Source: Parcubacteria group bacterium (GTDB lineage: Bacteria; Patescibacteriota; Minisyncoccia; Phycocordibacterales; CALRHW01). From it: DNA of 64,000 nucleotides. Positions 1 to 64,000 of the stretch are shown here, piece by piece; position 1 is the stretch's first letter, and each line of letters opens with the position of its first letter. The notes beneath the pieces are model-generated. The model was not told the DNA's origin and did no database searches. It worked only from the letters and a program-made list of their open reading frames with translations. The stretch lies in assembly GCA_943359555.1 (NCBI GenBank), contig CALRHW010000001.1, positions 2,718 to 66,717 on the forward strand, in the 5' to 3' direction. The translations under genes were made by a program, and so were the position numbers.

Positions 1-1169
1 TCCAAAATCAAACATTCAAAATGCTTTGGCTCGCGCCCGTTTTTGAAATCATCTTCAGTTAAAACGTGAAGGGAATATTGAAAAACTATGTGTTGATAGG
101 GGTGGTATCCGTCAAAAAAAGGAATCGCGTGCGGATAAGTTTCATAGTCCAAAAAATATAGCGGAAATTGAAGAGAGCTCAGCTCAGCTTTGATTGCATA
201 AATATCCCTAATCGGTTCTTTAGATTTGTGGACAGCAACCTGATTTTGTTTTCTGGGTTTACTTTGTTTTTGTCCTTCTTTCGCTTCTTTTATTTTTGGC
301 AACTGATCTTCACGCACTTTTTCAATATGCAAAATCCCTTCATCCAGCAACTCCTTCAACAATTTTTTACTATTTCCAATTCTATTAATGTCGTGAACGC
401 TGTATTCAGGCACATCTTTGTTGATGTATGAAAAAGCTGTGCAATGTGAACTTCTTCCTCTGTAATAGCAAGGACAAGGATGAGTAGGCATTTCTGCGGG
501 TGACAAAAACTCGTGGGCTTCCTCCATTTCAATTAAAACTCTAGGCATTAAAGTATCTATTGTCTCCGTTTTGTCTTCGGTTACAAAAAGTTGATTTTCT
601 GAAAAATCTAAATCCCCCGCTTTTTTATATTTTTTATTTAAGCGAATTAAATATTTATTATTTACCTTCACACCACACATCTCAAAAACATTTGCTTGAA
701 AAGCTAGGTCGTATTCAAATTGTAATTCTCTGCTAGATGATTTTTTAGGTGCGGATTTTTCAGGTTTTTCATCCTCAATTTCACTTTCCTCACTTTCCTC
801 ACCCGCAGTCGTAGAAGACATTTTTATTTCATACATATCATAAGCGTTTGCGCTAGTATTCCATACCAAAATATCTGTCGCTGCTAAGTATTTTTCTGTC
901 GCAAAAACCGCCTGAAAAATAATTGCTGTTTTTTGTGCAACTAGTTTTTTTGTGAGGTCTTGCGCGCCGTCACTTCTTTTTTCTACGAGATAACCATCTG
1001 GAAACATTCCGCGAGCTATTTCTTCCACTTCATTTCCCATTACTGCAAGCGACTTTTCAAAATCAGAAATTTCAAATTTAGAATACTGCGACGGTTCGTG
1101 GATTTTTACCCACACATTATGAGGACAGTTACGATACAATATAAAATCAGTTTTTGTGAGAGGTTTCAT
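1..1169 (-). CDS. PD-(D/E)xK nuclease-family protein with C-terminal Cys cluster (Cas4/RecB-like, DUF83/DUF2779-like); C-terminus runs off the window start
   Basis: Minus-strand translation from the ATG at 1167-1169 is open to position 1, and the start is preceded by AGAGGAT (SD). The protein begins MKPLTKTDFILYRNCPH... It carries a D-x(n)-E-x-K motif (DILVWNTSANAYDMYEIK), an acidic EESEESEIEDEK repeat, and a Cys cluster HPCPCYYRGRSSHC. Confidence 0.55.
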   Translation of the reverse strand, partial: MKPLTKTDFILYRNCPHNVWVKIHEPSQYSKFEISDFEKSLAVMGNEVEEIARGMFPDGYLVEKRSDGAQDLTKKLVAQKTAIIFQAVFATEKYLAATDILVWNTSANAYDMYEIKMSSTTAGEESEESEIEDEKPEKSAPKKSSSRELQFEYDLAFQANVFEMCGVKVNNKYLIRLNKKYKKAGDLDFSENQLFVTEDKTETIDTLMPRVLIEMEEAHEFLSPAEMPTHPCPCYYRGRSSHCTAFSYINKDVPEYSVHDINRIGNSKKLLKELLDEGILHIEKVREDQLPKIKEAKEGQKQSKPRKQNQVAVHKSKEPIRDIYAIKAELSSLQFPLYFLDYETYPHAIPFFDGYHPYQHIVFQYSLHVLTEDDFKNGREPKHFECLIL

Positions 1170-1294
1170 ATCCTCTTATTTTGTTTGAATTTTTAGAGAA
1201 AGTAAAGCACCGGATTGTTTGAAACAACCGATGCTTCATACTTGGCGAGAAACATACGCCCATTTATAGAATCTTTTCATGTAGGGCACTTTCT

Positions 1295-1549
1295 TTATTG
1301 TCTCTCGAGTTTGAAATTTGCCAACGCTTCGTCAGAAAGCTTGCGATTAATTTCATCACTAATTGCGTAAGCAATGCGATGAACTTCAATCTTGGCTTTT
1401 ATAACTGTACGCTTTTTCAACAACTCCGGAGTCCAATCTTTTAGACCTCCGTAATTCTCAATTGACCGCCTTGCTTCTTCACAAAGATTTACCAGCTCTA
1501 GATTCAGCTGGTACAATCTAGCAAGATGATCTTCACTAGATTTACTCAT
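1295..1549 (-). CDS. hypothetical small helical protein (84 aa)
   Basis: ORF preceded by a strong SD (AAGGAGGTGAAA then ATG). No recognisable motifs. Confidence 0.55.
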   Translation of the reverse strand: MSKSSEDHLARLYQLNLELVNLCEEARRSIENYGGLKDWTPELLKKRTVIKAKIEVHRIAYAISDEINRKLSDEALANFKLERQ

Positions 1550-1647
1550 TTTTCACCTCCTTTCTGTGGTAAAAATGATGCGATTTAAAACATGAACATC
1601 ATGTCTTTTTCTGCCCTTTATACTAACATCTTTAAAATGTAGCGCAA

Positions 1648-1872
1648 CTAGAAAGCTCTTTTTATCTCGTCTTGGTATTTCCGCATTACTTCCATGCTAG
1701 CAGAAGTTTGACTCTTGCCATGTTTCATTAGTTGTTGCACCTCTGCACCGATTTTTTGAAATAAATCTGGGTTTTTTTCAATAATCTCAATCATCCTATC
1801 TTGTTGTGCTTCAGGCACATCTTTCATCTTTGCTCGAAGCATCTTTTTCATGAAATAACTTTTTATAGACAT
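1648..1872 (-). CDS. hypothetical small protein (74 aa)
   Basis: ORF with a weak SD (AAAGAG). Lys/Glu-rich helical sequence. Confidence 0.4.
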   Translation of the reverse strand: MSIKSYFMKKMLRAKMKDVPEAQQDRMIEIIEKNPDLFQKIGAEVQQLMKHGKSQTSASMEVMRKYQDEIKRAF

Positions 1873-1881
1873 GGTAATATT

Positions 1882-2703
1882 TTACTCTTTACTTTTTATA
1901 AATTCAAGTGCACCCCACACACCGCCAAGAGCTCCGAGCTCTGCTTTTTTAATAATCGGCACTTTTGGAAAAATCTTCAAAATATTTTTTAGGTGAAACT
2001 CTACTCTATCCACTGGTATTGCGGGATTTCCCACTATCATTGAACCGCCAAGGACAAGAACATCTGGTGACCAAAGAACTATTGTGTTGTGTAAACCATA
2101 AGCAAGCTGAAGCGATAGCTCCTCCCACACCTGCGGGTCGATAATTTCTTTTGCTTTTTTACCAAAACGTTTTTCAAGTGCAGTGCCAGAAACTGTTTGC
2201 TCTAAAGTGATATTTTCTCCACTCTCAAAAGAGAAAATTTCTTGACCCGGCTCAAAACCCACAGATCTTTTATCTATCGTCCCATCTACCACCCTAGCAC
2301 CACCTACGCCGGTGCTCACAGTAATATATTCCATTATAGAAAAACCTTTTCCCGCCCCGTAGTGTGCCTCACCGAGCGCGACAAGGGCTGCGTCATTTTC
2401 AAGAAAAACAGGGACGCCAAGCATTTTTTCTAGACGGTCTTGAAGTGGCTTGTGACACCAATGCATCAGATTTGGTGAAGACATCACACGAGCGCGCTTC
2501 TCATCAAAAACTCCAGGCACTCCTCCACCCGCACATTTTATATTTCCGATTGCACCTAGATGAGTCGCTGCGTCAAAAATCGCATTTACCCCTTCCTCAA
2601 AATGTTGTGGTGTCGTAAAAACTATTGGCTCGCCGATAGTTTTGCCGTCTTTAGAAAAAGCTACTCGCGTATTTGTTCCTCCAATGTCAAACAATAAGTA
2701 CAT
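1882..2703 (-). CDS. ROK-family sugar kinase (glucokinase-like)
   Basis: N-terminal LLFDIGGTNTRVA phosphate-1 motif. ROK-type glycine-rich core and conserved HWCHKP segment. Confidence 0.8.
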   Translation of the reverse strand: MYLLFDIGGTNTRVAFSKDGKTIGEPIVFTTPQHFEEGVNAIFDAATHLGAIGNIKCAGGGVPGVFDEKRARVMSSPNLMHWCHKPLQDRLEKMLGVPVFLENDAALVALGEAHYGAGKGFSIMEYITVSTGVGGARVVDGTIDKRSVGFEPGQEIFSFESGENITLEQTVSGTALEKRFGKKAKEIIDPQVWEELSLQLAYGLHNTIVLWSPDVLVLGGSMIVGNPAIPVDRVEFHLKNILKIFPKVPIIKKAELGALGGVWGALEFIKSKE

Positions 2704-2718
2704 TTTATGAAATTATTT

Positions 2719-3684
2719 TTATGAAATGAGTTTTTTAAATTCTTCTATCATCGGCACTTTTTGTGCTTCTGTGCCATACATTTGTGAAACGTAAAACGCG
2801 GTCCAATCAGCCAAAAGCAAATTGTTAAAAACATTTTCCCAAAAAGACTCGCCTTTTATTTCAATTGTGGAAGTAGGAAATCCTCGCGCCTCTAGCATCT
2901 CTTTTGTTATTTCCATTCGCTTGGTAATTTTGGGATTATTTAACTCGTCTTTCAAAAAAATAAAATGAAAATTGTCGCTGAGCGTTTTGGTCGTAGGAAT
3001 AACGTCAAAGCCCGTCATTTCATTATGATTAAGCTCGGGAAAAATATTATAAAAAGCAGGAATCTTGCCTGTCTCGTTAAATTTTATTTTCCAATTGTAT
3101 GCGAGAGCAATATTTGAGCGTGAAGAATAAATGATAGGTGTTTTTCCACGTAATTTTTCAGCAAGAGCGCGACCAGCGTCTTCTGTTTTTGAAGGATTTA
3201 GGCGAGAACTAAGTGCACGCAAATCTGTAAGCAAATTTGTATTGCCGGTCATTTTTGCAAGAGCGACAAGAGAAAAACCTAGCGCACTTCTTGGCTGAAT
3301 ACCCACTTCAGGTAATCGGATATACGGTAGATTATTTTTTTTCGCAAAATCTATAAGTGAACCACCGAGAGCGATAACCGCGACTGCGTATTTTTGTGCC
3401 AATGCTTTCTGCGCAAAATCAATAACCTCTTCTGTATTACCAGAATATGAACTTGCAATAAAAAGGCTTTTTGCAAATTTTTTATGAGAAAGAGCAGGCA
3501 AGCCGTAATCACGATGAATATACAGATCCAAGTCTGGATTAAACATTTTTAGAAGCTCGCCCGCGAGATGCGAGCCACCCATTCCACCAAGCACAAAACC
3601 TTCGCTAGATTTTAAATACTCGGCGTTTTGGATTTCTGTATCAAAATTAAACTGCGTCGCAAATGTTTTTATCGCTTCTTCCAT
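2719..3684 (-). CDS. pgi: bifunctional phosphoglucose/phosphomannose isomerase (SIS domain)
   Basis: GGMGGSHLAGELL SIS motif and PGI/PMI-family length. The listed ORF extends to 3732, but the likely start is MEEAIKTF at 3684, since the extension overlaps the gdhA 3' end. Confidence 0.75.
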   Translation of the reverse strand: MEEAIKTFATQFNFDTEIQNAEYLKSSEGFVLGGMGGSHLAGELLKMFNPDLDLYIHRDYGLPALSHKKFAKSLFIASSYSGNTEEVIDFAQKALAQKYAVAVIALGGSLIDFAKKNNLPYIRLPEVGIQPRSALGFSLVALAKMTGNTNLLTDLRALSSRLNPSKTEDAGRALAEKLRGKTPIIYSSRSNIALAYNWKIKFNETGKIPAFYNIFPELNHNEMTGFDVIPTTKTLSDNFHFIFLKDELNNPKITKRMEITKEMLEARGFPTSTIEIKGESFWENVFNNLLLADWTAFYVSQMYGTEAQKVPMIEEFKKLIS

Positions 3685-3703
3685 GGTTTTATTATAGCAA
3701 ATT

Positions 3704-4942
3704 TTAATGTTTAGCTTTACCTGCTTCCTCAATACGCTGTGCCGCCAAAATATATGCCGCGTTTCGCATTGTTGTAGAATATTTTTCTTTTACTGCTAGC
3801 ATATCTTTCCACGCAGAAACCATCAAATCATCTAGTTTTTTGAGCACATCTTCTCTATTCCATTTTTCATTGTTCATATTTTGATACCATTCAAAATAAC
3901 TAGTCGCGACTCCGCCACTATTTGCAAGGATATCTGGAATAACGATGACTCCATTTTTTGCAAAAATTTCATCGGACTCAGGAGTCGTCGGACCGTTTGC
4001 CATTTCTACGATAATTTTTGCAGATATTTGTTCTGCATTTTCTGATGTCAGTACATTTTCAAGTGCAGACGGCACCAAAATATCCACCGAGAGTAAAAGC
4101 AACTCCGCATTTGTGATATTTTTTGTACCAACCAAACCAGAGAGAGTCCCAGTATTTTTTTTGTGAGCGATTGCGAGCGCGAGTTCAATTCCATTTTCAT
4201 TATAAACTCCACCTCTGCTATCAGAGAGAGCCACTACTTTTAAACCTTGTTTTATCATACTCTCTGCAAAATATGTAGCGACATTTCCAAAACCTTGGAT
4301 AGCAACTGTTGCAGAAGCTGAAATCATTCCTGCTTTTAGAGCTTCTCTCACTATCACTCCTCCACCAAAACCTGTGGCTTCTGTTCTTCCTTCACTTCCG
4401 CCATTTGAAATAGCTTTTCCTGTAAATGTTGCGGGTGCTTTTTTTCCTGTGATTTTTTCATACTCATCTAGCATGAAACCCATAATTTTTTCACCAGTGT
4501 TTACATCTGGTGCGGGCACGTCCATTTCAGGTCCAAGCACTGGATACATTTTTTTTATATATCCGCGGGAAATATTTTCAATTTCTTTTTCAGATAAAAT
4601 TTTTGGGTCTACAATCACGCCACCTTTTCCGCCTCCAAACGGCACGTTTACTACCGCACATTTAAAAGTCATCCAAAAACTAAGAGCGCGCACCTCATCT
4701 AAATTTACGTCTGGATGAAAACGTATTCCTCCTTTATATGCTCCGCGTGCGTTATTGTGCTGACTTCTAAAACCTTGAAAAATATGTTGACTTCCGTCAT
4801 CCATAGTTACTGGAATACTCACTTCTATATATCTATCGGGAGTTTTCATTCTCTCTAAAAAATCTTGGTCAAGCTCTGCGATTTTTCCTGCTTTTTCCAA
4901 TTGGTCTATCGCATTTTTAAATGGATTTGTTTGATTTTGCAT
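3704..4942 (-). CDS. gdhA: NAD(P)-glutamate dehydrogenase (Glu/Leu/Phe/Val dehydrogenase family)
   Basis: The FGGGKGG motif sits in VNVPFGGGKGGVIVDPK. Full-length GDH with the characteristic N-terminus MQNQTNPFKNAIDQL. Confidence 0.9.
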   Translation of the reverse strand: MQNQTNPFKNAIDQLEKAGKIAELDQDFLERMKTPDRYIEVSIPVTMDDGSQHIFQGFRSQHNNARGAYKGGIRFHPDVNLDEVRALSFWMTFKCAVVNVPFGGGKGGVIVDPKILSEKEIENISRGYIKKMYPVLGPEMDVPAPDVNTGEKIMGFMLDEYEKITGKKAPATFTGKAISNGGSEGRTEATGFGGGVIVREALKAGMISASATVAIQGFGNVATYFAESMIKQGLKVVALSDSRGGVYNENGIELALAIAHKKNTGTLSGLVGTKNITNAELLLLSVDILVPSALENVLTSENAEQISAKIIVEMANGPTTPESDEIFAKNGVIVIPDILANSGGVATSYFEWYQNMNNEKWNREDVLKKLDDLMVSAWKDMLAVKEKYSTTMRNAAYILAAQRIEEAGKAKH

Positions 4943-4962
4943 TTTGTAAGTATATGTTAAAA

Positions 4963-4987
4963 GCGGGGGTCTTGGTAGACCTCCCGC
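4963..4987 (-). terminator. intrinsic terminator/attenuator hairpin immediately upstream of the gdhA start
   Basis: The minus strand reads GCGGGAGGTC-TACCAA-GACCCCCGC followed by TTTT, then 16 nt to the gdhA ATG. Confidence 0.5.
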
Positions 4988-5383
4988 TATTCATTCAAAC
5001 AACCATCAAATAATTCTACGACGCCGTAGAAACTCCATGAAGGATGAGTGCCTCGGTCTCGAAGTCAGAACTCTTGGCTCAATCATTATAGCTCCATCAA
5101 TAATAGTGCGATGCTTGTTTGAGTAATGCTGTGGTCGCCAGTCTCGACGGGTATCGTCTTGATCTCCATTTCTTTCTCGTGAATTTTGTCTCGTGCCTGA
5201 CATTCGTTTAATCTCCATATTGAGTGCTAGGAACGCCTAGAATAAGGACACCTTATTCAGTAAACAGCTCCATACATAAGCCTACACCTAATAATAAAAA
5301 AATCAACACGTTATCAACGCAACTGTGGATTACTTGGCTCGCATCATTTATTATCTTTTTTCAAGTTTTATGTCCGCGGGAGC

Positions 5384-6637
5384 TTATATTTTTGGAATTA
5401 TTTTTTGATTTGTGATTGGTGTCGTAGTAGAAATTATTTTTTCAGCTTCAACCGCGTTAAATAATCCATTTTTGTAAAGTGTAAACGCTACTCCATATTC
5501 TTTTACTTGAAACTGTGTATCTCCAGAATCAACAAATTTTACCGCTTCATCAAGAGTACTTGAAGCAATGGCAATAGAAGTTGTGGAAACTTCTATGTTT
5601 TTATCTATGCTCTGTTTTACTTTGTCAATTTTAGTGACCGCATCTTTTCTTTTGTCCTGAGCTGTAGCTTTTTTCATTTCATTATCGTCAAGTGTTGGAA
5701 TTTTTGCCTCCACTTCTTCACGCACTTGTGCTGTTGTGTTTATGTTTGCTTCAACAGAATCAAGGAGATTGCTCAGTTCTGTCTGACTATCTAATTTATT
5801 GTCCAACACCTTTTCGTTTGCCGTTTTTTCATCTAAGGGCGTAACTGTTTCTTTTACTAACACTACTTCTTCAATAGCAACGTCTGGTTTTATAAAACTA
5901 TTTGTAGAATCATCTGTTACAGAAATAACCGCCACATCTTTTTGCTCTGTGTCACTTTGAACAGATGCGACAGTGGTTTCGTTTTTCGTGCTGGGGCTAG
6001 GTGTCGCAACTATGACCGTCTTCAAACTTGCAGTCTCCGCTTTTTGCGTTCTATCTACTTTTGCAAGAGAAGCACTGTGTTCTTTTAAAGACTCTTCTAG
6101 ATTTTTACTTACATCTATCGCCATTTTTAAATCATTATTTGCTTCTATTCTAGCGATTTGCTGTTGAACACTTTTTACATGTTTATTAAAATTTTCTTGA
6201 ATTATGTTTTTTGACGTGGTATCAAGCTCGCCCCTTACTGCAAGTTTTTTGGCTTCGTCTAGTCGCTCACCCGCACGTGCAGTATCAAAATATGCTTTTG
6301 ACTGCGCACTAAAAACAAACCAAAAACGCATGTCTTCCGTAGCGAGTTTTATAGAATAAAGAGCATTGTTTGGAAGAGCCGTCTGTGCGAGCAAAGTCGT
6401 TCCTCCGCCGAAAGCGATAACGACAACAAGAGCAAAAGCCACCGCGCGTTGCGAATGAATAAAATATGGAGAAAAAATGGAGAGAAATCTTTGCTGTTGG
6501 GATTTTTGTGGGTGAGATTTTTGCACAGGATTTTCTTTCACATAAAAATCCACATTTTTCCAAATGTTTTGTTTTTCTTCGGTTGAAAGAAGGATTCCTT
6601 TTGCGGATTTTATTATTTTTTTAAATTCGTTATTCAT
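5384..6637 (-). CDS. single-pass membrane protein, putative anti-sigma factor (DUF5667-like by context)
   Basis: Located 17 nt downstream of the ECF sigma gene. It has a cytoplasmic N-terminal ~60 aa, one TM (AVAFALVVVIAFGGGTTLL) and a long coiled-coil/Thr-Ser-rich extracytoplasmic part. Confidence 0.45.
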   Translation of the reverse strand: MNNEFKKIIKSAKGILLSTEEKQNIWKNVDFYVKENPVQKSHPQKSQQQRFLSIFSPYFIHSQRAVAFALVVVIAFGGGTTLLAQTALPNNALYSIKLATEDMRFWFVFSAQSKAYFDTARAGERLDEAKKLAVRGELDTTSKNIIQENFNKHVKSVQQQIARIEANNDLKMAIDVSKNLEESLKEHSASLAKVDRTQKAETASLKTVIVATPSPSTKNETTVASVQSDTEQKDVAVISVTDDSTNSFIKPDVAIEEVVLVKETVTPLDEKTANEKVLDNKLDSQTELSNLLDSVEANINTTAQVREEVEAKIPTLDDNEMKKATAQDKRKDAVTKIDKVKQSIDKNIEVSTTSIAIASSTLDEAVKFVDSGDTQFQVKEYGVAFTLYKNGLFNAVEAEKIISTTTPITNQKIIPKI

Positions 6638-6654
6638 TTCAATTTTGTTTTTTC

Positions 6655-7173
6655 TCAGATGTTTTTCTCGCGGTCATGATATATTTCCTTTAGTTTTTCT
6701 ATCGCCCGATGAATCTTTACTGAAATATTATTTGCGGGTTCATCTAGGATTTCTGCAATTTCTTTAATACTTAATTCCTCCACATATTTCATAAATATTA
6801 GATCACGATACGCTTTTGGAATTTTATCTAAAAGCTTCATCGCTTCGGCGCCGTCTATTTGATTTTCCAAATCCCGTACTGTCGGGGTGTCGTGACTCGT
6901 ATCAAAACCTTCTTCAAAAAGCTCATCAAGCGAAACCGGCTTCTTTTTTCTATAATGATCAATGACGGTGTTGTGGGCTGTTCTATATAAAAAAGCCTTT
7001 ATATTGAGCACTTCTCCGCCCCCTTGAATGTATTGCCAAGTCTTTATAAAAGTGTCCTGAAGCATATCTTTTGCCTCGTCACGGTTTAGAGTCTTGAAAT
7101 AGCAATATCTAAAAAGCGCGTTGGTGTGCTCTTTGTATGCGTCTAAAAATTGTGCTTCTTTTTGATGATCCAT
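6655..7173 (-). CDS. ECF-subfamily RNA polymerase sigma-70 factor
   Basis: Region 2 (LFRYCYF..., FIKTWQYIQ) and region 4 (ELSIKEIAEILDEPANNISVKIHRAIEKLK) are both present. Length 172 aa. Confidence 0.85.
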   Translation of the reverse strand: MDHQKEAQFLDAYKEHTNALFRYCYFKTLNRDEAKDMLQDTFIKTWQYIQGGGEVLNIKAFLYRTAHNTVIDHYRKKKPVSLDELFEEGFDTSHDTPTVRDLENQIDGAEAMKLLDKIPKAYRDLIFMKYVEELSIKEIAEILDEPANNISVKIHRAIEKLKEIYHDREKNI

Positions 7174-7204
7174 AGTTATGACGTGAAAAAAGCCACGGCA
7201 TTAC

Positions 7205-7241
7205 AGGGTATTATACAACATATTCGTAAAAACTCGGCTAT
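7205..7241 (-). promoter_or_regulatory. candidate extended -10 promoter (TTGTATAAT on minus strand) upstream of the ECF sigma gene
   Basis: The reverse complement of 7210-7218 is TTGTATAAT, about 35 nt upstream of the sigma ATG. The -35 is poor. Confidence 0.25.
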
Positions 7242-7275
7242 TTTTTTGGTGGAAATGTAATGAGCGAGATTCCTG

Positions 7276-8226
7276 TTACACCTTAGTCAGAAATTCTTTT
7301 ATATCTTCTGCGGTCTTGAGAGGTAGGGTGATAAAGAAGGTCGTGCCTTTGTGTTCTTCGGATTCAAAGCGAATGGTGCCGTGGTGGGCTTCGATATATT
7401 TCTTGGACATATAGAGGCTAATACCGCTCCCGTTCACGAGCTTATTCCTCGCGTTGCTAGCGCGATAAAATTCTGAAAATATTTTGCTATGCTCACTCTG
7501 TGGAATGCCGATACCTGTATCACTGATCACAATGTTCAAAGTAGTCTCGTCATTATTGACTGTGAGCGAAAAAGACTTGTCCCCCTCCCCCGCATATTGA
7601 ATAGAATTCTCGAGCAGATTCTCTATCACGATGCGTATACGCATAATATCAACTTCCACTTCCTTGCCACTATCAAGGTGAATAGCGCTAGTAAACTGGA
7701 TTCCCTTCCTTTCGTAACCAAAGGTATACTTTTCAACGACTTCTTTAATGACGGCCTCCACCGCGCCGAGCCGCATCTTTTCACGATAAATTGAGAGTTT
7801 CTCTATCTCAAGAAGGCTAACATCAAGTAAATTGACCGAATGCAGCACAGTTTTTTGAGTGGAATATACCACACGGGAGAGTCTATCTTTGTCTTCTTGA
7901 CTAAAAGCAACACCATATTTTTGAAGCACAAAATCAATGACCCAGTTTGTAGAAGTGAGACCTGTGCGCATTTCATGAGCTATAAGAGATACGATTTCAT
8001 TCTTGAGCTTGGTATTGTGCTTGATGAGTTTGATTTTACTATACTCTCGAAAAGCAGCCGAGACAAGCATACCTAAGAGAGAAGCTATAATAAGAAAAAA
8101 AATATCTATCTCGTCATATCCTCTTGAGAGTATCGGTAAGTCAAAAGAGAGGGTGATGTATCCCACGGCAACACCACTGATACCTCCAAGTATATACGAA
8201 ATAATATTCTCAAAATATTCTGACAT
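7276..8226 (-). CDS. sensor histidine kinase (2 TM, HisKA + HATPase_c)
   Basis: The H-box is LIAHEMRTGLTS. The C-terminal region NGSGISLYMSKKYIEAHHGTIRFESEEHKGTTFFITLP matches G1/G2 boxes. Confidence 0.85.
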   Translation of the reverse strand: MSEYFENIISYILGGISGVAVGYITLSFDLPILSRGYDEIDIFFLIIASLLGMLVSAAFREYSKIKLIKHNTKLKNEIVSLIAHEMRTGLTSTNWVIDFVLQKYGVAFSQEDKDRLSRVVYSTQKTVLHSVNLLDVSLLEIEKLSIYREKMRLGAVEAVIKEVVEKYTFGYERKGIQFTSAIHLDSGKEVEVDIMRIRIVIENLLENSIQYAGEGDKSFSLTVNNDETTLNIVISDTGIGIPQSEHSKIFSEFYRASNARNKLVNGSGISLYMSKKYIEAHHGTIRFESEEHKGTTFFITLPLKTAEDIKEFLTKV

Positions 8227-8231
8227 CTAAT

Positions 8232-8909
8232 TTAGATTGTAGCGCTTGGTGCCTCGCGTTGCTTCTTGCGAGCATACATTAGAGTACTAATAATAATGAC
8301 AGGTGCCAGAAAACCAAAAATTGAACTTGTGATCATGGCCCCCGTAATCATGGCACCGTTGGCTATCACGCAACAAGTCACCACGCCCGAACCACCACCC
8401 AAGGCCTTTATCTTTTGCCACCTATTAGCTATGCCGATAGCTTTAAAGATAATGAATCCTCCTACGATGAGACCATTCACCACCAAGTCATACCACAAAG
8501 TAAAGTGCATGAGTTGCATTTCTCGCTCTTTTGTCTGGATGAACCAAATAAAGAGAGCGAGAACCATCATCAATACGACTCGAAACACCGTCTTTCGCGT
8601 TCTCTCGGATAGAGAGCTGAGCGGGAACTTGAGCATGTAAGCAGAACCGATGAATACCGCAAGACCTGCGATATTGCTATAGACCATGTTCATCGTGTGC
8701 ATCTCGAGCCCCATGAAAAACATGCTGATTGCTTGATATATTAAAAACGCAAAAAGCGCGCCGATAAGCTCATTCTTTTCTTGACGCATAGGCTTCCACA
8801 CATACGCCGCGCACAATAGATAAAAAACTCCAGCTGCCATCATCAAAAAAATTTCAAACATCATACCAAACACCATCGGTCCACTAGACTCCATCATCAT
8901 ATGTTCCAT
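8232..8909 (-). CDS. polytopic membrane protein (~6 TM), Met-rich, unknown function
   Basis: Hydrophobic segments throughout and an N-terminus MEHMMMESSGPMVFGMMFEIFLMM. It lies 5 nt upstream of the histidine kinase in the same orientation. Confidence 0.6.
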   Translation of the reverse strand: MEHMMMESSGPMVFGMMFEIFLMMAAGVFYLLCAAYVWKPMRQEKNELIGALFAFLIYQAISMFFMGLEMHTMNMVYSNIAGLAVFIGSAYMLKFPLSSLSERTRKTVFRVVLMMVLALFIWFIQTKEREMQLMHFTLWYDLVVNGLIVGGFIIFKAIGIANRWQKIKALGGGSGVVTCCVIANGAMITGAMITSSIFGFLAPVIIISTLMYARKKQREAPSATI

Positions 8910-9025
8910 ATAAAAATTATGTTAACTAATAAACGTAATAATAAAACTTATTTAAGTTTACCATGTATGTAAAAAACACAATACAATAGCAACAGTGGAT
9001 ATCCACATGCAAAAAGCGTAGATAC

Positions 9026-9457
9026 ATGCTAAAATATAGACAAGATATGAGCGAAAATACACACGTAGATTTTTTTAAAGACAAGAAAGTATTGATCGTT
9101 GAAGACGATGCCTTTTTAGGTGGAATCGTGGCTGAGTCTTTGCATAAAAATAAGGCAACGGTAAATCTAGTCACCTCCGCTGAAAATGCGATAGAATACT
9201 TAAAGAGCACTGTCCCCGATATTGTCGTGCTAGATATATTTTTGCCCGGAATGAATGGGTTCACTTTTCTGGAAGATTTTAGAAAGAATCCTTTGACTGC
9301 TAAAGTGCCTGTCCTTGTGCTTTCCAACTCTGGGCAAGCGGAAGATAGAGAGCGGGTAAAAAATCTAGGCGCAGACTTCATGGCAAAAGCCCTTGTGACG
9401 CCGAATGAAGCGATAGATCATCTGTATCAAATGCTCGTGAAGAGACAAATCCATTGA
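9026..9457 (+). CDS. stand-alone response-regulator receiver (CheY-like)
   Basis: KKVLIVEDD acidic pocket, phospho-acceptor Asp in IVVLDIFLPGMNG, and a conserved T/S and K. An alternative start exists at 9047. Confidence 0.8.
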   Translation: MLKYRQDMSENTHVDFFKDKKVLIVEDDAFLGGIVAESLHKNKATVNLVTSAENAIEYLKSTVPDIVVLDIFLPGMNGFTFLEDFRKNPLTAKVPVLVLSNSGQAEDRERVKNLGADFMAKALVTPNEAIDHLYQMLVKRQIH

Positions 9458-9507
9458 TTCTTTATCCTTAAATTAATTAAATACAAAACCCAGTAGATTC
9501 TCTCATA

Positions 9508-10596
9508 TTAAAAACCTATTTCCTCCAATTTTTTAAGATGCGGTTCAAGATCAGGGTGTTGCGGAATATATTCTCGCTCAATCATTTCTGCAACTCGCAT
9601 ACTTGGATTCTGCTTGTCCTCGTCGTGTTGGCGTTGCCAATCAGCGAGAATATCAGGATATTTTTCTTTTAGAATACCGAGCAAACGAATCATCAACGGC
9701 AAGGAAATTTTATATTTCTCTATCGCTTGAGCTTTTGCCTTTTCTTCATAATCAGGAGCTTTGTAATCAAGCGGTTCAAATTTCCTTGCCGTAAGAGCAG
9801 TTTTCAAACTGATAATGTCTTGAGGAAGTCCATATCTACTACCAGCATTTTTTAGGTGATAATCGAGAACAGAAAATCCTTGTTCTTTATCATACATAAA
9901 ATTGGAGGGCTTTGGGTCAATAACAAGTCCTTTGGCATCAAGTTCTCGAACCGTATCAATAAGTTGAATTATATTTTCGTCAGAATATTCTGGCGCTTCT
10001 TCTGGTGTAAAATTTGTTACATCAGTACCAGACAATAATTCCATAACGACAACGCCGTCCTCAAAGGAATAACTTACAAGTTGTGAAGTATGTGGAATAC
10101 CTTTTGCTCGAATCAACGGCTTTATTTCAAAATTCGCCTGTGTAATACTTCGAGAAAATTTGGCGGCATAAGTTTTCCCATCTACCTCAAGACGAAACGC
10201 AGATCCGTTACTTCCAGAGCCAAGATATTCAGGAAGTTCTTTGAAATTTCCTTGCGCTATTTTTGCTTTTAATTCTACTACTGCTGGTTGAAATTTCTCT
10301 TTATATGTTTTGATATTTTCTTCAATAAAAGAGGTTTCCAGTTTTCTTTCTTGGCGCAAGAAATTGACATAAGATTTTTTATGTTTTTGAATTAGAGAAA
10401 CAAGCTCCTCCGGTAAATCCGGTGGCAAATTGTTTAAGTCCTTTATTTGAGAAAGTTCCGCAGAATATTTTAATATTTGAGCTTGATCTTCGGAAAAGTT
10501 TTCTACACCTTTATCAGCAAAAATTTCCGCTTGCGCCTGCAAGCGTTCCTGTGATTTCTCTTCTGGATTAAATTGTGGTGCGCCTTCAAATTTCAT
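9508..10596 (-). CDS. eukaryotic-like protein kinase-fold protein (atypical Ser/Thr kinase-like)
   Basis: Gly-rich loop LGSGSNGSAF, AAK lysine (YAAKF), catalytic-loop-like IDPKPSNF (compare HRDLKPxN), and VLDY in place of DFG. Confidence 0.5.
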   Translation of the reverse strand: MKFEGAPQFNPEEKSQERLQAQAEIFADKGVENFSEDQAQILKYSAELSQIKDLNNLPPDLPEELVSLIQKHKKSYVNFLRQERKLETSFIEENIKTYKEKFQPAVVELKAKIAQGNFKELPEYLGSGSNGSAFRLEVDGKTYAAKFSRSITQANFEIKPLIRAKGIPHTSQLVSYSFEDGVVVMELLSGTDVTNFTPEEAPEYSDENIIQLIDTVRELDAKGLVIDPKPSNFMYDKEQGFSVLDYHLKNAGSRYGLPQDIISLKTALTARKFEPLDYKAPDYEEKAKAQAIEKYKISLPLMIRLLGILKEKYPDILADWQRQHDEDKQNPSMRVAEMIEREYIPQHPDLEPHLKKLEEIGF

Positions 10597-10627
10597 AAAC
10601 TTTTTCTAATTCCGACAATGTTTCGTT

Positions 10628-10703
10628 TGGTGGACCCTATCGGATTCGAACCGATGACCTCCTCATTGCAAATGAGGCGCTCTACCAACTAAGCTAAGGG
10701 CCC
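10628..10703 (-). tRNA. tRNA-Ala (anticodon TGC), CCA encoded
   Basis: The reverse complement folds as a cloverleaf: GGGCCCT acceptor with the G3:U70 Ala identity pair, anticodon loop TTTGCAA, and T-arm GGTTCGAATCC. Confidence 0.95.
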
Positions 10704-10825
10704 TTTAAAAACAACCGAATTCAATACTAACGCGGTTCATTATATGAAAAAAGCTTTATAAAATCAAGGTGACGTCAAATCAAAAAAGTTTGTAAAAGAG
10801 TAGGTGCGATTTTTAACAAAAGAAA

Positions 10826-10852
10826 AAGTGGCACCATTTTGGATGTCCACTT
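10826..10852 (-). terminator. rho-independent terminator after the 142-aa gene
   Basis: The minus strand reads AAGTGG-(15 nt)-CCACTT followed by TTTTCTTTTGTT. Confidence 0.5.
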
Positions 10853-10868
10853 TAAAGTTAAGTCTCAC

Positions 10869-11297
10869 TTATTTCTGGTAGTCATACCTGTAAGTAAGTC
10901 GCCCATGCGCAACAGTGTTCCTGTTGCCGACCTTCGCTGGAAGAAAATATATCTTTGCATTAAAGTCTGGATACATAACCCCCAAATTTTTGTCGGTGAT
11001 AGGCAACAATGTATCACCATTCAAAACTATAGAACTACCCTTGCGATCAGGTTGAGAACACACATGTTGTGCATCAACAACATACCAAACGGAACATGTT
11101 TTCAGAAGCTCTAAAATGAGCTCAATGTCGGCGTCTTTGGATGCAACCTGCGCCTGATAACGATGAACCTCCTCCTGTAGATTGGCTTTTTTGTAATACA
11201 AAGAAACGAGGCACAAAGCCAAAACCACAAAAATCGATGACGTAATAACAAAGGACAACAAAGACTTACTAAAATACTTAGTTTTCCTAGTTTTCAT
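10869..11297 (-). CDS. hypothetical N-terminally anchored/secreted protein
   Basis: N-terminal Lys-rich segment then TM (LLSFVITSSIFVVLALCLVSL). Confidence 0.45.
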   Translation of the reverse strand: MKTRKTKYFSKSLLSFVITSSIFVVLALCLVSLYYKKANLQEEVHRYQAQVASKDADIELILELLKTCSVWYVVDAQHVCSQPDRKGSSIVLNGDTLLPITDKNLGVMYPDFNAKIYFLPAKVGNRNTVAHGRLTYRYDYQK

Positions 11298-11441
11298 AAT
11301 TCCCTTTTCTGCCCTACGGAAGTGGGCTGTTTGTGAAAGAACTTTTTTTATTTATTGGATATACACACGTATGTCCAGCGTATATACGGTAATAGAATAT
11401 GAGGATAAAGTCAATTTTTTTTATTTTACGATTCTAGTCCC

Positions 11442-12425
11442 CTATTTGTCCCTCATCGCAAGCGTCAGCACGTGATCTAAAAATTCATGAAAATCAATTC
11501 CGCCGACTTTTAGTGATTTTGGTATGAGCGACTCAGATGTAAGTCCTGGCAAGGTATTGGTTTCTAAAATATAAATTCCGTCTGGAGCGACAATAAAATC
11601 ACTCCGTGAATAATGTTTTAATCCGAGAGCTTTGTGTGCGCGAACAGAAAAATCTTGAAGTAACGCTGTTTCTTCTGGCGTAAAATTGCCCGGACATATT
11701 TCCTGTGATTTTCCGCTGTATTTTGCATCGTAATCAAAAAATTTATTTTCTTGTGGTTTTATAATCTCAATCGGCGAAAGCGTATACACTTCACCGCGAG
11801 TCTTTGCACTATCCACTACGCCACAAGTAGCTTCCCTTCCCGCGATAAATTCTTCTACTATTACAGAGTCGGCTAGCTCAAAAGCTTTGTCTACACCTTT
11901 TGTAAAATTATCCCAGTTATCTACGATAGAAACTCCGAGTGATGAACCACCAGTATTTGGTTTTACAACGAGCGGTTTTTTTAAATGAGAAAAAACTCCA
12001 AAAAGCCGTGAGTCGGATTTGTCGTCACGACGAATCACTTCGTGCTTTGCGATTTTTAGGCCTCCTTTTTTAAAAGCTTTTTTTGCAAGGTGCTTGTTCA
12101 TTCCGATCGCAGACGCGAGTGCACCAGAGCCAGTGTAAGGCACATTGAACGTGTCCAGTAGCTGTTGCACTTTTCCATCTTCACCAAAATCGCCATGAAG
12201 TGCGTTGAAAATCACGTCTACCTGCGCGAGAATTTTTTCTGGCGAGCGGGCGATGCCGTCAATGTGCCACACTCCCGCTCGGTCAATAAAAATATCTTTC
12301 GGTAAATATTTTTCTGACGATAAACTTTTCAGCACGTTGCTTCCAGTTTTTAGCGACACTTCGTATTCGCCAGAAGGTCCGCCACGCAGGACACCGACTT
12401 TTATTTTTGATTTTTGAGAGGTCAT
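11442..12425 (-). CDS. ddl: D-alanine--D-alanine ligase
   Basis: KVGVLRGGPSGEYEVSL N-terminus, and the ATP-grasp segments HGDFGEDGKVQQLL and PYTGSG. Confidence 0.9.
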   Translation of the reverse strand: MTSQKSKIKVGVLRGGPSGEYEVSLKTGSNVLKSLSSEKYLPKDIFIDRAGVWHIDGIARSPEKILAQVDVIFNALHGDFGEDGKVQQLLDTFNVPYTGSGALASAIGMNKHLAKKAFKKGGLKIAKHEVIRRDDKSDSRLFGVFSHLKKPLVVKPNTGGSSLGVSIVDNWDNFTKGVDKAFELADSVIVEEFIAGREATCGVVDSAKTRGEVYTLSPIEIIKPQENKFFDYDAKYSGKSQEICPGNFTPEETALLQDFSVRAHKALGLKHYSRSDFIVAPDGIYILETNTLPGLTSESLIPKSLKVGGIDFHEFLDHVLTLAMRDK

Positions 12426-12443
12426 GTGGAGTATTATAACAAA

Positions 12444-12550
12444 CTTTATAAAACATTGTTTGAAAAGACTCGCGCAGGCGCGACGGCGCCGAGCGGAGCA
12501 GAAATCGTAGCAACGATTTACGCGTGCTTTTCAGACGATGTTTTATAAAG
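12444..12550. repeat. intergenic element: 24-bp imperfect inverted repeat arms flanking a GC-rich core that carries a 39-nt motif also found at 38521-38559
   Basis: Left arm CTTTATAAAACATTGTTTGAAAAG (12444-12467). Right arm CTTTTCAGACGATGTTTTATAAAG (12527-12550). Motif copy at 12490-12528. Confidence 0.6.
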
Positions 12551-12554
12551 TTTA

Positions 12555-13841
12555 TTAGCGTATCTTCCTTTGTAGTTTTCTATGAAAACCTATCGCGAAA
12601 CGATGAGATTCGCTGTTCCCGAGTAAAATGGCACGAGAATGTTTTTGGATGATCTGCTTGTCGCCAAGTATCTCGCGAGCTTTGTGTTTATCATCTTTTA
12701 CCACCGAAACAACCTCTATTTTTAGGCTTTTTTTGTTTAAAACTGCATTTGCTACATTGATTTGAGCTTTTGCACCGTCTACGACTATAAGGCTCGGCAA
12801 GGGCCATTCTGCGTGTGTAAGTCGGCGTGACAAAATTTCTTTCAGCGCGGCAACATCATTTATTCCCGGGTTTATTTTTATTTTAAACTTTCTATATTGG
12901 CTTTGTGCTACCTCTCCGTCTTCTATCACGGTCATCACTCCCACGACATTTGTTCCAGCTAAGTGTGCGACGTCGTATGCTTCTATGCGGAAACTTTTTG
13001 TATTTTCTGTGACGCTAGAAATTTCTCCACCAAAAGAACTCATCTCATTTTTATCTGCCGTGCCATGTTTTAAAAGTGCAATATCTTGAATATGATTTAA
13101 AGCAAAAATTGTTCTTTTTACTTCCCCCGCTTTTTCAAATTTTTTCTCGTGCGCGAAACCCTTCATTTGTTTTTCAAGGTTTCGCAAAACTGCACGTTTT
13201 TTTCCTTCAAAAAATAAGCGGAGATTTTTTATTGTTTCACCATATTCTTTTTTTGTCACAGCACCTACGCACACTCCAGAACAAAGTCCTATTTGATAAT
13301 TAAAACAAGCGCGCGGAAGTTTCCCTTTTTTCATTTGCACTTCGCTTGGCGTGCATTTTTTGTCACTGTAAGGAAAAATCTTGCGAATAATCCTCATTGC
13401 CTCTTTAAGCTGTGTCCCGTGCGGAAACGGCCCAAACATAAACTTTATTAGATCTTTAGGGAAAATTGATGAGAGACTTCTACCGCGCACGACTACTATT
13501 TTAGGAAAATCTTCTTTCGTAAAAATTACATAATTAAAACTTTTATTATCTTTTTCTTTTGAATTGTAAGGCGGGTTTAATTTTTTGATTAAATTTGCTT
13601 CAAGAATAAGTGCTTCAAGTACAGAGTCCGTCTGTGTAAAATCCACCTTCTCAAACTCTTGCAACATTTTTAAAATAAGCGGACTTCTGGTATGTGCAAT
13701 GTCCGTAGAAAAATAACTCCGCACTCTATCGCGTAGCGAAGTCGCTTTCCCTACATACAAGACACGACCGCGAGGACCTTTAAAAAAATATACTCCCGGC
13801 GTTTCTGGTAATTTTGATAAAAATTTTTGAGGCGTTTTCAT
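12555..13841 (-). CDS. uvrC: excinuclease ABC subunit C, short form lacking C-terminal (HhH)2
   Basis: GIY-YIG N-terminus GVYFFKGPRGRVLYVGKATSLRDRV. Central UvrB-interacting region and an RNase H-like 5'-incision region. Ends IVVDGAKAQ.... Length 428 aa. Confidence 0.8.
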   Translation of the reverse strand: MKTPQKFLSKLPETPGVYFFKGPRGRVLYVGKATSLRDRVRSYFSTDIAHTRSPLILKMLQEFEKVDFTQTDSVLEALILEANLIKKLNPPYNSKEKDNKSFNYVIFTKEDFPKIVVVRGRSLSSIFPKDLIKFMFGPFPHGTQLKEAMRIIRKIFPYSDKKCTPSEVQMKKGKLPRACFNYQIGLCSGVCVGAVTKKEYGETIKNLRLFFEGKKRAVLRNLEKQMKGFAHEKKFEKAGEVKRTIFALNHIQDIALLKHGTADKNEMSSFGGEISSVTENTKSFRIEAYDVAHLAGTNVVGVMTVIEDGEVAQSQYRKFKIKINPGINDVAALKEILSRRLTHAEWPLPSLIVVDGAKAQINVANAVLNKKSLKIEVVSVVKDDKHKAREILGDKQIIQKHSRAILLGNSESHRFAIGFHRKLQRKIR

Positions 13842-16516
13842 TAACCTTTCTTTAGAGCTTTTTTAAGATACACACCTGTGTGTGATTTTGGATTATTTGC
13901 TATTTCTTCTGGAGTACCTTTTGCTACTATTTGACCACCACCAAGTCCACCGTTTGGACCGATATCTATTACAAAATCAGAGCTTTTCACAATATCAATG
14001 TTGTGTTCAATGACCATCACAGTATTGCCTTTATCCACAAGTCTTTGCAAAATCTCTATGAGTTTTTTCACATCTTCATAATGTAGACCGATGGTTGGCT
14101 CGTCTAAAAGATAAATTGTTTTTTGAATATGAGGGCGATAAAGCTCTGAAGAAATTTTTACACGCTGAGCCTCGCCACCAGAAAGTGTTGTCGCCGACTG
14201 CCCGAGAGCTAAATATCCCAGCCCTACTTCAGACATAGTTTTCAACCGATCGTAAATCGCAGGAATATCTTCAAAAAATTCAAGGGCTTCTTCTACGGTC
14301 ATTTTTAGGATTTCGTAAATATTTTTCTTTTTGTATTTTATTTCAAGCGTTTCTTTTGTAAAACGTTTTCCAAAACAAATATCACACGGCACATAAACTG
14401 TCGGCAAAAAATGCATTTCCACTTCTATTACACCATTTCCCTGACATGTTTCGCATCGCCCACCTTTCACATTGAAAGAAAATCTATTTGCTTTCCAACC
14501 ACGCACACGCGCTTCTGCAGTCTCTGCAAAAAGCTCGCGGATAAAAGTAAATGAGCCAGTATAAGTCGCTGGATTTGAACGTGGAGTGCGACCGATGGCG
14601 CTTTGATCAATAAGTATAGAACGACCTAAATATTCTGTGCCAGAAAAAGAGCCGCAATTATAAACATCTGCGGAACGATAACGTCTATCAAAACGCGCTT
14701 GCAGATTTTTATGCACGATTTCATACATAAAAGTCGATTTTCCTGAACCTGAAACTCCTGTCACTGCGACAAGCACACCTAGCGGTATGTCTATATTTAA
14801 ATTTTTTATATTAAATATTTTTCCTCCACGGATTTTGAGCTCGCCTTTTGGAGAATCGCGACGTTTATCTGGTGTAGCGATAACTTTATCGCCACGCAAA
14901 TAATCAAGCGTCACAGAACCAGAAATATTTTTTTTCGCAGTGAGTAAATCTTCAAGATATCCAGACACTACAATTTCCCCGCCGTGCACTCCCGCACCCG
15001 GACCAATATCCACAATATAATCAGAAGAATAAATAGTGTCTTCATCGTGCTCCACCACAATAATAGTGTTGCCTAAATCGCGTAGATGAAGAAGGGTTTT
15101 TATGAGGCGGTCATTGTCGCGTGGATGCAAACCGATAGTCGGCTCATCAAGCACATAAAGTGCACCGACTAGACCAGACCCAAGCTGAGAAGCTAGACGA
15201 ATACGCTGAGCCTCGCCACCAGAAAGAGTGTGCGCACGGCGACTCAAAGTGAGATATTCAATACCCACATTTATCATAAATTGTAAACGCGCCTCTATTT
15301 CTTTTATCACCACTTTTGAAATATTTTTTTCGCGAGCGGTGAGTTTTACTTTATTGAAAAATTCATTAGCGTCGGCGATTGAAAGTGAGGTAAAATCCAC
15401 GATACTTTTTCCGCCGATAAAAACGTGTAGAGATTCTTCACGAAGTCGTGCGCCGTTACACTTTGGACAAGGTTCTGTACCAAAAAAATGCCGTGTGCCG
15501 AGTCCGTTACATTCTGGACAAGCGCCGTAAGGAGAGTTGAAAGAAAAAAGCCGTGGCTCTATTTCTGGATATGAATAACCATCTTTTGGACAAGCAAATT
15601 TTGAAGACATTAAAAATTCTTCGCGGTCGGTATTTTTTGGGTCTTCTTTTAATGGCTCTTTTTTCGCCATATCTCTAAAGACGATTTTTACTAGACCGTC
15701 GGATTCTTCAAGCGCCTTTTCAAGAGACTCACTAAGGCGTTCAAGTGCGTCTTTTGGATTATCTCTAAAATCCAAAACATTTATTTGATCTACCATTACG
15801 TCAATGTTGTGTTTTTTGGTTTTTGTGAGAATGATTTGGTCGCGAAGTTTTTTACGAACGCCGTCCACAAGCACCTCAGAATATCCTTTGCCGAGTAAAT
15901 CATATAGAAGCTGATAATATTCGCCCTTTCTTCCACGCACCAGCGGAGAAAAAATCTCTGCATAAACAGGAAGACCAAGCTTTTTGTCGCCAGTTTCTTT
16001 GTTTTCTTTTGCAAGCTCGTTTTGTTTCGTCTCAATTTTTTCTAAAATAAAATTTTTTATCTCTTCATTTGAAAGACGCTTGATTTCACTACCACACACG
16101 AGACAGTGTGGCTGACCAATACGAGAATATAAAATTCGCAAATAATCATAGATTTCTGTAATTGTTGCAACAGTAGAGCGCGGATTGGAAGAGCGGGATT
16201 TTTGGTCAATAGAAATTGCAGGTGAAAGTCCGACGATTTCGTCTACGTCTGGCTTTTGCATTTGTCGCAAAAATTGTCGTGCATAAGAAGAGAGCGACTC
16301 CACATATCGTCGCTGACCCTCGGCAAAAATAGTATCAAAAGCGAGCGACGATTTTCCTGAACCAGACAAGCCAGTAAAAACCGTCATTGTGTTGCGCGGG
16401 ATTTCTACCGTAACGTCTTTTAAATTGTGGGTTCGCGCTCCACGCACGATTATCAAATCTTTTTTGTTTTTCTCTTTTGGCTCCATATATAGGTTTATAG
16501 CCCAAGGACAAGCCAC
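13841..16516 (-). CDS. uvrA: excinuclease ABC subunit A
   Basis: Two ABC ATPase modules ([14 protein letters not shown]; [13 protein letters not shown]) and Zn-finger Cys pairs. Overlaps the uvrC start by 1 nt. Confidence 0.95.
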
Positions 16517-16574
16517 TGGGTTACGGGTAAACTATAACAGGTGTGAAGGGTTTTTGAAAGAAAACAAAAAAATA

Positions 16575-16714
16575 AGAAATAAGAAATGACCCTTTAAAAA
16601 ACATTCGCAGACCGAAAAGCATGGTTTTGCCTAAGGCAAATTTTCGGTCGAGGACGAAGAAAACCTTTCGCTGGAAAGGTTTTCTGTTTTTTCAAAGGGT
16701 CATTTCTTATTTCT
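16575..16714. other. ~140-nt composite stem-loop between uvrA start and response-regulator stop: 28/29-nt near-perfect inverted repeat arms enclosing nested GC hairpins
   Basis: Arms AGAAATAAGAAATGACCCTTTAAAAAAC (16575-16602) and GTTTTTTCAAAGGGTCATTTCTTATTTCT (16686-16714). Inner hairpins GACCGAAAA...TTTTCGGTC, TTGCC-TAA-GGCAA and GAAAACCTTT-CGCTGG-AAAGGTTTTC. Confidence 0.6.
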
Positions 16715-17492
16715 ATTTCTTAGTCTCCTCTAAAACCGCCGCGATTTCTTTTACAAGATCATCTAGCACAATAGTAGCCTTTACGAGAAAGCGTGCAGCA
16801 CCGAGCTGTTTACCACGATCAAGCTGACTTTGCTGAGAAAAATTGGAAAGAACAATAACTGGCACATTTTTGAGCCGATCAATGATCTTCATTTTTTCAA
16901 ATACATCAAAACCATTTATGCCTGGGAGCAAAATATCAAGAAGCAAAATGTCTGGTGTTTCTTTTTCTAAAAGTTTTAGTACATCTTCGCCTGTGGGTGC
17001 GTAAAAAAGTTTACAGCCCTGTTTTGAAAGTTTACGAGATATGAGGTCGCTTAAAAATTGATCGTCTTCCACCCACATTATTTTTTTGCCGACGAGAGGT
17101 CCGCCCTCCATACCAGATTTTGTGAGTTTTGAAAGATTGGTTTTTATCTTTAGCATTAAATCGTCCAAACTAAGCTGAGCTTTTACGATATAATCTTTTA
17201 CTCCAAGATCTACTGCACGCTTTATTTCTTCTAAATCACCAGAAGGAGAAACCATAATGAGCGGAATCTTTGTGATAGCAGGATTATCCATTTTGGTCTC
17301 CAAAATTTTGTAACCATCGGCTGTGGTTATTTCCATATCTAAAATAATAAGATCTGGTTTATAAAGAGAAATTTGTTCTATTGCAACTGCGCCGTTATTT
17401 ATAACGAGTGTTTGGTGTCCGTCTTTTTTTATCCTTTGATTTAATACATCTCCAAAAAAGATATCTTGCTCTATGATAAGAATTTTAGACAT
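16713..17492 (-). CDS. response regulator with two tandem receiver domains and no output domain
   Basis: REC1 has DLIILDMEI and REC2 has DILLLDILLPGINGFDV. No DNA-binding domain. Confidence 0.8.
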   Translation of the reverse strand: MSKILIIEQDIFFGDVLNQRIKKDGHQTLVINNGAVAIEQISLYKPDLIILDMEITTADGYKILETKMDNPAITKIPLIMVSPSGDLEEIKRAVDLGVKDYIVKAQLSLDDLMLKIKTNLSKLTKSGMEGGPLVGKKIMWVEDDQFLSDLISRKLSKQGCKLFYAPTGEDVLKLLEKETPDILLLDILLPGINGFDVFEKMKIIDRLKNVPVIVLSNFSQQSQLDRGKQLGAARFLVKATIVLDDLVKEIAAVLEETKK

Positions 17493-17521
17493 TCTGGTAG
17501 TTAAATTATATAACGATTAGA

Positions 17522-18949
17522 TTATCTCTGCAACGGAAGTGTAAAGACAAACTTTGTGTTTTGTCCTTCAACACTTTCAAAAGTAATAGTTCCTCCATGA
17601 CGTTGAACAATAGAACGAACAATAAATAACCCAAGCCCAGAGCCCTCAGGATCTCGTTTCATTGCATTTTCTGCTCTAAAAAAGCGTTTGAAAATGTCAC
17701 CGTGCTGTTCTTTTGGTATTCCTATTCCATCATCCGCGACAGTTATCAGTGCAAAACTACCTTCTGTCTTTATATCAATTGTGATTGATTTTGTAGTATA
17801 TTTGATAGCATTTTCAATAAGATTTTGTAAGACCGCACGCATTTTTTGTGGATCTACAGAAACTTTTGGCATTCCTGCTTGCTCATTTACTTGGAGTCTG
17901 ATTCCTTTTATTTCAATCTGCGTCTTGAACTCTGCAAGAATATTATTTACTAAATCAAGTAAGTTGATTTCAAAAAAAGAAAAACCCAAACCACCAGATT
18001 CTATACGATCTACACCAAGCATATCTTTTATAAGATTGATGATGCGCTCGTTACTTTCATAAGCTTTCATCACGAGTGCTTTTTGTTCACTTGAAAGTGT
18101 GCCGTCATCTTCTTTCAGTAAAATATCCAGTGTCCACTTTATCGCAGAAAGTGGCGTACGAAGCTGATGTGCAACGGTAGAAACGAATTCTGATTTTTCT
18201 TTATCTAGCGCTGTAATTTTTTGATTTTCTTCACGAAGCTCAAGATCACGACGGACAAGTGTGCGTGCATAATCATTGTATTCGTTGTTGAGTAAACGCA
18301 AACGCTCAGATTGAAGTTGCGCTTTACGTTTATCTTCTACGAGCAGGCCTTCTCTGCGTTTAATAAAAGAAGAAAGATATCCAGTGAGAGCTCCTACAAT
18401 AAAATATACGGCTGTAAAAAGAACCGTGGACATCAAGCGCACAATCAGCTCGGCAAAATCAAAAGGGCTTCCATTGTAACCGTAGATTTTTTTCAGATAT
18501 CCAAAATAATCAAGAAAAAGAATACCGTTTACAAAAATAGACGCGATAAAAGCTATCGTAAGTGAACCTAGTACATCAAAAAGTACGATAGATGAGACTA
18601 TTGGAATGAAGAAAAAAATCGGCGCCACACTTTTAACTCCACCAGTTAGATGAAGAATAACAAAAAAGAAAACCAGCTCAGAGAAAATCTGACTCACAGC
18701 AAGACGATTGATAGACGTGGAGTCGTTTTGAAGCTCAATCCTTTTGACTCTCCACCAAAACCATAAATTGACTAAAATAAAAGAAAAAAACAAAAACATC
18801 ATCGTAGTGACGGGGAAATAATTGTTGCCAATAGGATCAAGACGAGATAAAAGTCCCATTACAAAGATAGCGGGAGCATAAAACCAGCGCGCAGTAATGA
18901 GCCACTTGTTTGCTTCAAATTTATTATTATGTATCAGTCTCATTGCCAC
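17522..18949 (-). CDS. sensor histidine kinase with polytopic N-terminal membrane domain
   Basis: About 6 TM, a coiled-coil linker, H-box VSTVAHQLRTPLSAI, N box NLIENAIKYT, and G boxes DDGIGIP and GSGLGLFIV. Confidence 0.85.
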   Translation of the reverse strand: MAMRLIHNNKFEANKWLITARWFYAPAIFVMGLLSRLDPIGNNYFPVTTMMFLFFSFILVNLWFWWRVKRIELQNDSTSINRLAVSQIFSELVFFFVILHLTGGVKSVAPIFFFIPIVSSIVLFDVLGSLTIAFIASIFVNGILFLDYFGYLKKIYGYNGSPFDFAELIVRLMSTVLFTAVYFIVGALTGYLSSFIKRREGLLVEDKRKAQLQSERLRLLNNEYNDYARTLVRRDLELREENQKITALDKEKSEFVSTVAHQLRTPLSAIKWTLDILLKEDDGTLSSEQKALVMKAYESNERIINLIKDMLGVDRIESGGLGFSFFEINLLDLVNNILAEFKTQIEIKGIRLQVNEQAGMPKVSVDPQKMRAVLQNLIENAIKYTTKSITIDIKTEGSFALITVADDGIGIPKEQHGDIFKRFFRAENAMKRDPEGSGLGLFIVRSIVQRHGGTITFESVEGQNTKFVFTLPLQR

Positions 18950-18967
18950 GATAAAAAATTAATTTAA

Positions 18968-20989
18968 TTAGATTATAGCACGCTTTGTGAGTTCTAAAAG
19001 CTCGTCGCGGAGGATTGCGGCTGTTTCAAAATCTAAAACTTTCACAGCGTCATTCATTTGTCGCTCTTTGGCTTTAATGAGTTTTTTGGGGTCTTTTTCA
19101 AATGATTTTTTGTCTAACTCAAGTAGAGTAGCGACGGTTTTTTGATGTTCACTACGAAGCTGTTCGGTAATATCTGCAATTTTTTTGATAATCGTCTTTG
19201 GAGTAATGCCGTGCTTTTTATTGTAAGCGATCTGAATTGCACGCCTACGATTGGTTTCACTGATAGCGTATTCCATTGCTTGCGTAAAAAAATCTGCATA
19301 AAGAACGACTCTGCCGTCTACGTTGCGCGCGGCACGACCTATGATCTGAATCAAAGATGTCTCGCTTCGCAGAAATCCGGCTTTGTCTGCATCTAAAATT
19401 CCTATAAAAGAAACCTCTGGTAAATCTAAACCTTCCCGAAGTAAATTTACCCCAACCAAAACATCAAATTTCCCCCTTCTAAACTCGGTTAAAATTTCTA
19501 TCCGCTCAAGAGTTTTTATGTCGCTGTGAAGATATTGCGCCTTTATTCCCTTTTCTTTTAAATATTCGCTCAAATCTTCCGCCATTTTTTTAGTAAGAGT
19601 TGTGGCAATCGCACGCTGACCTACTTTTATAACTTTTTCTGCATTAGAAATAAAATCAAAAATCTGACCCTTGTATTTTCCTTTTTCTATTATTGGATGC
19701 ACTTCTACTACTGGATCTATAAGTCCTGTGGGACGAATAACTTGCTCCACCACTTTTTTACTATTTTCTTTTTCGTAAACACTCGGTGTTGCTGATGTAA
19801 AAATCATTTGACCGACACGTTCCTCAAATTCATTAAATTGAAGTGGACGATTGTCTTTTGCAGAAGGTAAACGGAAACCGTGCTCCACGAGTGTTTCTTT
19901 TCTTGATCTGTCACCAGCATACATTCCGCGTATCTGCGGAATCGTCACGTGCGATTCATCAATAACAGTCAGAAAATCTGGCGTGCCATCGGCTTTGTGA
20001 GGAAAATATGACAGCAAGGTTTCTGGCGGCTCGCCTTCTGTCTTTCCTGCAAAATGTCTTGAATAATTTTCGATCCCGTTGCAATACCCTATTTCGCGGA
20101 TCATTGCGAGGTCATAAGAAGTGCGACGTTTTAAACGCTCCACTTCTAAAATCTTGCCGTCTTTTTTCAGCTCAGCCAAACGCAAATCAAGCTCTGCTTT
20201 TATCGCATTAAAGGCGCGTTTTATTTGTGGCTCTTCAGTCACGAAATGTTTTGCTGGAAAAAGAAAAAAATTGCCCACTGTTTCTATGATTGTGCGTGAA
20301 ATCGCATCTATTTTTTGAATTAAAGAAATCACCCCGCCATCAAAATCAATTTTATAAATGACTTTTTCAGAAACAGGCATTACTTCTATAGAATTTCCAA
20401 TCGCCCGAAACTGCGCTGGTTTTAAATCTGCAGTCGTTCGTTCAAAATGGATTTCAATAAGTTTTCTCATGAAATCTGCGCGAGAAATTTTTCCGCCGAC
20501 CACTACTTTCATATTTACTTTTTCATATTCCACAGGACTTCCTAAATTGTAAATACAAGATACCGATGCGACGATGATGACATCTTTGCGCGTGAGCAAT
20601 GCCTGAGTAGAGGCGTGACGAAGCCTGTCTATTTCCTCATTTATCATTGCTTCCTTCTCTATATATGTATCCGTCACTGGCATATATGCTTCTGGCTGAT
20701 AATAGTCGTAATAAGAAACAAAATAATGCACAGCATTTTCTGGGAAAAATTCTTTGTATTCTTGAGCAAGCTGGGCGGCAAGCGTTTTATTGTGCGCAAT
20801 CACGAGTGTGGCTTTACCTGTCTGAGCAATAACATTTGCCATTGTAAATGTTTTTCCAGAACCCGTAACACCTAAAAGTGTTTGATTTTTTAGGCCGTCT
20901 TTTACTCCAGCGATGAGTTCGAAAATAGCTTTTGGCTGATCACCCGCTGGTGCAAATTCGCTTTTCAATTTAAATAGTGGTTTTTTCAT
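18968..20989 (-). CDS. uvrB: excinuclease ABC subunit B
   Basis: UvrB N-terminus PAGDQPKAI, Walker A GVTGSGKTF, helicase motifs, and a C-terminal UVR domain (DFETAAILRDEL). The ORF is listed to 21034; the likely start is MKKPLF at 20989, overlapping the tgt stop by 20 nt. Confidence 0.9.
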   Translation of the reverse strand: MKKPLFKLKSEFAPAGDQPKAIFELIAGVKDGLKNQTLLGVTGSGKTFTMANVIAQTGKATLVIAHNKTLAAQLAQEYKEFFPENAVHYFVSYYDYYQPEAYMPVTDTYIEKEAMINEEIDRLRHASTQALLTRKDVIIVASVSCIYNLGSPVEYEKVNMKVVVGGKISRADFMRKLIEIHFERTTADLKPAQFRAIGNSIEVMPVSEKVIYKIDFDGGVISLIQKIDAISRTIIETVGNFFLFPAKHFVTEEPQIKRAFNAIKAELDLRLAELKKDGKILEVERLKRRTSYDLAMIREIGYCNGIENYSRHFAGKTEGEPPETLLSYFPHKADGTPDFLTVIDESHVTIPQIRGMYAGDRSRKETLVEHGFRLPSAKDNRPLQFNEFEERVGQMIFTSATPSVYEKENSKKVVEQVIRPTGLIDPVVEVHPIIEKGKYKGQIFDFISNAEKVIKVGQRAIATTLTKKMAEDLSEYLKEKGIKAQYLHSDIKTLERIEILTEFRRGKFDVLVGVNLLREGLDLPEVSFIGILDADKAGFLRSETSLIQIIGRAARNVDGRVVLYADFFTQAMEYAISETNRRRAIQIAYNKKHGITPKTIIKKIADITEQLRSEHQKTVATLLELDKKSFEKDPKKLIKAKERQMNDAVKVLDFETAAILRDELLELTKRAII

Positions 20990-22190
20990 TGTATTTATCC
21001 AAAAACGCTTTCTTAAACTCTGCAAAACCGCCATCTAAAATCGCAAGTCGCATACTATGCACAAGGTTGATTATAAAATACAAATTGTGAATTGACGAGA
21101 GAGTCCCGGCGAGCATTTCTTTTGCCCTAAAAAGATGTGACAAATAAGCTTTCGTATAATTTTTGCAAGTGTAGCAAGCACACCCTTCGTCAATCGCGGT
21201 AAAATCGTCTACAAATTTTGCATTCATCAAATTTAATTTTCCGATTTTTGTATACAAAGTTCCGTTGCGTGCGGCGCGCGTAGGAGCGACGCAATCAAAA
21301 AGATCTACGCCATTTTCTACTCCCGCAAATAAATCTTCAGGCTCGCCTATTCCGAGCAAGTGACGCGGTTTATCTTCTGGCAAAATTGCATTTACCCACG
21401 CAACAGCAGTCGTCATATCTTCTTTTGCAAATGAACCCCCGATTCCATAACCATCAAAATCCATATCACGCAAAACTTCTGCACTTTCTTTTCGTAAATT
21501 TTCAAAGCGCCCACCTTGCACTATTCCAAAAAGCGCCTGTCGAGACGAATTTTCTTTTGACTTATGATGTGCGAGACTTCTTTTTGCCCAACGATGTGTG
21601 CGGTCTAGAGCCTCACGCTGATAATGTATTGGCTCCATCGGCGACGTACATTCATCAAATGCAAAAATAATATCTGCACCGAGATTGTGTTGAATATCTA
21701 TAGATTTTTCTGGAGTAATGTAATACGAAGTGCCATCTAAATGTGACTTAAAAGTAACACCGTCAGAATCTATCGTCGCAATTTTAGGATTATCTGGATC
21801 ATTGGTGGCTTCAGAAAGTAAAAGTTGAGGGTCTGTTTCTTTTGTAATCTTACTTATATCTTTTCCATAAGCGGCGCCGAGCGAAAATACTTGGAAACCG
21901 CCAGAGTCGGTCATCATAGGTCCTTGCCAATTCATAAAAGAATGCAAACCGCCAGCGCGGGCAACTATTTCATCTCCCGGCTGGAGAAAAAGATGATAAG
22001 TATTTGCAAGCACGACTTGCGCCCCAACACCCGTGAGCATTTCTGGAGTCATTGCTTTTACCGTCGCTTTTGTTCCCACAGCAGCAAACGCAGGCGTTTC
22101 AATAGTGCCGTGCGGAGTTTCTAGAAGCCCCGCTCTTCCGAGAGTGCCGTCTAGTTTTTTTTGAATTGTAAAAGTTATTGGGTTGCTCAA
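20970..22190 (-). CDS. tgt: queuine tRNA-ribosyltransferase
   Basis: N-terminus TPHGTIETPAF, catalytic region, and the Zn site CACYTCKNYTKAYLSHL. Confidence 0.9.
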   Translation of the reverse strand: MSNPITFTIQKKLDGTLGRAGLLETPHGTIETPAFAAVGTKATVKAMTPEMLTGVGAQVVLANTYHLFLQPGDEIVARAGGLHSFMNWQGPMMTDSGGFQVFSLGAAYGKDISKITKETDPQLLLSEATNDPDNPKIATIDSDGVTFKSHLDGTSYYITPEKSIDIQHNLGADIIFAFDECTSPMEPIHYQREALDRTHRWAKRSLAHHKSKENSSRQALFGIVQGGRFENLRKESAEVLRDMDFDGYGIGGSFAKEDMTTAVAWVNAILPEDKPRHLLGIGEPEDLFAGVENGVDLFDCVAPTRAARNGTLYTKIGKLNLMNAKFVDDFTAIDEGCACYTCKNYTKAYLSHLFRAKEMLAGTLSSIHNLYFIINLVHSMRLAILDGGFAEFKKAFLDKYNEKTTI

Positions 22191-22191
22191 C

Positions 22192-22704
22192 TTATTTTAC
22201 TCCCAAAAGCTCAACATCAAATACAAGTGTCGCGTTTTCAGGAATTATTACTGTGCCGTCTGGAGCTTTTATTCCATCTGGACCATAAGCCATATCTGGA
22301 GCAATGATGAGCCGTCGTTTTCCACCCACTTTCATTCCTTCAATTCCTTTATCCCAACCTTTTATCACCATTCCTGCTCCAAGTGTAAATGTAAAAGGTG
22401 CTCTTCCCACAGAACTGTCAAACACCGTGCCGTCTTGAAGCATTCCTGTATAATTTGCAGTGATTGATTTTCCATTTACCGCCATTTCTCCTTCGCCCGC
22501 CAAAGTATCTTGCACAACCAAAGAATTATTTACTCCTGCACCATTTGTGTTTTCGTCTGTCATTATATTTTTATTATTATTTAACTTATCGCTAGGACTC
22601 TTATTAAATGAAAACATGGACATACTACTTGAAGCAAAAAACCAACTAACAATAACTATCGTAAGCACAACTCCCACCCATTGATTTAAAGAAAGTTTCT
22701 TCAT
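22192..22704 (-). CDS. FKBP-type peptidyl-prolyl cis-trans isomerase with N-terminal signal/anchor
   Basis: FKBP domain YTGMLQDGTVFDSS...GAGMVIKGWDKGIEGMKVGGKRRLIIAP. The likely start is MKKLSL at 22704 (the listed ORF extends to 22779). Confidence 0.8.
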   Translation of the reverse strand: MKKLSLNQWVGVVLTIVIVSWFFASSSMSMFSFNKSPSDKLNNNKNIMTDENTNGAGVNNSLVVQDTLAGEGEMAVNGKSITANYTGMLQDGTVFDSSVGRAPFTFTLGAGMVIKGWDKGIEGMKVGGKRRLIIAPDMAYGPDGIKAPDGTVIIPENATLVFDVELLGVK

Positions 22705-22768
22705 TGTGATATAATAAATAATAAATAGTAACAATATTAGTATAATATTTAGTAAACTATATGTAAAC

Positions 22769-23467
22769 ATGAAAGACACATCTCATTTTTCCAAAAAAAC
22801 ACTTCCAGAAAAGCCAATGGCCTTGAGGGATCTGGCAGAATTGGGCGCAGAAAGAGTTGCTCGTATCTCTCAGGAACTAACCTCAGGTTTTAATTTCCTT
22901 ACAAAATACGATAGATCAGTAACTTTTTTTGGTTCAGCGCGTTTTGCTGAAGGACATCCTTATTATGAAAAAGCACGAGGATTGGCGGGAAAAATAGTCC
23001 GCGAGCTGGGATATTCTGTACTCACTGGTGGCGGTCCAGGAATAATGGGTGCTGCAAATCAAGGGGCGTTTGAAGCTGGTGGAAACTCTTTAGGAATCAC
23101 CATCAAATTACCAGCCGAACAAAAAACAAATATTTTTTTGACTGATCATTTGGGTTTATATTACTTCTTTACAAGAAAAGTGTGCTTGTCTTTTTCAGCC
23201 GAAGCTTTCGTTTTTTTTCCGGGCGGGTTTGGAACCCTTGATGAATTTTTTGAGATTATTACACTCGTGCAGACAAAAAAAATAAAAAATGTGCCTATTA
23301 TTTTGGTCGGCGTTGAATACTGGAAGGGGCTAGAGGAGTTTATTATTCGTCATCTTCTAGATATTGGAACCGTGGATAATTCTGACTTAAATCTATATAT
23401 AATGTCAGATGATGAAAATGAGATTTTAGAAATTATAAAAAACGCGCCGATAAGAAACGAAGACTAA
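22769..23467 (+). CDS. LOG-family (TIGR00730) cytokinin-riboside-5'-monophosphate phosphoribohydrolase-like protein
   Basis: GGGPGIMGA and PGGFGTLDE signature motifs. Confidence 0.8.
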   Translation: MKDTSHFSKKTLPEKPMALRDLAELGAERVARISQELTSGFNFLTKYDRSVTFFGSARFAEGHPYYEKARGLAGKIVRELGYSVLTGGGPGIMGAANQGAFEAGGNSLGITIKLPAEQKTNIFLTDHLGLYYFFTRKVCLSFSAEAFVFFPGGFGTLDEFFEIITLVQTKKIKNVPIILVGVEYWKGLEEFIIRHLLDIGTVDNSDLNLYIMSDDENEILEIIKNAPIRNED

Positions 23468-23481
23468 TAGCGCGAAAAAAT

Positions 23482-23823
23482 ATGGAAGAAAACTTAGCAA
23501 AAAAGAAATGTAAGCCATGCGAGGATAAGGCAGGCGCGCTCGCTCACGGCGAACTCACAGATTTAAAAGAAAAAATAAATCAGTGGAACTTGGTTGAGGA
23601 TACACATCTAGAAAAGACTTTAAAATTTAAAGATTTTAGCGAGGCTTTGGTTTTTGTAAACAAAGTTGGAGAAATTGCAGAAAAAGAAAATCATCATCCA
23701 GATATAAAAATCCACAGTTGGAATAAAGTGACTTTAACTCTTTCAACACATTCTATCGGCGGACTTTCTGAAAACGATTTTATTCTTGCCAGCAAAATTG
23801 ATGAACTAAACAGAGTAGACTAA
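23482..23823 (+). CDS. pterin-4a-carbinolamine dehydratase (PCD/DCoH)
   Basis: E-x-HHPD motif (KENHHPDIKI) and ~110 aa length. Confidence 0.75.
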   Translation: MEENLAKKKCKPCEDKAGALAHGELTDLKEKINQWNLVEDTHLEKTLKFKDFSEALVFVNKVGEIAEKENHHPDIKIHSWNKVTLTLSTHSIGGLSENDFILASKIDELNRVD

Positions 23824-23853
23824 TTACGCCATTTAATCTGATATAATATATTT

Positions 23854-24300
23854 ATGATATATGACATTGATGTTGCGATAATAAATTTTCTTCGAAAAAT
23901 AGCGATACCTGTGAGTCGCTTTGCGATTTTTGTGATATTTTTTTGGTTTGGTTTACTAAAAGTTATTGGCTTTAGTCCAGCCGAGGGTTTGGTGGAAAAT
24001 TTATTGCAAACAACAATGCCTTTCATAGAGCCTGCAACGTTTATGATCTATTTTGGACTTTTTGAAATGCTTATTGGAGTAATGTTTATTGTAAAAGGCC
24101 TTGAACGCGAAGTAATTCCCCTACTCGCTTTGCATATGTTTACAACTTTTATGCCTTTATTTCTTCTGCCCTCTATCATGTGGACTCAAGCTTTTGTGCC
24201 GACACTTGAAGGTCAATATATAATTAAAAACCTAGTGATTATTGCGACAGCAATAGGTATCGCGGCGCATTTGCGTCCGATGAAACAGAGAATTAATTAA
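23854..24300 (+). CDS. small 4-TM membrane protein
   Basis: Four hydrophobic helices. Confidence 0.5.
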   Translation: MIYDIDVAIINFLRKIAIPVSRFAIFVIFFWFGLLKVIGFSPAEGLVENLLQTTMPFIEPATFMIYFGLFEMLIGVMFIVKGLEREVIPLLALHMFTTFMPLFLLPSIMWTQAFVPTLEGQYIIKNLVIIATAIGIAAHLRPMKQRIN

Positions 24301-24324
24301 AAACAGGAAAATTATTTAATAAAG

Positions 24325-25569
24325 CTAAGCTTTCGTAATATCTCTAGGAGAAAACATATTCACTGTCCAATCAATAATAATTTTTATTCTGTTTGTCCAA
24401 GAAGCAAAATTGGCAAGGTAAACTGTACGCCACAACCACCACGCAAACACTCCGCTCCAAGTAATTCCGGCTATTTCCCCCACAGCCTTCCATGAGCCGA
24501 GCGAAACAAGACTTCCTTTAGATATATATCTAAATTTACTAAGTTTTTTCTCGTATATAGACGCTGAAATATTTTTTCCTGTGGCTTTTCCTTGTCTTGC
24601 TGCGACCTGTGCGAGCATTGGCAGTGACTTTCCGTCTTTTGTTATAAAAGCTGAAATGTCACCTAGTGCAAAAACGTGTTTAAAATTTTTAACGCGTAAA
24701 AATTCATCTGTAATGATTCTACCCGCTTTATCTTTTTCAACTTCTGGTAAAATTTCTATTGGAATCGGTTTTACTCCAGCAACCCACACAGTATTGAAAA
24801 CATCTACACTTGAACCGTCGGTAAAAGTGATTTTTTCTTTTGAAACATTTGTGACCATTTTATCCAAAAGTACTTTTATCCCTTTTTCGCGTAAAACTTT
24901 TAAAGATTCCTGCCTGATACCCGAGCTAAACATCGACAAAAGTTCTTTTCCACTGTTTATAAGATAAAGTGAAACGTCCCCCGCACAAATGTGCCCTTTA
25001 TAATATTTTCTAAAAGTATCAAAAAAGAAATCAGCCATTTCAGCAGCAAGCTCCACTCCAGTCGGACCTCCACCAATAATAGCAAAACTAAGCATCTTTT
25101 TACGTTCTTCTTCAAATGGAACAGTAGACGCTTCTTCAAAAAGTGAAATAAAATGATTGCGGAGTTTTATTGCATCAGCTAAATCTTTTAGAACAAAAGA
25201 GTTTTCTTGTGCACCAGCGACATCGCAAAAATTGGTCGTCGCGCCAAGCCCAATAACAAGATAATCAAACTCCACTCGCCCTTTATCTGTAAAAACTATT
25301 TTTTTTTCTAAATCTACTTTTCCTACTTCAGCAACTATTAAATCAGCAGGAGTTTTGTAAATAATGTTTCGCACAGATTCCACCACATGTCGCGGACCGA
25401 GGCCCCCAGTCGCCACCTCATGGAGCATTGGCGTAAAAAGAAAATAGTTGGTTTTGTTTATAAAAATAATTTCCACGTCTTTCTCGTGAACTCTTTTAAT
25501 AAGTGAGAGGTAAGTGTTGATACCAGCAAAACCCGCACCCAAAATAACTATTCTCTGTTTCTTCTTCAT
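24325..25569 (-). CDS. ndh: type II NADH dehydrogenase / FAD-dependent pyridine nucleotide-disulfide oxidoreductase
   Basis: N-terminal FAD fold RIVILGAGFAG and a second dinucleotide fold AIIGGGPTGVE. Length 414 aa. Confidence 0.8.
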   Translation of the reverse strand: MKKKQRIVILGAGFAGINTYLSLIKRVHEKDVEIIFINKTNYFLFTPMLHEVATGGLGPRHVVESVRNIIYKTPADLIVAEVGKVDLEKKIVFTDKGRVEFDYLVIGLGATTNFCDVAGAQENSFVLKDLADAIKLRNHFISLFEEASTVPFEEERKKMLSFAIIGGGPTGVELAAEMADFFFDTFRKYYKGHICAGDVSLYLINSGKELLSMFSSGIRQESLKVLREKGIKVLLDKMVTNVSKEKITFTDGSSVDVFNTVWVAGVKPIPIEILPEVEKDKAGRIITDEFLRVKNFKHVFALGDISAFITKDGKSLPMLAQVAARQGKATGKNISASIYEKKLSKFRYISKGSLVSLGSWKAVGEIAGITWSGVFAWWLWRTVYLANFASWTNRIKIIIDWTVNMFSPRDITKA

Positions 25570-25577
25570 AATATAGT

Positions 25578-26018
25578 TTATTGTAACAGAAATTTAAGAA
25601 CGCGGAAGTTTGTGGGATCTATTTCTACTTGTAAGTCTGTCTCGGCGTTTTGAAAGGTAGTGCTTGTGTAAAGAGTAATTGTTTCGCTAAAATGTATGAT
25701 GTCTTTTATAAAACACTCACTCTGAGATAAGCTGTTTCCATCATGCATCGTAATTGTTTCATTGCCTTCATAATTTACGTTTTCAGATATTTTTAGGCGG
25801 GCAATTTCCGTGCATGAAAAAGCAAATCTTTCACTTATTGTTTTTCTTTCGTGATCAAGTATTGCTAATCTTGCATAAAACCCAGCTTTACTTTGATCCA
25901 ACAGACTCATCATAAGCGTCATGGAAATAATAACCGAAGAAACGATTGTTATGTATCCTTTTTGCTTTTTTTCGTTGCGACTATTTGTGTTTTTTTGTAG
26001 TAATTTTATTTTAACCAT
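25578..26018 (-). CDS. possible minor pilin/pseudopilin-like protein (degenerate class III signal)
   Basis: Basic leader ...KKQKG followed by YITIVSSVIISMTLMMSLL. It lacks Phe+1 and Glu+5. Its position in the pilin cluster is the main support. Confidence 0.3.
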   Translation of the reverse strand: MVKIKLLQKNTNSRNEKKQKGYITIVSSVIISMTLMMSLLDQSKAGFYARLAILDHERKTISERFAFSCTEIARLKISENVNYEGNETITMHDGNSLSQSECFIKDIIHFSETITLYTSTTFQNAETDLQVEIDPTNFRVLKFLLQ

Positions 26019-26455
26019 ATTATTTTTTTAAACTTCATATTATTAATTAAAAAACTAAAATAAATACTGTGCATAGCATTTTTCTCTATTACCCGTGTAA
26101 ACTCTAGATTTTCTACAACCACATCAATAGTTGTAAGTGCCTGTGGTATTGATGTGTTTTTATCTGTCACAAGCCAAAGACGACTGTTTTTTAAATAAAT
26201 TTCAAAATTTAAAATGTCGTCTTGAGAAAGATCTTGTGTAAGCGGTGCCATTTTTTGTAAGACAAAATTTCCCTCCACTAGTGCATTTACATATTTGAAA
26301 AACCATTTGTTTCCATCTATTAGCTGAAATGTTGAAACCATAACTCCCGTTAGAAGAAGTGATGAAAGCCCGATATAAATAATTACCTCTATTAGGGTGA
26401 AGCCTTGCGCCCGCGCGTACGCGCGGGCGCCCCCTTTCTTTTTTATATTTTTCAT
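26006..26455 (-). CDS. type IV pilin-like protein (prepilin-type N-terminal methylation motif)
   Basis: AQG|FTLIEVIIYIGLSSLLL shows Gly-1, Phe+1 and Glu+5. Confidence 0.75.
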   Translation of the reverse strand: MKNIKKKGGARAYARAQGFTLIEVIIYIGLSSLLLTGVMVSTFQLIDGNKWFFKYVNALVEGNFVLQKMAPLTQDLSQDDILNFEIYLKNSRLWLVTDKNTSIPQALTTIDVVVENLEFTRVIEKNAMHSIYFSFLINNMKFKKIIWLK

Positions 26456-27966
26456 ATATTTTCTTGAAGAGATTTTATTTCATAAATTTTATTATCCAAC
26501 AACACATCCGAAGAACTGACACCATAAATAACTCCATCTTTTATATCCAGTGCCGACAATTTATGTGCAAATATTGCGGTAGAGATTTTTTTAATATTTT
26601 CTGGAGCAGAAGTGTCTAGAACGAAAAAACCTTTTGTAGAATCAGTGGTCGCGAGAAAAGCAATATTACTACTTACTATTATTTCACTAACACTTGATGC
26701 GGTGCCTGTAAGTGCTAAAAAACTCGTACCTAAAAGCGCAGGTGATGATGGCACAAAAACATCAATCATATAAAACTCCGGATTTGTCACCGTTCCCCTT
26801 TTTCGTCCGAGATAAATAGTGTTTCCTAGCAAATAAATACTAGTCGCATCTTTGTCATTTGGTGAGCTTGTGCCCGCATTAAATGAACCCATTTCAAATA
26901 TTGCAAGAGGGTTTTTTACATCCAACACGATGAGCTCCTTGCTGTTGGCGGAAGTTGCGAGATATGCAATATCATCACGGACAGCAATGCTGTTTATATT
27001 GTGAGTAATTTCTAAAAAACCAATTTCAATAGGATTTGCAGGAGATGCGACATCAAAAATATGAAACTCTGGTCCTGCTGTTTCTTTTGTTCCAATATAA
27101 ACTTTTGAATCAAAATATTTAATACTTCTGCCTTGCGGATAAGAGCCTTCTGAATTTACGAGCACCAAGCTTCTCTTTGCGATTAACGCCGGATTTGCTG
27201 TGTCACGCACATCAATCACCACAAACTGACTCGTAGTGGCGTTTATAACAGCAAAAACATAACCGTCCGCAAAATCAAAAGCAAAAATTCCTGCACCAAC
27301 ATCCAGCTCGGATATTTTTAAATTTGGTGTTTTTAAATCAAATATTGCAAGGTCGGAGTGTGTAATAATAGAACCGTCCGCAACATTCACAGTATCAAGA
27401 ATATCAGCTGAAATAAAAACTGTATCATCTACAACATCAGTGTCGGTGACATTTTTAAGTTCGGCAGAAAGTGAACTGTTTTCATAATTTATCCAATCTT
27501 GTGAAAAAAGTTCTTTGCCACTACACGCTTCGCCACTTTTTTTAACAAAAGCTGGATAAGAAAAAACTTGAGAAAAAAATGTGAAGCGTGGTGTGTTTTC
27601 CTGTAACCACTTTTCATTGACTGACATCTTTTTTATACACGGCGTAATATCAAGGACTTTAATTTTCTCATCGTAAAAATCATCTATTTTATTTTCGGCA
27701 TTAATGATCTGATTAAAATTTATTGACGTCTGGGCTTCGTTATCATTTTCCGAAGACATTATGAAAGTTTTTTCAAATACTTCTTCTGCACGCAATATTG
27801 AACCTAAATATAATTCACCATCTAACACCAGCGATTGTGCACCAAAAGAAACACTCGCCGCCGCAGACAGTGCTAAAGTCACAATTGCAAAAGCAATAAG
27901 TATTTCAAGTGTAGAAAATCCACGCAAAAACTTTGCTCTACTTTTTAATGTTTTGAGTAATTTCAT
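26452..27966 (-). CDS. prepilin-type N-terminal domain fused to LVIVD-repeat beta-propeller (candidate pilus-associated adhesin)
   Basis: LRG|FSTLEILIAFAIVTLAL prepilin motif. Repeated motifs FVVIDVRD, LIVLDVKN, FYMIDVFV and FFVLDTSA are typical of LVIVD propeller blades. Confidence 0.65.
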   Translation of the reverse strand: MKLLKTLKSRAKFLRGFSTLEILIAFAIVTLALSAAASVSFGAQSLVLDGELYLGSILRAEEVFEKTFIMSSENDNEAQTSINFNQIINAENKIDDFYDEKIKVLDITPCIKKMSVNEKWLQENTPRFTFFSQVFSYPAFVKKSGEACSGKELFSQDWINYENSSLSAELKNVTDTDVVDDTVFISADILDTVNVADGSIITHSDLAIFDLKTPNLKISELDVGAGIFAFDFADGYVFAVINATTSQFVVIDVRDTANPALIAKRSLVLVNSEGSYPQGRSIKYFDSKVYIGTKETAGPEFHIFDVASPANPIEIGFLEITHNINSIAVRDDIAYLATSANSKELIVLDVKNPLAIFEMGSFNAGTSSPNDKDATSIYLLGNTIYLGRKRGTVTNPEFYMIDVFVPSSPALLGTSFLALTGTASSVSEIIVSSNIAFLATTDSTKGFFVLDTSAPENIKKISTAIFAHKLSALDIKDGVIYGVSSSDVLLDNKIYEIKSLQENI

Positions 27967-29050
27967 ATATCGGAGTAATCACAGAAATAGCGACAAATCC
28001 CACAATCACACCCATTACAACCATCAATATCGGCTCAAGCGAGCTTCCGAGTTTTTTAATAATTTCATCAATCTCCCGCTCAAAATATTCTGAAATGTAA
28101 GTGGATACTTCTACGAGATTACCTGAAGATTCACCCACAGAGAGCATTTGGCTCACCATAAGTGGAAAAAGTACGGGTTTTGTCGCAAGAAAACGTGACA
28201 TAGGCATTCCTTTTGTGACAAACTCTGAAAGTATTAAATATTCTTTTTTATAAACAGCACCCATACAACTAAAAGAAATATTTTGTAATGCGTCTTTAAG
28301 TGGCACATTACTTTTTAATAAAAGTCCGAGTGTTCTAAATGTTTGCGTAACTTCATAATATTGCAACATTGTTCCAAATAGTGGGATTTTTAGACAAAAT
28401 AATTCAAATTGTATTCTAAACTTCTTATATTTTTTAAAACAGAAAATTGTCGCGAAAATCATAATTATAAACATTATCGCTAGATAGATTCCATACTCCA
28501 CAAGCACTTTATGAAATCCTAAAAGAATTCTTGTACTAAGCGGTAGTTTTGCATTTAAGCTAGAAAAAATCGGTGTGATTTTTGGTAGTATATATAGAGT
28601 AATCATTCCAGTTACGCCAATTGTAGCCACTCCAATACAAAGCGGATAAAATAATGCACCAATTATTTTTTGCCAAAGTAACTGTCTTTTTTTAAGTTCA
28701 ATTGAGACATGTTGTAGATTTGCACAAAGTGTCCCAGTCATTTCTCCAGTTTTGATAATTTGCACAGCGAGATTGTTAAATTTTGGGCTAGAGTGCATCA
28801 AACTCGTAGAAAGAAAATTCCCTTTTAAAACATCTGAAATAATATTGCGAAGCATTTTTTTCTCTTTTTCTTTCCGTGATTGAGCGAGAAGCATTTCTAA
28901 ACTTTGAGTGAGTGAAATCTCTGCGCCAACTAAAAAAGAAAGACGTGAAGTAAAATATGCTTGTTCGCGAAGCGAAAGCTGAGTGCCAAAAAAACCAAAT
29001 CCACCTAGCTTACGAAAGATTTTTTTCATATCAAATATTTTTTTAATCAT
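27938..29050 (-). CDS. pilC: type IV pilus/T2SS platform protein (PilC/GspF family)
   Basis: Two GspF repeats with three TM, and an N-terminal cytoplasmic domain LSLREQAYFTSRLSFLVGAEISL. Confidence 0.8.
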   Translation of the reverse strand: MIKKIFDMKKIFRKLGGFGFFGTQLSLREQAYFTSRLSFLVGAEISLTQSLEMLLAQSRKEKEKKMLRNIISDVLKGNFLSTSLMHSSPKFNNLAVQIIKTGEMTGTLCANLQHVSIELKKRQLLWQKIIGALFYPLCIGVATIGVTGMITLYILPKITPIFSSLNAKLPLSTRILLGFHKVLVEYGIYLAIMFIIMIFATIFCFKKYKKFRIQFELFCLKIPLFGTMLQYYEVTQTFRTLGLLLKSNVPLKDALQNISFSCMGAVYKKEYLILSEFVTKGMPMSRFLATKPVLFPLMVSQMLSVGESSGNLVEVSTYISEYFEREIDEIIKKLGSSLEPILMVVMGVIVGFVAISVITPIYEITQNIKK

Positions 29051-30266
29051 GAAGACATCTAAAAATTTCTTCTATGGTAGTCAGACCCATCTCTACTTTC
29101 CGTAAACCATCTACGACAAGTGACACCATTCCATTATTCATCGCGATATTTTTTATTTGCACCGCAGACAGACGAGCCACTATCGCATCACGAATAAGAT
29201 CATCAACAACGAGTATTTCGTTTACCACAACCCTACCGTTATAACCACTATGCGCACAATTTTCGCAACCAATTCCATAAAAAGCATTTTGTAAATCGTG
29301 ACCGTAAAGATTGTGCAGTGTTTCTTTTTCTGCCATAGACATTGGACGCGCCACCTTACAATGCACGCAAATTTTCCTAACCAAACGTTGGGCAATCACA
29401 AGACGTAAAGTAGACGCGACTAAAAACGGCTCTATTCCCATATCAAGAAAACGTGGAATAGCAGTAGCACAATCCACGGTGTGTAAAGTAGAAAGCAACA
29501 AGTGCCCAGTTAAAGCCGTGTTGATTGCAATCTGAGCGGTTTCATTGTCGCGAATTTCTCCCACCATTATAATGTCTGGATCTTGTCGTAAAATAGAACG
29601 TAGCCCATTTGCAAAAGTGAGACCGACACGTGGCTGTGTTTGAATTTGTTTTATCCCAGCGAGAGCGTATTCAATAGGATCTTCAATAGTGATTATTGAA
29701 TTTTCTTTTCGGTTTAATAGTCTGACGAGTGTATATAGAGTCGTCGTTTTCCCCGAACCTGTCGGACCCGTCATTAGTATCATTCCGTTTTGTCTTTTTA
29801 TTTCGCGCAAAATATTTTCTTCATCACTCGCCAAAAAACCTAGACCAGAAAGTGTATTGTCCCCTAAAGTATTTTTGAGTAAACGCAAAACAACACTTTC
29901 TCCATAATGTGTCGACACAAAAGAAATCCGCACATCAAAAGACGTGTTTTCTAAAGAATAACGAAAACGTCCGTCTTGTGGAGTTTTTTGCTCATCGGTG
30001 CGTAGATTTGAAATAATTTTTAAACGCAAGACAACCTTAGAAAAAATGTTATGAGAAAAAGTAGATATGTCACACAACATTCCATCAACACGAAAACGAA
30101 TTCTTATTGACTCTTCGCTTGGGTGTAAATGAATATCTGAAGCACGCAAAAAAAACGCATCTTCTAAAATTGCATTTACAAAATCAATAACAAAAATGTC
30201 TGGAGCACGAGCGAGCTCACTGGTAATTTTTAGCTCGCGTGCAATTTTTAAATTTTTCACAAACAC
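29043..30266 (-). CDS. pilB: type IV pilus assembly ATPase, PilB/GspE family (short form lacking N1 domain)
   Basis: Walker A LMTGPTGSGKTTT, Asp/His boxes, and tetracysteine CVHC...CENC. Confidence 0.8.
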   Translation of the reverse strand: MFVKNLKIARELKITSELARAPDIFVIDFVNAILEDAFFLRASDIHLHPSEESIRIRFRVDGMLCDISTFSHNIFSKVVLRLKIISNLRTDEQKTPQDGRFRYSLENTSFDVRISFVSTHYGESVVLRLLKNTLGDNTLSGLGFLASDEENILREIKRQNGMILMTGPTGSGKTTTLYTLVRLLNRKENSIITIEDPIEYALAGIKQIQTQPRVGLTFANGLRSILRQDPDIIMVGEIRDNETAQIAINTALTGHLLLSTLHTVDCATAIPRFLDMGIEPFLVASTLRLVIAQRLVRKICVHCKVARPMSMAEKETLHNLYGHDLQNAFYGIGCENCAHSGYNGRVVVNEILVVDDLIRDAIVARLSAVQIKNIAMNNGMVSLVVDGLRKVEMGLTTIEEIFRCLHD

Positions 30267-30301
30267 TCAGATGAGTGTCACAAAGTAGTACAGTTTACTA
30301 A

Positions 30302-30901
30302 TTATATATTCCCGCGAGTTTTTGTGCAATAATCATTCATCACGATTCCCGCAGCGACGGCTACATTGAGTGAACGCACACTCCCAAACTGAGAAATCTC
30401 CACGACATGATGACATTTATTTAAAATTTCTTTAGAAATTCCACCACTCTCTTGACCAAAAATTATTAAAGTCTTTTGTGCAGGATTCCATTTAAAATCT
30501 GTAAGTGGGACAGCACCTGTGTTATTTTCCACCGCAACTACAACATCATATTCTGCAAAAATAGTATCTATATCTTCTGTAAATTTAATGTGTCTGAAAT
30601 ATTCATAAAATTCTGAGCCTACGCTTGCTCTGCGGTCAAAAGTTTTGTGTCCATATAAAATTATTTCACTTGCACCAAATGCGTTTGCACTACGCACGAT
30701 GTTTCCTGCGTTATTGTCATACAAAAGATTCATAATAAGCACGCCATAATTTAACTTTTGCTCGGCAAGATATTTTTTCACTTCTTCGTCAGTAAGCCAT
30801 TTTAAATAATCCGCACGGTTGCGTGGTTTGTTTTGATCATAAGAAAGCGTCTTTGATTTAAATTCAAAAGAGCCAAGTTTTTTAGGATTTTCTTTTTTCA
30901 T
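30302..30901 (-). CDS. SpoU/TrmH-family (SPOUT) RNA 2'-O-methyltransferase
   Basis: SPOUT motifs NAGNIVRSANAFGASEIIL, LIIFGQESGGIS and SLNVAVAAGIVM. Confidence 0.75.
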   Translation of the reverse strand: MKKENPKKLGSFEFKSKTLSYDQNKPRNRADYLKWLTDEEVKKYLAEQKLNYGVLIMNLLYDNNAGNIVRSANAFGASEIILYGHKTFDRRASVGSEFYEYFRHIKFTEDIDTIFAEYDVVVAVENNTGAVPLTDFKWNPAQKTLIIFGQESGGISKEILNKCHHVVEISQFGSVRSLNVAVAAGIVMNDYCTKTRGNI

Positions 30902-30925
30902 AATTAAAAACTAAATTAGAAAAAA

Positions 30926-31459
30926 TCAAAGTTCAGTTTTTACTTCAACATTGTGCTGACTGAAAATTATTTTTCTTACATGCTCTGGGTTTCTGACAGC
31001 TTTCATAGAAAATTCACTGCTATCTTCCGCAGCTGTTTGCACTCTTATATCACCAAAATGAAACATTGTCGCAATCACACCACTCACTTCAATACTTATG
31101 TCTTGAATTTTATCAAAACGAAGATTTGAAACCTCTCTACGAAAAATAGCTTTTTGTTCTACGTCAATAATTCTTTTTTGCGTCACATACCAAACGTCTA
31201 AAAAATATTTGGTCCACTCAATAAAGAAAAAAATCCACAAAAACAAAAGCCATACATAATAAAAAAATTTTAATAAAAATTCGTACTCCGTAAAAATACC
31301 CTGAATTGGCAAAAAATTGTATTTAAAAACAACAAACCTAATTACAATCGGAATAATAACTCCAAGTGCCGTGATAAAGACTATACCTAAAAGTACAAAC
31401 CAGTGTTTGCGCACTTCTAAAATTACTGATTCTCCGTGTTCTAAATCTAGATTAAGCAT
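30926..31459 (-). CDS. membrane protein with bacterial PH (YdbS/YdbT-like, DUF304) domain
   Basis: Two TM followed by a PH-like beta segment. The EHGESVILEVRKHWF N-terminus is typical of bPH_2. Confidence 0.5.
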   Translation of the reverse strand: MLNLDLEHGESVILEVRKHWFVLLGIVFITALGVIIPIVIRFVVFKYNFLPIQGIFTEYEFLLKFFYYVWLLFLWIFFFIEWTKYFLDVWYVTQKRIIDVEQKAIFRREVSNLRFDKIQDISIEVSGVIATMFHFGDIRVQTAAEDSSEFSMKAVRNPEHVRKIIFSQHNVEVKTEL

Positions 31460-31808
31460 GGTTTATAAAAGCTATAATTGAAGAATAAGCGAGCGAAACA
31501 ATTTCAACTGACACAACAAGGTAAACTATTTCTGCGAGTATTACTTTTGGATTATTCCGTCCGTATCTTTCCCAATGGAAAATAAGGACGGAGGAAAAGA
31601 CGGCAAAAAGCACGCAAACAAAGACAAAAACCCACCATATTGTACCACGGTTGACATGTGCGAGTATTACTGGCAAAAAATCTAAACCGATAGGATTGTT
31701 CATCTTGGTGTTATTATACCAACTTTTATCGCCTGAAACAAACCTATCGCGTCGACTATGCACGACGTATGGATTGACTCTTTTAAATTTTCCTGCTTTA
31801 CTAGACAT
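31452..31808 (-). CDS. hypothetical membrane protein
   Basis: Two hydrophobic helices. Overlaps the downstream gene by 8 nt. Confidence 0.4.
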   Translation of the reverse strand: MSSKAGKFKRVNPYVVHSRRDRFVSGDKSWYNNTKMNNPIGLDFLPVILAHVNRGTIWWVFVFVCVLFAVFSSVLIFHWERYGRNNPKVILAEIVYLVVSVEIVSLAYSSIIAFINHA

Positions 31809-31836
31809 TCAACTTAAATTTTAACCTTATAAACAA

Positions 31837-33594
31837 ATGGAAATCCGAAATATCGCAATCATCGCCCACGTGGATCATGGCAAAACGACGCTCACAGACG
31901 CTTTAATGAAGCAAGCAGGTGTCGCTGAGGAAGGAGCTACTATGGACTCAAACGCGCTAGAGCTAGAACGCGGTATTACTATTTATGCAAAAAATACATC
32001 CATTTTTTATAAAGATACAAAAATCAACATTGTGGATACACCAGGTCATAGCGACTTCGGCTCAGAAGTAGAGCGTGTGCTTCGTTCTATAGATACAGTA
32101 CTTCTCGTGGTGGACGCGCAAGAAGGTCCAATGCCTCAGACACGTTTTGTACTTAAAAAATCCCTAGAACTAGGACTAAAACCGATAGTTGTTATAAACA
32201 AAATAGACAAACCTGCGTCTAGATGTAAAGAAGTAGCCGACGAAGTGCTTGAATTATTTTTTGACCTCGGTGCAAATGACGAGCAAATGAATTTCACTAT
32301 CTTGTATGCAATCGGTCGCGAAGGTATAGCAAAAATGAAAATTGAAGATGAATCAAAAGATTTAACTCCCCTTCTTGAAACTATTTTGCGTGAGGTGCCT
32401 CCAGCAAAAAACGACACGAGTGCGCCACTCCGCATGCAAACTTTTAACCTCGGTTATGACAATTTTCTAGGACGTCTTGCTGTGTGCCGTGTGTATGAAG
32501 GAAAAGTAAAAGTGGGCGACCCGCTCATCGTAAAACGTGTAGACGGCACAAGTTATACTGGGAAACTTATTAAAATTTTTACATTTGAGGGCGTGTCAAA
32601 AAAAGAAATTACAGAGGCTGTCGCTGGCGACATTGTGATGATTGCTGGGTTGCCTCAGATTTATATCGGCGAAACTATTTGCGTTTCCGTAGAACAAGAA
32701 GCACTGCCCGCGATTAAAATTGACGAGCCGACAATTTCTCTAAACTTTTTTGTAAATGATTCGCCGTTTGCTGGACGTGAAGGAAAATTTGTAACAGGTC
32801 GCCAAATTCGTGAACGTCTTGAAAAAGAACTAGAAATAAACGTCGGACTGAAAATAAATTTTGATAAAGGCGACAAGTTTGAAGTATATGGACGAGGAGA
32901 GCTCCATATTGCTATTTTGCTAGAAAATATGCGACGCGAAGGTTTTGAACTCCAAGTGTCTCAACCAAACGTAATTTTGAAAGAAGTTGGTGGTGAGACT
33001 CTTGAACCTTTTGAAGAAGTAATTGTAGATGTGCCTGCGGAATCTTCTGGTGCTGTTATCGCACGACTCGGCGAGCGAAAAGGTATTATTACAAATATGA
33101 AAGATGCGCACGGACATCAGAGAATAGTTTTTGAAATACCTACACGCGGACTGCTCGGTTATCGCGGACAATTTGTGATTGATACAAAAGGTGAAGGAAT
33201 TATTTCTAGCAGATTTACAGAATTTAAACCGCACGTTGGAGAAATAAAAAAACAAGCTTATGGTTCTATGGTTTCAATGACTGGTGGAAAGGCGCTTGCG
33301 TTTTCACTTTGGAATTTACAAGAACGTGGCGTGCTTTATATAGCGCCTACTGTAGAAGTATATGAAGGAATGATTATCGGAAATGTTACAAAGGGCGACA
33401 CGATGTTTGTAAATCCTACAAAAGGCAAACAGCTCACAAATATGCGCGCGTCTGGCTCTGACGAAGGAATTTTCCTTGTTCCACCTTTTAAACTTACAAT
33501 AGAACGCGCGATGGAAATAATGGCAGAAGATGATTTTATTGAAATTACTCCGGGAAGCGTGCGACTCCGAAAAAAAGATTGGAAGGAGAAATAG
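31837..33594 (+). CDS. typA: translational GTPase TypA/BipA
   Basis: IAIIAHVDHGKTTLTDAL G1 box, DTPGHSDF, NKID, and a BipA-type C-terminal domain. Length 585 aa. Confidence 0.9.
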   Translation: MEIRNIAIIAHVDHGKTTLTDALMKQAGVAEEGATMDSNALELERGITIYAKNTSIFYKDTKINIVDTPGHSDFGSEVERVLRSIDTVLLVVDAQEGPMPQTRFVLKKSLELGLKPIVVINKIDKPASRCKEVADEVLELFFDLGANDEQMNFTILYAIGREGIAKMKIEDESKDLTPLLETILREVPPAKNDTSAPLRMQTFNLGYDNFLGRLAVCRVYEGKVKVGDPLIVKRVDGTSYTGKLIKIFTFEGVSKKEITEAVAGDIVMIAGLPQIYIGETICVSVEQEALPAIKIDEPTISLNFFVNDSPFAGREGKFVTGRQIRERLEKELEINVGLKINFDKGDKFEVYGRGELHIAILLENMRREGFELQVSQPNVILKEVGGETLEPFEEVIVDVPAESSGAVIARLGERKGIITNMKDAHGHQRIVFEIPTRGLLGYRGQFVIDTKGEGIISSRFTEFKPHVGEIKKQAYGSMVSMTGGKALAFSLWNLQERGVLYIAPTVEVYEGMIIGNVTKGDTMFVNPTKGKQLTNMRASGSDEGIFLVPPFKLTIERAMEIMAEDDFIEITPGSVRLRKKDWKEK

Positions 33595-33625
33595 AAACTA
33601 CGCAAAATAGCTTTTGTTGTACGGG

Positions 33626-34417
33626 CTATCGTAGCGAGTCCCCAACTTTATATTCCCCAACTCTAGTCCGCAATATGCGAAATGCAATCGCGCCTACGCC
33701 AAGCTCTTTCCCAAATGAATCTGCGAGACCTCGCATATATGCACCGCTTGTGACTGTAGCGTGAAATGTAGACAAATAAAATTTCGCCGATTGATTTTGT
33801 GTAGAATGTTTTGTGAAATTTGCAAAAAAAACATTCCATCCAGACGCGATTTCTTCTTGCCGAAAATCTCCTTTAACCGAAAAAATATTTTCCAAAATTT
33901 TCTTTTTTAAATCGCCCGCGGAAATTTCCGACTGCGAAACCAGAGAAATTTCCTTTATCTCTATTTCCTTTTCAGGAATTTCAATCTGATCTATTTTTCC
34001 ATCACGAGCCCATTCAAAAAGTGGACGACCTTTTACAGGTTGCGACGAATACGGCGGATATTTTTGCTTTATTTTGCCTTTATATCTTTCTAATAATTTC
34101 TTTATTTTTTCTTTATCTGGCTCGGCAATCACCTCACCACTCGCTGTAATTTTTCCTAGCACATCATAAGTATCAGTCTCCACACCCCAAAGCACGTCAA
34201 ACTCATATTCTTTTTCTAAACCTAGATATTTCTCGCGGTTTTTATTTTCCTCACCGACAAGCACGAGCATTACACCCTCCGCCACAGGGTCTAAACGCCC
34301 AGCGTAGCTCAGTGTAGCGTCTTTATACTCCAAAGACTCACTACGCAGTCTTTCAATGCGTCCTAGTGGAGTTTCGCCTATTTTTTTATATAAATTTAAA
34401 ATTCCGTCCATATACAT
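33626..34417 (-). CDS. truB: tRNA pseudouridine synthase (TruB-like)
   Basis: Catalytic Asp motif SYAGRLDPVAEGVMLVLVG. Confidence 0.7.
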   Translation of the reverse strand: MYMDGILNLYKKIGETPLGRIERLRSESLEYKDATLSYAGRLDPVAEGVMLVLVGEENKNREKYLGLEKEYEFDVLWGVETDTYDVLGKITASGEVIAEPDKEKIKKLLERYKGKIKQKYPPYSSQPVKGRPLFEWARDGKIDQIEIPEKEIEIKEISLVSQSEISAGDLKKKILENIFSVKGDFRQEEIASGWNVFFANFTKHSTQNQSAKFYLSTFHATVTSGAYMRGLADSFGKELGVGAIAFRILRTRVGEYKVGDSLR

Positions 34418-34468
34418 ATCCTATATTAAAAGTAGCGGAAAATCTCAATTTTAGCTACAATTTAACCT

Positions 34469-35755
34469 ATGAAAAAGATTTCCACAGAATCATACAAAGG
34501 TGTGCGCGACTTTTATCCAGAAGACATGTCCGTGCAAAACTACATATTTGAAAAAATGCACGAGACCGCAAAAAGTTTTGGTTATAGTGAATACAGTGCA
34601 TCTATTTTAGAACCAACCGAGCTTTATCATGCAAAATCTGGAGAGGAGCTTGTGAGCGAGCAAACATATTCTTTTAAAGACCGTGGTGACCGCGATGTCA
34701 CTTTGCGTCCAGAAATGACTCCTACTCTTGCGAGAATGGTGGCTGCTAAAAAGCGCGAGCTTTCATTTCCTTTACGTTGGTATTCTATTCCCAATATTTT
34801 TCGATATGAACAACCTCAACGTGGACGACTTCGTGAACATTGGCAACTCAACGTAGATATTTTTGGTGTGGAAAATAATGAATCTGAAAAAGAGATGATT
34901 TCCGTTGCACACAGATTGCTTAAAAATTTTGGCGCAAAAAACGACGATTTTATAATAAAAATAAACGATCGTAGAATAATGAATGCTTTGTATCAAAAAT
35001 TTGAGCTTACCGCAGAAGACGCTGAACACGTTTCAAAAGCACTTGATAAAAAAAGTAAAAATCCATTTGAGGTTTTCAAAAGTGCACTCAGCGGGATTTT
35101 TAAAAAAGATGCTCATCTAGAAGAATTTTTGGAAGCGATTGAATCAAATCAAAAACTTATAAAAACTCTCGGGGAAGACAATTCACTCGTGAAAAATCTA
35201 ATGGAACTCATAGACGGTCTCGCGTCTGTCGGTGTTACAAATGTACTTTTTGATCCGACGATTGTGCGAGGATTGGATTATTACACTGGAATTGTATTTG
35301 AAATATTTGACACAGACCCAAAAAACAAACGTGCACTTTTTGGTGGTGGACGATATGACGACCTTCTTTCTATTTTTGGAAATGAAAAAGTCTCTGCGGT
35401 GGGTTTTGGTGCGGGAGATGTCACAATAAAAGATTTCCTTGAAACTCACGCACTTTTGCCAGTTTATACATCTACAACCAATCTTTATCTTGGGGTTATT
35501 GACGATGCTTTTTCTACGGCGCAGACTTTTGCCAATTCTCTGCGCACTATCGGTGTAAACGTAGCGGTAGATTACACAGGCAAAAGCGTCGGTGACCAAA
35601 TAAAAAAAGCGACAAACGACCACATTCCTTTTATCGCAATTATCGGAAAGAAAGAAGTGGAAAGTAAAAAGTTGAAAATAAAAAATCTTGCTACCCGCGA
35701 GGAAGTTGAGTTTGGTTTTGAAGGAATAGAAAAAATAGCCAAGATTATTTTGTAA
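34469..35755 (+). CDS. hisS: histidine--tRNA ligase
   Basis: Class II motifs, KGVRDFYPED, GGGRYDDL, and a C-terminal anticodon-binding domain. Confidence 0.9.
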   Translation: MKKISTESYKGVRDFYPEDMSVQNYIFEKMHETAKSFGYSEYSASILEPTELYHAKSGEELVSEQTYSFKDRGDRDVTLRPEMTPTLARMVAAKKRELSFPLRWYSIPNIFRYEQPQRGRLREHWQLNVDIFGVENNESEKEMISVAHRLLKNFGAKNDDFIIKINDRRIMNALYQKFELTAEDAEHVSKALDKKSKNPFEVFKSALSGIFKKDAHLEEFLEAIESNQKLIKTLGEDNSLVKNLMELIDGLASVGVTNVLFDPTIVRGLDYYTGIVFEIFDTDPKNKRALFGGGRYDDLLSIFGNEKVSAVGFGAGDVTIKDFLETHALLPVYTSTTNLYLGVIDDAFSTAQTFANSLRTIGVNVAVDYTGKSVGDQIKKATNDHIPFIAIIGKKEVESKKLKIKNLATREEVEFGFEGIEKIAKIIL

Positions 35756-35783
35756 GTATCCAAAAACCGTTAAATATATTTGT

Positions 35784-36362
35784 ATGAGAAAAATTGTATT
35801 TGATATTGAAACAAGTAATATTTTTTCAGACGTTGGTAAAAACGACCCGACACTTTTGGATATTTCTGTTGTGGGTATTTACGATTCTGAAACAGACTCT
35901 TATACTACTTTTGAACAAAAAGAACTCGGCAAGCTTTGGCCGATTTTAGAAAAAACAGATTTACTCATCGGTTTTAATTCCGAGCATTTTGACTTACCTC
36001 TTTTAAATAAATATTACCAAGGCGATCTCGGGAAAATCCGCCACGTAGACATTTTAAAAGAAATCAGAAACTCTTTTGGACGAAGAATGAAACTGGATCA
36101 GATAGCCGAGGGCACACTCGGCGTCAGAAAATCGGGACACGGACTGGAAGCCACGGTGTGGTGGGCAAAAGGCGAATATGAAAAAGTAAAAAAATACTGT
36201 CTGGACGATGTAAAAATCACAAAAGACATTTACGAATACGCCCTAAAAAACAACGCGCTAAAATTTAAAGAAGGAAACACTATTATAGATATAAAATTAG
36301 ACACTTCCAACTGGGAGAAAAAAGACGGCGGTGATGCGATGACGTTTACGTTGCCGTTTTAG
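35784..36362 (+). CDS. DEDD-family 3'-5' exonuclease (DnaQ/RNase D-like fold)
   Basis: Exo I FDIETSN, Exo II FNSEHFDLPLL, and Exo III YCLDDVKITKDIYEY. Confidence 0.6.
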   Translation: MRKIVFDIETSNIFSDVGKNDPTLLDISVVGIYDSETDSYTTFEQKELGKLWPILEKTDLLIGFNSEHFDLPLLNKYYQGDLGKIRHVDILKEIRNSFGRRMKLDQIAEGTLGVRKSGHGLEATVWWAKGEYEKVKKYCLDDVKITKDIYEYALKNNALKFKEGNTIIDIKLDTSNWEKKDGGDAMTFTLPF

Positions 36363-36374
36363 ATTATACAAAAT

Positions 36375-37139
36375 TTAAAGAAACAATAACACAACCACCG
36401 CAAGCAAAACCCTATAAACAATAAATACATTAAGCGTGTGATTTCGTAAATATTTAATTAAAAAATGAATAGAGGCGAGACCGACGACAAACGCTGCGAG
36501 TGAGCCGACAATAAGCGAAGCATCTATTGAGCCAGTTGAGCCGAGATCAAAAAGTTTTTTTAAACCAGAGCCTAAAAGAATCGGCACTGACAGTAGGAAG
36601 CTAAAACGCACTACTTCTTCCCTTTTCATACCTGTAAGTAGACCACCAGAAATAGTGCTACCTGAGCGTGACATTCCTGGAATTAAGGCGAGCATCTGAA
36701 AACAGCCTACTAAAAATCCCCGTGTCACAGAAAGCTCTTTCGGAAAATCCTGTTTTTTTGCGCCATATTTTTCTGCAATAAAAAATAAAACACTTCCCGC
36801 AATAAGCGCCCAAGCGACAGTGTGAGCGTTTCTAAAAACAGAGTCTATTTTTTGCTCAAAAATAAATCCTAAAATAACTGCGGGTATTGTGCCGACCACA
36901 ATCGCCCAAATTAAAATTTTATTTTTTACATCACGCACACGCACGATAGTGATCAAGTCTTTCCAAAAATAAACAATGACAGCAAGAGTCGTTGCGAGCT
37001 GAAGCACTGCATCAAAAGAAAGCGAACCCACTGTTTTAAAACCTAAAACTTCTCTGATCAAAACAAGGTGTCCAGACGAGGATATAGGTAAAAACTCAGT
37101 GATTCCTTGTATTGCACCTAAAATAATCGCTTGTATCAT
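36375..37139 (-). CDS. uppP: undecaprenyl-diphosphate phosphatase
   Basis: GITEFLPISSSGHL motif and polytopic membrane topology. Confidence 0.9.
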   Translation of the reverse strand: MIQAIILGAIQGITEFLPISSSGHLVLIREVLGFKTVGSLSFDAVLQLATTLAVIVYFWKDLITIVRVRDVKNKILIWAIVVGTIPAVILGFIFEQKIDSVFRNAHTVAWALIAGSVLFFIAEKYGAKKQDFPKELSVTRGFLVGCFQMLALIPGMSRSGSTISGGLLTGMKREEVVRFSFLLSVPILLGSGLKKLFDLGSTGSIDASLIVGSLAAFVVGLASIHFLIKYLRNHTLNVFIVYRVLLAVVVLLFL

Positions 37140-37190
37140 AGTGTTAATTATATGATATAATAAAAATAATTAACAATAAAATGTAATAAT

Positions 37191-37985
37191 ATGGAGAAAA
37201 GTTTACTTACAATTCCGCTTGCAATAATCATCGCTGGAGCTATCATTGCTGGAGCTTTAGTTTATAGTAATAAAAATAAAAGTGTTGCGACAATCACAGA
37301 CCTAACACCAAAAAAAGAAGCTGTCGATATAAAAATAAGGCCTATTGATATGTCTGACCACATCCTTGGAAATCCAGACTCAAAGGTTTTACTAGTGGAA
37401 TATTCAGACACACAGTGTCCTTTTTGTAAAACTTTCCATGTAACTTTAAACAAACTTGCTTCAGAATATGGAAAAGATGGAAATTTTACTTGGGTTTATC
37501 GACATTTTCCTTTAGATGCACTTCATAAAAAAGCTAGGAATGAAGCAGGGGCTCTGGAATGTGCAGCTGACCTTGGTGGCAATAGTAAGTTTTGGGAATA
37601 TACAAATAAACTTTACGAAACTACAAAATCAAATGATAATCTTGACCCAGCGGAACTTCCAAAAATCGCCGCTGCAGTAGGATTGGATGTAAAAGCTTTC
37701 AACACCTGTTTAGCTAGTGGTAAATTTGCAGGAGCGGTAGACGAGGACGCAAAAGAAGCACAAAAAAATGGCGGAACTGGAACACCTTATAGTATGTTTG
37801 TTTTAAAATCAGATCCAAGTAAAGAGCTGAGAGATTTTTTAGAGTCTAATAATGCTCAAATAATGAAATCCTATCCGGGCTCCGATGATTTTATAGGAAT
37901 ATCAAAAGATAATAGGAAAATATTTGTGAGTGGTGCAATGCCTTACGAAATGATGAAAGCGATCGTGGATTTGATTTTGAAATAA
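37191..37985 (+). CDS. DsbA-family thiol:disulfide oxidoreductase with N-terminal TM anchor
   Basis: CPFC active site in a thioredoxin fold. Confidence 0.8.
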   Translation: MEKSLLTIPLAIIIAGAIIAGALVYSNKNKSVATITDLTPKKEAVDIKIRPIDMSDHILGNPDSKVLLVEYSDTQCPFCKTFHVTLNKLASEYGKDGNFTWVYRHFPLDALHKKARNEAGALECAADLGGNSKFWEYTNKLYETTKSNDNLDPAELPKIAAAVGLDVKAFNTCLASGKFAGAVDEDAKEAQKNGGTGTPYSMFVLKSDPSKELRDFLESNNAQIMKSYPGSDDFIGISKDNRKIFVSGAMPYEMMKAIVDLILK

Positions 37986-38028
37986 TAGACACTGGTCGCA
38001 CACTCGCGGAAAAATAAAAAATCCCCCC

Positions 38029-38064
38029 GACCCTGCCAAATGAAAATAAATTTGGCGAAGGGTC
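38029..38064. terminator. bulged hairpin, terminator-like on minus strand (T-run follows on minus)
   Basis: GACCCTGCCAAAT...ATTTGGCGAAGGGTC. The minus strand is followed by GGGGGGATTTTTTATTTTT. Confidence 0.45.
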
Positions 38065-38065
38065 A

Positions 38066-38575
38066 GAGGGATAAAGAGCCAAAGGCTCAAACTAATTTGC
38101 AAGTGTCAGTTGCGGGACAACAACACGATGACGAAATCCGGCGCACCAGATATGACCAAAACCCAATTTGTGGGCGGAGACCCTAAGACGGCTGTAGCCG
38201 TCGAAGAAGACAGACGCAACGAAGTATTCGCCTCTAACCTTGTAAAGGAAGAAAGTTGCGTCTCCGTCTGTACGGAGCCACTTTCTCTGGTGTCGCGCAA
38301 ACTCTATGATCTGACTCTGTTCCAAGCACAGGCTATCAAGGTTAGAACGAGCGCCAGTGAAAATCTGATAAAAGTTTCCATCCCTGACCAGTTCATAAAC
38401 CTCGATGTTCGTAGGACCACTTGGCTTGCTTTTGATATCACTTCCATAACTAAGGAAGTGATAGTCGATATAACTAGTGAAGACATCTTTCGCTTCTGCG
38501 ATAGCACTCTTCCCGTCTGTCGAGCGGAGCAGAAATCGTAGCAACGATAGACGCGTGCTCTGAAAACACAACTTA
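38066..38575. other. GC-rich anomalous island; candidate structured ncRNA or horizontally acquired small gene
   Basis: Its base composition is visibly GC-richer than the flanks and it has many GC-stem hairpins. Both strands are open but only from TTG, and there is no SD. The 39-nt motif sits at its right edge. Confidence 0.4.
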
Positions 38576-38591
38576 TTTATTTTTTTGTTGC

Positions 38592-39818
38592 CTAGTAATT
38601 CCTCAAACGATCAATATTCTCATGCTGTCGTATCTTTTCATGCGCCTTTGCTTCAATCTGCCTAATACGCTCACGAGTCACCCCAAACTCTTTTCCTACT
38701 TCTTCAAGAGTATGAGTAATACCGTCTACAAGTCCGTGTCGCATTTCCAATATCCTACGCTCTTTTGGAGGAAGGTCATTTAAAATTTCTTTTACTTGAT
38801 CAGAAATTATTCGTCGTGAAGAATCTTGGTCGGGCGAAAGTATCTTGTCATCAGGAATAAAATCCCCGAGAGTTGATTTACCGTCGTCACCATCGTCGCC
38901 GACAGGACTTTCAAGAGATACAGTACTCTGATCAATCTTCTCAATATTATAAATTTTGTCCACGTCCAAATTCATTTCCATCGCAACTTCTTCTGGTAAA
39001 GGATCTCGTCCTAGGTCTTGAGAAAGTCGGCGCACCACTTGCTTGTATTTTGCAATCGTTTCCACCATGTGCACTGGCACACGAATAGTACGCGACTGAT
39101 CAGCGAGTGCGCGAGTAATAGCTTGACGAATCCACCAAGTGGCATAAGTAGAAAACTTATATCCTTTTGTCCAATCAAATTTATCTACAGCTTTAAATAA
39201 TCCGAGATTTCCTTCCTGAATTAAATCAAGAAGTGTCAAGTCTGGACTTCTTCCAACATATTTTTTGGCAATTGAAACTACAAGGCGTAGGTTGGACCGA
39301 GCGAGCAGATTTTTCGCTTCGTCATCTCCTTTCTCAATTCTCTTTGCGAGTTCTTTTTCTGTCGCACCAGAAATGAGAGGATATTGACCTATTTCTTTTA
39401 AATACATTTGGATAGAATCGTATGGAGAACCCTCACCTTTATTGTAAGTATATTTTTTAACTGCAGGATCATCAGCGGGGTCTTTTGAATCAAGAAGTCC
39501 TCCTCCCTCAAGAATATCTATTCCTGCTACAGAAAGCTGAGAATATAGCTCTTCTAAAAAAAGAATATTATCTTCAATAGTTGGAAATTCCTTTAGAATT
39601 TCATCATAAGTAATGAAACCTCGCTCTTTACCTTTAGCGAGAAGTTGTTTTACGCCATGGTCAGATTTTTGAGATTTTTTTGCTGATACTCTAGATTTGG
39701 GTTTTTTTGCGGTGGCAGATTTTTTGGTTTTTGCTGAAGCCGACTTTTTGCCAGACATAGTTTTTTTCACTTTTTTCACAGCTTGCTTTTTATTTTTTGT
39801 TTTTTTATTTTTTTTCAT
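38592..39818 (-). CDS. rpoD: RNA polymerase primary sigma factor
   Basis: Regions 1.2-4 are present ([16 protein letters not shown]; [14 protein letters not shown]). Lys-rich basic N-terminus. Confidence 0.9.
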
Positions 39819-39837
39819 ATTTGTATTTTTATTTAAA

Positions 39838-41589
39838 TTATTGTTTTTTTGGTAAAGCTGTTATTTTTTTTGATAATTCTTGGCAAACTTCTAGCAATTT
39901 TTTTACCTTTTCTACGTTTTTGTTTTTTTCCGCAACTCCAAGCTCGGTCATCACTTTTGTAAACTCTTCTTTCAAACGTTCTTCTTGCAGATTCATAAAA
40001 AGTTCGTCTATTTCTGCTGTGAGTGTTTCGCTGTTGTTATAATACGATTCTATCTCAAAAATCAGCTCGCTTTTTGTGGGTTCAAGCTCGGCGAGTAGTT
40101 TTGAGACTGACTCTTCGCCCACTATGTCTTTTAGTTTTTGTAAAAGTTCGGCGGATTTTATGTGAGGACTAGACACACTTTCTTGCCACATTTTTATTCC
40201 GAGTATCTTTTTTTCAATTGAATTTTTACGAAAAGATGGATCGGCTTGCCTGGAATTCGAAACCTCTCGTTTAATATCATTATTTTGGGGTAATTTCTCT
40301 AGGTCTTCCCAAATTATTGCTTCTTTGATATATATCTTTTTTTTGTTTGCTAAATCATCAGCTAATTTTCTAGTATATGTTGACTGTTCGATTTTAGACC
40401 GCACCAATGCAATCCGTGGAAGTATCTTCTCTTTAATCTGTTGTCTAATTTCATTTTCACTCATATTTTGTTCAAACAAACGATCTATACAGAAATAAAT
40501 GTATTCTCTTGATTCCGTTAATATTTTTTTCCAAATATCTAAATCATTTTTTATAAGCTCTGCAGGATCAGTGCCTTTTGGTAAAATAGCAACTTTTACT
40601 TCCATACCTAATGAAATGGCCATCTGTGCACCTTTATCTGCAGCAGATAAACCAGCTGAATCTCCATCAAAAACAATTTTTATATTATTTGAAAGACGTC
40701 CCAGCTTACCAAGATGCTCGGCAGTAAAAGCTGTGCCAGAAGAAGCGATAGTGTTGCCAAACCCAGCTTGATGTGCCATTACGAGATCCATTTGCCCCTC
40801 TACGAGCACACAGTAATCTTTCCGACGGATATCTACTTTTGCTTTGTGTAAGCCGTAAAGTGTCTGTGATTTGTTGAAAAGAATTGTTTCTGGGGTGTTT
40901 AAATATTTTGGTGACTTGCCGTCATCTACAAGAATTCTTCCTGAAAACGCAATCACTTTCCCCGCGACATCAAAGATAGGAAAAACTATTCGTCCGCGAA
41001 ATACGTCATAATATTCGCCCGGACGTTTGTCGCTTTTTTTGATCAAGCCCACACGTTCAAGCTCTGGTTTTGTAAAACCTTTTCCCAGCAGAAAATCGTG
41101 TAGCTCTTGCCACGCATTCGGCGCGTAACCAATTGACCATTCTTTTATACTTTCTTCTGTGAGTCCGCGTCCGAGTAAATAATTTTTTGCATCAGCATTT
41201 TCAGAAAATTTTTTCTGAAAAAAGAAAGTTGCCTGCGCAAGCACAGAATACAAACGATCTTTTTCACTTCGCTCGGCGACATTTTCGTGTCCAAGCTCTA
41301 CTCCAGCACGTAAAGCTAGATTTTTCAAAGCACCACGAAAATCTAGTCCTTCAAACTCCTGAACAAAAGTAAAAATATCGCCTTTTGCACCACAACCAAA
41401 ACAATAATAAGTGCCTCTATCTGGTGAAATGAAAAACGACGGAGTTTTTTCATTATGAAACGGACACTTTCCCTTAAAATTTCCGCCAGCTTTTTCAAGT
41501 TTAATATACGAAGCGACAATGTCGGCGATATCAAGCTTTTCTTTTATTTGATCTACAGAGGATGACATAAATTTTTTCAAACTAGCCAA
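39838..41589 (-). CDS. dnaG: DNA primase
   Basis: Zn ribbon [11 protein letters not shown]...[23 protein letters not shown], and DnaG RNA polymerase core. Confidence 0.9.
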
Positions 41590-41620
41590 CCCGAAACACG
41601 ATTATCGCACGGGGTTCGCA

Positions 41621-44600
41621 CTACTCACTCTGTATTTTTTCAATCATCTTTTGCTTTGGACTTCCTACAAAACCTGTTCCAGCAGGAATCAAGCGGCCGA
41701 TAATAACATTTTCTTTTAGACCAATGAGCTTGTCTGTGTTTCCTCTGATAGCGCCGTTGATAAGTACTTTTGTGGTGTGTTGGAATGAAGCGGCTGAAAG
41801 GAAACTCTTTCGTGAAAGTGACACTTCTGTAATACCCATCACGACAGGTTCTGATTTTGCTTCCTCCAAGCCAGCTGTGCGGGCGATTTTATTTTCAGCT
41901 GAAAACTCTGAAGCTTCTACCACATCGCCCACAGAAAGTCCCGTGCTTCCTTTTTCTTTTATCTTGCGTCGTCCAAACATTTGTCGCACGATGACTTCAA
42001 TGTGTTTTCTAGAAACAGCTTCTCCTTGAAGTTCGTAGAGTTTATTAATTTCACGAATGATATAGTTTTCTGCTTTTTCTTTTCCAGCGTATTTGAAGAG
42101 CTCGTCTATGTCTGCAGAACCGTCGGTAAACATTTCGCCTTTCACCACCCTGTCGCCTACTTTTACCATAATCATACGCTGAATACTCACTGGGTATTCT
42201 ATTTCACCCTTTGTTTTTAATTTTGATTTGTCAGAAATTTCAGGAAGCACTACAATCTTTTTGTCTGCGCCAGTGTTTTCTACTTTTACCACAACGCCAT
42301 CTACATGACTTATGACAGCAGGATTTTTTGGTTTTCGTTTTTCAAAAACTTCTTCCACGCGAGGAAGACCTTGAGTAATATCTCCACCGACAGACGCTGT
42401 ACCTCCAGCGTGAAATGTACGCATTGTCAGCTGTGTTCCCGGCTCACCGATAGCTTGTGCCGCGACAGTTCCCACTGCTTCACCAAGGTCAATGATTTTA
42501 TGTTTTCCGAGATCTGCTCCGTAACATTTTACACAAACGCCAGTCGGAGTTTTACAAATAAGTGGTGAACGCACGACAACTTCTTGTATTCCTTCTTTGT
42601 CTATAATGAGCGCGTTTTCTTTTGTAAGAAAATCACCTTTTGTGAAAAGCACTTTTCCGCTCGCGTTTACTACGTCTTCAGCGAGGAAACGTCCTTTGCA
42701 ATTGCGAGAAAGTGGGATTTCAATTCCTGATGCATTATCTTTATTAAGCTTGATGCCTTCTTTGGAACCACAATCTTCTTCGGTAATGATAGCGTCTTGA
42801 GCGACATCAAAAAGTCTACGAGTAAGGTACCCTGCTTTTGCAGTGTTGAGCGCTGTGTCAGTAAGACCTTTTCTAGAACCGTGAGTTGTGATGAAATATT
42901 CAAGTGGACTTAGACCCTCTTTACTACAAGAAATGATTGGAAATTCAATAGTGTTTCCAGCGGTATTTTGAATAAGACCTTTCATTCCCACCATTTGAGT
43001 AATATTACCGACAGAACCTCTCGCTCCAGAATTTATCATATCGTATACAGAACCGTGTTTTTCTAAAGTTCCGGGAATAAGTTTTTCAATTTCATTTTTT
43101 GCTCCGTGCCAAATTTCAATATTTTTTCGCAGTCTTTCTTCTTCAGAAATAAAACCAGAATTATATTGATCCACTATTTGATCTGATTTAGCTTTTGCGG
43201 CACTTATTACAGCGTTTTTTCCTTCAGGCACAAGCACGTCATCAATTCCCCATGTTACGCCAGAATATGTGGCATACTCAAAACCAAAAGCCTTTATGTT
43301 GTCCATAATAGGAGGAATATTTTCAATTCCGTATTTTTCAATGAGATCGTCAATGAGCACGCCCATTTTTTTACGATCAATTTCAGTGTTGATGTAAGGA
43401 TAATCAGCAGGCAAAACACTGTTGAAAAGTAGGCGACCAATAGATGACTCAAAAATCTTTCCCTCAAATGCTTTGTATTTTATTTCTTCTGTTGGCAATA
43501 CTTTTATTTTTGCTCTAAAACCAGCACCGTCGTAACTGAAAGCTCGGATAGCACTTGTGGGACTTTCAAAATGTTTTCCTTCACCGTTTTCTCCATCAAT
43601 AATCTTGGTCATCCAATAACATCCAAGCACAATATCCAGCTTGTCAATAGAAGCAACAAGGTTTCCACTTCCTGGTTTTAGAATATTTTTATCAGAAGCC
43701 ATTATGTCGCGAGCTTCTGCCTGCGCTTCAATAGAAAGCGGAACGTGCACCGCCATCTGATCGCCGTCAAAGTCGGCGTTGAACGCTGTACATACAAGTG
43801 GGTGCACTTTTATCGCGTTTCCTTCAATCAAAATTGGTTTGAAAGCCTGAATACCGAGACGATGCAAAGTAGGGGCACGATTTAGAAGAACATATTTATC
43901 TTTTATCACTTCTTCAAGAATAGCCCAGACTTCTGCAATACCGTCTTCAATGAGTCGGCTTGCTCCGCGAATGTTGTATGCGAGTTCGTGCTTTATAAGC
44001 TCTGAAATTATAAATGGTTTAAAAAGTTCAAGAGCCATGTGTTTTGGAAGACCGCATTGATTTAGCTTTAATTCAGGACCAACGACGATCACAGAACGTC
44101 CAGAATAATCCACACGTTTCCCGAGAAGATTTGCTCGGAAAAGACCTCGCTTGCCTTTTAGATTGTCGGCGAGAGATTTTAGCGGACGACGCTGTGACTG
44201 ATTTACAGCTGAAGAAGGCGAGTTGCCGTGACGAATAGAATTATCAATCAGAGAATCCACTGCCTCTTGCAAGATTCTTTTCTCGTTTCGCAAAATAACT
44301 TCTGGCGCACCGATTTCTTTGAGTTTTTTGAGACGATTGTTTCGGTTGATAACGCGTCTGTAAAGATCGTTTACATCAGATGTAGCATAACGCCCACCAT
44401 CAAGCGGAACCATCGGCCTTAGCGCTGGTGGAATAACAGGAATACGAGTCATAAACATCCACTCTGGTCGCACGCCAGTTTTTATCATTGAACGCACAAG
44501 AGAAAGGCGTTTGTTTAGTTTTTCTATTTCAATAGCGCCCGCCGTTTCGTGACTTTTTACAAGAGCGCTTTCAAGAGCTGGAAGGTCAATACTTTTGAAA

Positions 44601-45292
44601 ATTTTGTAAATTGCCTCCGCACCAATTCCCGCCTCAAAAAGCGTTCCGTATTTTACAGAAAAATTGTGATACTCTACTTCATCAAGCACGCGTCCTTTCT
44701 GCACACTTTCAATGTCTTTTTTTGCAGTGACGAGCATTTCTTTTATCGCTTCTTTTGTCTTGTCGTCTTGAACAGATTTTATTTTTGACTTAAATTCAGA
44801 ATCCAAATCTTTAAGAATGTGAAGTCGCTCTGGTTCAGAAACATTTGTAATGATGTATCCAGCAAAATAAATAACTTTTTCCAAATCTGAAGTAGGAATA
44901 CCTAAAATCATACTGATACGAGATGGCATACTTCGCAAAAACCAAATGTGTGAAACTGGTGTCGCAAGCTCTATGTGTCCCATTCTTTCACGACGCACGA
45001 TAGAACGCGTGATTTCTACTCCACATTTTTCACAGACCACTCCTTTGTAACGAATTCCGCGATATTTTCCACAGTAACATTCATAATCCTTATCTGGACC
45101 AAAAATCTTTTCATCAAAAAGACCGCTTCGCTCACTACGCTGTGTTCGGTAATTGATAGTTTCTGGTTTTGTAACTTCGCCAAAAGACCACTCTTTTATT
45201 TTTTCTGGAGACGCAAGCTTTAAAGTGATCATATCAAAATCTACTTGTGGATAACGCATATTTTTATTTTTTACTGTATATTTTGTATTCAT
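41621..45292 (-). CDS. rpoC: DNA-directed RNA polymerase subunit beta'
   Basis: Zn-binding CYCGKYRG...CEKCGVE and NADFDGD catalytic motif. Length 1223 aa. Confidence 0.95.
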
Positions 45293-45319
45293 ATTTTTGT
45301 TTTATTTGGTGGAGTAATT

Positions 45320-48300
45320 TTATTCGTCTGAGTCTTCTTCTGCTTGCGACCTTTTTGGCACTTTTAGATCAATATCAAGTCCGATTCCACGAAGATTATT
45401 AAGAAGCACATTAAATGAAGCTGGCGTATTTGGCTCGCCGATTCTTTCACCTTTTACTATTGCATCAAATGCAGCTGAACGTCCGATAATATCATCAGAT
45501 TTTATTGTAAGCATTTCTCGTAAAGTATAAGCCGCGCCGTGACCGAGTAGAGCCCACACTTCCATTTCTCCAAATCTCTGTCCTCCACCTTGTGCCTTTC
45601 CTCCGAGCGGTTGCTGAGTAATGAGAGAGTAAGGTCCGATAGAACGCATGTGAATTTTGTCTTCTACCATGTGATGGAGTTTCATTATGTACATATAACC
45701 CACGGCGATTTCTTGGTTGAAAGCCACACCTGTGCGTCCGTCAAAGAGTTTCATTTTGCCGTTTTCACTAAAGCCTGCTTTTTTCAATTCTTCTTTTACT
45801 TCTTTACCAGTCGCGCCTGTAAATGGAGGAATAATAGCTTGGTAGTTGAGAGTATGCGCCGCAAGTCCTAGGTGCAATTCCAAAATCTGTCCGAGATTCA
45901 TACGTGATGGCACACCAAGCGGTGTCAAAATAATATCTATCGGAGTACCGTCTGCCATATACGGCATATCTTCTTCTGGAAGAATTCTTGAAATAACTCC
46001 CTTGTTTCCGTGTCGTCCAGCGAGCTTGTCACCGACTGATACTGTACGGAGTTGTGCGACTTCAATATGAATTCTTTTTATAATTCCGCTCTCTAGCTTG
46101 TCGCCTTTTTCACGAGAGAAAACTTGCACATTTATAATACGTCCACGCTTTCCTCCTTCCATTCTTTTTGATGTATCTTTTACATCGCGAGCTTTTTCAC
46201 CGAAAAGTGAACGAAGTAGTCGCTCTTCTGGAGTAAGTTGAGTTTCGCCTTTTGGAGTAATTTTTCCTACAAGAATATCACCAGAACGCACCTCTGCTCC
46301 TACGCGTATGATTCCGTCTTCTGCGAGATTTTTGAGTTTTCCTTCACCGACGTTTGGGATGTCGCATGTGGTCACTTCTGGTCCGAGTTTTGTATCACGC
46401 ACGTTTACGACAAACTCTTCAATATGAATTGAGCTAAATTTACTTTCTTTTACAAGTCTTTCTGACACGATAATCGCGTCTTCATAATTTGATCCAGACC
46501 ATGACATAAAGGCGACTAAAATATTTTGTCCAAGTGCCATTTGTCCGCGATCACTTGATGAATTGTCTACTATCACCTGCCCTTTTTTCACTTTATCGCC
46601 GACATTTACCGCTGGTCGCTGATAGAAAGCAGTGAAGCCGTTTGTTCGTGAAAAGTTTACGAGTTTGTATTCACGCACCTTTCCTTTTTCATTTTTGATA
46701 ATGATTTTTTTTGCGTCTGAATGGGTGACTGTTCCCGCTTCGCCTGCGATAAGGAGTCGTCCTGTGTCCATTACTGCTCGGTCTTCAATACCTGTTGCTA
46801 CGAGTGGTGCTTCAGGAACGATACAAGGAGTGGCTTGTTTTTGCATATTTGATCCCATGAGTGCGCGATTGGCATCGTCGTGGTTTAAAAATGGAATCAT
46901 TGAGGTTGCGACAGAAAAGGCCTGATTGGTTGCAACATCTATAAAATCCACCTGATCTTTTGGTACAAGTCCTGGTTTTCCTTTTATGCGCACTTCTACA
47001 TCTTCTTCTATTATTTTTCCGCTCTCGTCAGTCGTCGTTGCGGCGTGAGCGATTTTGTAAAGTTCTTCTTCAAGAGCATTCATATAAATAATCTCGTCAG
47101 TCACTTTTCCATTTTTTACTTTTGCGTAAGGAGTTTCAATCATTCCGAACTCATTTATACGAGCATAAAGCGCAAGACGTAAAATAAGACCGATGTTTGG
47201 ACCTTCAGGTGTGTGGATAGGACAAAGTCTGCCGTAATGAGACGTATGCACGTCGCGTACTTCAAAACCCGCGCGTGAACGATTGAGTCCTCCCGGCCCG
47301 AGAGCTGAAAGAGTTCGTAAATGTTCTAGTTCTTCTAGAGCATTTGTCTGTTGCATAAATTGTGAAAGTTGATTTGTTGTGAAAAATTCTTTGATGCGGG
47401 CTTGAAGCGGTTTTGGACTGATAAATTGAACAGGAAGTGTCACATCAGTATCTACTGTAGACATTCTGTTTTGAATATTTCGTTTTATTTGCGCCATACC
47501 CATTCGGATTTTTTGCTGAAAAAGCTCGCCTACATATCGCACACGACGTGAACCGAGATGATCAATGTCGTCTTCGTGCGCATCTTCTGTATTGTTTAAG
47601 GTTACGATATTTGAAACGATAGTTTTCATATCGTCCAAAGAAATAGTCTTTTGTGCGCGAGCTTTTTCATCAATAGGTTTTCCAAATCGCTGATTGAATC
47701 TAAAACGTCCCACTGGAGAAAGGTCGTATCGGTCTTTACTGAAAATAGAGAGGACAAATTCTTTTGCGTTTTCTACCGCAGCTAGATCGCCGTCACGAAG
47801 CTTTTTGTAGATCTCTACATAAGATTCGTCTAGAGTTTTTGCATGGTCTTTTGCAAGCGACTTTTCAAGGTAAGTTTTTGCAAATTCATTATCTTTACAA
47901 AGCGACAAAATATCCTTATCTGTAGTCGCGCCAAGGACACGAAGAAGAGATGTGATTGGGAATTTTCGTTTTTTATCCACGCGCACATAAAGCACGTTTT
48001 CCGCATCAGTTTCAATTTCAATCCAAGCACCACGCGATGGAATGATTTTTGCACCGAAAAGTATGCGTCCTTTTACCTCTTGAGATGTAAAGAAAACTCC
48101 GAAAGAACGTGCAAGCTGAGGCACGATAACACGTTCAATTCCAGAAACGATAAAAGTACCGTGAGCGGTCATAAGTGGAAAATCTGCTAGGAAAATTTCC
48201 TGCTCTTTTGCAGTTTTTAAAATATGATTTGTGAGTTTTACTTTTACTTTGAGCGGAGCTTCGTAAGACATCTTGTTGTCTTTTGCATAATATTCGTCGT

Positions 48301-48562
48301 ATTTTGGGGCGCTCAATTCAAAGCCAGTAAAATCTAGCTGAAACTTTTTTTCTGAATAATCTTTTATTGAAGAAAATTCATCAAAAATTTCTTTGAGTCC
48401 TTTTTCAATAAGCCAAGTAAATGAAGTCATTTGTGACTCCACAAGATTTGGCATTGGTGCAAGTGGCTTTTTAAAACGACCGAAAAACTTTTTCTCTCGG
48501 GGTGTATGTGCCCCGGTATTTATTTGTGGTGTCATATAAATGAAAAAATGGCGGAAAGCCAA
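45320..48562 (-). CDS. rpoB: DNA-directed RNA polymerase subunit beta
   Basis: Conserved beta-subunit segments throughout. A TTG start at 48562 is preceded by AGAGGTG; an alternative ATG lies at 48535. Confidence 0.95.
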   Translation of the reverse strand: MAFRHFFIYMTPQINTGAHTPREKKFFGRFKKPLAPMPNLVESQMTSFTWLIEKGLKEIFDEFSSIKDYSEKKFQLDFTGFELSAPKYDEYYAKDNKMSYEAPLKVKVKLTNHILKTAKEQEIFLADFPLMTAHGTFIVSGIERVIVPQLARSFGVFFTSQEVKGRILFGAKIIPSRGAWIEIETDAENVLYVRVDKKRKFPITSLLRVLGATTDKDILSLCKDNEFAKTYLEKSLAKDHAKTLDESYVEIYKKLRDGDLAAVENAKEFVLSIFSKDRYDLSPVGRFRFNQRFGKPIDEKARAQKTISLDDMKTIVSNIVTLNNTEDAHEDDIDHLGSRRVRYVGELFQQKIRMGMAQIKRNIQNRMSTVDTDVTLPVQFISPKPLQARIKEFFTTNQLSQFMQQTNALEELEHLRTLSALGPGGLNRSRAGFEVRDVHTSHYGRLCPIHTPEGPNIGLILRLALYARINEFGMIETPYAKVKNGKVTDEIIYMNALEEELYKIAHAATTTDESGKIIEEDVEVRIKGKPGLVPKDQVDFIDVATNQAFSVATSMIPFLNHDDANRALMGSNMQKQATPCIVPEAPLVATGIEDRAVMDTGRLLIAGEAGTVTHSDAKKIIIKNEKGKVREYKLVNFSRTNGFTAFYQRPAVNVGDKVKKGQVIVDNSSSDRGQMALGQNILVAFMSWSGSNYEDAIIVSERLVKESKFSSIHIEEFVVNVRDTKLGPEVTTCDIPNVGEGKLKNLAEDGIIRVGAEVRSGDILVGKITPKGETQLTPEERLLRSLFGEKARDVKDTSKRMEGGKRGRIINVQVFSREKGDKLESGIIKRIHIEVAQLRTVSVGDKLAGRHGNKGVISRILPEEDMPYMADGTPIDIILTPLGVPSRMNLGQILELHLGLAAHTLNYQAIIPPFTGATGKEVKEELKKAGFSENGKMKLFDGRTGVAFNQEIAVGYMYIMKLHHMVEDKIHMRSIGPYSLITQQPLGGKAQGGGQRFGEMEVWALLGHGAAYTLREMLTIKSDDIIGRSAAFDAIVKGERIGEPNTPASFNVLLNNLRGIGLDIDLKVPKRSQAEEDSDE

Positions 48563-48735
48563 AAACCACCTCTTGTAAAGGTGTCTTTATAATTGGGTTA
48601 CTAATTTATCTATTGTATGTAGGCAAGGTGTGCGAAATACAACTACTAAACTTTGCACCTACGGTCGTAACTCAATCTATGCAATTAGGAATAGTATAGA
48701 TGTGGGGTAGTTTTTTGTCAACAACATCTAGACAG

Positions 48736-48828
48736 AAAAAGAGCCTTTGAACTGTGCACATAAATTTCTGCTGAAATTTTGTTATGCTCGCGCCAAGCGC
48801 TCCGCAACACAGTTCAAAGGCTCTTTTT
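48736..48828. terminator. 21-bp perfect inverted repeat enclosing a 51-nt GC-containing loop between trmD and rpoB; T-runs on both strands
   Basis: AAAAAGAGCCTTTGAACTGTG ... CACAGTTCAAAGGCTCTTTTT, with the inner hairpin GCGCCAAGCGC. Confidence 0.6.
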
Positions 48829-48943
48829 CTTTCTATCTTGCTGTCGTCAGCAAAAAACACCAATTGCCCCCGCCTGCGCGAGTTATTTCTCAATATGTTT
48901 TTATTGGGCCATTTACTTCCTTTTTTATAAACCTATCTTATCA

Positions 48944-49630
48944 TTATTTTTTCCTCCCCTTTCTCCATTCCTCTATTTTTGCGTGATTGCCTGAAAGGAG
49001 AATTTTTGGGACGTGATATTTTTTGTTTTTGAAAGTAAAAACTTCTGGGCGGGTGTAAACGTCTGGGCTTGCAATGCGGGATTCTTCAAGCGACTGAGCA
49101 GAGCCGAGAACGCCTTTTACTTGTCGCGCGATGCAGTCTATCAAAATCATCGCGGGCAATTCCCCACCCGTAAGCACAAATGGTCCGACAGACACATCTT
49201 CCATTTTAAAAATCTTTTTGATGCGCGCATCTATGCCTTCATAGCGACCAGAGACGATGATGATGTTTTTATATTTTTTCGCGGATGATTTTGCGTAATC
49301 ATTTGTGAATTGTTTTCCGCTCGGCGACAAGAAAATGATTTTCGTGGATTTTGTAGGATTTTTTGCGCCCGCGCCATCACTAGCCCTACCCGTAGAGCTT
49401 TTTGAAATTGCTTTCGCTATCGCTTTCACCACAGGTAATGCTTGAATAACCATTCCCGGACCTCCGCCGTATGGTTTTTGATCTATGCGTCGCCATTTGT
49501 CTTCACTAAAGTCGCGCGGGTTGTAAAATTTGATGCGGATTTTTTTGTCTTCAATCGCGCGCTTAATAATAGACTCGCCTAGATACGAGCTGAAAGCGTC
49601 CTCAAATAATGTGATGATGTGAAATGTCAT
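48944..49630 (-). CDS. trmD: tRNA (guanine37-N1)-methyltransferase
   Basis: MTFHIITLFEDAF N-terminus. SPOUT knot motifs GGGPGMV and GRYEGIDARI. Confidence 0.9.
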   Translation of the reverse strand: MTFHIITLFEDAFSSYLGESIIKRAIEDKKIRIKFYNPRDFSEDKWRRIDQKPYGGGPGMVIQALPVVKAIAKAISKSSTGRASDGAGAKNPTKSTKIIFLSPSGKQFTNDYAKSSAKKYKNIIIVSGRYEGIDARIKKIFKMEDVSVGPFVLTGGELPAMILIDCIARQVKGVLGSAQSLEESRIASPDVYTRPEVFTFKNKKYHVPKILLSGNHAKIEEWRKGRKK

Positions 49631-49668
49631 GTGCTTATTAAACCACTAAATTAATAAAAAACAAGCTA

Positions 49669-49772
49669 AAAAGTAAAAGACCTAAAAAGGGGGTCGCGAG
49701 CACGACGGTGCGAGCGTTTCAGGATTTTTGAAGCTTAAAAAATCCGTACCCTTTTTAAGGTCTTTTACTTTT
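49669..49772. other. 22/24-bp inverted repeat arms enclosing a GC-rich core between the KH-protein gene and trmD
   Basis: AAAAGTAAAAGACCTAAAAAGG ... CCTTTTTAAGGTCTTTTACTTTT. The core GGTCGCGAGCACGACGGTGCGAGCG resembles the core of the 12444-12550 element. Inner hairpin GGATTTTT-GAAGCTT-AAAAATCC. Confidence 0.55.
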
Positions 49773-49784
49773 GTGCAGTATTTA

Positions 49785-50096
49785 TTAAATCTTCAAATCC
49801 TCCATCGCCTCGTCCACTGTCTTTGAAGCTTTTAGTTCACTTCTCATTCCACCTTCTGGCTCGTTGATTTTGAGATTTACTCTAGCGTTGTTTTTCATTC
49901 CCACAACTCGGAGCAAAGTTCGGATCGCCTTTGCTGTATTGCCTTCTCGGCCAATTATTTTTCCCATGTCTGCAGAGTTTACATCAAGACTCATAAGCAC
50001 GCCCATTTCGTCTACTGTTCTTTTAATCTTTACATCGTTTGGATTATCTACCAAAGCTTTGACTACGTATTCTAAAAACTGTGCGTCTTGTTCCAT
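49785..50096 (-). CDS. KH-domain RNA-binding protein (YlqC/UPF0109-like)
   Basis: KH GXXG loop IGREGNTAKAIRTLL. The likely start is MEQDAQ at 50096 (the listed ORF extends to 50204). Confidence 0.7.
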   Translation of the reverse strand: MEQDAQFLEYVVKALVDNPNDVKIKRTVDEMGVLMSLDVNSADMGKIIGREGNTAKAIRTLLRVVGMKNNARVNLKINEPEGGMRSELKASKTVDEAMEDLKI

Positions 50097-50253
50097 ATTT
50101 AAATTTACTAAACTGATCTGATAATAAGAATTACTTTCGTGCAGTGTGCGACTTTTTACTGCTTGTTTAATTTTATAATATTTAAAAACATAGTCAACGC
50201 ACAATAAATGTAAAACAAAAACACCCTTTCGGGCGGTTTTTTGTTTTTTAAAT

Positions 50254-50793
50254 TTAAACTTGTGGAGCTTCAGCTGGAGTTTCTGCTTTTACTTCTGGTT
50301 CAGGAGTGGAAGTAGGAACAACTTCAGGAGCTGGTGTTGCTTCAGGAGTCACTTCAGCAACTGGAGCTGGAGCAACGACTTCGGGAGCACTCGCTTCCGC
50401 AGATGCAGGTGCAGGTGCGACGGTTGCCTCCGTAGCCACAGCTGGCACAACAGTCGCCTCAGCGGTCGCAATCGGCGCAACGCTTGCAACAGGCACCTCA
50501 CTTACCTCTTTTGCGATTGGTTTTTTCTTTGGCAAAACGTTTACTTTTTTTCCTTCAATAATTTTTCTCGAAACGAGTAAATTGTGAACTGTTCCAGAAA
50601 GTTGCGCACCCACAGACATCCAGTGCTTTATTCTATCGTTTTTAAACTCCGCTTTTTCGCCACGACGAGAATCGTACGCACCTAAAGTCTCTAAAGTTTT
50701 TCCACTTTTTGGACCATTTTTAGAATCAGATAAAACAAGCCGAAATGTCGGTTCGTGCTTTCTGCCTACTCTTTGTAATCTAATTTTTAACAT
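50254..50793 (-). CDS. rpsP: 30S ribosomal protein S16 with ~115-aa Ala/Pro/Glu/Val-rich C-terminal extension
   Basis: MLKIRLQRVGRKHEPTFRLV is a canonical bS16 N-terminus. The low-complexity tail is APEVVAPAPVAEVTPEATPAPEVV... Confidence 0.85.
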   Translation of the reverse strand: MLKIRLQRVGRKHEPTFRLVLSDSKNGPKSGKTLETLGAYDSRRGEKAEFKNDRIKHWMSVGAQLSGTVHNLLVSRKIIEGKKVNVLPKKKPIAKEVSEVPVASVAPIATAEATVVPAVATEATVAPAPASAEASAPEVVAPAPVAEVTPEATPAPEVVPTSTPEPEVKAETPAEAPQV

Positions 50794-50873
50794 GGCGATT
50801 ATCTTAACAGAAGCGATTGATTTGGTCAAACGCCATTTGGTCAAAACGCGCGCTTCTGATATAGTTTTTACAA

Positions 50874-52829
50874 ATGCCAAAAAAGGTTTCCGGTCATATC
50901 AAAATTACTTCAAAGGTCATCGGGTATCTGCCAGTAGACGGCGTGCTAGAAGATATTGAAATACAAACAAGCGGATTAAAAACAGCGCTCAACGACGACG
51001 AGGTGGAAGTCGCGCTTCTTCCCATTGTAAAAGGTATTCGCCAGCAAGGTGAGGTAATGAAAATAATAAAACGCGCACGAATGGAGTTTGTGGGAACGAT
51101 AGAAAAAGTGGATGTGGAAAAAGTAGGGGGCGATTTTTTCCTCGTACCAGACGATAAAAAGTTTTATCGCGATATTTTGGTGCCTGCTTCTAGTGCTCTC
51201 AACGCACAAGACGGCGACAAAGCTTTCGTCCACATTACAGAATGGAAAGATATGGAAAGTCGGCCTCGTGGCGAAGTGCTTCGTGTGCTTGGAAAAAAGG
51301 GGGTGCACGATGTGGAAATGCAATCCATCGTTTTAGAAAAAGGTTTTGATACTGACTTTTTGCCTGAAGTAGAGGAAGATGCAAAAAAAGCTGCGACCAC
51401 GGCACGCGAAAATTTTGCGCAAGAAATTGCACGCCGAAAAGATTTTCGTGACACGACTACTTTTACTATTGATCCTGTGGACGCAAAAGATTTTGATGAT
51501 GCTATATCTTTTAAAGAACTCGCGGATGACGACTACGAAATAGGGGTGCATATTGCAGATGTGTCGCATTTCGTAACTGAAGGCACTGTACTTGACAAGG
51601 AAGCGCGCAAACGTGGCTTTTCTGTGTATCTCGTAGACCGCACAATTCCTATGCTTCCAGAAGAGCTTTCAAATGACATGTGTAGTTTAAATCCACACGA
51701 AGATAAGCTGGCTTTTTCAGCGGTTTTTGTAATGAGTAAAGATGGCAAAGTTAAAGAAAAGTGGTTTGGAAAAACTGTCATCAATTCAAACAAAAGATTT
51801 ACTTATGAAAATGCTATGGAGAGTATAAATACTGTGAAAGACGGTGTGAGTGGAACAGGCGAATTTTCAAAAGAGTTAAATATTTTAAATAAAATCGCAA
51901 AAATTTATCAAGAAGAAAGACGGATAAACGGCGCGATAGATTTTGAGACGGATGAAGTACGTTTTCAACTTGACGCTGATGGTGTGCCGATAAGTGTTTA
52001 CAGAAAAGAGCGTCTTGATACTCACAAACTCGTAGAAGAATTTATGCTTCTCGCCAATCGCGAAGTAGCTGAAGTGGTTTTTAAAGTAAATGAAAAAAGT
52101 AAAGACGGCCGAGCGTTTATTTACCGTATTCACCCTGAACCAAACGTAGAAAAAATAGAAAACTTGTCTATATTTTTAAAAGCTCTGGGTTTTGAGCTCA
52201 AGAGCAAAAACGGCAACGTAACTTCAAAAGACATAAATGCGATGTTACAAAAAATAGCTGGCTCGCCCGCAGAATCTTTAATTAAAACTGCAACTATTCG
52301 CTCAATGGCAAAAGCTATTTATTCTACAAAAAATGTTGGGCACTTTGGTTTGGGTTTTGAATTTTACACACATTTCACTTCCCCAATTCGTCGTTATCCA
52401 GATCTTATCGTGCACAGACTTTTGCAACGTCAGCTTGTCGGAGGAAAGGTAGCGCAAGATGAATTCGTAAAATATGAAAAAATTTCTATGGACGCGAGTG
52501 AAAAAGAAATTTCTGCTGCAGAAGCCGAACGTGCATCAATAAAATACAAGCAAGTAGAATATATGAGCAAACGAGTTGGTCAAGAATTTGAGGGCACGAT
52601 TTCTGGAGTTACAGAATGGGGTATTTATGTAGAAGAGGTTACTTCAAAAAGTGAAGGAATGATAAAACTCCGTGATATGAAAGATGATATGTATGAGCTT
52701 GATGAAAAAAATTACGCTATTATCGGCGTACGTACTGGTAAAAAATATTCTCTTGGTGATAAAATAAAATTTAAGGTGATGAGTGCGGATTTAAATAAAA
52801 AAATACTGGATTTTGCACTTGTTCAGTAA
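50874..52829 (+). CDS. rnr: ribonuclease R / RNase II-family 3'-5' exoribonuclease
   Basis: RNB catalytic domain (TIDPVDAKDFDDAIS; GVHIADVSHFV), N-terminal cold-shock-like domain and C-terminal S1 domain. Confidence 0.85.
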   Translation: MPKKVSGHIKITSKVIGYLPVDGVLEDIEIQTSGLKTALNDDEVEVALLPIVKGIRQQGEVMKIIKRARMEFVGTIEKVDVEKVGGDFFLVPDDKKFYRDILVPASSALNAQDGDKAFVHITEWKDMESRPRGEVLRVLGKKGVHDVEMQSIVLEKGFDTDFLPEVEEDAKKAATTARENFAQEIARRKDFRDTTTFTIDPVDAKDFDDAISFKELADDDYEIGVHIADVSHFVTEGTVLDKEARKRGFSVYLVDRTIPMLPEELSNDMCSLNPHEDKLAFSAVFVMSKDGKVKEKWFGKTVINSNKRFTYENAMESINTVKDGVSGTGEFSKELNILNKIAKIYQEERRINGAIDFETDEVRFQLDADGVPISVYRKERLDTHKLVEEFMLLANREVAEVVFKVNEKSKDGRAFIYRIHPEPNVEKIENLSIFLKALGFELKSKNGNVTSKDINAMLQKIAGSPAESLIKTATIRSMAKAIYSTKNVGHFGLGFEFYTHFTSPIRRYPDLIVHRLLQRQLVGGKVAQDEFVKYEKISMDASEKEISAAEAERASIKYKQVEYMSKRVGQEFEGTISGVTEWGIYVEEVTSKSEGMIKLRDMKDDMYELDEKNYAIIGVRTGKKYSLGDKIKFKVMSADLNKKILDFALVQ

Positions 52830-52836
52830 AAAATCT

Positions 52837-52899
52837 TTATAATAGGCTCGGAACGAGTTAGCGAAGCGCTTTAGAGAAGAGCCTATTATAACGATTTTT
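52837..52899 (+). terminator. long-stem terminator after rnr (13-bp AT-rich stem, 29-nt loop with a GC mini-hairpin, then TTTTT)
   Basis: TTATAATAGGCTC ... GAGCCTATTATAA followed by CGATTTTTAGG. Confidence 0.55.
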
Positions 52900-53000
52900 A
52901 GGACTTTATCTTTTCTTTGGGAAGTTTTTATCGTGTAGTTGGTAAAATAATTGTCCGCCAGAAATGGTGGGTGTATAATTATTAATAATAAAAAAACTAT

Positions 53001-53372
53001 ATGAGCAAAATAATTGAGAAACAAATAAAAAGTTTGGACGATAAGTTTGAAAAGAAGTTTGATAACTTGGATAAAAAGGTTAATTTGCTAGATAATAAAG
53101 TAGATGGTTTGGATAAAAAAGTTGATGGTTTGGATAAGAAAATTGACGGTGTTGATAAAAAAGTAGACAGACTAGAAAACAGGTTTGACAATTTTGTGGT
53201 GATGGTAAAAGAGGGTTTTGAAAAAATGGAAGAACGGTTTGATAATATGGATAAAAAATTTGAATATAGATTTGATAAGCTGGAAATGTACACACTAGGA
53301 AACACAAAAAGAATAGAAATTCTTGAAGACAAAATGGTTGTTGTTACCAAAAAAATTGGCTTAAAAATATAA
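53001..53372 (+). CDS. small coiled-coil protein with five tandem heptad (LDKKVDG) repeats
   Basis: 21-bp DNA tandem repeats at 53067-53171. Lys/Asp/Glu-rich, no TM. Confidence 0.55.
   Translation: MSKIIEKQIKSLDDKFEKKFDNLDKKVNLLDNKVDGLDKKVDGLDKKIDGVDKKVDRLENRFDNFVVMVKEGFEKMEERFDNMDKKFEYRFDKLEMYTLGNTKRIEILEDKMVVVTKKIGLKI
53067..53171 (+). repeat. 5 x 21-bp tandem repeat (coding)
   Basis: ttggataaaaaggttaatttg / ctagataataaagtagatggt / ttggataaaaaagttgatggt / ttggataagaaaattgacggt / gttgataaaaaagtagacaga. Confidence 0.8.
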
Positions 53373-53436
53373 CAAAAAAACTAATAAAAAACACTTGTAA
53401 AAAAACTTACTATCTTCGTATGTTATGTCTAGCTTC

Positions 53437-55788
53437 TTATTTCGCAACGACCACAGCTTCCTCAAACTCAATAGAAAGTAATTTTGAAATTCCGCCTGAA
53501 CCCATAGTTACTCCGTAAAGAATCCCCGCACGGGACATCGTCTCTCTGTTGTGTGTAATTAAAATAAGTTGAGAATATTTTGATAAATTCTCTATCATAT
53601 CTCCATATTTTCTTGAATTGGCTTCGTCCAACGCAGCGTCAGTTTCGTCCAAAATAATAAAAGGAGGCGGGTTTACCTGAGATACCGCAAAAAGAAGTGC
53701 GATAGAAGTAAGCGCTCGCTCACCACCAGAAAGCATCACAAGACCTTTGATTTTTTTGCGAGGCAGACTTACGGCAATATCCAAACCTTCAAGCTCCTCT
53801 TCCTCTTCTCTTATCTGTCCGTCTTCCATTTCAAGCACGGCAGATAAATCTGTATCACTATCGTCGCGAGAGTCGCGAGCGCGGTTTTTCTTTTTTTCTT
53901 TCACGACAAGAAGTGACGCATTTCCGCCACCAAACATAAGAGAGAAAAATTCCTGAAACTGAACGTTGATTTTTTCCACACCGTTTTTAAATTCTGTCGT
54001 AAGTTTTTCATCAAGTTCTGTGATGAGAATCTTTAGTGATTCGGCTGATTTTTGTAAATCTCCGAGCTCGCGTTCCAAAAATGAATCGCGCTCACTCACC
54101 TCTTTAAATTCTTTCATTATTTCGTCGCTTCCTCCACCACCAGCGTCCTCTATGCGAATTTTAATTTTTTCTATCACACGACGACGGTCTTCTTGGACTG
54201 TGCGTGGTTCTTTTTTGTTTGAGACTGTGGAGTTTGTGTCGGCGTTTTCGCTCGCGTTTTCGTCCGAGCCAGTAGTTGAACCCGAGCCCGCAGGCGCGAG
54301 GGTGTGCGACGCAAAATCAAGCACTGCTCGCCCCACAAGTACGAGAGCTTCGCCAAGCTCGCGCTTAAAATTTTCCTCTTCTAGTTTTACTTTATCTTCC
54401 GCATTTTTTACATTTGCGAGCGCCACAATGACCTCATTTTGTCGCGTCATCAAACTAAACATCGCTCGTTCCGCTTCTCTATTTGTATCTTTTTCTCGCT
54501 CAATTTCCGCGCGGAGTGCGTTGTATTCAGTCTGAAAAGCTACCTCTTCTTTTTCAAACGAGACCACTTTTACCTCCACATTTTTTTTCTGTAGAAAAAG
54601 CTCAGCTAAATATTCTTCAGACTCTCTTATAAGCGCGTCATTTCCACCTGAGCGATTTTTCGCCACAAAACTCACAACAATCTTTTTCACATTTTCAAAA
54701 AGTTTTTTTAATGCACCAATATCGCTCAAACCCTCCGCACTTTCAGCGCTTCGGACAACTTCATCTACAAAACCTTCAACTTCTTTCAAACTCACCATTT
54801 TCCCCTCTTCTGTCTGCGAGATTTCTTTTTGTTTTTTTATAATACGTTCCTCTGAAGACACTTCACCTTCTATTCTGCCGAGGTCGCGCATTAAAAAATC
54901 TTTTTCTCCACGCACACCGCGGATTTTTTCTTCAAGCTCTATAAGCTCTATACTTTTTTTATCTTTTCCCGTTGAGCCCTCCAAGATTTTCTTTGCACTT
55001 ACTAGCTCGTCTTCAAGCTTTTGTAATTCTTTTTGCAAAGGCGCGCGTTCCGCCACATTACTAGCATGAGTAAATTTTATATAATCATCTTCACGCTTCA
55101 AATATTCTAAATAAAGCCCTAAAAGCTCATCTTTCATCTGCAAAGTTTTTTCCACTTTCTCCATCTGCTTTTTGAGAAATCGTAAATGTGGAGCAACTTC
55201 TTTTCGTAAAGACTCCACAGATGCAATATTATCCTGAGTTTTTCCGAGCTTGCGTTCACTTTCTTGACGTTTGTATTGATATATCTTTAAACCAAGTGCG
55301 TCTTCAATCATCGCGCGACGATCCTTTAAATTTGCATTCAAAATTTTATCAGCTTCACCTTGAGAAATAATATGATGACCAGACGAGCCGATGTGTGCAC
55401 CAGAAAGAAGCTCAATAATATCTTTGAGACGCGCTTGACTACCATTTATAAAATACTCGTTTACAGAATCGCGATGTACGACACGCTCTAGAGAAACTTC
55501 ATCAAAATCAATATTTAGAAATCTTTTTCTATTATCAAAAATTACTTTTACAGAAGCGCGATTGGAACGACCTGTATCTACGCTGCCGTTAAAAATCAAA
55601 TCTTCACCTTTTTTTCCGCGCAAGGATTTTATAGATTGTTCGCCAAGCACAAAACGAAACGCCTCGGCGATGTTTGATTTTCCAGAACCGTTTGGACCAA
55701 CGATAGCAGAAATAGCGGAAGTGAACTCTAAATTACTTTTTTTTGCAAACGACTTAAAGCCGTTGATTTCAAGACCTTTCAAATACAT
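53437..55788 (-). CDS. smc: SMC-family chromosome-segregation ATPase, short form (783 aa) with Gly/Ser-rich linker in place of a canonical hinge
   Basis: N-terminal head GPNGSGKSN, and C-terminal signature LSGGERALTSIALLFA with Walker B ILDETDAALD. Mid-protein there is a low-complexity APAGSGSTTGSDENASENADTNS ... EDAGGGGSDE segment. Confidence 0.75.
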   Translation of the reverse strand: MYLKGLEINGFKSFAKKSNLEFTSAISAIVGPNGSGKSNIAEAFRFVLGEQSIKSLRGKKGEDLIFNGSVDTGRSNRASVKVIFDNRKRFLNIDFDEVSLERVVHRDSVNEYFINGSQARLKDIIELLSGAHIGSSGHHIISQGEADKILNANLKDRRAMIEDALGLKIYQYKRQESERKLGKTQDNIASVESLRKEVAPHLRFLKKQMEKVEKTLQMKDELLGLYLEYLKREDDYIKFTHASNVAERAPLQKELQKLEDELVSAKKILEGSTGKDKKSIELIELEEKIRGVRGEKDFLMRDLGRIEGEVSSEERIIKKQKEISQTEEGKMVSLKEVEGFVDEVVRSAESAEGLSDIGALKKLFENVKKIVVSFVAKNRSGGNDALIRESEEYLAELFLQKKNVEVKVVSFEKEEVAFQTEYNALRAEIEREKDTNREAERAMFSLMTRQNEVIVALANVKNAEDKVKLEEENFKRELGEALVLVGRAVLDFASHTLAPAGSGSTTGSDENASENADTNSTVSNKKEPRTVQEDRRRVIEKIKIRIEDAGGGGSDEIMKEFKEVSERDSFLERELGDLQKSAESLKILITELDEKLTTEFKNGVEKINVQFQEFFSLMFGGGNASLLVVKEKKKNRARDSRDDSDTDLSAVLEMEDGQIREEEEELEGLDIAVSLPRKKIKGLVMLSGGERALTSIALLFAVSQVNPPPFIILDETDAALDEANSRKYGDMIENLSKYSQLILITHNRETMSRAGILYGVTMGSGGISKLLSIEFEEAVVVAK

Positions 55789-55856
55789 AGATGCTTAAGA
55801 TTAACATTATTTTAAGCCATATAAAATACTTGACTTCTAGCTGTCTTTGTATTCAT

Positions 55857-56549
55857 TTACCACCCCTTTTTTTCAAGTCCTTTTCTTGCCGCCTCTTGTT
55901 CTGCGTCTTGTTTTGATTCACCTTCGCCAGAAGCTACGAGATTTTTACCGAGATATACGCCCACGGTAAATCTTTTATCATGGTCTGGTCCAGTTTCTTT
56001 TGTTGTTTTATAGGCAGGGGTAGTGCTTTCCCTTTCCTGCGCTTTTTCTTGAAATAAACTTTTTGAATCTATCCAAGTGCCTTTTGAAATAATGTCCCCG
56101 ATAAGTGGCGAAATATTTTTGTAAATGAATTCTTTTACAACCTCATATCCTTGGTCTACATAAATAGCGCCGATTATTGCTTCAAGTGTGTTTGCTAAAA
56201 TATATTGTCGTGCGCGACCAGTATCTTTCATTTCTCCGCGAGATAAAAGTAAAAAGTCATTTACAAAAAGAGACGTCGCCACGCGCGCGCAAGTCGTCGC
56301 GTTTACAAGTGCACTGCGGAAGCTCGTCATCTGACCTTCATTTGATCCAGGGTATTCTTTGTATAAATAATCTGTAATTACAAGCTCCAGCACCGCATCA
56401 CCTAAAAATTCCAAGCGTTCGTTGTGTTCAAGTCCAGAGTCTTTGTTTTCATTTATATATGAACGATGAACAAACGCTTGTTTCAGTAGCGTTTTGTCGC
56501 GGAATTTTAATCCAGCTTTTTCTTCAAATTTTGAGAAGTTTATGTTCAT
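55857..56549 (-). CDS. rnc: ribonuclease III
   Basis: ERLEFLGDAVL signature and a C-terminal dsRBD. Confidence 0.9.
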   Translation of the reverse strand: MNINFSKFEEKAGLKFRDKTLLKQAFVHRSYINENKDSGLEHNERLEFLGDAVLELVITDYLYKEYPGSNEGQMTSFRSALVNATTCARVATSLFVNDFLLLSRGEMKDTGRARQYILANTLEAIIGAIYVDQGYEVVKEFIYKNISPLIGDIISKGTWIDSKSLFQEKAQERESTTPAYKTTKETGPDHDKRFTVGVYLGKNLVASGEGESKQDAEQEAARKGLEKKGW

Positions 56550-57457
56550 TTCGCGTCTTTGGTGTCCCCAAGTAGTATGTTTATAGCCTTGGTTATAGTC
56601 GGCAGAATATCATTATAAAAATTAAGGTCAAGTATGTCGGCAAGTTTAAACCAACGCACATCATCTAGTCCACCGCTTTCTTTTAATTTTATTTCTTCAA
56701 ATTTTGACTCGGCAAGGTAGTAATGCACCTGCTTTTTTATCTTCCCTTTCTCTGGATCAAAAGCGATATATGCATTATTACCGAGTTCTTCTTTTACATT
56801 TATATTGAGTCCGAGCTCGTCTTTTATAACACGTTTTATTCCAGCTATATCTTCTTCTCCTTCTTCAAAATGACCCTTTGAAAGTGTCCAATGTCCGAAA
56901 ACATCGTGCACAAGAGCGAGATAAATGTCATCGCCATCTTTTCCAAAAACGACAGCTCCTCCGAGTTTTTCTATCGGCGCTTGGTCATCTGGAATGTCTG
57001 GATGACGCTTTCTTTTTGAAGTCTCGTCTTTACCCGGCTCGCCCATTTCTTTATATACCGCACCGAGGACGCCGTTTACAAACTTTCCACTCGTATCCCC
57101 ACCAAAAGTCTTTGCAAGCTCAATTGCCTCGTTTATAGCCACTTTTGGGGGCACTTCTTTTCTGTCAGCAAAAAGAAGCTCGTAAAGTCCAATGCGCAAA
57201 ATGTTGCGGTCAATAATAGAAATTTTATCAATTGGCCAATCTGGCGCAGCTTTTTCTATAATCACGTCCAAATCCTTTTTCTTTGCAACGACATTCTTCA
57301 TCAAGTTTTCCATGAATGCCAAATCACCCGTTCCAGTAGCAAACTCTGAAGCGTTGCGTTCAAAAATATCCATAGCCTCCTTAGCACTTTTTTTATTGAA
57401 ATCCCATTCAAAAAGTGATTGTGTGACTATTGATCTTGATAAATGCCTGTTTGCCAT
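56546..57457 (-). CDS. nusB: NusB-like antitermination domain fused to a C-terminal Nudix hydrolase domain
   Basis: NusB core (AINEAIELAKTFGGDTSGKFVNGVLGAV), then a Nudix box GHFEEGEEDIAGIKRVIKDELGL. Confidence 0.7.
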   Translation of the reverse strand: MANRHLSRSIVTQSLFEWDFNKKSAKEAMDIFERNASEFATGTGDLAFMENLMKNVVAKKKDLDVIIEKAAPDWPIDKISIIDRNILRIGLYELLFADRKEVPPKVAINEAIELAKTFGGDTSGKFVNGVLGAVYKEMGEPGKDETSKRKRHPDIPDDQAPIEKLGGAVVFGKDGDDIYLALVHDVFGHWTLSKGHFEEGEEDIAGIKRVIKDELGLNINVKEELGNNAYIAFDPEKGKIKKQVHYYLAESKFEEIKLKESGGLDDVRWFKLADILDLNFYNDILPTITKAINILLGDTKDAK

Positions 57458-57559
57458 TATTTTTTTGTTTTAAGAACTTTTGAAACTCGCACCGCACTTT
57501 TTTCACATTAACTTCACTTTCTTAAACTTTCTGCCCATCTCCTACTCACCTCCGCACTT

Positions 57560-57781
57560 TTACTTTTTCCCCGCTTTCTCTTTAGCTTTTTGCCGTTTAG
57601 TGATTTTAGCCATCGTATCCACTACTACTTTGTCTTTATAAGTACCACATTTTGCACATACTCTATGACTCATTTTTGGAGCGTTGCATTTTGGACACTT
57701 GGAAAGAGACCTCATCTTTAGTGCGTGATGAGAACGTCTGTTGCCCGTATGAGCCCGTGTGTGTCGCATTCTTACAACCAT
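57560..57781 (-). CDS. rpmF: 50S ribosomal protein L32
   Basis: N-terminus MVVRMRHTRAHTGNRRSHHALK, and Zn ribbon CPKC...CAKCG. Confidence 0.8.
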   Translation of the reverse strand: MVVRMRHTRAHTGNRRSHHALKMRSLSKCPKCNAPKMSHRVCAKCGTYKDKVVVDTMAKITKRQKAKEKAGKK

Positions 57782-57832
57782 ATATTGAAGATTATATACA
57801 ATTATAAAAAAAAGACAATGTCTACTAGGTCT

Positions 57833-58459
57833 CTAACTGCGTGCAAAAAACTTTTTCAAAAAACTTCTACGGTGGATATCGCACATTCCGAGCATGCGGA
57901 TTTTTTTCAAATGCTCGAACGTTCCGTATCCCTTATGCTCTTCAAAACCATAGCCGACGTATTTTTCGGCATATTTTTCCATTTTCGCGTCGCGATGTTG
58001 CTTGGCAATAACTGAAGCTAGACTTATCACTGCAATCTTTTCATCACCGCGAATAATCGTCCGTTGTTTTTTATATTCAGGTGGTGCGTGTAAACCGCCG
58101 TCTAGAAAAACCATACACTCTTTGGGGTTTATTTTTAGACGATTGAGCGCTCGCAGGATAGCGAGCGCGATTGCCTTATTTATTCCAATTTTATCAATCA
58201 CAGACGAACTCACAGACGCGATGGAATAATTTAATTTTTGAGAGCTATTTTTACGGACACCGCTCGCAGACCGTCCGAGCTTTTTTACCTTTCCAGCCCA
58301 CTCTCTGCGTTTTTGTGCGGAAAGTTTTTTTGAGTCGCGGATGCCCGCAAAAAAAGACATGTCAAAAAATTTATTTATACACACCGCGCCCACAGATACT
58401 GGGCCAGCAAGCGGTCCACGCCCCACTTCGTCAATACCAACAATATATCGATATTTCAT
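57833..58459 (-). CDS. rnhB: ribonuclease HII
   Basis: IVGIDEVGRGPLAGPV catalytic motif. Confidence 0.9.
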   Translation of the reverse strand: MKYRYIVGIDEVGRGPLAGPVSVGAVCINKFFDMSFFAGIRDSKKLSAQKRREWAGKVKKLGRSASGVRKNSSQKLNYSIASVSSSVIDKIGINKAIALAILRALNRLKINPKECMVFLDGGLHAPPEYKKQRTIIRGDEKIAVISLASVIAKQHRDAKMEKYAEKYVGYGFEEHKGYGTFEHLKKIRMLGMCDIHRRSFLKKFFARS

Positions 58460-58498
58460 CTCTATTTTGCTATAATTCTATCATAATTCCCCTAAAAA

Positions 58499-61400
58499 AT
58501 GAGTAAATTTATCCATCTTCACACACACAGCCATTACAGCCTTCTAAACGCTTTACCGAAAATTGACGAGCTAGTAGAGGCCGCTAAAAAAAACGGAATG
58601 GATGCGCTCGCACTTACCGACAACAGCAATCTTTACGGAGTGATTTCTTTTTATAAAGAATGCAAAGAAGCAGGAATAAAACCAATTATCGGTGTAGATG
58701 CGTATCTTGCGGTGCGCTCAAGAAATGATAAACAAACAGGAATAGACAATTCTCGTTTTCGGCTAGTTTTGCTGGCAAAAGACACATCGGGTTATAAAAA
58801 TTTAATTCAACTCGTCACAAAAGCATATCTCGAAGGATTCTATTACAAGCCGAGAGTAGATAAAGAACTTTTGGAACTTCACCGCGAAGGACTGGTGTGT
58901 ATTTCGCCATCATTTTCTGGCGATATTGCTGTTGCGCTCAAAAATCGCGACACAGATAAAGCTCGCGAGCTCATAAATTGGTATAAAAAAATATATGGAC
59001 TTGATAACTTCTTTATAGAAATATCACATCACCCAGAAATACTCGGACACGAAGAAAAAATGACGGCACTCGTGGCGCTCGCTAGAGAAACCAACACACA
59101 AATAGTGGCTACTCACGACGTTTATTATATCCATGAAAAAGACAGGCTCGCTCGCAAGACTTTGATGTCAATCCAGACAAACAGTGATTTCAGTGAAAGA
59201 ATTTTAGATGACTCGCAGGAAGATTTTTCTTTTATCAGCGAAAAACAGGCGTTAAAATATTTCAAAAACTTACCAGACGCGATTGAAAACACGCGCAAAA
59301 TTGCAGACATGTGCAATCTGGAGCTTGAACTTGGTAAATGGGTTTTTCCAAATTTTATCGTAGAAAATGGACTTTCACACGACGAAGAATTAAAAAGAAT
59401 TGCTTACGAAGGTTTTGCGATTCGTAAAATGGAAAGAACACCTGAAGCTATCGCGCGTCTTGAATACGAGCTCGGGGTTATAAAAGACAAAGGTTACGCG
59501 CCGTATTTTCTTGTAGTAGAAGATTTGCTTCAGTTTGCACATAAAAATAAAATCTTGACGACGATTAGAGGTTCGGTGGCTGGTTCACTTACGACATATC
59601 TAGCGCGTATCACAAACGTAGATCCGCTCGCATACAAACTGCCATTTGAAAGATTTTTAAATCCAGAACGCCCAAGTCCGCCCGATATTGATATGGATTA
59701 TGCTGACAACCGTCGTGACGAAGTAATAGAATATGCAAAACAAAAATACGGTGCAGACAAGGTAGCACAAATAGGTACTTTTGGTACGATGGCGGCTCGT
59801 GGCTCTGTGCGTGATGTTACGCGTGCACTCAATCTTGGCTACGGCGTTGGTGACAAAATCGCAAAACTCATTCCGATGGGCGCGCAGGGTTTTCCGATGA
59901 CAATAGACCGCGCGTTAAAAGAAACTCCCGAGCTCAAGGAAATGTATAAAACCGAAAAAGACGTTACGGAAATCATAGACATGGCAAAAAAAATTGAGGG
60001 CGCGGCGCGACATATTTCCGTGCACGCGGCTGGAGTTGTTATTTCCCCTACTCCTCTAATAGAATTTACTCCACTACAATATGACACAAAAGGAGAAAAC
60101 AAAATCATCACTCAATACGACATGTATTCTATTGAAGAAGCAGGTCTACTTAAATTTGATTTTCTTGGAATTAAAAATCTTTCAATACTCGCGGATGCGG
60201 TGGAGCTAGTAAAAACAATTGAAGAAAAAGATATAGACATTGAAAATATTCCACTAGACGACGCAAAAACTTTTGCCATGCTTGCACGCGGAGCAACTGT
60301 CGGCCTTTTTCAGCTAAACGGCGAAGCGATGACAAAGTTTCTCAAAGACCTAAAACCGACAAACATAAACGACATCAATGTAATGATTGCTCTTTATCGT
60401 CCTGGACCGATGCGCAACATTCCCGACTACATAGACAGAAAGCACGGCAAAAAACCCATCACCTATTTGCATCCAAAAATGGAAAGTTACTTGAAAGAAT
60501 CATACGGAATTTTGGTTTACCAAGAAGACATTATGTTTACAGCACTTGAGCTCGCGGGCTACACATGGAAAACCGTGGACAAGATTCGTAAAGCGATTGG
60601 AAAAAAAATCCCGAAAGAAATGGAGGAACAGCACAAAGTTTTCGTGGAGGGTTGCGCCAAGTTTTCAAATATTCCGCCAGAAAAAGCAGAGAAAATTTGG
60701 GATTTGTTTGATCCTTTCAAGGGTTATGGTTTCAACAAGGCACACGCCGCGAGCTATGGAAAAGTTTCATACCAGACCGCTTATATGAAAGCCAACTTTC
60801 CTGCGATATATATGTCTGCGGTGCTCACCGCAGAATCTGGTGATGTGGAAAAAATTGCAGAAATTATTGCCGAATGCAAACGTATGGACATTCCCGTCCT
60901 CGCACCAAATATAAATGAAAGTTTTGGAGGTTTTGCTGTGATAAGCAATCGTGGCGGAATAGGTAAAGGTTTTACAGAAGGTCCAGACAAGATCCGCTTT
61001 GGACTTTACACAATTAAAAATTTTGGCGAAGGTATCGGTGCTTATATTATAGCTGAACGTAAACGTGGCGGAAAATTTAAAACACTGGCAGATTTTCTAG
61101 ATAGAATAAAAGATAAAAATCTAAATAAAAAATCTCTTGAAGCAATTATAAAAACAGGTGCGATGGACGAGCTCGGTGAACGCGGAGCAATGCTTGTAAA
61201 CCTTGAAAATATTTTGACTTATAATAAAGAAAAAAATAAAACTGGAGAAAATCAAGATTCTCTTTTTGGACTGATGGTAGACACCTCTACTATTCCTACA
61301 CTAAAACTAGAGCCCGCTCCACCCGCGACAAATGTAGACATGCTCACTTGGGAAAAAGAATTGCTGGGCCTATACATTTCTGGTCATCCATTAGATAAAT

Positions 61401-61708
61401 ATCAAGAAAAGCTAGCCGGCAAAAATACTAATATCAAAAAAATCCGCGAGGAAGCGAAAGAAGGTGTGGAAGTGGTTGTGGGCGGAATAGTAGAAGAAAT
61501 GCGAAATGTCGTCACAAAAAAGGGCGACTCAATGATTTTTCTCAAATTGAGCGACCTTTCTGGAAGTATAGAGTGCGTGATATTCCCGCGAGTTCTTCAA
61601 GAATTTAAAGATTTTTTTGTACTTGAAAAATGCATCGCAATAAAAGGCAAAATCTCATTACGAAACGGAAGTGTGAGTATCATCACGGAGAAAGCGAAGG
61701 AACTTTAA
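58499..61708 (+). CDS. dnaE: DNA polymerase III alpha subunit (short, 1069 aa)
   Basis: PHP domain HLHTHSHYSLLNA. Polymerase core with GFNKAHAASYG, and a C-terminal OB fold. Confidence 0.9.
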   Translation: MSKFIHLHTHSHYSLLNALPKIDELVEAAKKNGMDALALTDNSNLYGVISFYKECKEAGIKPIIGVDAYLAVRSRNDKQTGIDNSRFRLVLLAKDTSGYKNLIQLVTKAYLEGFYYKPRVDKELLELHREGLVCISPSFSGDIAVALKNRDTDKARELINWYKKIYGLDNFFIEISHHPEILGHEEKMTALVALARETNTQIVATHDVYYIHEKDRLARKTLMSIQTNSDFSERILDDSQEDFSFISEKQALKYFKNLPDAIENTRKIADMCNLELELGKWVFPNFIVENGLSHDEELKRIAYEGFAIRKMERTPEAIARLEYELGVIKDKGYAPYFLVVEDLLQFAHKNKILTTIRGSVAGSLTTYLARITNVDPLAYKLPFERFLNPERPSPPDIDMDYADNRRDEVIEYAKQKYGADKVAQIGTFGTMAARGSVRDVTRALNLGYGVGDKIAKLIPMGAQGFPMTIDRALKETPELKEMYKTEKDVTEIIDMAKKIEGAARHISVHAAGVVISPTPLIEFTPLQYDTKGENKIITQYDMYSIEEAGLLKFDFLGIKNLSILADAVELVKTIEEKDIDIENIPLDDAKTFAMLARGATVGLFQLNGEAMTKFLKDLKPTNINDINVMIALYRPGPMRNIPDYIDRKHGKKPITYLHPKMESYLKESYGILVYQEDIMFTALELAGYTWKTVDKIRKAIGKKIPKEMEEQHKVFVEGCAKFSNIPPEKAEKIWDLFDPFKGYGFNKAHAASYGKVSYQTAYMKANFPAIYMSAVLTAESGDVEKIAEIIAECKRMDIPVLAPNINESFGGFAVISNRGGIGKGFTEGPDKIRFGLYTIKNFGEGIGAYIIAERKRGGKFKTLADFLDRIKDKNLNKKSLEAIIKTGAMDELGERGAMLVNLENILTYNKEKNKTGENQDSLFGLMVDTSTIPTLKLEPAPPATNVDMLTWEKELLGLYISGHPLDKYQEKLAGKNTNIKKIREEAKEGVEVVVGGIVEEMRNVVTKKGDSMIFLKLSDLSGSIECVIFPRVLQEFKDFFVLEKCIAIKGKISLRNGSVSIITEKAKEL

Positions 61709-61730
61709 ATAGTTATCTTAGTAAATAACA

Positions 61731-61759
61731 AAAAACCACTCCTTTCGGAGTGGTTTTTT
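61731..61759. terminator. bidirectional rho-independent terminator
   Basis: AAAAACCACTCC-TTTC-GGAGTGGTTTTT, with A/T runs on both sides, between convergent dnaE and the 279-aa gene. Confidence 0.7.
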
Positions 61760-61761
61760 GT

Positions 61762-62601
61762 TTACAGCTTTTCAACCTGCTGTGGAGATAAATCTGTAGG
61801 AAATACTACTTTTTTTTTGGGTTGTGGTGGTGTTGGTGTTGGTGCAATCAGTGGTGCGCTTGTTGGTGGTATCATTTCTTTAGGAATATAACCTGGTTTT
61901 TGCGGACGAGTCATTTCTGGAGAAATATTGAAAGGGAATTTAAATGGCCCTAGCTTTGGCTTTGTGTCGGGAGGTATTGGCTTCATTATGGGGAAATATG
62001 GTGCTAGGTAAGCCGGCATAGGTTTTGAATCACAATAAGTCACTAGCATTCCTCCCATACCGTCACTTTCAAGACAGATATCTCTTGCACCACTCCACTC
62101 GCTACTTGTGCAAGAATATTTTAAAACTGGTCCACTAATAAGAGTGCATTGCAAATATCTAGAAGAACTCCACCAATTACTACCTGATATTCGCAGAACG
62201 TATGGATTTGGATTATTAGGAAGATTACTTGGTTTACGACTAATTACAATTTTAATACAAGCAACAATAGGAATTCCTAATATTGATTCACCTGTTGGAA
62301 AACAGAGCTCCACATTTAATGTTTGACCACTCTCAAGTGTCTTAAAACAGGCAGTCGCACCATTAGGTAATGGGTACTCAACCCCTGGTAAACAGGGTGT
62401 AATTGGTACTTCTGGCGATAGTGTCGGTGCGCTTGTTGGCGGTACTGCTGATTTAAAAATACCCGTCAACAAAGAAGCCATCTGTTGATTTTCAAAAGAA
62501 GAACTGGGTGTCATAGATATTATTTTGTATGTTTGTATACAAGATAATACAAATATTCCAGCGAGCAATGCAAAACCTATCAATACATGTTTCTTCTCCA
62601 T
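61762..62601 (-). CDS. secreted/anchored Cys- and Pro-rich protein of unknown function
   Basis: N-terminal TM/signal VLIGFALLAGIFVL. About 10 Cys in the mature part and a Pro-rich C-terminus. Confidence 0.5.
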   Translation of the reverse strand: MEKKHVLIGFALLAGIFVLSCIQTYKIISMTPSSSFENQQMASLLTGIFKSAVPPTSAPTLSPEVPITPCLPGVEYPLPNGATACFKTLESGQTLNVELCFPTGESILGIPIVACIKIVISRKPSNLPNNPNPYVLRISGSNWWSSSRYLQCTLISGPVLKYSCTSSEWSGARDICLESDGMGGMLVTYCDSKPMPAYLAPYFPIMKPIPPDTKPKLGPFKFPFNISPEMTRPQKPGYIPKEMIPPTSAPLIAPTPTPPQPKKKVVFPTDLSPQQVEKL

Positions 62602-62770
62602 TTTAGATAAAAGTCAAATTTTATTAATAATTTAAAACTACTATCAATTCTACCCCCCCTTTTCATAAAAAACAAAGTGTTTGATTCATATAAGTGGGGA
62701 TAAACCTTCTATCTAGGTTTCAAGATGGATTTAACCTTGAAATAAGCCTAAAAATTGCTATTATCTATAC

Positions 62771-64000
62771 ATGAACGATTTAGAACAAAAAAGACATTCA
62801 CTCGCCCACTTACTTGCTGGAGCGATTTTAAAACTTTATCCGGAAGCAAAAAATACAATCGGTCCAGCTATAGAAAGTGGTTTTTATTACGATTTTGAAT
62901 TCCCTGAGCCTGTTTCCGAAAAAGATTTTCCTCGCATTGAGAAAGAAATGAAAAAAATGCTGAAAACTTGGAAAAAGTTTGAGGCGCAAGTCGTGAGTGC
63001 TGATGATGCCAAAAAACATTTCGCGGGAAATCCATACAAGCTAGAGCTCATTGACGAAATTTCCGAGAAGGGCGAAAAAATAACTCTCTACACTTCTGGC
63101 GATTTTACTGATTTGTGTCGCGGAGGACACAGTGAAAATCCTGCAGAAGAAATTGCAGGCGATTCATTTAAACTAGACCGAGTCGCTGGTGCATATTGGC
63201 GTGGTGATGAAAAAAATAAAATGCTCACTCGTATATACGGCTTGGCATTTGATACAAAAGAAGAATTGGACGCACACATTATCCGATACGAAGAAGCAAA
63301 AAAACGCGACCACAAAAAAATCGGAAAGGAGATGGGGCTTTTTGTTTTTTCAGAACTCGTCGGTGCAGGCCTTCCACTTTGGACACCAAAAGGTACTATG
63401 GTGCGTGAGCTTCTAAATGATTTTGTGTGGGAACTTCGTCGTGCGCATGGTTATCAAAAGGTTACTATTCCTCATATCACAAAAAAGGCTTTATACGAAA
63501 CTTCTGGACACTGGAGTAAATACAGCGAGGATTTATTTAAAATAAATACACGAGAAGGTCATGAATATGCGATGAAGCCGATGAACTGTCCGCATCACAC
63601 ACAGATTTTTGCAAGCGCGGGAAAAAGCTATCGTGATATGCCCCAGAGATATTGTGAGACGACGATGGTTTACCGCGACGAACAATCTGGGGAACTCTCT
63701 GGTTTATCGCGCGTACTTTCAATTACCCAAGACGATGCGCATATTTTTTGTAGGAAAAATCAAATTGAAAATGAAATTTTTGGAGTGTGGGATATTGTAG
63801 ATAAATTTTATGGAGCTTTTGGTTTTAAAGATATGAAAATCCGTATTTCAAAACATGATCCAAAAAGTTTTGAAAAATATTTAGGAACGCCAGAAATTTG
63901 GGCTCTCGTGGAAAAAACCCTGACATCACTCGTAGAAAAACGCGGAATAAAAGATTGGGTTGATGGCGTGGGTGAAGCTGCGCTTTATGGACCAAAAATT
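62771..64000 (+). CDS. thrS: threonine--tRNA ligase, 5' part (runs off window end); begins at the editing (N2) domain with no TGS domain
   Basis: The frame is open from the ATG at 62771 to the window end. HSLAHLLA editing-site His pair and class II core (MKPMNCPHHTQIF, RDEQSG). Confidence 0.85.
   Translation, partial: MNDLEQKRHSLAHLLAGAILKLYPEAKNTIGPAIESGFYYDFEFPEPVSEKDFPRIEKEMKKMLKTWKKFEAQVVSADDAKKHFAGNPYKLELIDEISEKGEKITLYTSGDFTDLCRGGHSENPAEEIAGDSFKLDRVAGAYWRGDEKNKMLTRIYGLAFDTKEELDAHIIRYEEAKKRDHKKIGKEMGLFVFSELVGAGLPLWTPKGTMVRELLNDFVWELRRAHGYQKVTIPHITKKALYETSGHWSKYSEDLFKINTREGHEYAMKPMNCPHHTQIFASAGKSYRDMPQRYCETTMVYRDEQSGELSGLSRVLSITQDDAHIFCRKNQIENEIFGVWDIVDKFYGAFGFKDMKIRISKHDPKSFEKYLGTPEIWALVEKTLTSLVEKRGIKDWVDGVGEAALYGPKI

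What the first reader, a model, noticed from the sequence alone, without database searches (positions are those of the whole stretch)
26452..27966. Prepilin-type leader fused to an LVIVD-repeat beta-propeller: candidate pilus-presented adhesin
The N-terminus LRG|FSTLEILIAFAIV is a textbook class III (prepilin) signal with Phe+1 and Glu+5. The remaining ~450 aa contain at least four LVIVD-like blade motifs (FVVIDVRD, LIVLDVKN, FYMIDVFV, FFVLDTSA) separated by regular spacing, which implies a beta-propeller displayed on a pilin stalk. Organisms with reduced genomes often depend on type IV pili to attach to host cells, so this could be the attachment determinant. It sits between pilC and a canonical small pilin.
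Basis: partly seen in the sequence, partly recalled or inferred. Interest (0 to 1): 0.55.

Follow-up and report, generated by a model that had tools for sequence, protein, structure and literature searches.

The report
Pilus subunit carrying a beta-propeller head
This gene encodes a type IV pilus subunit with a seven-bladed beta-propeller fused to it, probably shown at the pilus tip of an ultra-small Parcubacteria bacterium to grip an outside target; this architecture has already been catalogued, but no function has been tested for it.

Summary

The gene is translationally coupled to pilB and pilC upstream and to two small pilin-like genes downstream, one of which lacks Glu+5. This order recurs in about 30 Patescibacteria loci, and the family has at least about 90 clusters at 50% identity.

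My best reading is a modular minor pilin that joins the tip or priming complex and presents the propeller as a binding module. The suggested host-specificity signature was not found. The propeller is more conserved than the pilin head, blades 3-5 are the most constrained part, and dN/dS is 0.13.

The pilin+LVIVD architecture is already listed in a 2021 census of modular pilins. A propeller-bearing minor pilin (PilX2) promotes host binding in Saccharibacteria. I rate this a new member of a known kind, with function untested.

The parts
29043..30266 (-). pilB/gspE-type assembly ATPase (407 aa); first gene of the coupled block
   Evidence: Pfam T2SSE E 2.3e-118. NCBIfam GspE 478 bits and PilB 444 bits, both below their equivalog cut-offs. 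Its stop overlaps the pilC start by 8 nt. It lies upstream of the LVIVD gene in every related locus where upstream DNA is available.
27938..29050 (-). pilC/gspF-type platform protein (370 aa)
   Evidence: Pfam T2SSF E 3.6e-39 with two stretches. NCBIfam GspF 247 bits. Its 3' end overlaps the LVIVD-pilin start by 29 nt.
26452..27966 (-). The finding: a modular minor type IV pilin with a C-terminal seven-bladed LVIVD beta-propeller (504 aa)
   Evidence: There are 84 full-length homologues, all from Patescibacteria/Parcubacteria. AlphaFold2 pLDDT 92, pTM 0.88.
27919..27966 (-). Leader peptide, residues 1-16, ending in Gly16 (predicted prepilin-peptidase cleavage site G|F)
   Evidence: Read from the sequence. 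G16 is kept in 93% of 75 homologues, while leader length and sequence vary. Cleavage itself is inferred.
27754..27918 (-). Pilin alpha1 helix, residues 17-71, with Glu21 (= +5)
   Evidence: The model has a helix at 18-71. E21 is kept in 96% of homologues. Residues 17-71 are 100% identical to the 88% orthologue, with dN/dS 0.01.
27487..27753 (-). Globular pilin head, residues 72-160: a four-stranded antiparallel sheet (90-136) plus a conserved Cys110/Cys148 pair (probable disulfide)
   Evidence: secondary structure. C110 is kept in 85%, C148 in 97%, W120 in 92% and W158 in 91% of homologues. The disulfide is inferred.
26455..27486 (-). Seven-bladed LVIVD beta-propeller, residues 161-504. Blades 3-5 (about 248-397) are the most conserved, and E300 and G387 are invariant
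26006..26455 (-). 149-aa minor pilin (G|FTLIEVIIYIGL, Glu+5); its start overlaps the LVIVD stop by 4 nt
   Evidence: Pfam N_methyl 25.9 bits against a cut-off of 21.2. The same gene position, with the same 'IYIAL' signature, follows the LVIVD gene in 23 aligned sequences (window + 22 related loci).
25578..26018 (-). 146-aa pilin-like protein without Glu+5 (KG|YITIVSSVIISM); candidate tip-capping subunit, analogous to GspK/PilX
   Evidence: Aligned homologues occupy the same operon position in 19 related loci (the alignment has 20 sequences including the window). None has Glu at +5. G21, R50, C69 and C102 are invariant. There is no Pfam hit. The capping role is inferred from what is known of T2SS GspK and T4aP PilX.

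Best explanation
The 504-aa protein is a modular minor type IV pilin. A prepilin peptidase encoded outside this window would cut after Gly16. The hydrophobic alpha1 helix, with Glu+5, would then dock the protein into a small complex with the co-encoded minor pilins. These are the 149-aa pilin and the 146-aa protein that lacks Glu+5; most relatives carry a further small pilin upstream. The complex would form on the PilC platform, be driven by the PilB ATPase, prime filament growth and end up at the filament tip. The seven-bladed LVIVD propeller is fused to the pilin head and would therefore be displayed at the tip of the pilus, where it binds an external ligand on a host cell or surface. It would be a covalently fused counterpart of the PilY1 propeller and of Saccharibacteria PilX2. 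Shown here: the sequence motifs, their conservation, the predicted fold and the operon structure. Inferred: cleavage, incorporation into a filament, tip location and ligand binding.
For: Pilin identity: the class III motif is present with G-1 and E+5 kept in 93% and 96% of homologues. Among the 101 cluster representatives of 700 aa or less in the exhaustive search, 92 carry the motif. The model shows a 54-residue N-terminal helix, a four-stranded sheet and then a propeller, at pLDDT 92 and pTM 0.88.

Operon: the five genes pilB, pilC, LVIVD-pilin, the 149-aa pilin and the 146-aa gene overlap by 4-29 nt. The order pilB - pilC - small pilin - LVIVD-pilin - small pilin - pilin lacking Glu+5 (- candidate major pilin) recurs in about 26-30 loci across Parcubacteria lineages at 26-55% identity. 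A set of minor pilins that includes one without Glu+5 is the hallmark of the GspH-K / FimU-PilVWX priming and tip complexes (established knowledge).

Precedents: modular pilins present grafted modules on pili, and PilB of S. sanguinis is a proven adhesin (PMC8179133). TM7x PilX2, a minor pilin with a seven-bladed propeller, is needed for efficient host binding but not for filament extrusion (PMC11623550).

Selection: purifying selection (dN/dS 0.135) shows the gene is functional.
Against: There are no experimental data for any member of this family.

No prepilin peptidase, major pilin, PilT or PilMNO gene lies in the 64-kb window.

The Pfam N_methyl model does not hit the window protein and hits only 9 of 75 relatives.

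Foldseek with the pilin-module model found no solved pilin.

The propeller shows no hypervariable surface of the kind expected for a host-range determinant. Its conserved blades could instead be a protein-protein interface inside the tip complex.

Glu+5 is retained, so this protein is probably not the very first (capping) subunit.
Confidence: 0.55

Rival explanations
1. The propeller has a structural or priming role only. It does not bind an outside ligand. It stabilises or primes the minor-pilin initiation complex, or acts as a stopper that keeps the tip from being pulled back through the cell wall, much as PilY1 is needed to prime T4aP assembly in Myxococcus.
For: The gene is a fixed member of the core pilB-pilC-minor-pilin operon in every relative examined. 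The propeller is more conserved than the pilin head, and blades 3-5 are nearly invariant. dN/dS is 0.05-0.13 there, which fits a conserved protein-protein interface better than a host-facing surface.
Against: In TM7x the propeller-bearing PilX2 is dispensable for filament extrusion but needed for binding. Related pilins carry several tandem propellers and reach 1998 aa, which is hard to explain by a priming role alone. Priming and binding do not exclude each other.
Confidence: 0.2
2. The protein is a DNA receptor of a competence-type pilus. The operon would build a Com-like or T2SS-like short filament used for DNA uptake, on which nucleotide-auxotrophic Patescibacteria depend, and the propeller would capture DNA.
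Confidence: 0.12
3. The protein is an enzyme on a stalk. The propeller would be catalytic, for example a hydrolase or lyase acting on the host envelope, and the pilus would deliver it.
For: E300 is invariant, and H302, D349, R388, Q247 and Y290 are nearly invariant. A weak profile match exists to a beta-propeller haloalkylphosphorus hydrolase (5hrm, E 0.026). The 2021 census lists modular pilins with peptidase modules.
Against: The 5hrm match is not significant. The conserved E/Q-hhhhD and Y-L-A-T positions recur in each blade, so they look like structural repeat positions. No enzyme family was hit in Pfam or NCBIfam.
Confidence: 0.05
4. The protein is not a pilin. It would be a surface propeller held in the membrane by an uncleaved N-terminal anchor helix that merely resembles a class III signal.
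For: The Pfam N_methyl model misses the window protein. Foldseek found no pilin match for the N-terminal module. No prepilin peptidase gene is in the window.
Against: G-1 and E+5 are kept in 93% and 96% of homologues while the leader varies freely. The gene is embedded among pilB, pilC and other pilins in about 30 loci. The helix-plus-sheet topology with a conserved Cys pair is pilin-like.
Confidence: 0.06

Closest known systems
Modular type IV pilins (Raynaud et al. 2021, PMC8179133), e.g. S. sanguinis PilB (pilin + vWA) and PilC (pilin + lectin). The census includes the architecture IPR012902-IPR013211 (pilin motif + LVIVD repeats)
   Same: A small N-terminal pilin module carries a bulky C-terminal domain that is not specific to pili. 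The pilin+LVIVD combination is already listed, with about 30 proteins in seven architecture rows, and the paper mentions an 860-aa Candidatus Falkowbacteria protein. IPR013211 is the LVIVD repeat entry.
   Different: The census lists domain strings only. No structure, operon context or function has been described for LVIVD pilins. The window protein would probably escape such a census, because the N_methyl profile does not detect it. Its module is a propeller, not a vWA or lectin domain.
PilX2 of Nanosynbacter lyticus TM7x (Saccharibacteria), thin T4P-2 pilus (PMC11623550)
   Same: It is a Patescibacteria minor pilin with a C-terminal seven-bladed beta-propeller, encoded in a pilus locus. Its deletion lowers host binding without loss of filaments. 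This is the closest functional precedent.
   Different: The PilX2 propeller has RCC1 repeats, not LVIVD repeats, and PilX2 is reported to lack a predicted PilD signal. The window protein has a conserved G|FxxxE motif. The two come from different classes (Saccharimonadia and Paceibacteria/Parcubacteria). I did not test homology between them.
PilY1 / PilC tip adhesin of type IVa pili (IPR008707, PF05567)
   Same: It is a seven-bladed propeller associated with the minor-pilin tip and priming complex, and it acts in adhesion (as described in PMC8179133 and PMC11623550).
Core minor (pseudo)pilin sets GspH-I-J-K (T2SS) and FimU-PilV-W-X (T4aP)
   Same: The minor-pilin genes are clustered and translationally coupled next to the assembly genes. 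One member lacks Glu+5, as GspK and PilX do, and one is enlarged by an extra domain, as GspK is (own knowledge of these systems).
   Different: The enlarged member here keeps Glu+5, and its extra domain is appended at the C-terminus rather than inserted. Sequence similarity is limited to the N-terminal helix (XpsI E 0.019). Which of the H, I or J positions it corresponds to could not be settled.
LVIVD-repeat cell-surface proteins (PF08309; Adindla et al. 2004, PMC2447325) and choice-of-anchor B proteins (TIGR04312)
   Same: They share the repeat family and the predicted propeller fold, and they are typically surface-located.
   Different: Those proteins use Sec signals and other anchors, such as S-layer, sortase-type or dockerin anchors. 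The pilin anchor is the distinguishing feature here.

Membership tests
Type IV pilin (class III signal peptide proteins) | A short polar leader ending in Gly, Glu at +5 of the mature protein, and about 20 hydrophobic residues | tested here: met
   The sequence is LRG|FSTLEILIAFAIVTLALSAA. G16 is kept in 93% and E21 in 96% of 75 homologues. The motif is present in 92 of 101 independent cluster representatives.
Type IV pilin (class III signal peptide proteins) | A match to the N-terminal methylation profile (PF07963 / TIGR02532 / IPR012902) | tested here: inconclusive
   The window protein has no PF07963 hit at E<=1, and 9 of 75 family members hit at E<=0.01. The profile is 24-27 residues long and is known to miss divergent pilins.
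Type IV pilin (class III signal peptide proteins) | The 'lollipop' fold: an extended alpha1 helix of about 50 residues packed on an antiparallel beta-sheet | tested here: met
   AlphaFold2 gives a helix at 18-71 and four strands at 90-136 in both the full-length model and the module-only model. However, Foldseek with the module-only model found no significant solved pilin, so the fold is judged from topology only.
Type IV pilin (class III signal peptide proteins) | Cleavage and N-methylation by a prepilin peptidase (PilD / Peptidase A24) encoded in the genome | not testable with these tools
   No such gene was found among the ORFs scanned in the 64-kb window or within +/-10 kb in L001 and L003. 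The rest of the genome is not available.
Type IV pilin (class III signal peptide proteins) | Genetic linkage to a type IV filament assembly ATPase and platform protein | tested here: met
   T2SSE and T2SSF genes lie directly upstream and overlap. The linkage is conserved in about 30 loci.
LVIVD-repeat beta-propeller (PF08309) | A Pfam score above the gathering threshold | tested here: met
   28.8 bits against 20.2, E 7.5e-7. 66 of 75 homologues hit, best E 1.7e-22.
LVIVD-repeat beta-propeller (PF08309) | Tandem repeats of about 42 residues that fold into a propeller | tested here: met
Modular type IV pilin (sensu Raynaud et al. 2021) | An N-terminal pilin module plus an additional domain not specific to pilus biology | tested here: met
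   Pilin module at residues 1-160 and LVIVD propeller at 161-504. The pilin+LVIVD architecture is listed in their Dataset S1.
Modular type IV pilin (sensu Raynaud et al. 2021) | Incorporation into the filament and a direct role of the module in a pilus function | not testable with these tools
   This requires purification of pili or genetics in a cultured host-symbiont pair.
PilY1/PilC tip adhesin (PF05567 / IPR008707) | A PilY1-type C-terminal propeller domain | tested here: not met
Core minor pilin set (GspH-K / FimU-PilVWX type) | A cluster of minor pilin genes, including one that lacks Glu+5, next to the assembly genes | tested here: met
   One search gives the operon maps of 26 loci. One search shows that none of the 20 aligned sequences (window plus 19 loci) of the last pilin-like gene has Glu+5.
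Core minor pilin set (GspH-K / FimU-PilVWX type) | Sequence or structural homology to GspH/I/J/K or FimU/PilV/W/X | tested here: inconclusive
   Only a sub-threshold XpsI (GspI) match over the helix, E 0.019. PDB profile searches hit only pilin N-termini. Foldseek was negative.

The most novel reading that the evidence does not exclude
The LVIVD-propeller pilin may be the universal tip device of the main pilus of Parcubacteria/Paceibacteria, one of the largest uncultured bacterial groups. Because blades 3-5 are nearly invariant across the class, it would recognise one conserved ligand, such as DNA or a common cell-envelope polymer, rather than host-specific receptors. It would be a single-polypeptide fusion of the 'minor pilin + PilY1' pair, and it would give a concrete, expressible handle on how these organisms seize hosts or nutrients.
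Probability: 0.2. Interest if true: 0.6.

Novelty: new member of a known kind. Interest (0 to 1): 0.4.

Why it matters
Parcubacteria/Paceibacteria are abundant, almost entirely uncultured, and thought to live attached to other cells. How they attach is unknown. This family gives a specific candidate: a soluble domain of about 340 residues that could be expressed, is predicted with high confidence, and is fixed in the core pilus operon of many lineages. It could be used for binding assays, as bait to identify hosts, or as a tip marker for cryo-ET. The conservation pattern found here argues against a rapidly evolving host-range determinant, which narrows the hypotheses worth testing. The concept itself is not new, since modular pilins and a propeller-bearing minor pilin adhesin in Saccharibacteria are already described.

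Tried and rejected
1. Foldseek against afdb50: the library was not available.

2. Pilin sub-class: I built a pilin-module-only model (residues 1-162, pLDDT 85.6) to decide whether the module is GspH-, I- or J-like. Foldseek against the PDB gave no significant match and no pilins, so the sub-class is undetermined.

3. PDB profile searches: searches with the full family, the pilin module and the two neighbouring pilin families returned only weak matches to pilin N-terminal helices and chance hits.

4. Homologue search for the 146-aa protein: only 2 sequences were found. I built its family from the syntenic loci instead.

5. Host-specificity signature (variable loops, diversifying selection): not found. 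The dN/dS estimate rests on a single pair.

6. PilY1 homology: rejected.

7. Enzyme reading through the 5hrm hydrolase match: E 0.026, not significant.

8. Other pilus genes in the window (major pilin, pilD, pilT, pilMNO): none found by the motif scan or by Pfam scans of 35 ORFs.

9. Literature: no paper in the library links LVIVD to Patescibacteria pili by name. The first genome-contig scan, using the 75-sequence alignment, failed for lack of a conserved stretch. It worked with the 12 closest sequences.

10. Promoter and terminator scan of 24000-32200: counts were at chance level. The best promoter-like site lies just upstream of pilB, at 30328-30301.

Full report
**1. Observation**

The ORF is exactly as described: 26452..27966 on the minus strand, ATG start, 504 aa. 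Its N-terminus, MKLLKTLKSRAKFLRG|FSTLEILIAFAIVTLALSAA, has the three elements of a class III (prepilin) signal. These are a polar leader ending in Gly, Glu at +5, and a hydrophobic stretch of about 20 residues.

A database search returned 84 homologues. Nearly all are 450-520 aa long and cover more than 85% of the query, and those that carry a name are Parcubacteria, Paceibacterota or Patescibacteria MAG proteins. In a 75-sequence alignment the leader varies freely in length and sequence, yet G16 and E21 are kept in 93% and 96% of sequences. Position +1 varies (F, S, V, I, G, M), as is usual for minor pilins.

Three more of the same type lie at 206, 301 and 493, giving seven repeats spaced 42-53 residues apart. 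Pfam LVIVD (PF08309) scores 28.8 bits against a curated cut-off of 20.2, and 66 of 75 relatives hit it, best E 1.7e-22.

**2. Structure**

AlphaFold2 with the family alignment gave a confident model (pLDDT 92.0, pTM 0.88). It has three parts:
- a helix at residues 18-71;
- a four-stranded antiparallel sheet at 90-136 with two short helices;
- about 30 strands from 161 to 499.

Cys110 and Cys148 are kept in 85% and 97% of sequences, which suggests a pilin-type disulfide. A DsbA-like gene lies in the window at 37191-37985.

A separate model of residues 1-162 reproduced the same topology (pLDDT 85.6). It found no significant solved relative. I therefore cannot say which classical minor pilin it corresponds to.

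**3. Context**

On the minus strand the genes run in this order:
- pilB (29043-30266; T2SSE, E 2.3e-118);
- pilC (27938-29050; T2SSF);
- the LVIVD pilin;
- a 149-aa pilin (26006-26455; N_methyl above its cut-off);
- a 146-aa protein (25578-26018).

Successive genes overlap by 8, 29, 4 and 13 nt. The 146-aa protein has a pilin-like N-terminus, KG|YITIVSSVIISM, but no Glu at +5.

A scan of one genome per species found 35 Patescibacteria loci, plus two distant non-pilin LVIVD proteins. Wherever upstream DNA is present, pilB and pilC precede the LVIVD gene. The ORF maps of 26 loci show a fixed order: pilB - pilC - small pilin (G|FTLIE) - LVIVD pilin - small pilin (G|FTLIE..IYIAL) - pilin-like protein of about 130-150 aa without Glu+5. 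This is often followed by a 145-170-aa pilin with a very conserved G|FTLIEILVVIGI N-terminus, which is a candidate major pilin. In the alignment of the Glu+5-less protein (20 sequences: the window plus 19 loci) none has Glu+5, and G21, R50, C69 and C102 are invariant.

The window lineage and its 88%-identical relative, a Lake Baikal Parcubacteria MAG (L001/L005), lack the first small pilin. In them an NDH-2 gene follows the operon. No other pilin, prepilin peptidase, pilT or pilMNO gene lies in the 64-kb window, which is otherwise housekeeping: uvrABC, rpoBC, rpoD, dnaG, dnaE, tgt, bipA, hisS and others.

**4. Size of the family**

An exhaustive profile search of 1.84 billion cluster representatives gave 52,134 hits at E<=1e-3 and 9,995 at E<=1e-30. 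Most of these are LVIVD propellers in general. Among the best 150, 101 new representatives are 700 aa or shorter, and 92 of those carry the class III motif. Several longer proteins (800-1998 aa) combine the pilin N-terminus with several propellers. Proteins of 2,000-6,000 aa with 10-20 propeller stretches but no pilin motif also appear.

**5. Test of the host-specificity idea**

Column conservation (1 minus normalised entropy, with a gap penalty) averaged as follows:

| Region | Mean conservation |
|---|---|
| alpha1N | 0.57 |
| Globular pilin head | 0.34 |
| Propeller, overall | 0.45 |
| Propeller strands | 0.49 |
| Propeller loops | 0.41 |

- **Most conserved part.** This is 288-390 (blades 3-5), including the loop and strand GTKETAGPEFHIFDV and the GRKR motif. 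E300 and G387 are invariant.
- **Insertions and deletions.** These cluster in blades 1-2 and a few loops. The window lineage has private insertions at 72-83 and 192-202.
- **Selection.** Against the 88% orthologue, dN/dS is 0.135 for the gene, 0.01 for the helix, 0.20 for the pilin head, 0.05-0.13 for blades 3-5 and 0.14-0.23 for blades 1, 2 and 7.

There is no sign of diversifying selection, although this rests on one pair. Many of the conserved residues recur at equivalent positions in each blade (E/Q before the hhhhD strand, and Y-L-A-T in the preceding strand). Part of the signal is therefore structural.

**6. Mechanism**

The best-supported reading is a modular minor pilin. It would be cleaved after Gly16, assembled through its alpha1 helix with the co-encoded minor pilins on the PilC platform, and left at the tip when PilB polymerises the major pilin, so that the propeller is exposed at the filament end. 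The following are inferences from established knowledge of T2SS and T4aP minor-pilin complexes: cleavage, the capping role of the Glu+5-less subunit, and the tip location.

A binding role for the propeller is inferred from two precedents:
- modular pilins, including S. sanguinis PilB, a proven adhesin (PMC8179133);
- TM7x PilX2, a Saccharibacteria minor pilin with a seven-bladed RCC1 propeller, whose loss halves host binding without loss of filaments (PMC11623550).

Four rivals remain:
- a purely structural or priming role, favoured by the conservation pattern;
- a DNA receptor on a competence-type filament, because PilB and PilC score best as GspE and GspF and no pilT is nearby;
- a pilus-borne enzyme;
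- a non-pilin membrane anchor.

**7. Comparison and novelty**

The domain combination is not new. Raynaud et al. 2021 list IPR012902 followed by one to thirteen IPR013211 entries, about 30 proteins across seven architecture rows, and mention an 860-aa Candidatus Falkowbacteria example. IPR013211 is the LVIVD repeat entry. Those entries are only domain strings.

I found no paper in the searchable library that names LVIVD pilins in Patescibacteria or describes their structure or operon. What this analysis adds:
- a confident seven-blade model;
- the fixed position of the gene within a minor-pilin set that includes a Glu+5-less member;
- the breadth of the family across Parcubacteria lineages;
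- a conservation pattern that argues against a fast-evolving host-range determinant.

The protein is not a PilY1 family member, because that test was run and not met, although it may work like a PilY1 fused to a pilin.

Verdict: a real feature, correctly spotted, and a new member of a known kind. Its function is untested and its interest is moderate.

Noticed in passing
window 26407-26430: A perfect 10-bp, all-G/C palindrome with a 4-nt loop, GCGCCCGCGCGTACGCGCGGGCGC, sits in a 35% GC region. It is the only such element in the window. It lies 22 nt downstream of the LVIVD-gene stop, inside the leader-peptide codons (GARAYARAQ) of the 149-aa pilin. It is identical in the 88% relative L001 although the flanking codons differ, and it is absent from more distant loci. 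It may be an mRNA hairpin that affects translation or stability of the downstream minor-pilin genes.
   Followed up: partly
window 25578-26018 (-): This 146-aa pilin-like protein lacks Glu+5 and has no Pfam hit. Its family has invariant G21, R50, C69 and C102 and always ends the minor-pilin block. It is a candidate tip-capping subunit, analogous to GspK/PilX but much smaller.
   Followed up: partly
window 27938-27966, compared with L006-L039: In the window and its closest relative, pilC overlaps the LVIVD gene directly. Almost all other relatives have an extra small pilin gene (110-180 aa, G|FTLIE) between the two, and many have a candidate major pilin (G|FTLIEILVVIGI) after the block. Both are missing here, so this lineage runs a reduced set or encodes them elsewhere.
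   Followed up: partly
proteins P0085-P0218: Among the best profile hits are giant proteins of 2,000-6,000 aa with 10-20 LVIVD-propeller stretches. There are also pilin-headed proteins with several propellers: P0085 (1998 aa), P0090 (1266 aa), P0100, P0174 and P0185. Their organisms and contexts were not examined.
   Followed up: no
window 56546-57457 (-): A single 303-aa ORF combines a NusB domain (residues 7-136) with a NUDIX hydrolase domain (168-281). This fusion looked unusual to me.
   Followed up: no
window 37191-37985 (+): A DsbA/thioredoxin-like protein (264 aa) is encoded about 9 kb from the operon. It may be relevant because both the LVIVD pilin (C110/C148) and the 146-aa protein (C69/C102) have conserved cysteine pairs.
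   Followed up: no
window 50254-50880 (-): The ribosomal protein S16 ORF is 208 aa long, but the S16 domain covers only residues 37-95. The opposite strand (50306-50587) reads as a low-complexity Ala/Gly/Thr/Ser ORF, which suggests a long low-complexity C-terminal extension on S16.
   Followed up: no
window 29043-30266 (-): PilB is only 407 aa long and aligns to the C-terminal two thirds of the GspE and PilB models (model positions 103-484 of 486 and 174-561 of 564). It therefore lacks the N-terminal domains of classical PilB/GspE.
   Followed up: no

Follow-up and report, generated by a model that had tools for sequence, protein, structure and literature searches.

The window, that is, the whole 64,000-nt stretch of DNA analysed here, carries a GC-rich block between rpoD and a convergent DsbA/thioredoxin-like gene. 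The initial annotation had described this block as packed with hairpins and had proposed either a structured RNA or a foreign insert, rather than a convincing native protein gene. The genes that it named beside the block (rpoD and dsbA-like) and farther off (ddl) are correctly named according to the Pfam listings. The relevant features are as follows.

12440 to 12556, minus strand: complete second palindrome between the stop of a uvrC-like gene and the start of ddl (core at 12467-12526, 97% identical)
37191 to 37985, plus strand: DsbA/thioredoxin-like gene, convergent neighbour (Thioredoxin_4/DSBA Pfam matches)
38010 to 38072, minus strand: intrinsic terminator, with its stem at 38021-38072 and a T-run at 38010-38020 (RNAfold)
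38057 to 38070, minus strand: conserved block TCCCTCTGACCCTT after the small hairpin, recurring in loci L033, L036, and others
38076 to 38088, minus strand: small conserved hairpin GAGCC-TTT-GGCTC just past the stop codon, recurring in L033, L036, and others
38092 to 38522, minus strand: remnant coding sequence of a variable-protein gene of the diversity-generating retroelement (DGR) type, codons 29 to 170 plus the stop codon (38092-38094), 99.8% identical to positions 6083-6705 of sister-strain locus L001
38107 to 38223, minus strand: variable-region (VR) equivalent, encoding FVASVFFDGYSRLRVSAHKLGFGHIWCAGFRHRVVVPQL, alignable with the VRs of those homologs whose cognate template repeat (TR) shows adenine-specific mismatches
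38110 to 38541, plus strand: antisense shadow ORF of 143 aa with a TTG start, not a gene (no family matches; dN/dS, 0.79)
38521 to 38585, minus strand: left half of a palindrome of about 115 nt after the rpoD stop, made up of one AT-rich arm (38558-38585) and the first 37 nt of the core (38521-38557)
38523 to 38571, minus strand: chance continuation of the open reading frame at its 5′ end into the half palindrome, from a TTG at 38569-38571
38592 to 39818, minus strand: rpoD, 408 aa, co-directional upstream neighbour (Sigma70 r1 to r4 Pfam domains)

What lies downstream of rpoD is a 5′-truncated allele of a DGR variable-protein gene that has kept its VR, the recognition elements on the 3′ side, and its terminator.

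Composition and folding of the block

The jump in base composition after rpoD is borne out. Positions 38100 to 38299 hold 52.5% GC, against a whole-window mean of 38.6% (standard deviation, 4.7, in 200-nt windows), and merely 0.35% of 200-nt windows reach as high a value. The 431-nt gene remnant as a whole has 47.3% GC and ranks in the top 0.4%, with a peak of 53.8% in the VR equivalent; the GC maximum noticed in the block is the VR plus its scaffold. Each of the 19 family genes tested is richer in GC than its own flanks, by 2 to 19 points, and the whole family shares the high GC content and the C-ending codons, which are not peculiar to the window copy. The earlier impression of a foreign-looking composition agrees with this elevation among the family members examined and with the family's association with a retroelement.

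Open frames from TTG are present on both strands, as had been claimed. The minus-strand ORF (38092-38571; 159 aa) has no internal Met and no Shine-Dalgarno sequence ahead of its TTG. In the family alignment, its 38523-38571 portion shows no homology to any family member, and the 16 new N-terminal residues of the window ORF, which are read from the half palindrome, have no matches.

A check of the sequence finds all three hairpins that had been named: gacggc-tgta-gccgtc (38187-38202), ctccgt-ctgt-acggag (38262-38277), and the arms agacgcaac/gttgcgtct (38213-38221 and 38256-38264). All three fall within the codons of a conserved protein. The description of the block as packed with hairpins holds less well, as the overall density is weakly above chance: folding of the whole block gives z-scores of −2.55 (minus strand) and −1.99 (plus strand), with 2 of 100 shuffles equally stable. 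The hairpins within the remnant are incidental. The hairpin and T-run said to end the block on the minus strand are real and form the terminator listed above. RNAfold assigns −40.5 kcal/mol to the 96 nt from 38000 to 38095, the small hairpin at 38076-38088 included. A strict consensus terminator scan did not pick up the real terminator because of mismatches in its stem.

A protein family linked to DGRs

We find 14 homologs of the minus-strand ORF in Patescibacteria metagenomes and MAGs, at 38 to 98% identity, and none of the 14 has a Pfam domain. A profile search from these homologs recovers 2,459 clusters at an E value of ≤1e-3 and 864 at ≤1e-30, the clusters being represented at 50% identity. 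Searches of Pfam and NCBIfam with both ORFs, of PHROGs with the family, and of PDB sequences returned nothing useful. Family members have in common a C-terminal domain of about 155 aa, and in most of them it is preceded by a helical N-terminal extension of about 55 to 75 aa. That extension is missing here even in the intact allele, and short members of 153 to 176 aa exist. The intact counterpart of the remnant is a 170-aa gene in L001 (P0001), whose AlphaFold model (pLDDT, 91.7; pTM, 0.88) shows a weak resemblance to C-type-lectin/FGE folds. Among the closest known systems are the C-type-lectin-fold DGR variable proteins of solved structure (Mtd, TvpA 2y3c, AvpA, and TaqVP) and the FGE-like sulfatase-modifying-factor fold. 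A divergent C-type lectin is the putative fold of the family.

Two natural alleles from one population, allele A (L001) and allele B (L081), allow the reading frames to be compared. In the minus frame, dS is 0.80 and dN/dS 0.28, against a dN/dS of 0.79 in the frame of the plus-strand ORF and 0.94 and 1.10 in the two other sense-strand frames. Codon periodicity, which had been proposed as a check, therefore points to coding constraint and against an RNA. As a candidate gene, the plus-strand ORF was dropped on account of the dN/dS of 0.79 in its frame and its want of family matches.

Several members of the family adjoin the components of a DGR. In L007/L008, nucleotides 565 to 680 of the gene for P0011 (116 nt) are copied 285 nt downstream at 84.5% identity, with bAvd and a reverse transcriptase (RT; RVT_1) alongside the copy, and 17 of the 18 mismatches between the two copies are TR-A to VR-non-A. 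A TR copy with adenine-specific mismatches beside Avd/RT is the DGR signature (PMC5758913). The homologs P0014 and P0012 also adjoin Avd or RT genes. A metagenome scan added 52 further family loci, and among the approximately 30 nonredundant loci with at least 0.8 kb of downstream sequence, about 18 have a TR and/or Avd/RT beside the gene. TR adenines account for 13 to 20 of 15 to 22 TR/VR mismatches within the DGR-linked loci. No TR, Avd, or RT is found at about 11 of the 30 loci, including the window's lineage and P0004, which means that about a third of family members have no adjacent retroelement. The VR comprises the last ~39 residues, with the pattern FFVA.V...VW.A..R.RVVVPQL.

This domain-less family of about 2,500 clusters (at 50% identity) is a DGR target family of Patescibacteria. 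In its DGR-linked members, the neighbouring TR would be transcribed and then copied by the Avd/reverse-transcriptase pair with errors at adenines. Replacement of the VR by the resulting cDNA would rewrite the ligand-binding face of the divergent C-type-lectin-like domain. [quoted passage not shown] 2021, PMC8144416, and the unclassified-VR CPR set of Wu et al. 2018, PMC5758913) in consisting of small, cytoplasmic-looking proteins with no recognisable domain, whether Pfam, transmembrane, or other, in having a C-terminal VR with an IMH-like GC-rich end followed by an inverted repeat, and in that homologs adjoin TR, Avd, and RT and show adenine-specific mismatches. The CPR targets have no conserved domains and are probably new C-lectin variants (PMC8144416, PMC5758913).

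The window copy and its 344-bp deletion

The VR of the window copy terminates in the IMH-like GTTGTTGTCCCGCAACTG and has 15 adenines in 120 nt, while family VRs have 9 to 16 and TRs 27 to 32. Past the stop codon, the GAGCC-TTT-GGCTC hairpin and TCCCTCTGACCCTT recur almost verbatim in L033 and L036, two DGR-linked loci, where they lie 3′ of the VR. Between loci, the noncoding 3′ flank is 77 to 85% identical and the coding sequence 60 to 62%; with L033 and L036, the flank reaches 81 to 85%, versus 62% for the coding sequence. DGR targeting of this very VR is putative.

No TR-like second copy of the gene is present in the 64 kb (blastn, word size 7), a tblastn search of the window with the family-linked RT and Avd gave nothing below an E value of 0.89, and neither gene lies within ±6 kb of the sister-strain loci. 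When compared with the TRs of eight other loci, the window VR shows 26 to 42 non-adenine mismatches with each, and none is cognate. A scan of public genome contigs with CGYCNTCGTGTTGTTGTCCCG returned at least 10 matches, all of those listed belonging to unrelated GC-rich taxa (Proteobacteria, Planctomycetes, and similar), and did not recover the window's genome. In the allele-A-type and deletion-allele contigs that reach the VR, its sequence is identical across allele A, recombinant L009, and the deletion alleles save for two synonymous SNPs; ordinary substitutions are also among the differences of the allele B VR. We observe no sign of ongoing mutagenic homing at the window VR. Given a 64-kb stretch devoid of TR, Avd, and RT and a VR that does not change between strains, the window copy is most likely an orphan (or remote) DGR target that appears to be currently undiversified.

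In these respects the window copy is unlike the CPR targets described above: it has no DGR cassette in 64 kb, its VR is invariant, and its 5′ end is lost. It shares with orphan or remote targets (Wu et al. 2018, PMC5758913) a VR gene far from an RT and the retention of 3′ recognition features. For a remote target, a matching TR would be expected in another part of the genome. Remote targets (>100 kb) are reported mainly outside the CPR set (PMC5758913).

Four loci of the same lineage (L001 to L004) share the gene order rpoC, dnaG, rpoD, the 170-aa gene, the convergent dsbA-like gene, and bacA. Read on the minus strand, window positions 38750 to 38521 correspond to L001 5511-5740 at 100% identity, and positions 38522 to 37900 to L001 6083-6705 with one synonymous difference. 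The window is without L001 5741-6084, a stretch of 344 bp, and the junction at 38521/38522 shows a 2-nt CG microhomology (38521-38522). The missing sequence comprises, in order, the distal half of the palindrome, a promoter with perfect consensus (TTGACA-17-TATAAT, 12 of 12 positions), a 5′ untranslated region (UTR) of ~160 nt, an AAGGA 9 nt ahead of the ATG, the ATG, and 28 codons. Codons 1 to 28 specify a pair of predicted beta-strands as well as Ser19, a nearly invariant residue of a LISG motif. That the 344 bp were instead inserted in the other strains is contradicted by the N-terminal strand, which is present in all distant homologs and starts even the shortest family members.

The same junction is found in L075 (Logan ERR5863119), L076 (a 52-kb ENA contig, ERZ27280328), and L082 (ERZ27280264; with one SNP). 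Four or more assemblies or samples carry the deletion allele, which has already acquired SNPs, among them a nonsynonymous change in the conserved TDG motif of L082. It is linked to a 254-aa variant of BacA, as opposed to one of 261 aa. Gene callers annotate the antisense 143-aa ORF only in assemblies with the deletion allele. Among the full-length forms, L081 is divergent over the whole gene, while L009 combines a divergent first 345 nt with the allele A VR between flanks that are 100% identical. L009 is an intragenic recombinant.

The 39-nt motif at the right edge of the block, reported earlier to occur near ddl as well, does so: 38513-38551 and 12490-12528 agree at 95% over 39 nt. The motif belongs to a GC-rich core of 60 nt (CACGCGTCTATCGTTGCTACGATTTCTGCTCCGCTCGGCGCCGTCGCGCCTGCGCGAGTC), about half of which it makes up, and in the full element (L001 5676-5790) this core is flanked by AT-rich arms of 25 to 28 bp. 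The palindromic element folds with z-scores of −7.5 to −9, those of the L001 copy being −7.5 to −8.4. The AT-rich arms of the second copy are wholly different in sequence and still perfectly paired. The core has no matches in viral contigs, and in the other fetched loci it matches only chance 13- to 14-mers in three unrelated loci. REP, BIME, and MITE repeats are comparable in being short repeats that fold into a long hairpin; the palindromes studied here are placed just after stop codons (rpoD and the uvrC-like gene), and the element is associated with a deletion breakpoint. Unlike in a MITE, whose terminal inverted repeats behave differently, only the core is conserved and the arms are locus-specific. 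The many copies with conserved terminal inverted repeats that mark MITE/REP families are not seen for the 39-nt motif, with 2.5 copies observed here.

Within the missing 5′ UTR, L001 5870-5921 forms a hairpin that has conserved counterparts ahead of family genes in many loci. Searches with a covariance model of this leader give sense-strand matches at 12 or more distinct loci, located 50 to 160 nt ahead of the start codon, with scores about twice those on the antisense strand. Across 14 sequences, 90.8% of cells pair, versus 39 to 48% when the partners are slid, and double changes are present in 14 of 22 pairs; the observed values were reached by none of 500 shuffles. No Rfam family matches the upstream region of the intact allele, which gave subthreshold noise only.

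Alternative readings and what the remnant means

We read the block, very probably correctly, as the 3′ part of a DGR variable-protein gene (codons 29 to 170, stop codon, and terminator) recently inactivated by the 344-bp deletion. The earlier proposal of an undescribed structured RNA, forming the 3′ end of the dnaG-rpoD transcript, drew on the GC-rich composition, the short GC hairpins, the orientation shared with rpoD, and the terminator at the end of the block. The slightly negative folding z-scores speak for it as well, and so does the deletion, which has halved the hairpin element after rpoD and makes read-through plausible. Yet no Rfam 15 family matches the block region at the gathering threshold, and at E ≤ 10 only subthreshold snoRNA/sRNA/miRNA noise appears, the best scoring 19 to 21 bits against cutoffs of 60 to 72; the suggested search for a known RNA family was thus run and found none. 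ARAGORN reports neither a tRNA nor a tmRNA around the block, in keeping with the earlier failure to find a tmRNA by eye. Sister strains have a protein gene 99.8% identical to the block, conservation over the 2,459 clusters is at the amino acid level, and the named hairpins sit inside conserved codons. The protein homologs of the minus-strand ORF and its codon-periodic substitutions refute a lineage-specific or undescribed RNA, and we dropped a structured RNA gene as a candidate, regarding it as very improbable. Doubt about a native protein gene was justified insofar as this copy is not intact, its 5′ end being deleted, but the block is the remnant of one. The deletion could also be suspected of being an assembly artefact, given that one breakpoint lies in sequence repeated at 12467-12526. 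This is scarcely credible, as the second breakpoint falls within coding sequence that is not repeated, for which reason a repeat-induced misjoin would not give the junction, and as the identical junction occurs in three independent assemblies together with the 254-aa BacA marker.

A rather improbable alternative is that the truncated ORF still functions, yielding a shortened variable protein from a read-through rpoD transcript, translated from the TTG at 38571 or by reinitiation after rpoD. It has 159 open codons, its TTG is just 20 nt past the rpoD stop, proteins of 153 to 176 aa occur in the family, and an allele with SNPs persists in four or more assemblies or samples. Against this, the TTG is not preceded by a Shine-Dalgarno sequence, whereas the intact allele has its AAGGA; residues 1 to 28 are gone, with both predicted strands and Ser19; the replacement N terminus derives from a palindromic repeat; and the TDG motif is altered in L082. 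Residual function of the remnant, through translation from the TTG or in an RNA role, may nevertheless exist. We also give a small but real chance to a living remote DGR target with ON alleles (full length, in two divergent forms that recombine) and OFF alleles (lacking the promoter and the 5′ end). The palindrome, with its conserved GC core and locus-specific AT arms, would then be a new small element that seeds deletions, and the undescribed, covariation-supported leader could regulate expression of DGR variable proteins in Patescibacteria.

For the reading that we prefer, in which the gene was recently inactivated, the remnant is most likely a pseudogene whose expression would have been lost. 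One end of the deletion lies at the base of a GGCGC-CGTC-GCGCC hairpin in the core of the palindromic element, and slippage or breakage there is its probable cause. The truncated allele is presumably untranslated, since it has no promoter, Shine-Dalgarno sequence, or ATG and has lost a core strand. Passive transcription by read-through from rpoD to the remnant's own terminator may still occur and is plausible because the deletion halved the hairpin element after rpoD; the cotranscription with rpoD suggested by the initial annotation would be of this kind.

These results remove a false lead, as a gene of known type, here in a damaged copy, accounts for the “mystery RNA” downstream of rpoD, and the deletion explains the wrong (antisense) ORF calls in strains that carry it. 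The points of most note are an orphan, frozen target with conserved cis-elements, its allelic turnover, the palindrome, and the leader hairpin. Within one population, the locus shows divergent alleles, a recombinant within the gene, and loss of a 5′ end, a natural example of allelic turnover at a DGR target, and the leader hairpin and conserved 3′ flank offer handles on the expression and recognition of DGR targets in CPR.

A leader hairpin ahead of the target genes

In this family of DGR-target genes, a conserved hairpin of approximately 55 nt (consensus, TTCGCCAYAGCAGAAAGyGCC...GGGCtTTCTCcGCTGTGGCGAA) occupies the 5' UTR, with a consensus sigma-70 promoter upstream of it and the start codon downstream. 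It is found in L001, which holds the full-length allele A of the same lineage, and in other family loci, as follows.

L001 5870-5921: leader hairpin, within the 344 bp absent from the window allele
L007 4887-4949: leader hairpin
L010 5897-5951: leader hairpin
L025 4701-4756: leader hairpin
L026 5791-5844 and 12061-12112: leader hairpin, two copies
L028 5702-5757: leader hairpin
L036 4735-4789: leader hairpin
L037 5676-5732: leader hairpin
L048 2568-2644: leader hairpin

Covariation is strong, with 90.8% of cells paired versus 39-48% when slid and compensatory changes at 14 of the 22 pairs, and the sense strand scores higher than the antisense strand. No match to the hairpin was found in Rfam, and we regard it as a candidate new cis-regulatory leader.

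Some family loci combine one TR with two VR-bearing target genes, and in L026 a separate copy of the hairpin lies upstream of each of the two genes. The paired VRs are located as follows.

L026 6442-6553 and 12728-12842: paired VRs
L052 2385-2510 and 5100-5225: paired VRs

Repeats and palindromes in the 3' flanks

Downstream of family VRs, and ahead of the terminator, we observe a series of short YCYTTTGR-like units (for example, GATTCTTTGATACTTTGTTCCTTTGACCC) spaced about 9-11 nt apart. Such runs follow the VRs of L030, L037, L041, L050, L052, L064, L067, and others, and a version is present in the window (38040-38091; TTTGAGCCTTTGGCTCTTTATCCCTCTGACCCTT). The run could be a protein-binding array or a component of target recognition.

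A palindromic element of approximately 115 nt lies immediately 3' of the stop codons of rpoD and a uvrC-like gene.

Window 12440-12556: palindromic element
Window 38521-38585: palindromic element, left half
L001 5676-5790: palindromic element

Its core, a stretch of 60 GC-rich nt that forms two small hairpins, shows 97% identity from one locus to the other, and the base of its GC hairpin is the site of one deletion breakpoint. The AT-rich arms (25-28 bp) are unrelated in sequence from locus to locus, yet complementary within each pair. With 2.5 copies seen, it is possible that the element was inserted into already existing terminator palindromes, and rapid compensatory evolution of the arms is a possible alternative origin.

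Alleles, recombination, and a spurious protein

In public assemblies with the deletion allele, automatic gene calling has annotated the 143-aa ORF antisense to the remnant as a protein.

L075 4278-4709: antisense 143-aa ORF as annotated
L076 4278-4709: antisense 143-aa ORF as annotated
L082 1437-1868: antisense 143-aa ORF as annotated

This protein is an annotation artefact that has now spread into protein databases. BacA is 254 aa long in the window (bacA, 36375-37139) and in the other deletion-allele contigs, and 261 aa in contigs with the full-length allele; its length is a strain marker linked to the deletion allele.

Two alleles of the gene, dS 0.8 apart, are present in the population (allele B, L081 3356-3868). 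The gene in L009 joins the first ~345 nt of allele B to the VR of allele A (compared with L001 6003-6352), within flanks 100% identical to those of L001. L009 is a case of intragenic recombination at a DGR target. The same two contigs differ in a second short patch (84-96% identity; L001 7303-7400, about window 37205-37300) with identical surroundings, located in the N-terminal part of the DsbA-like gene, where the protein has its signal or transmembrane segment. This patch may be a further small recombination tract.
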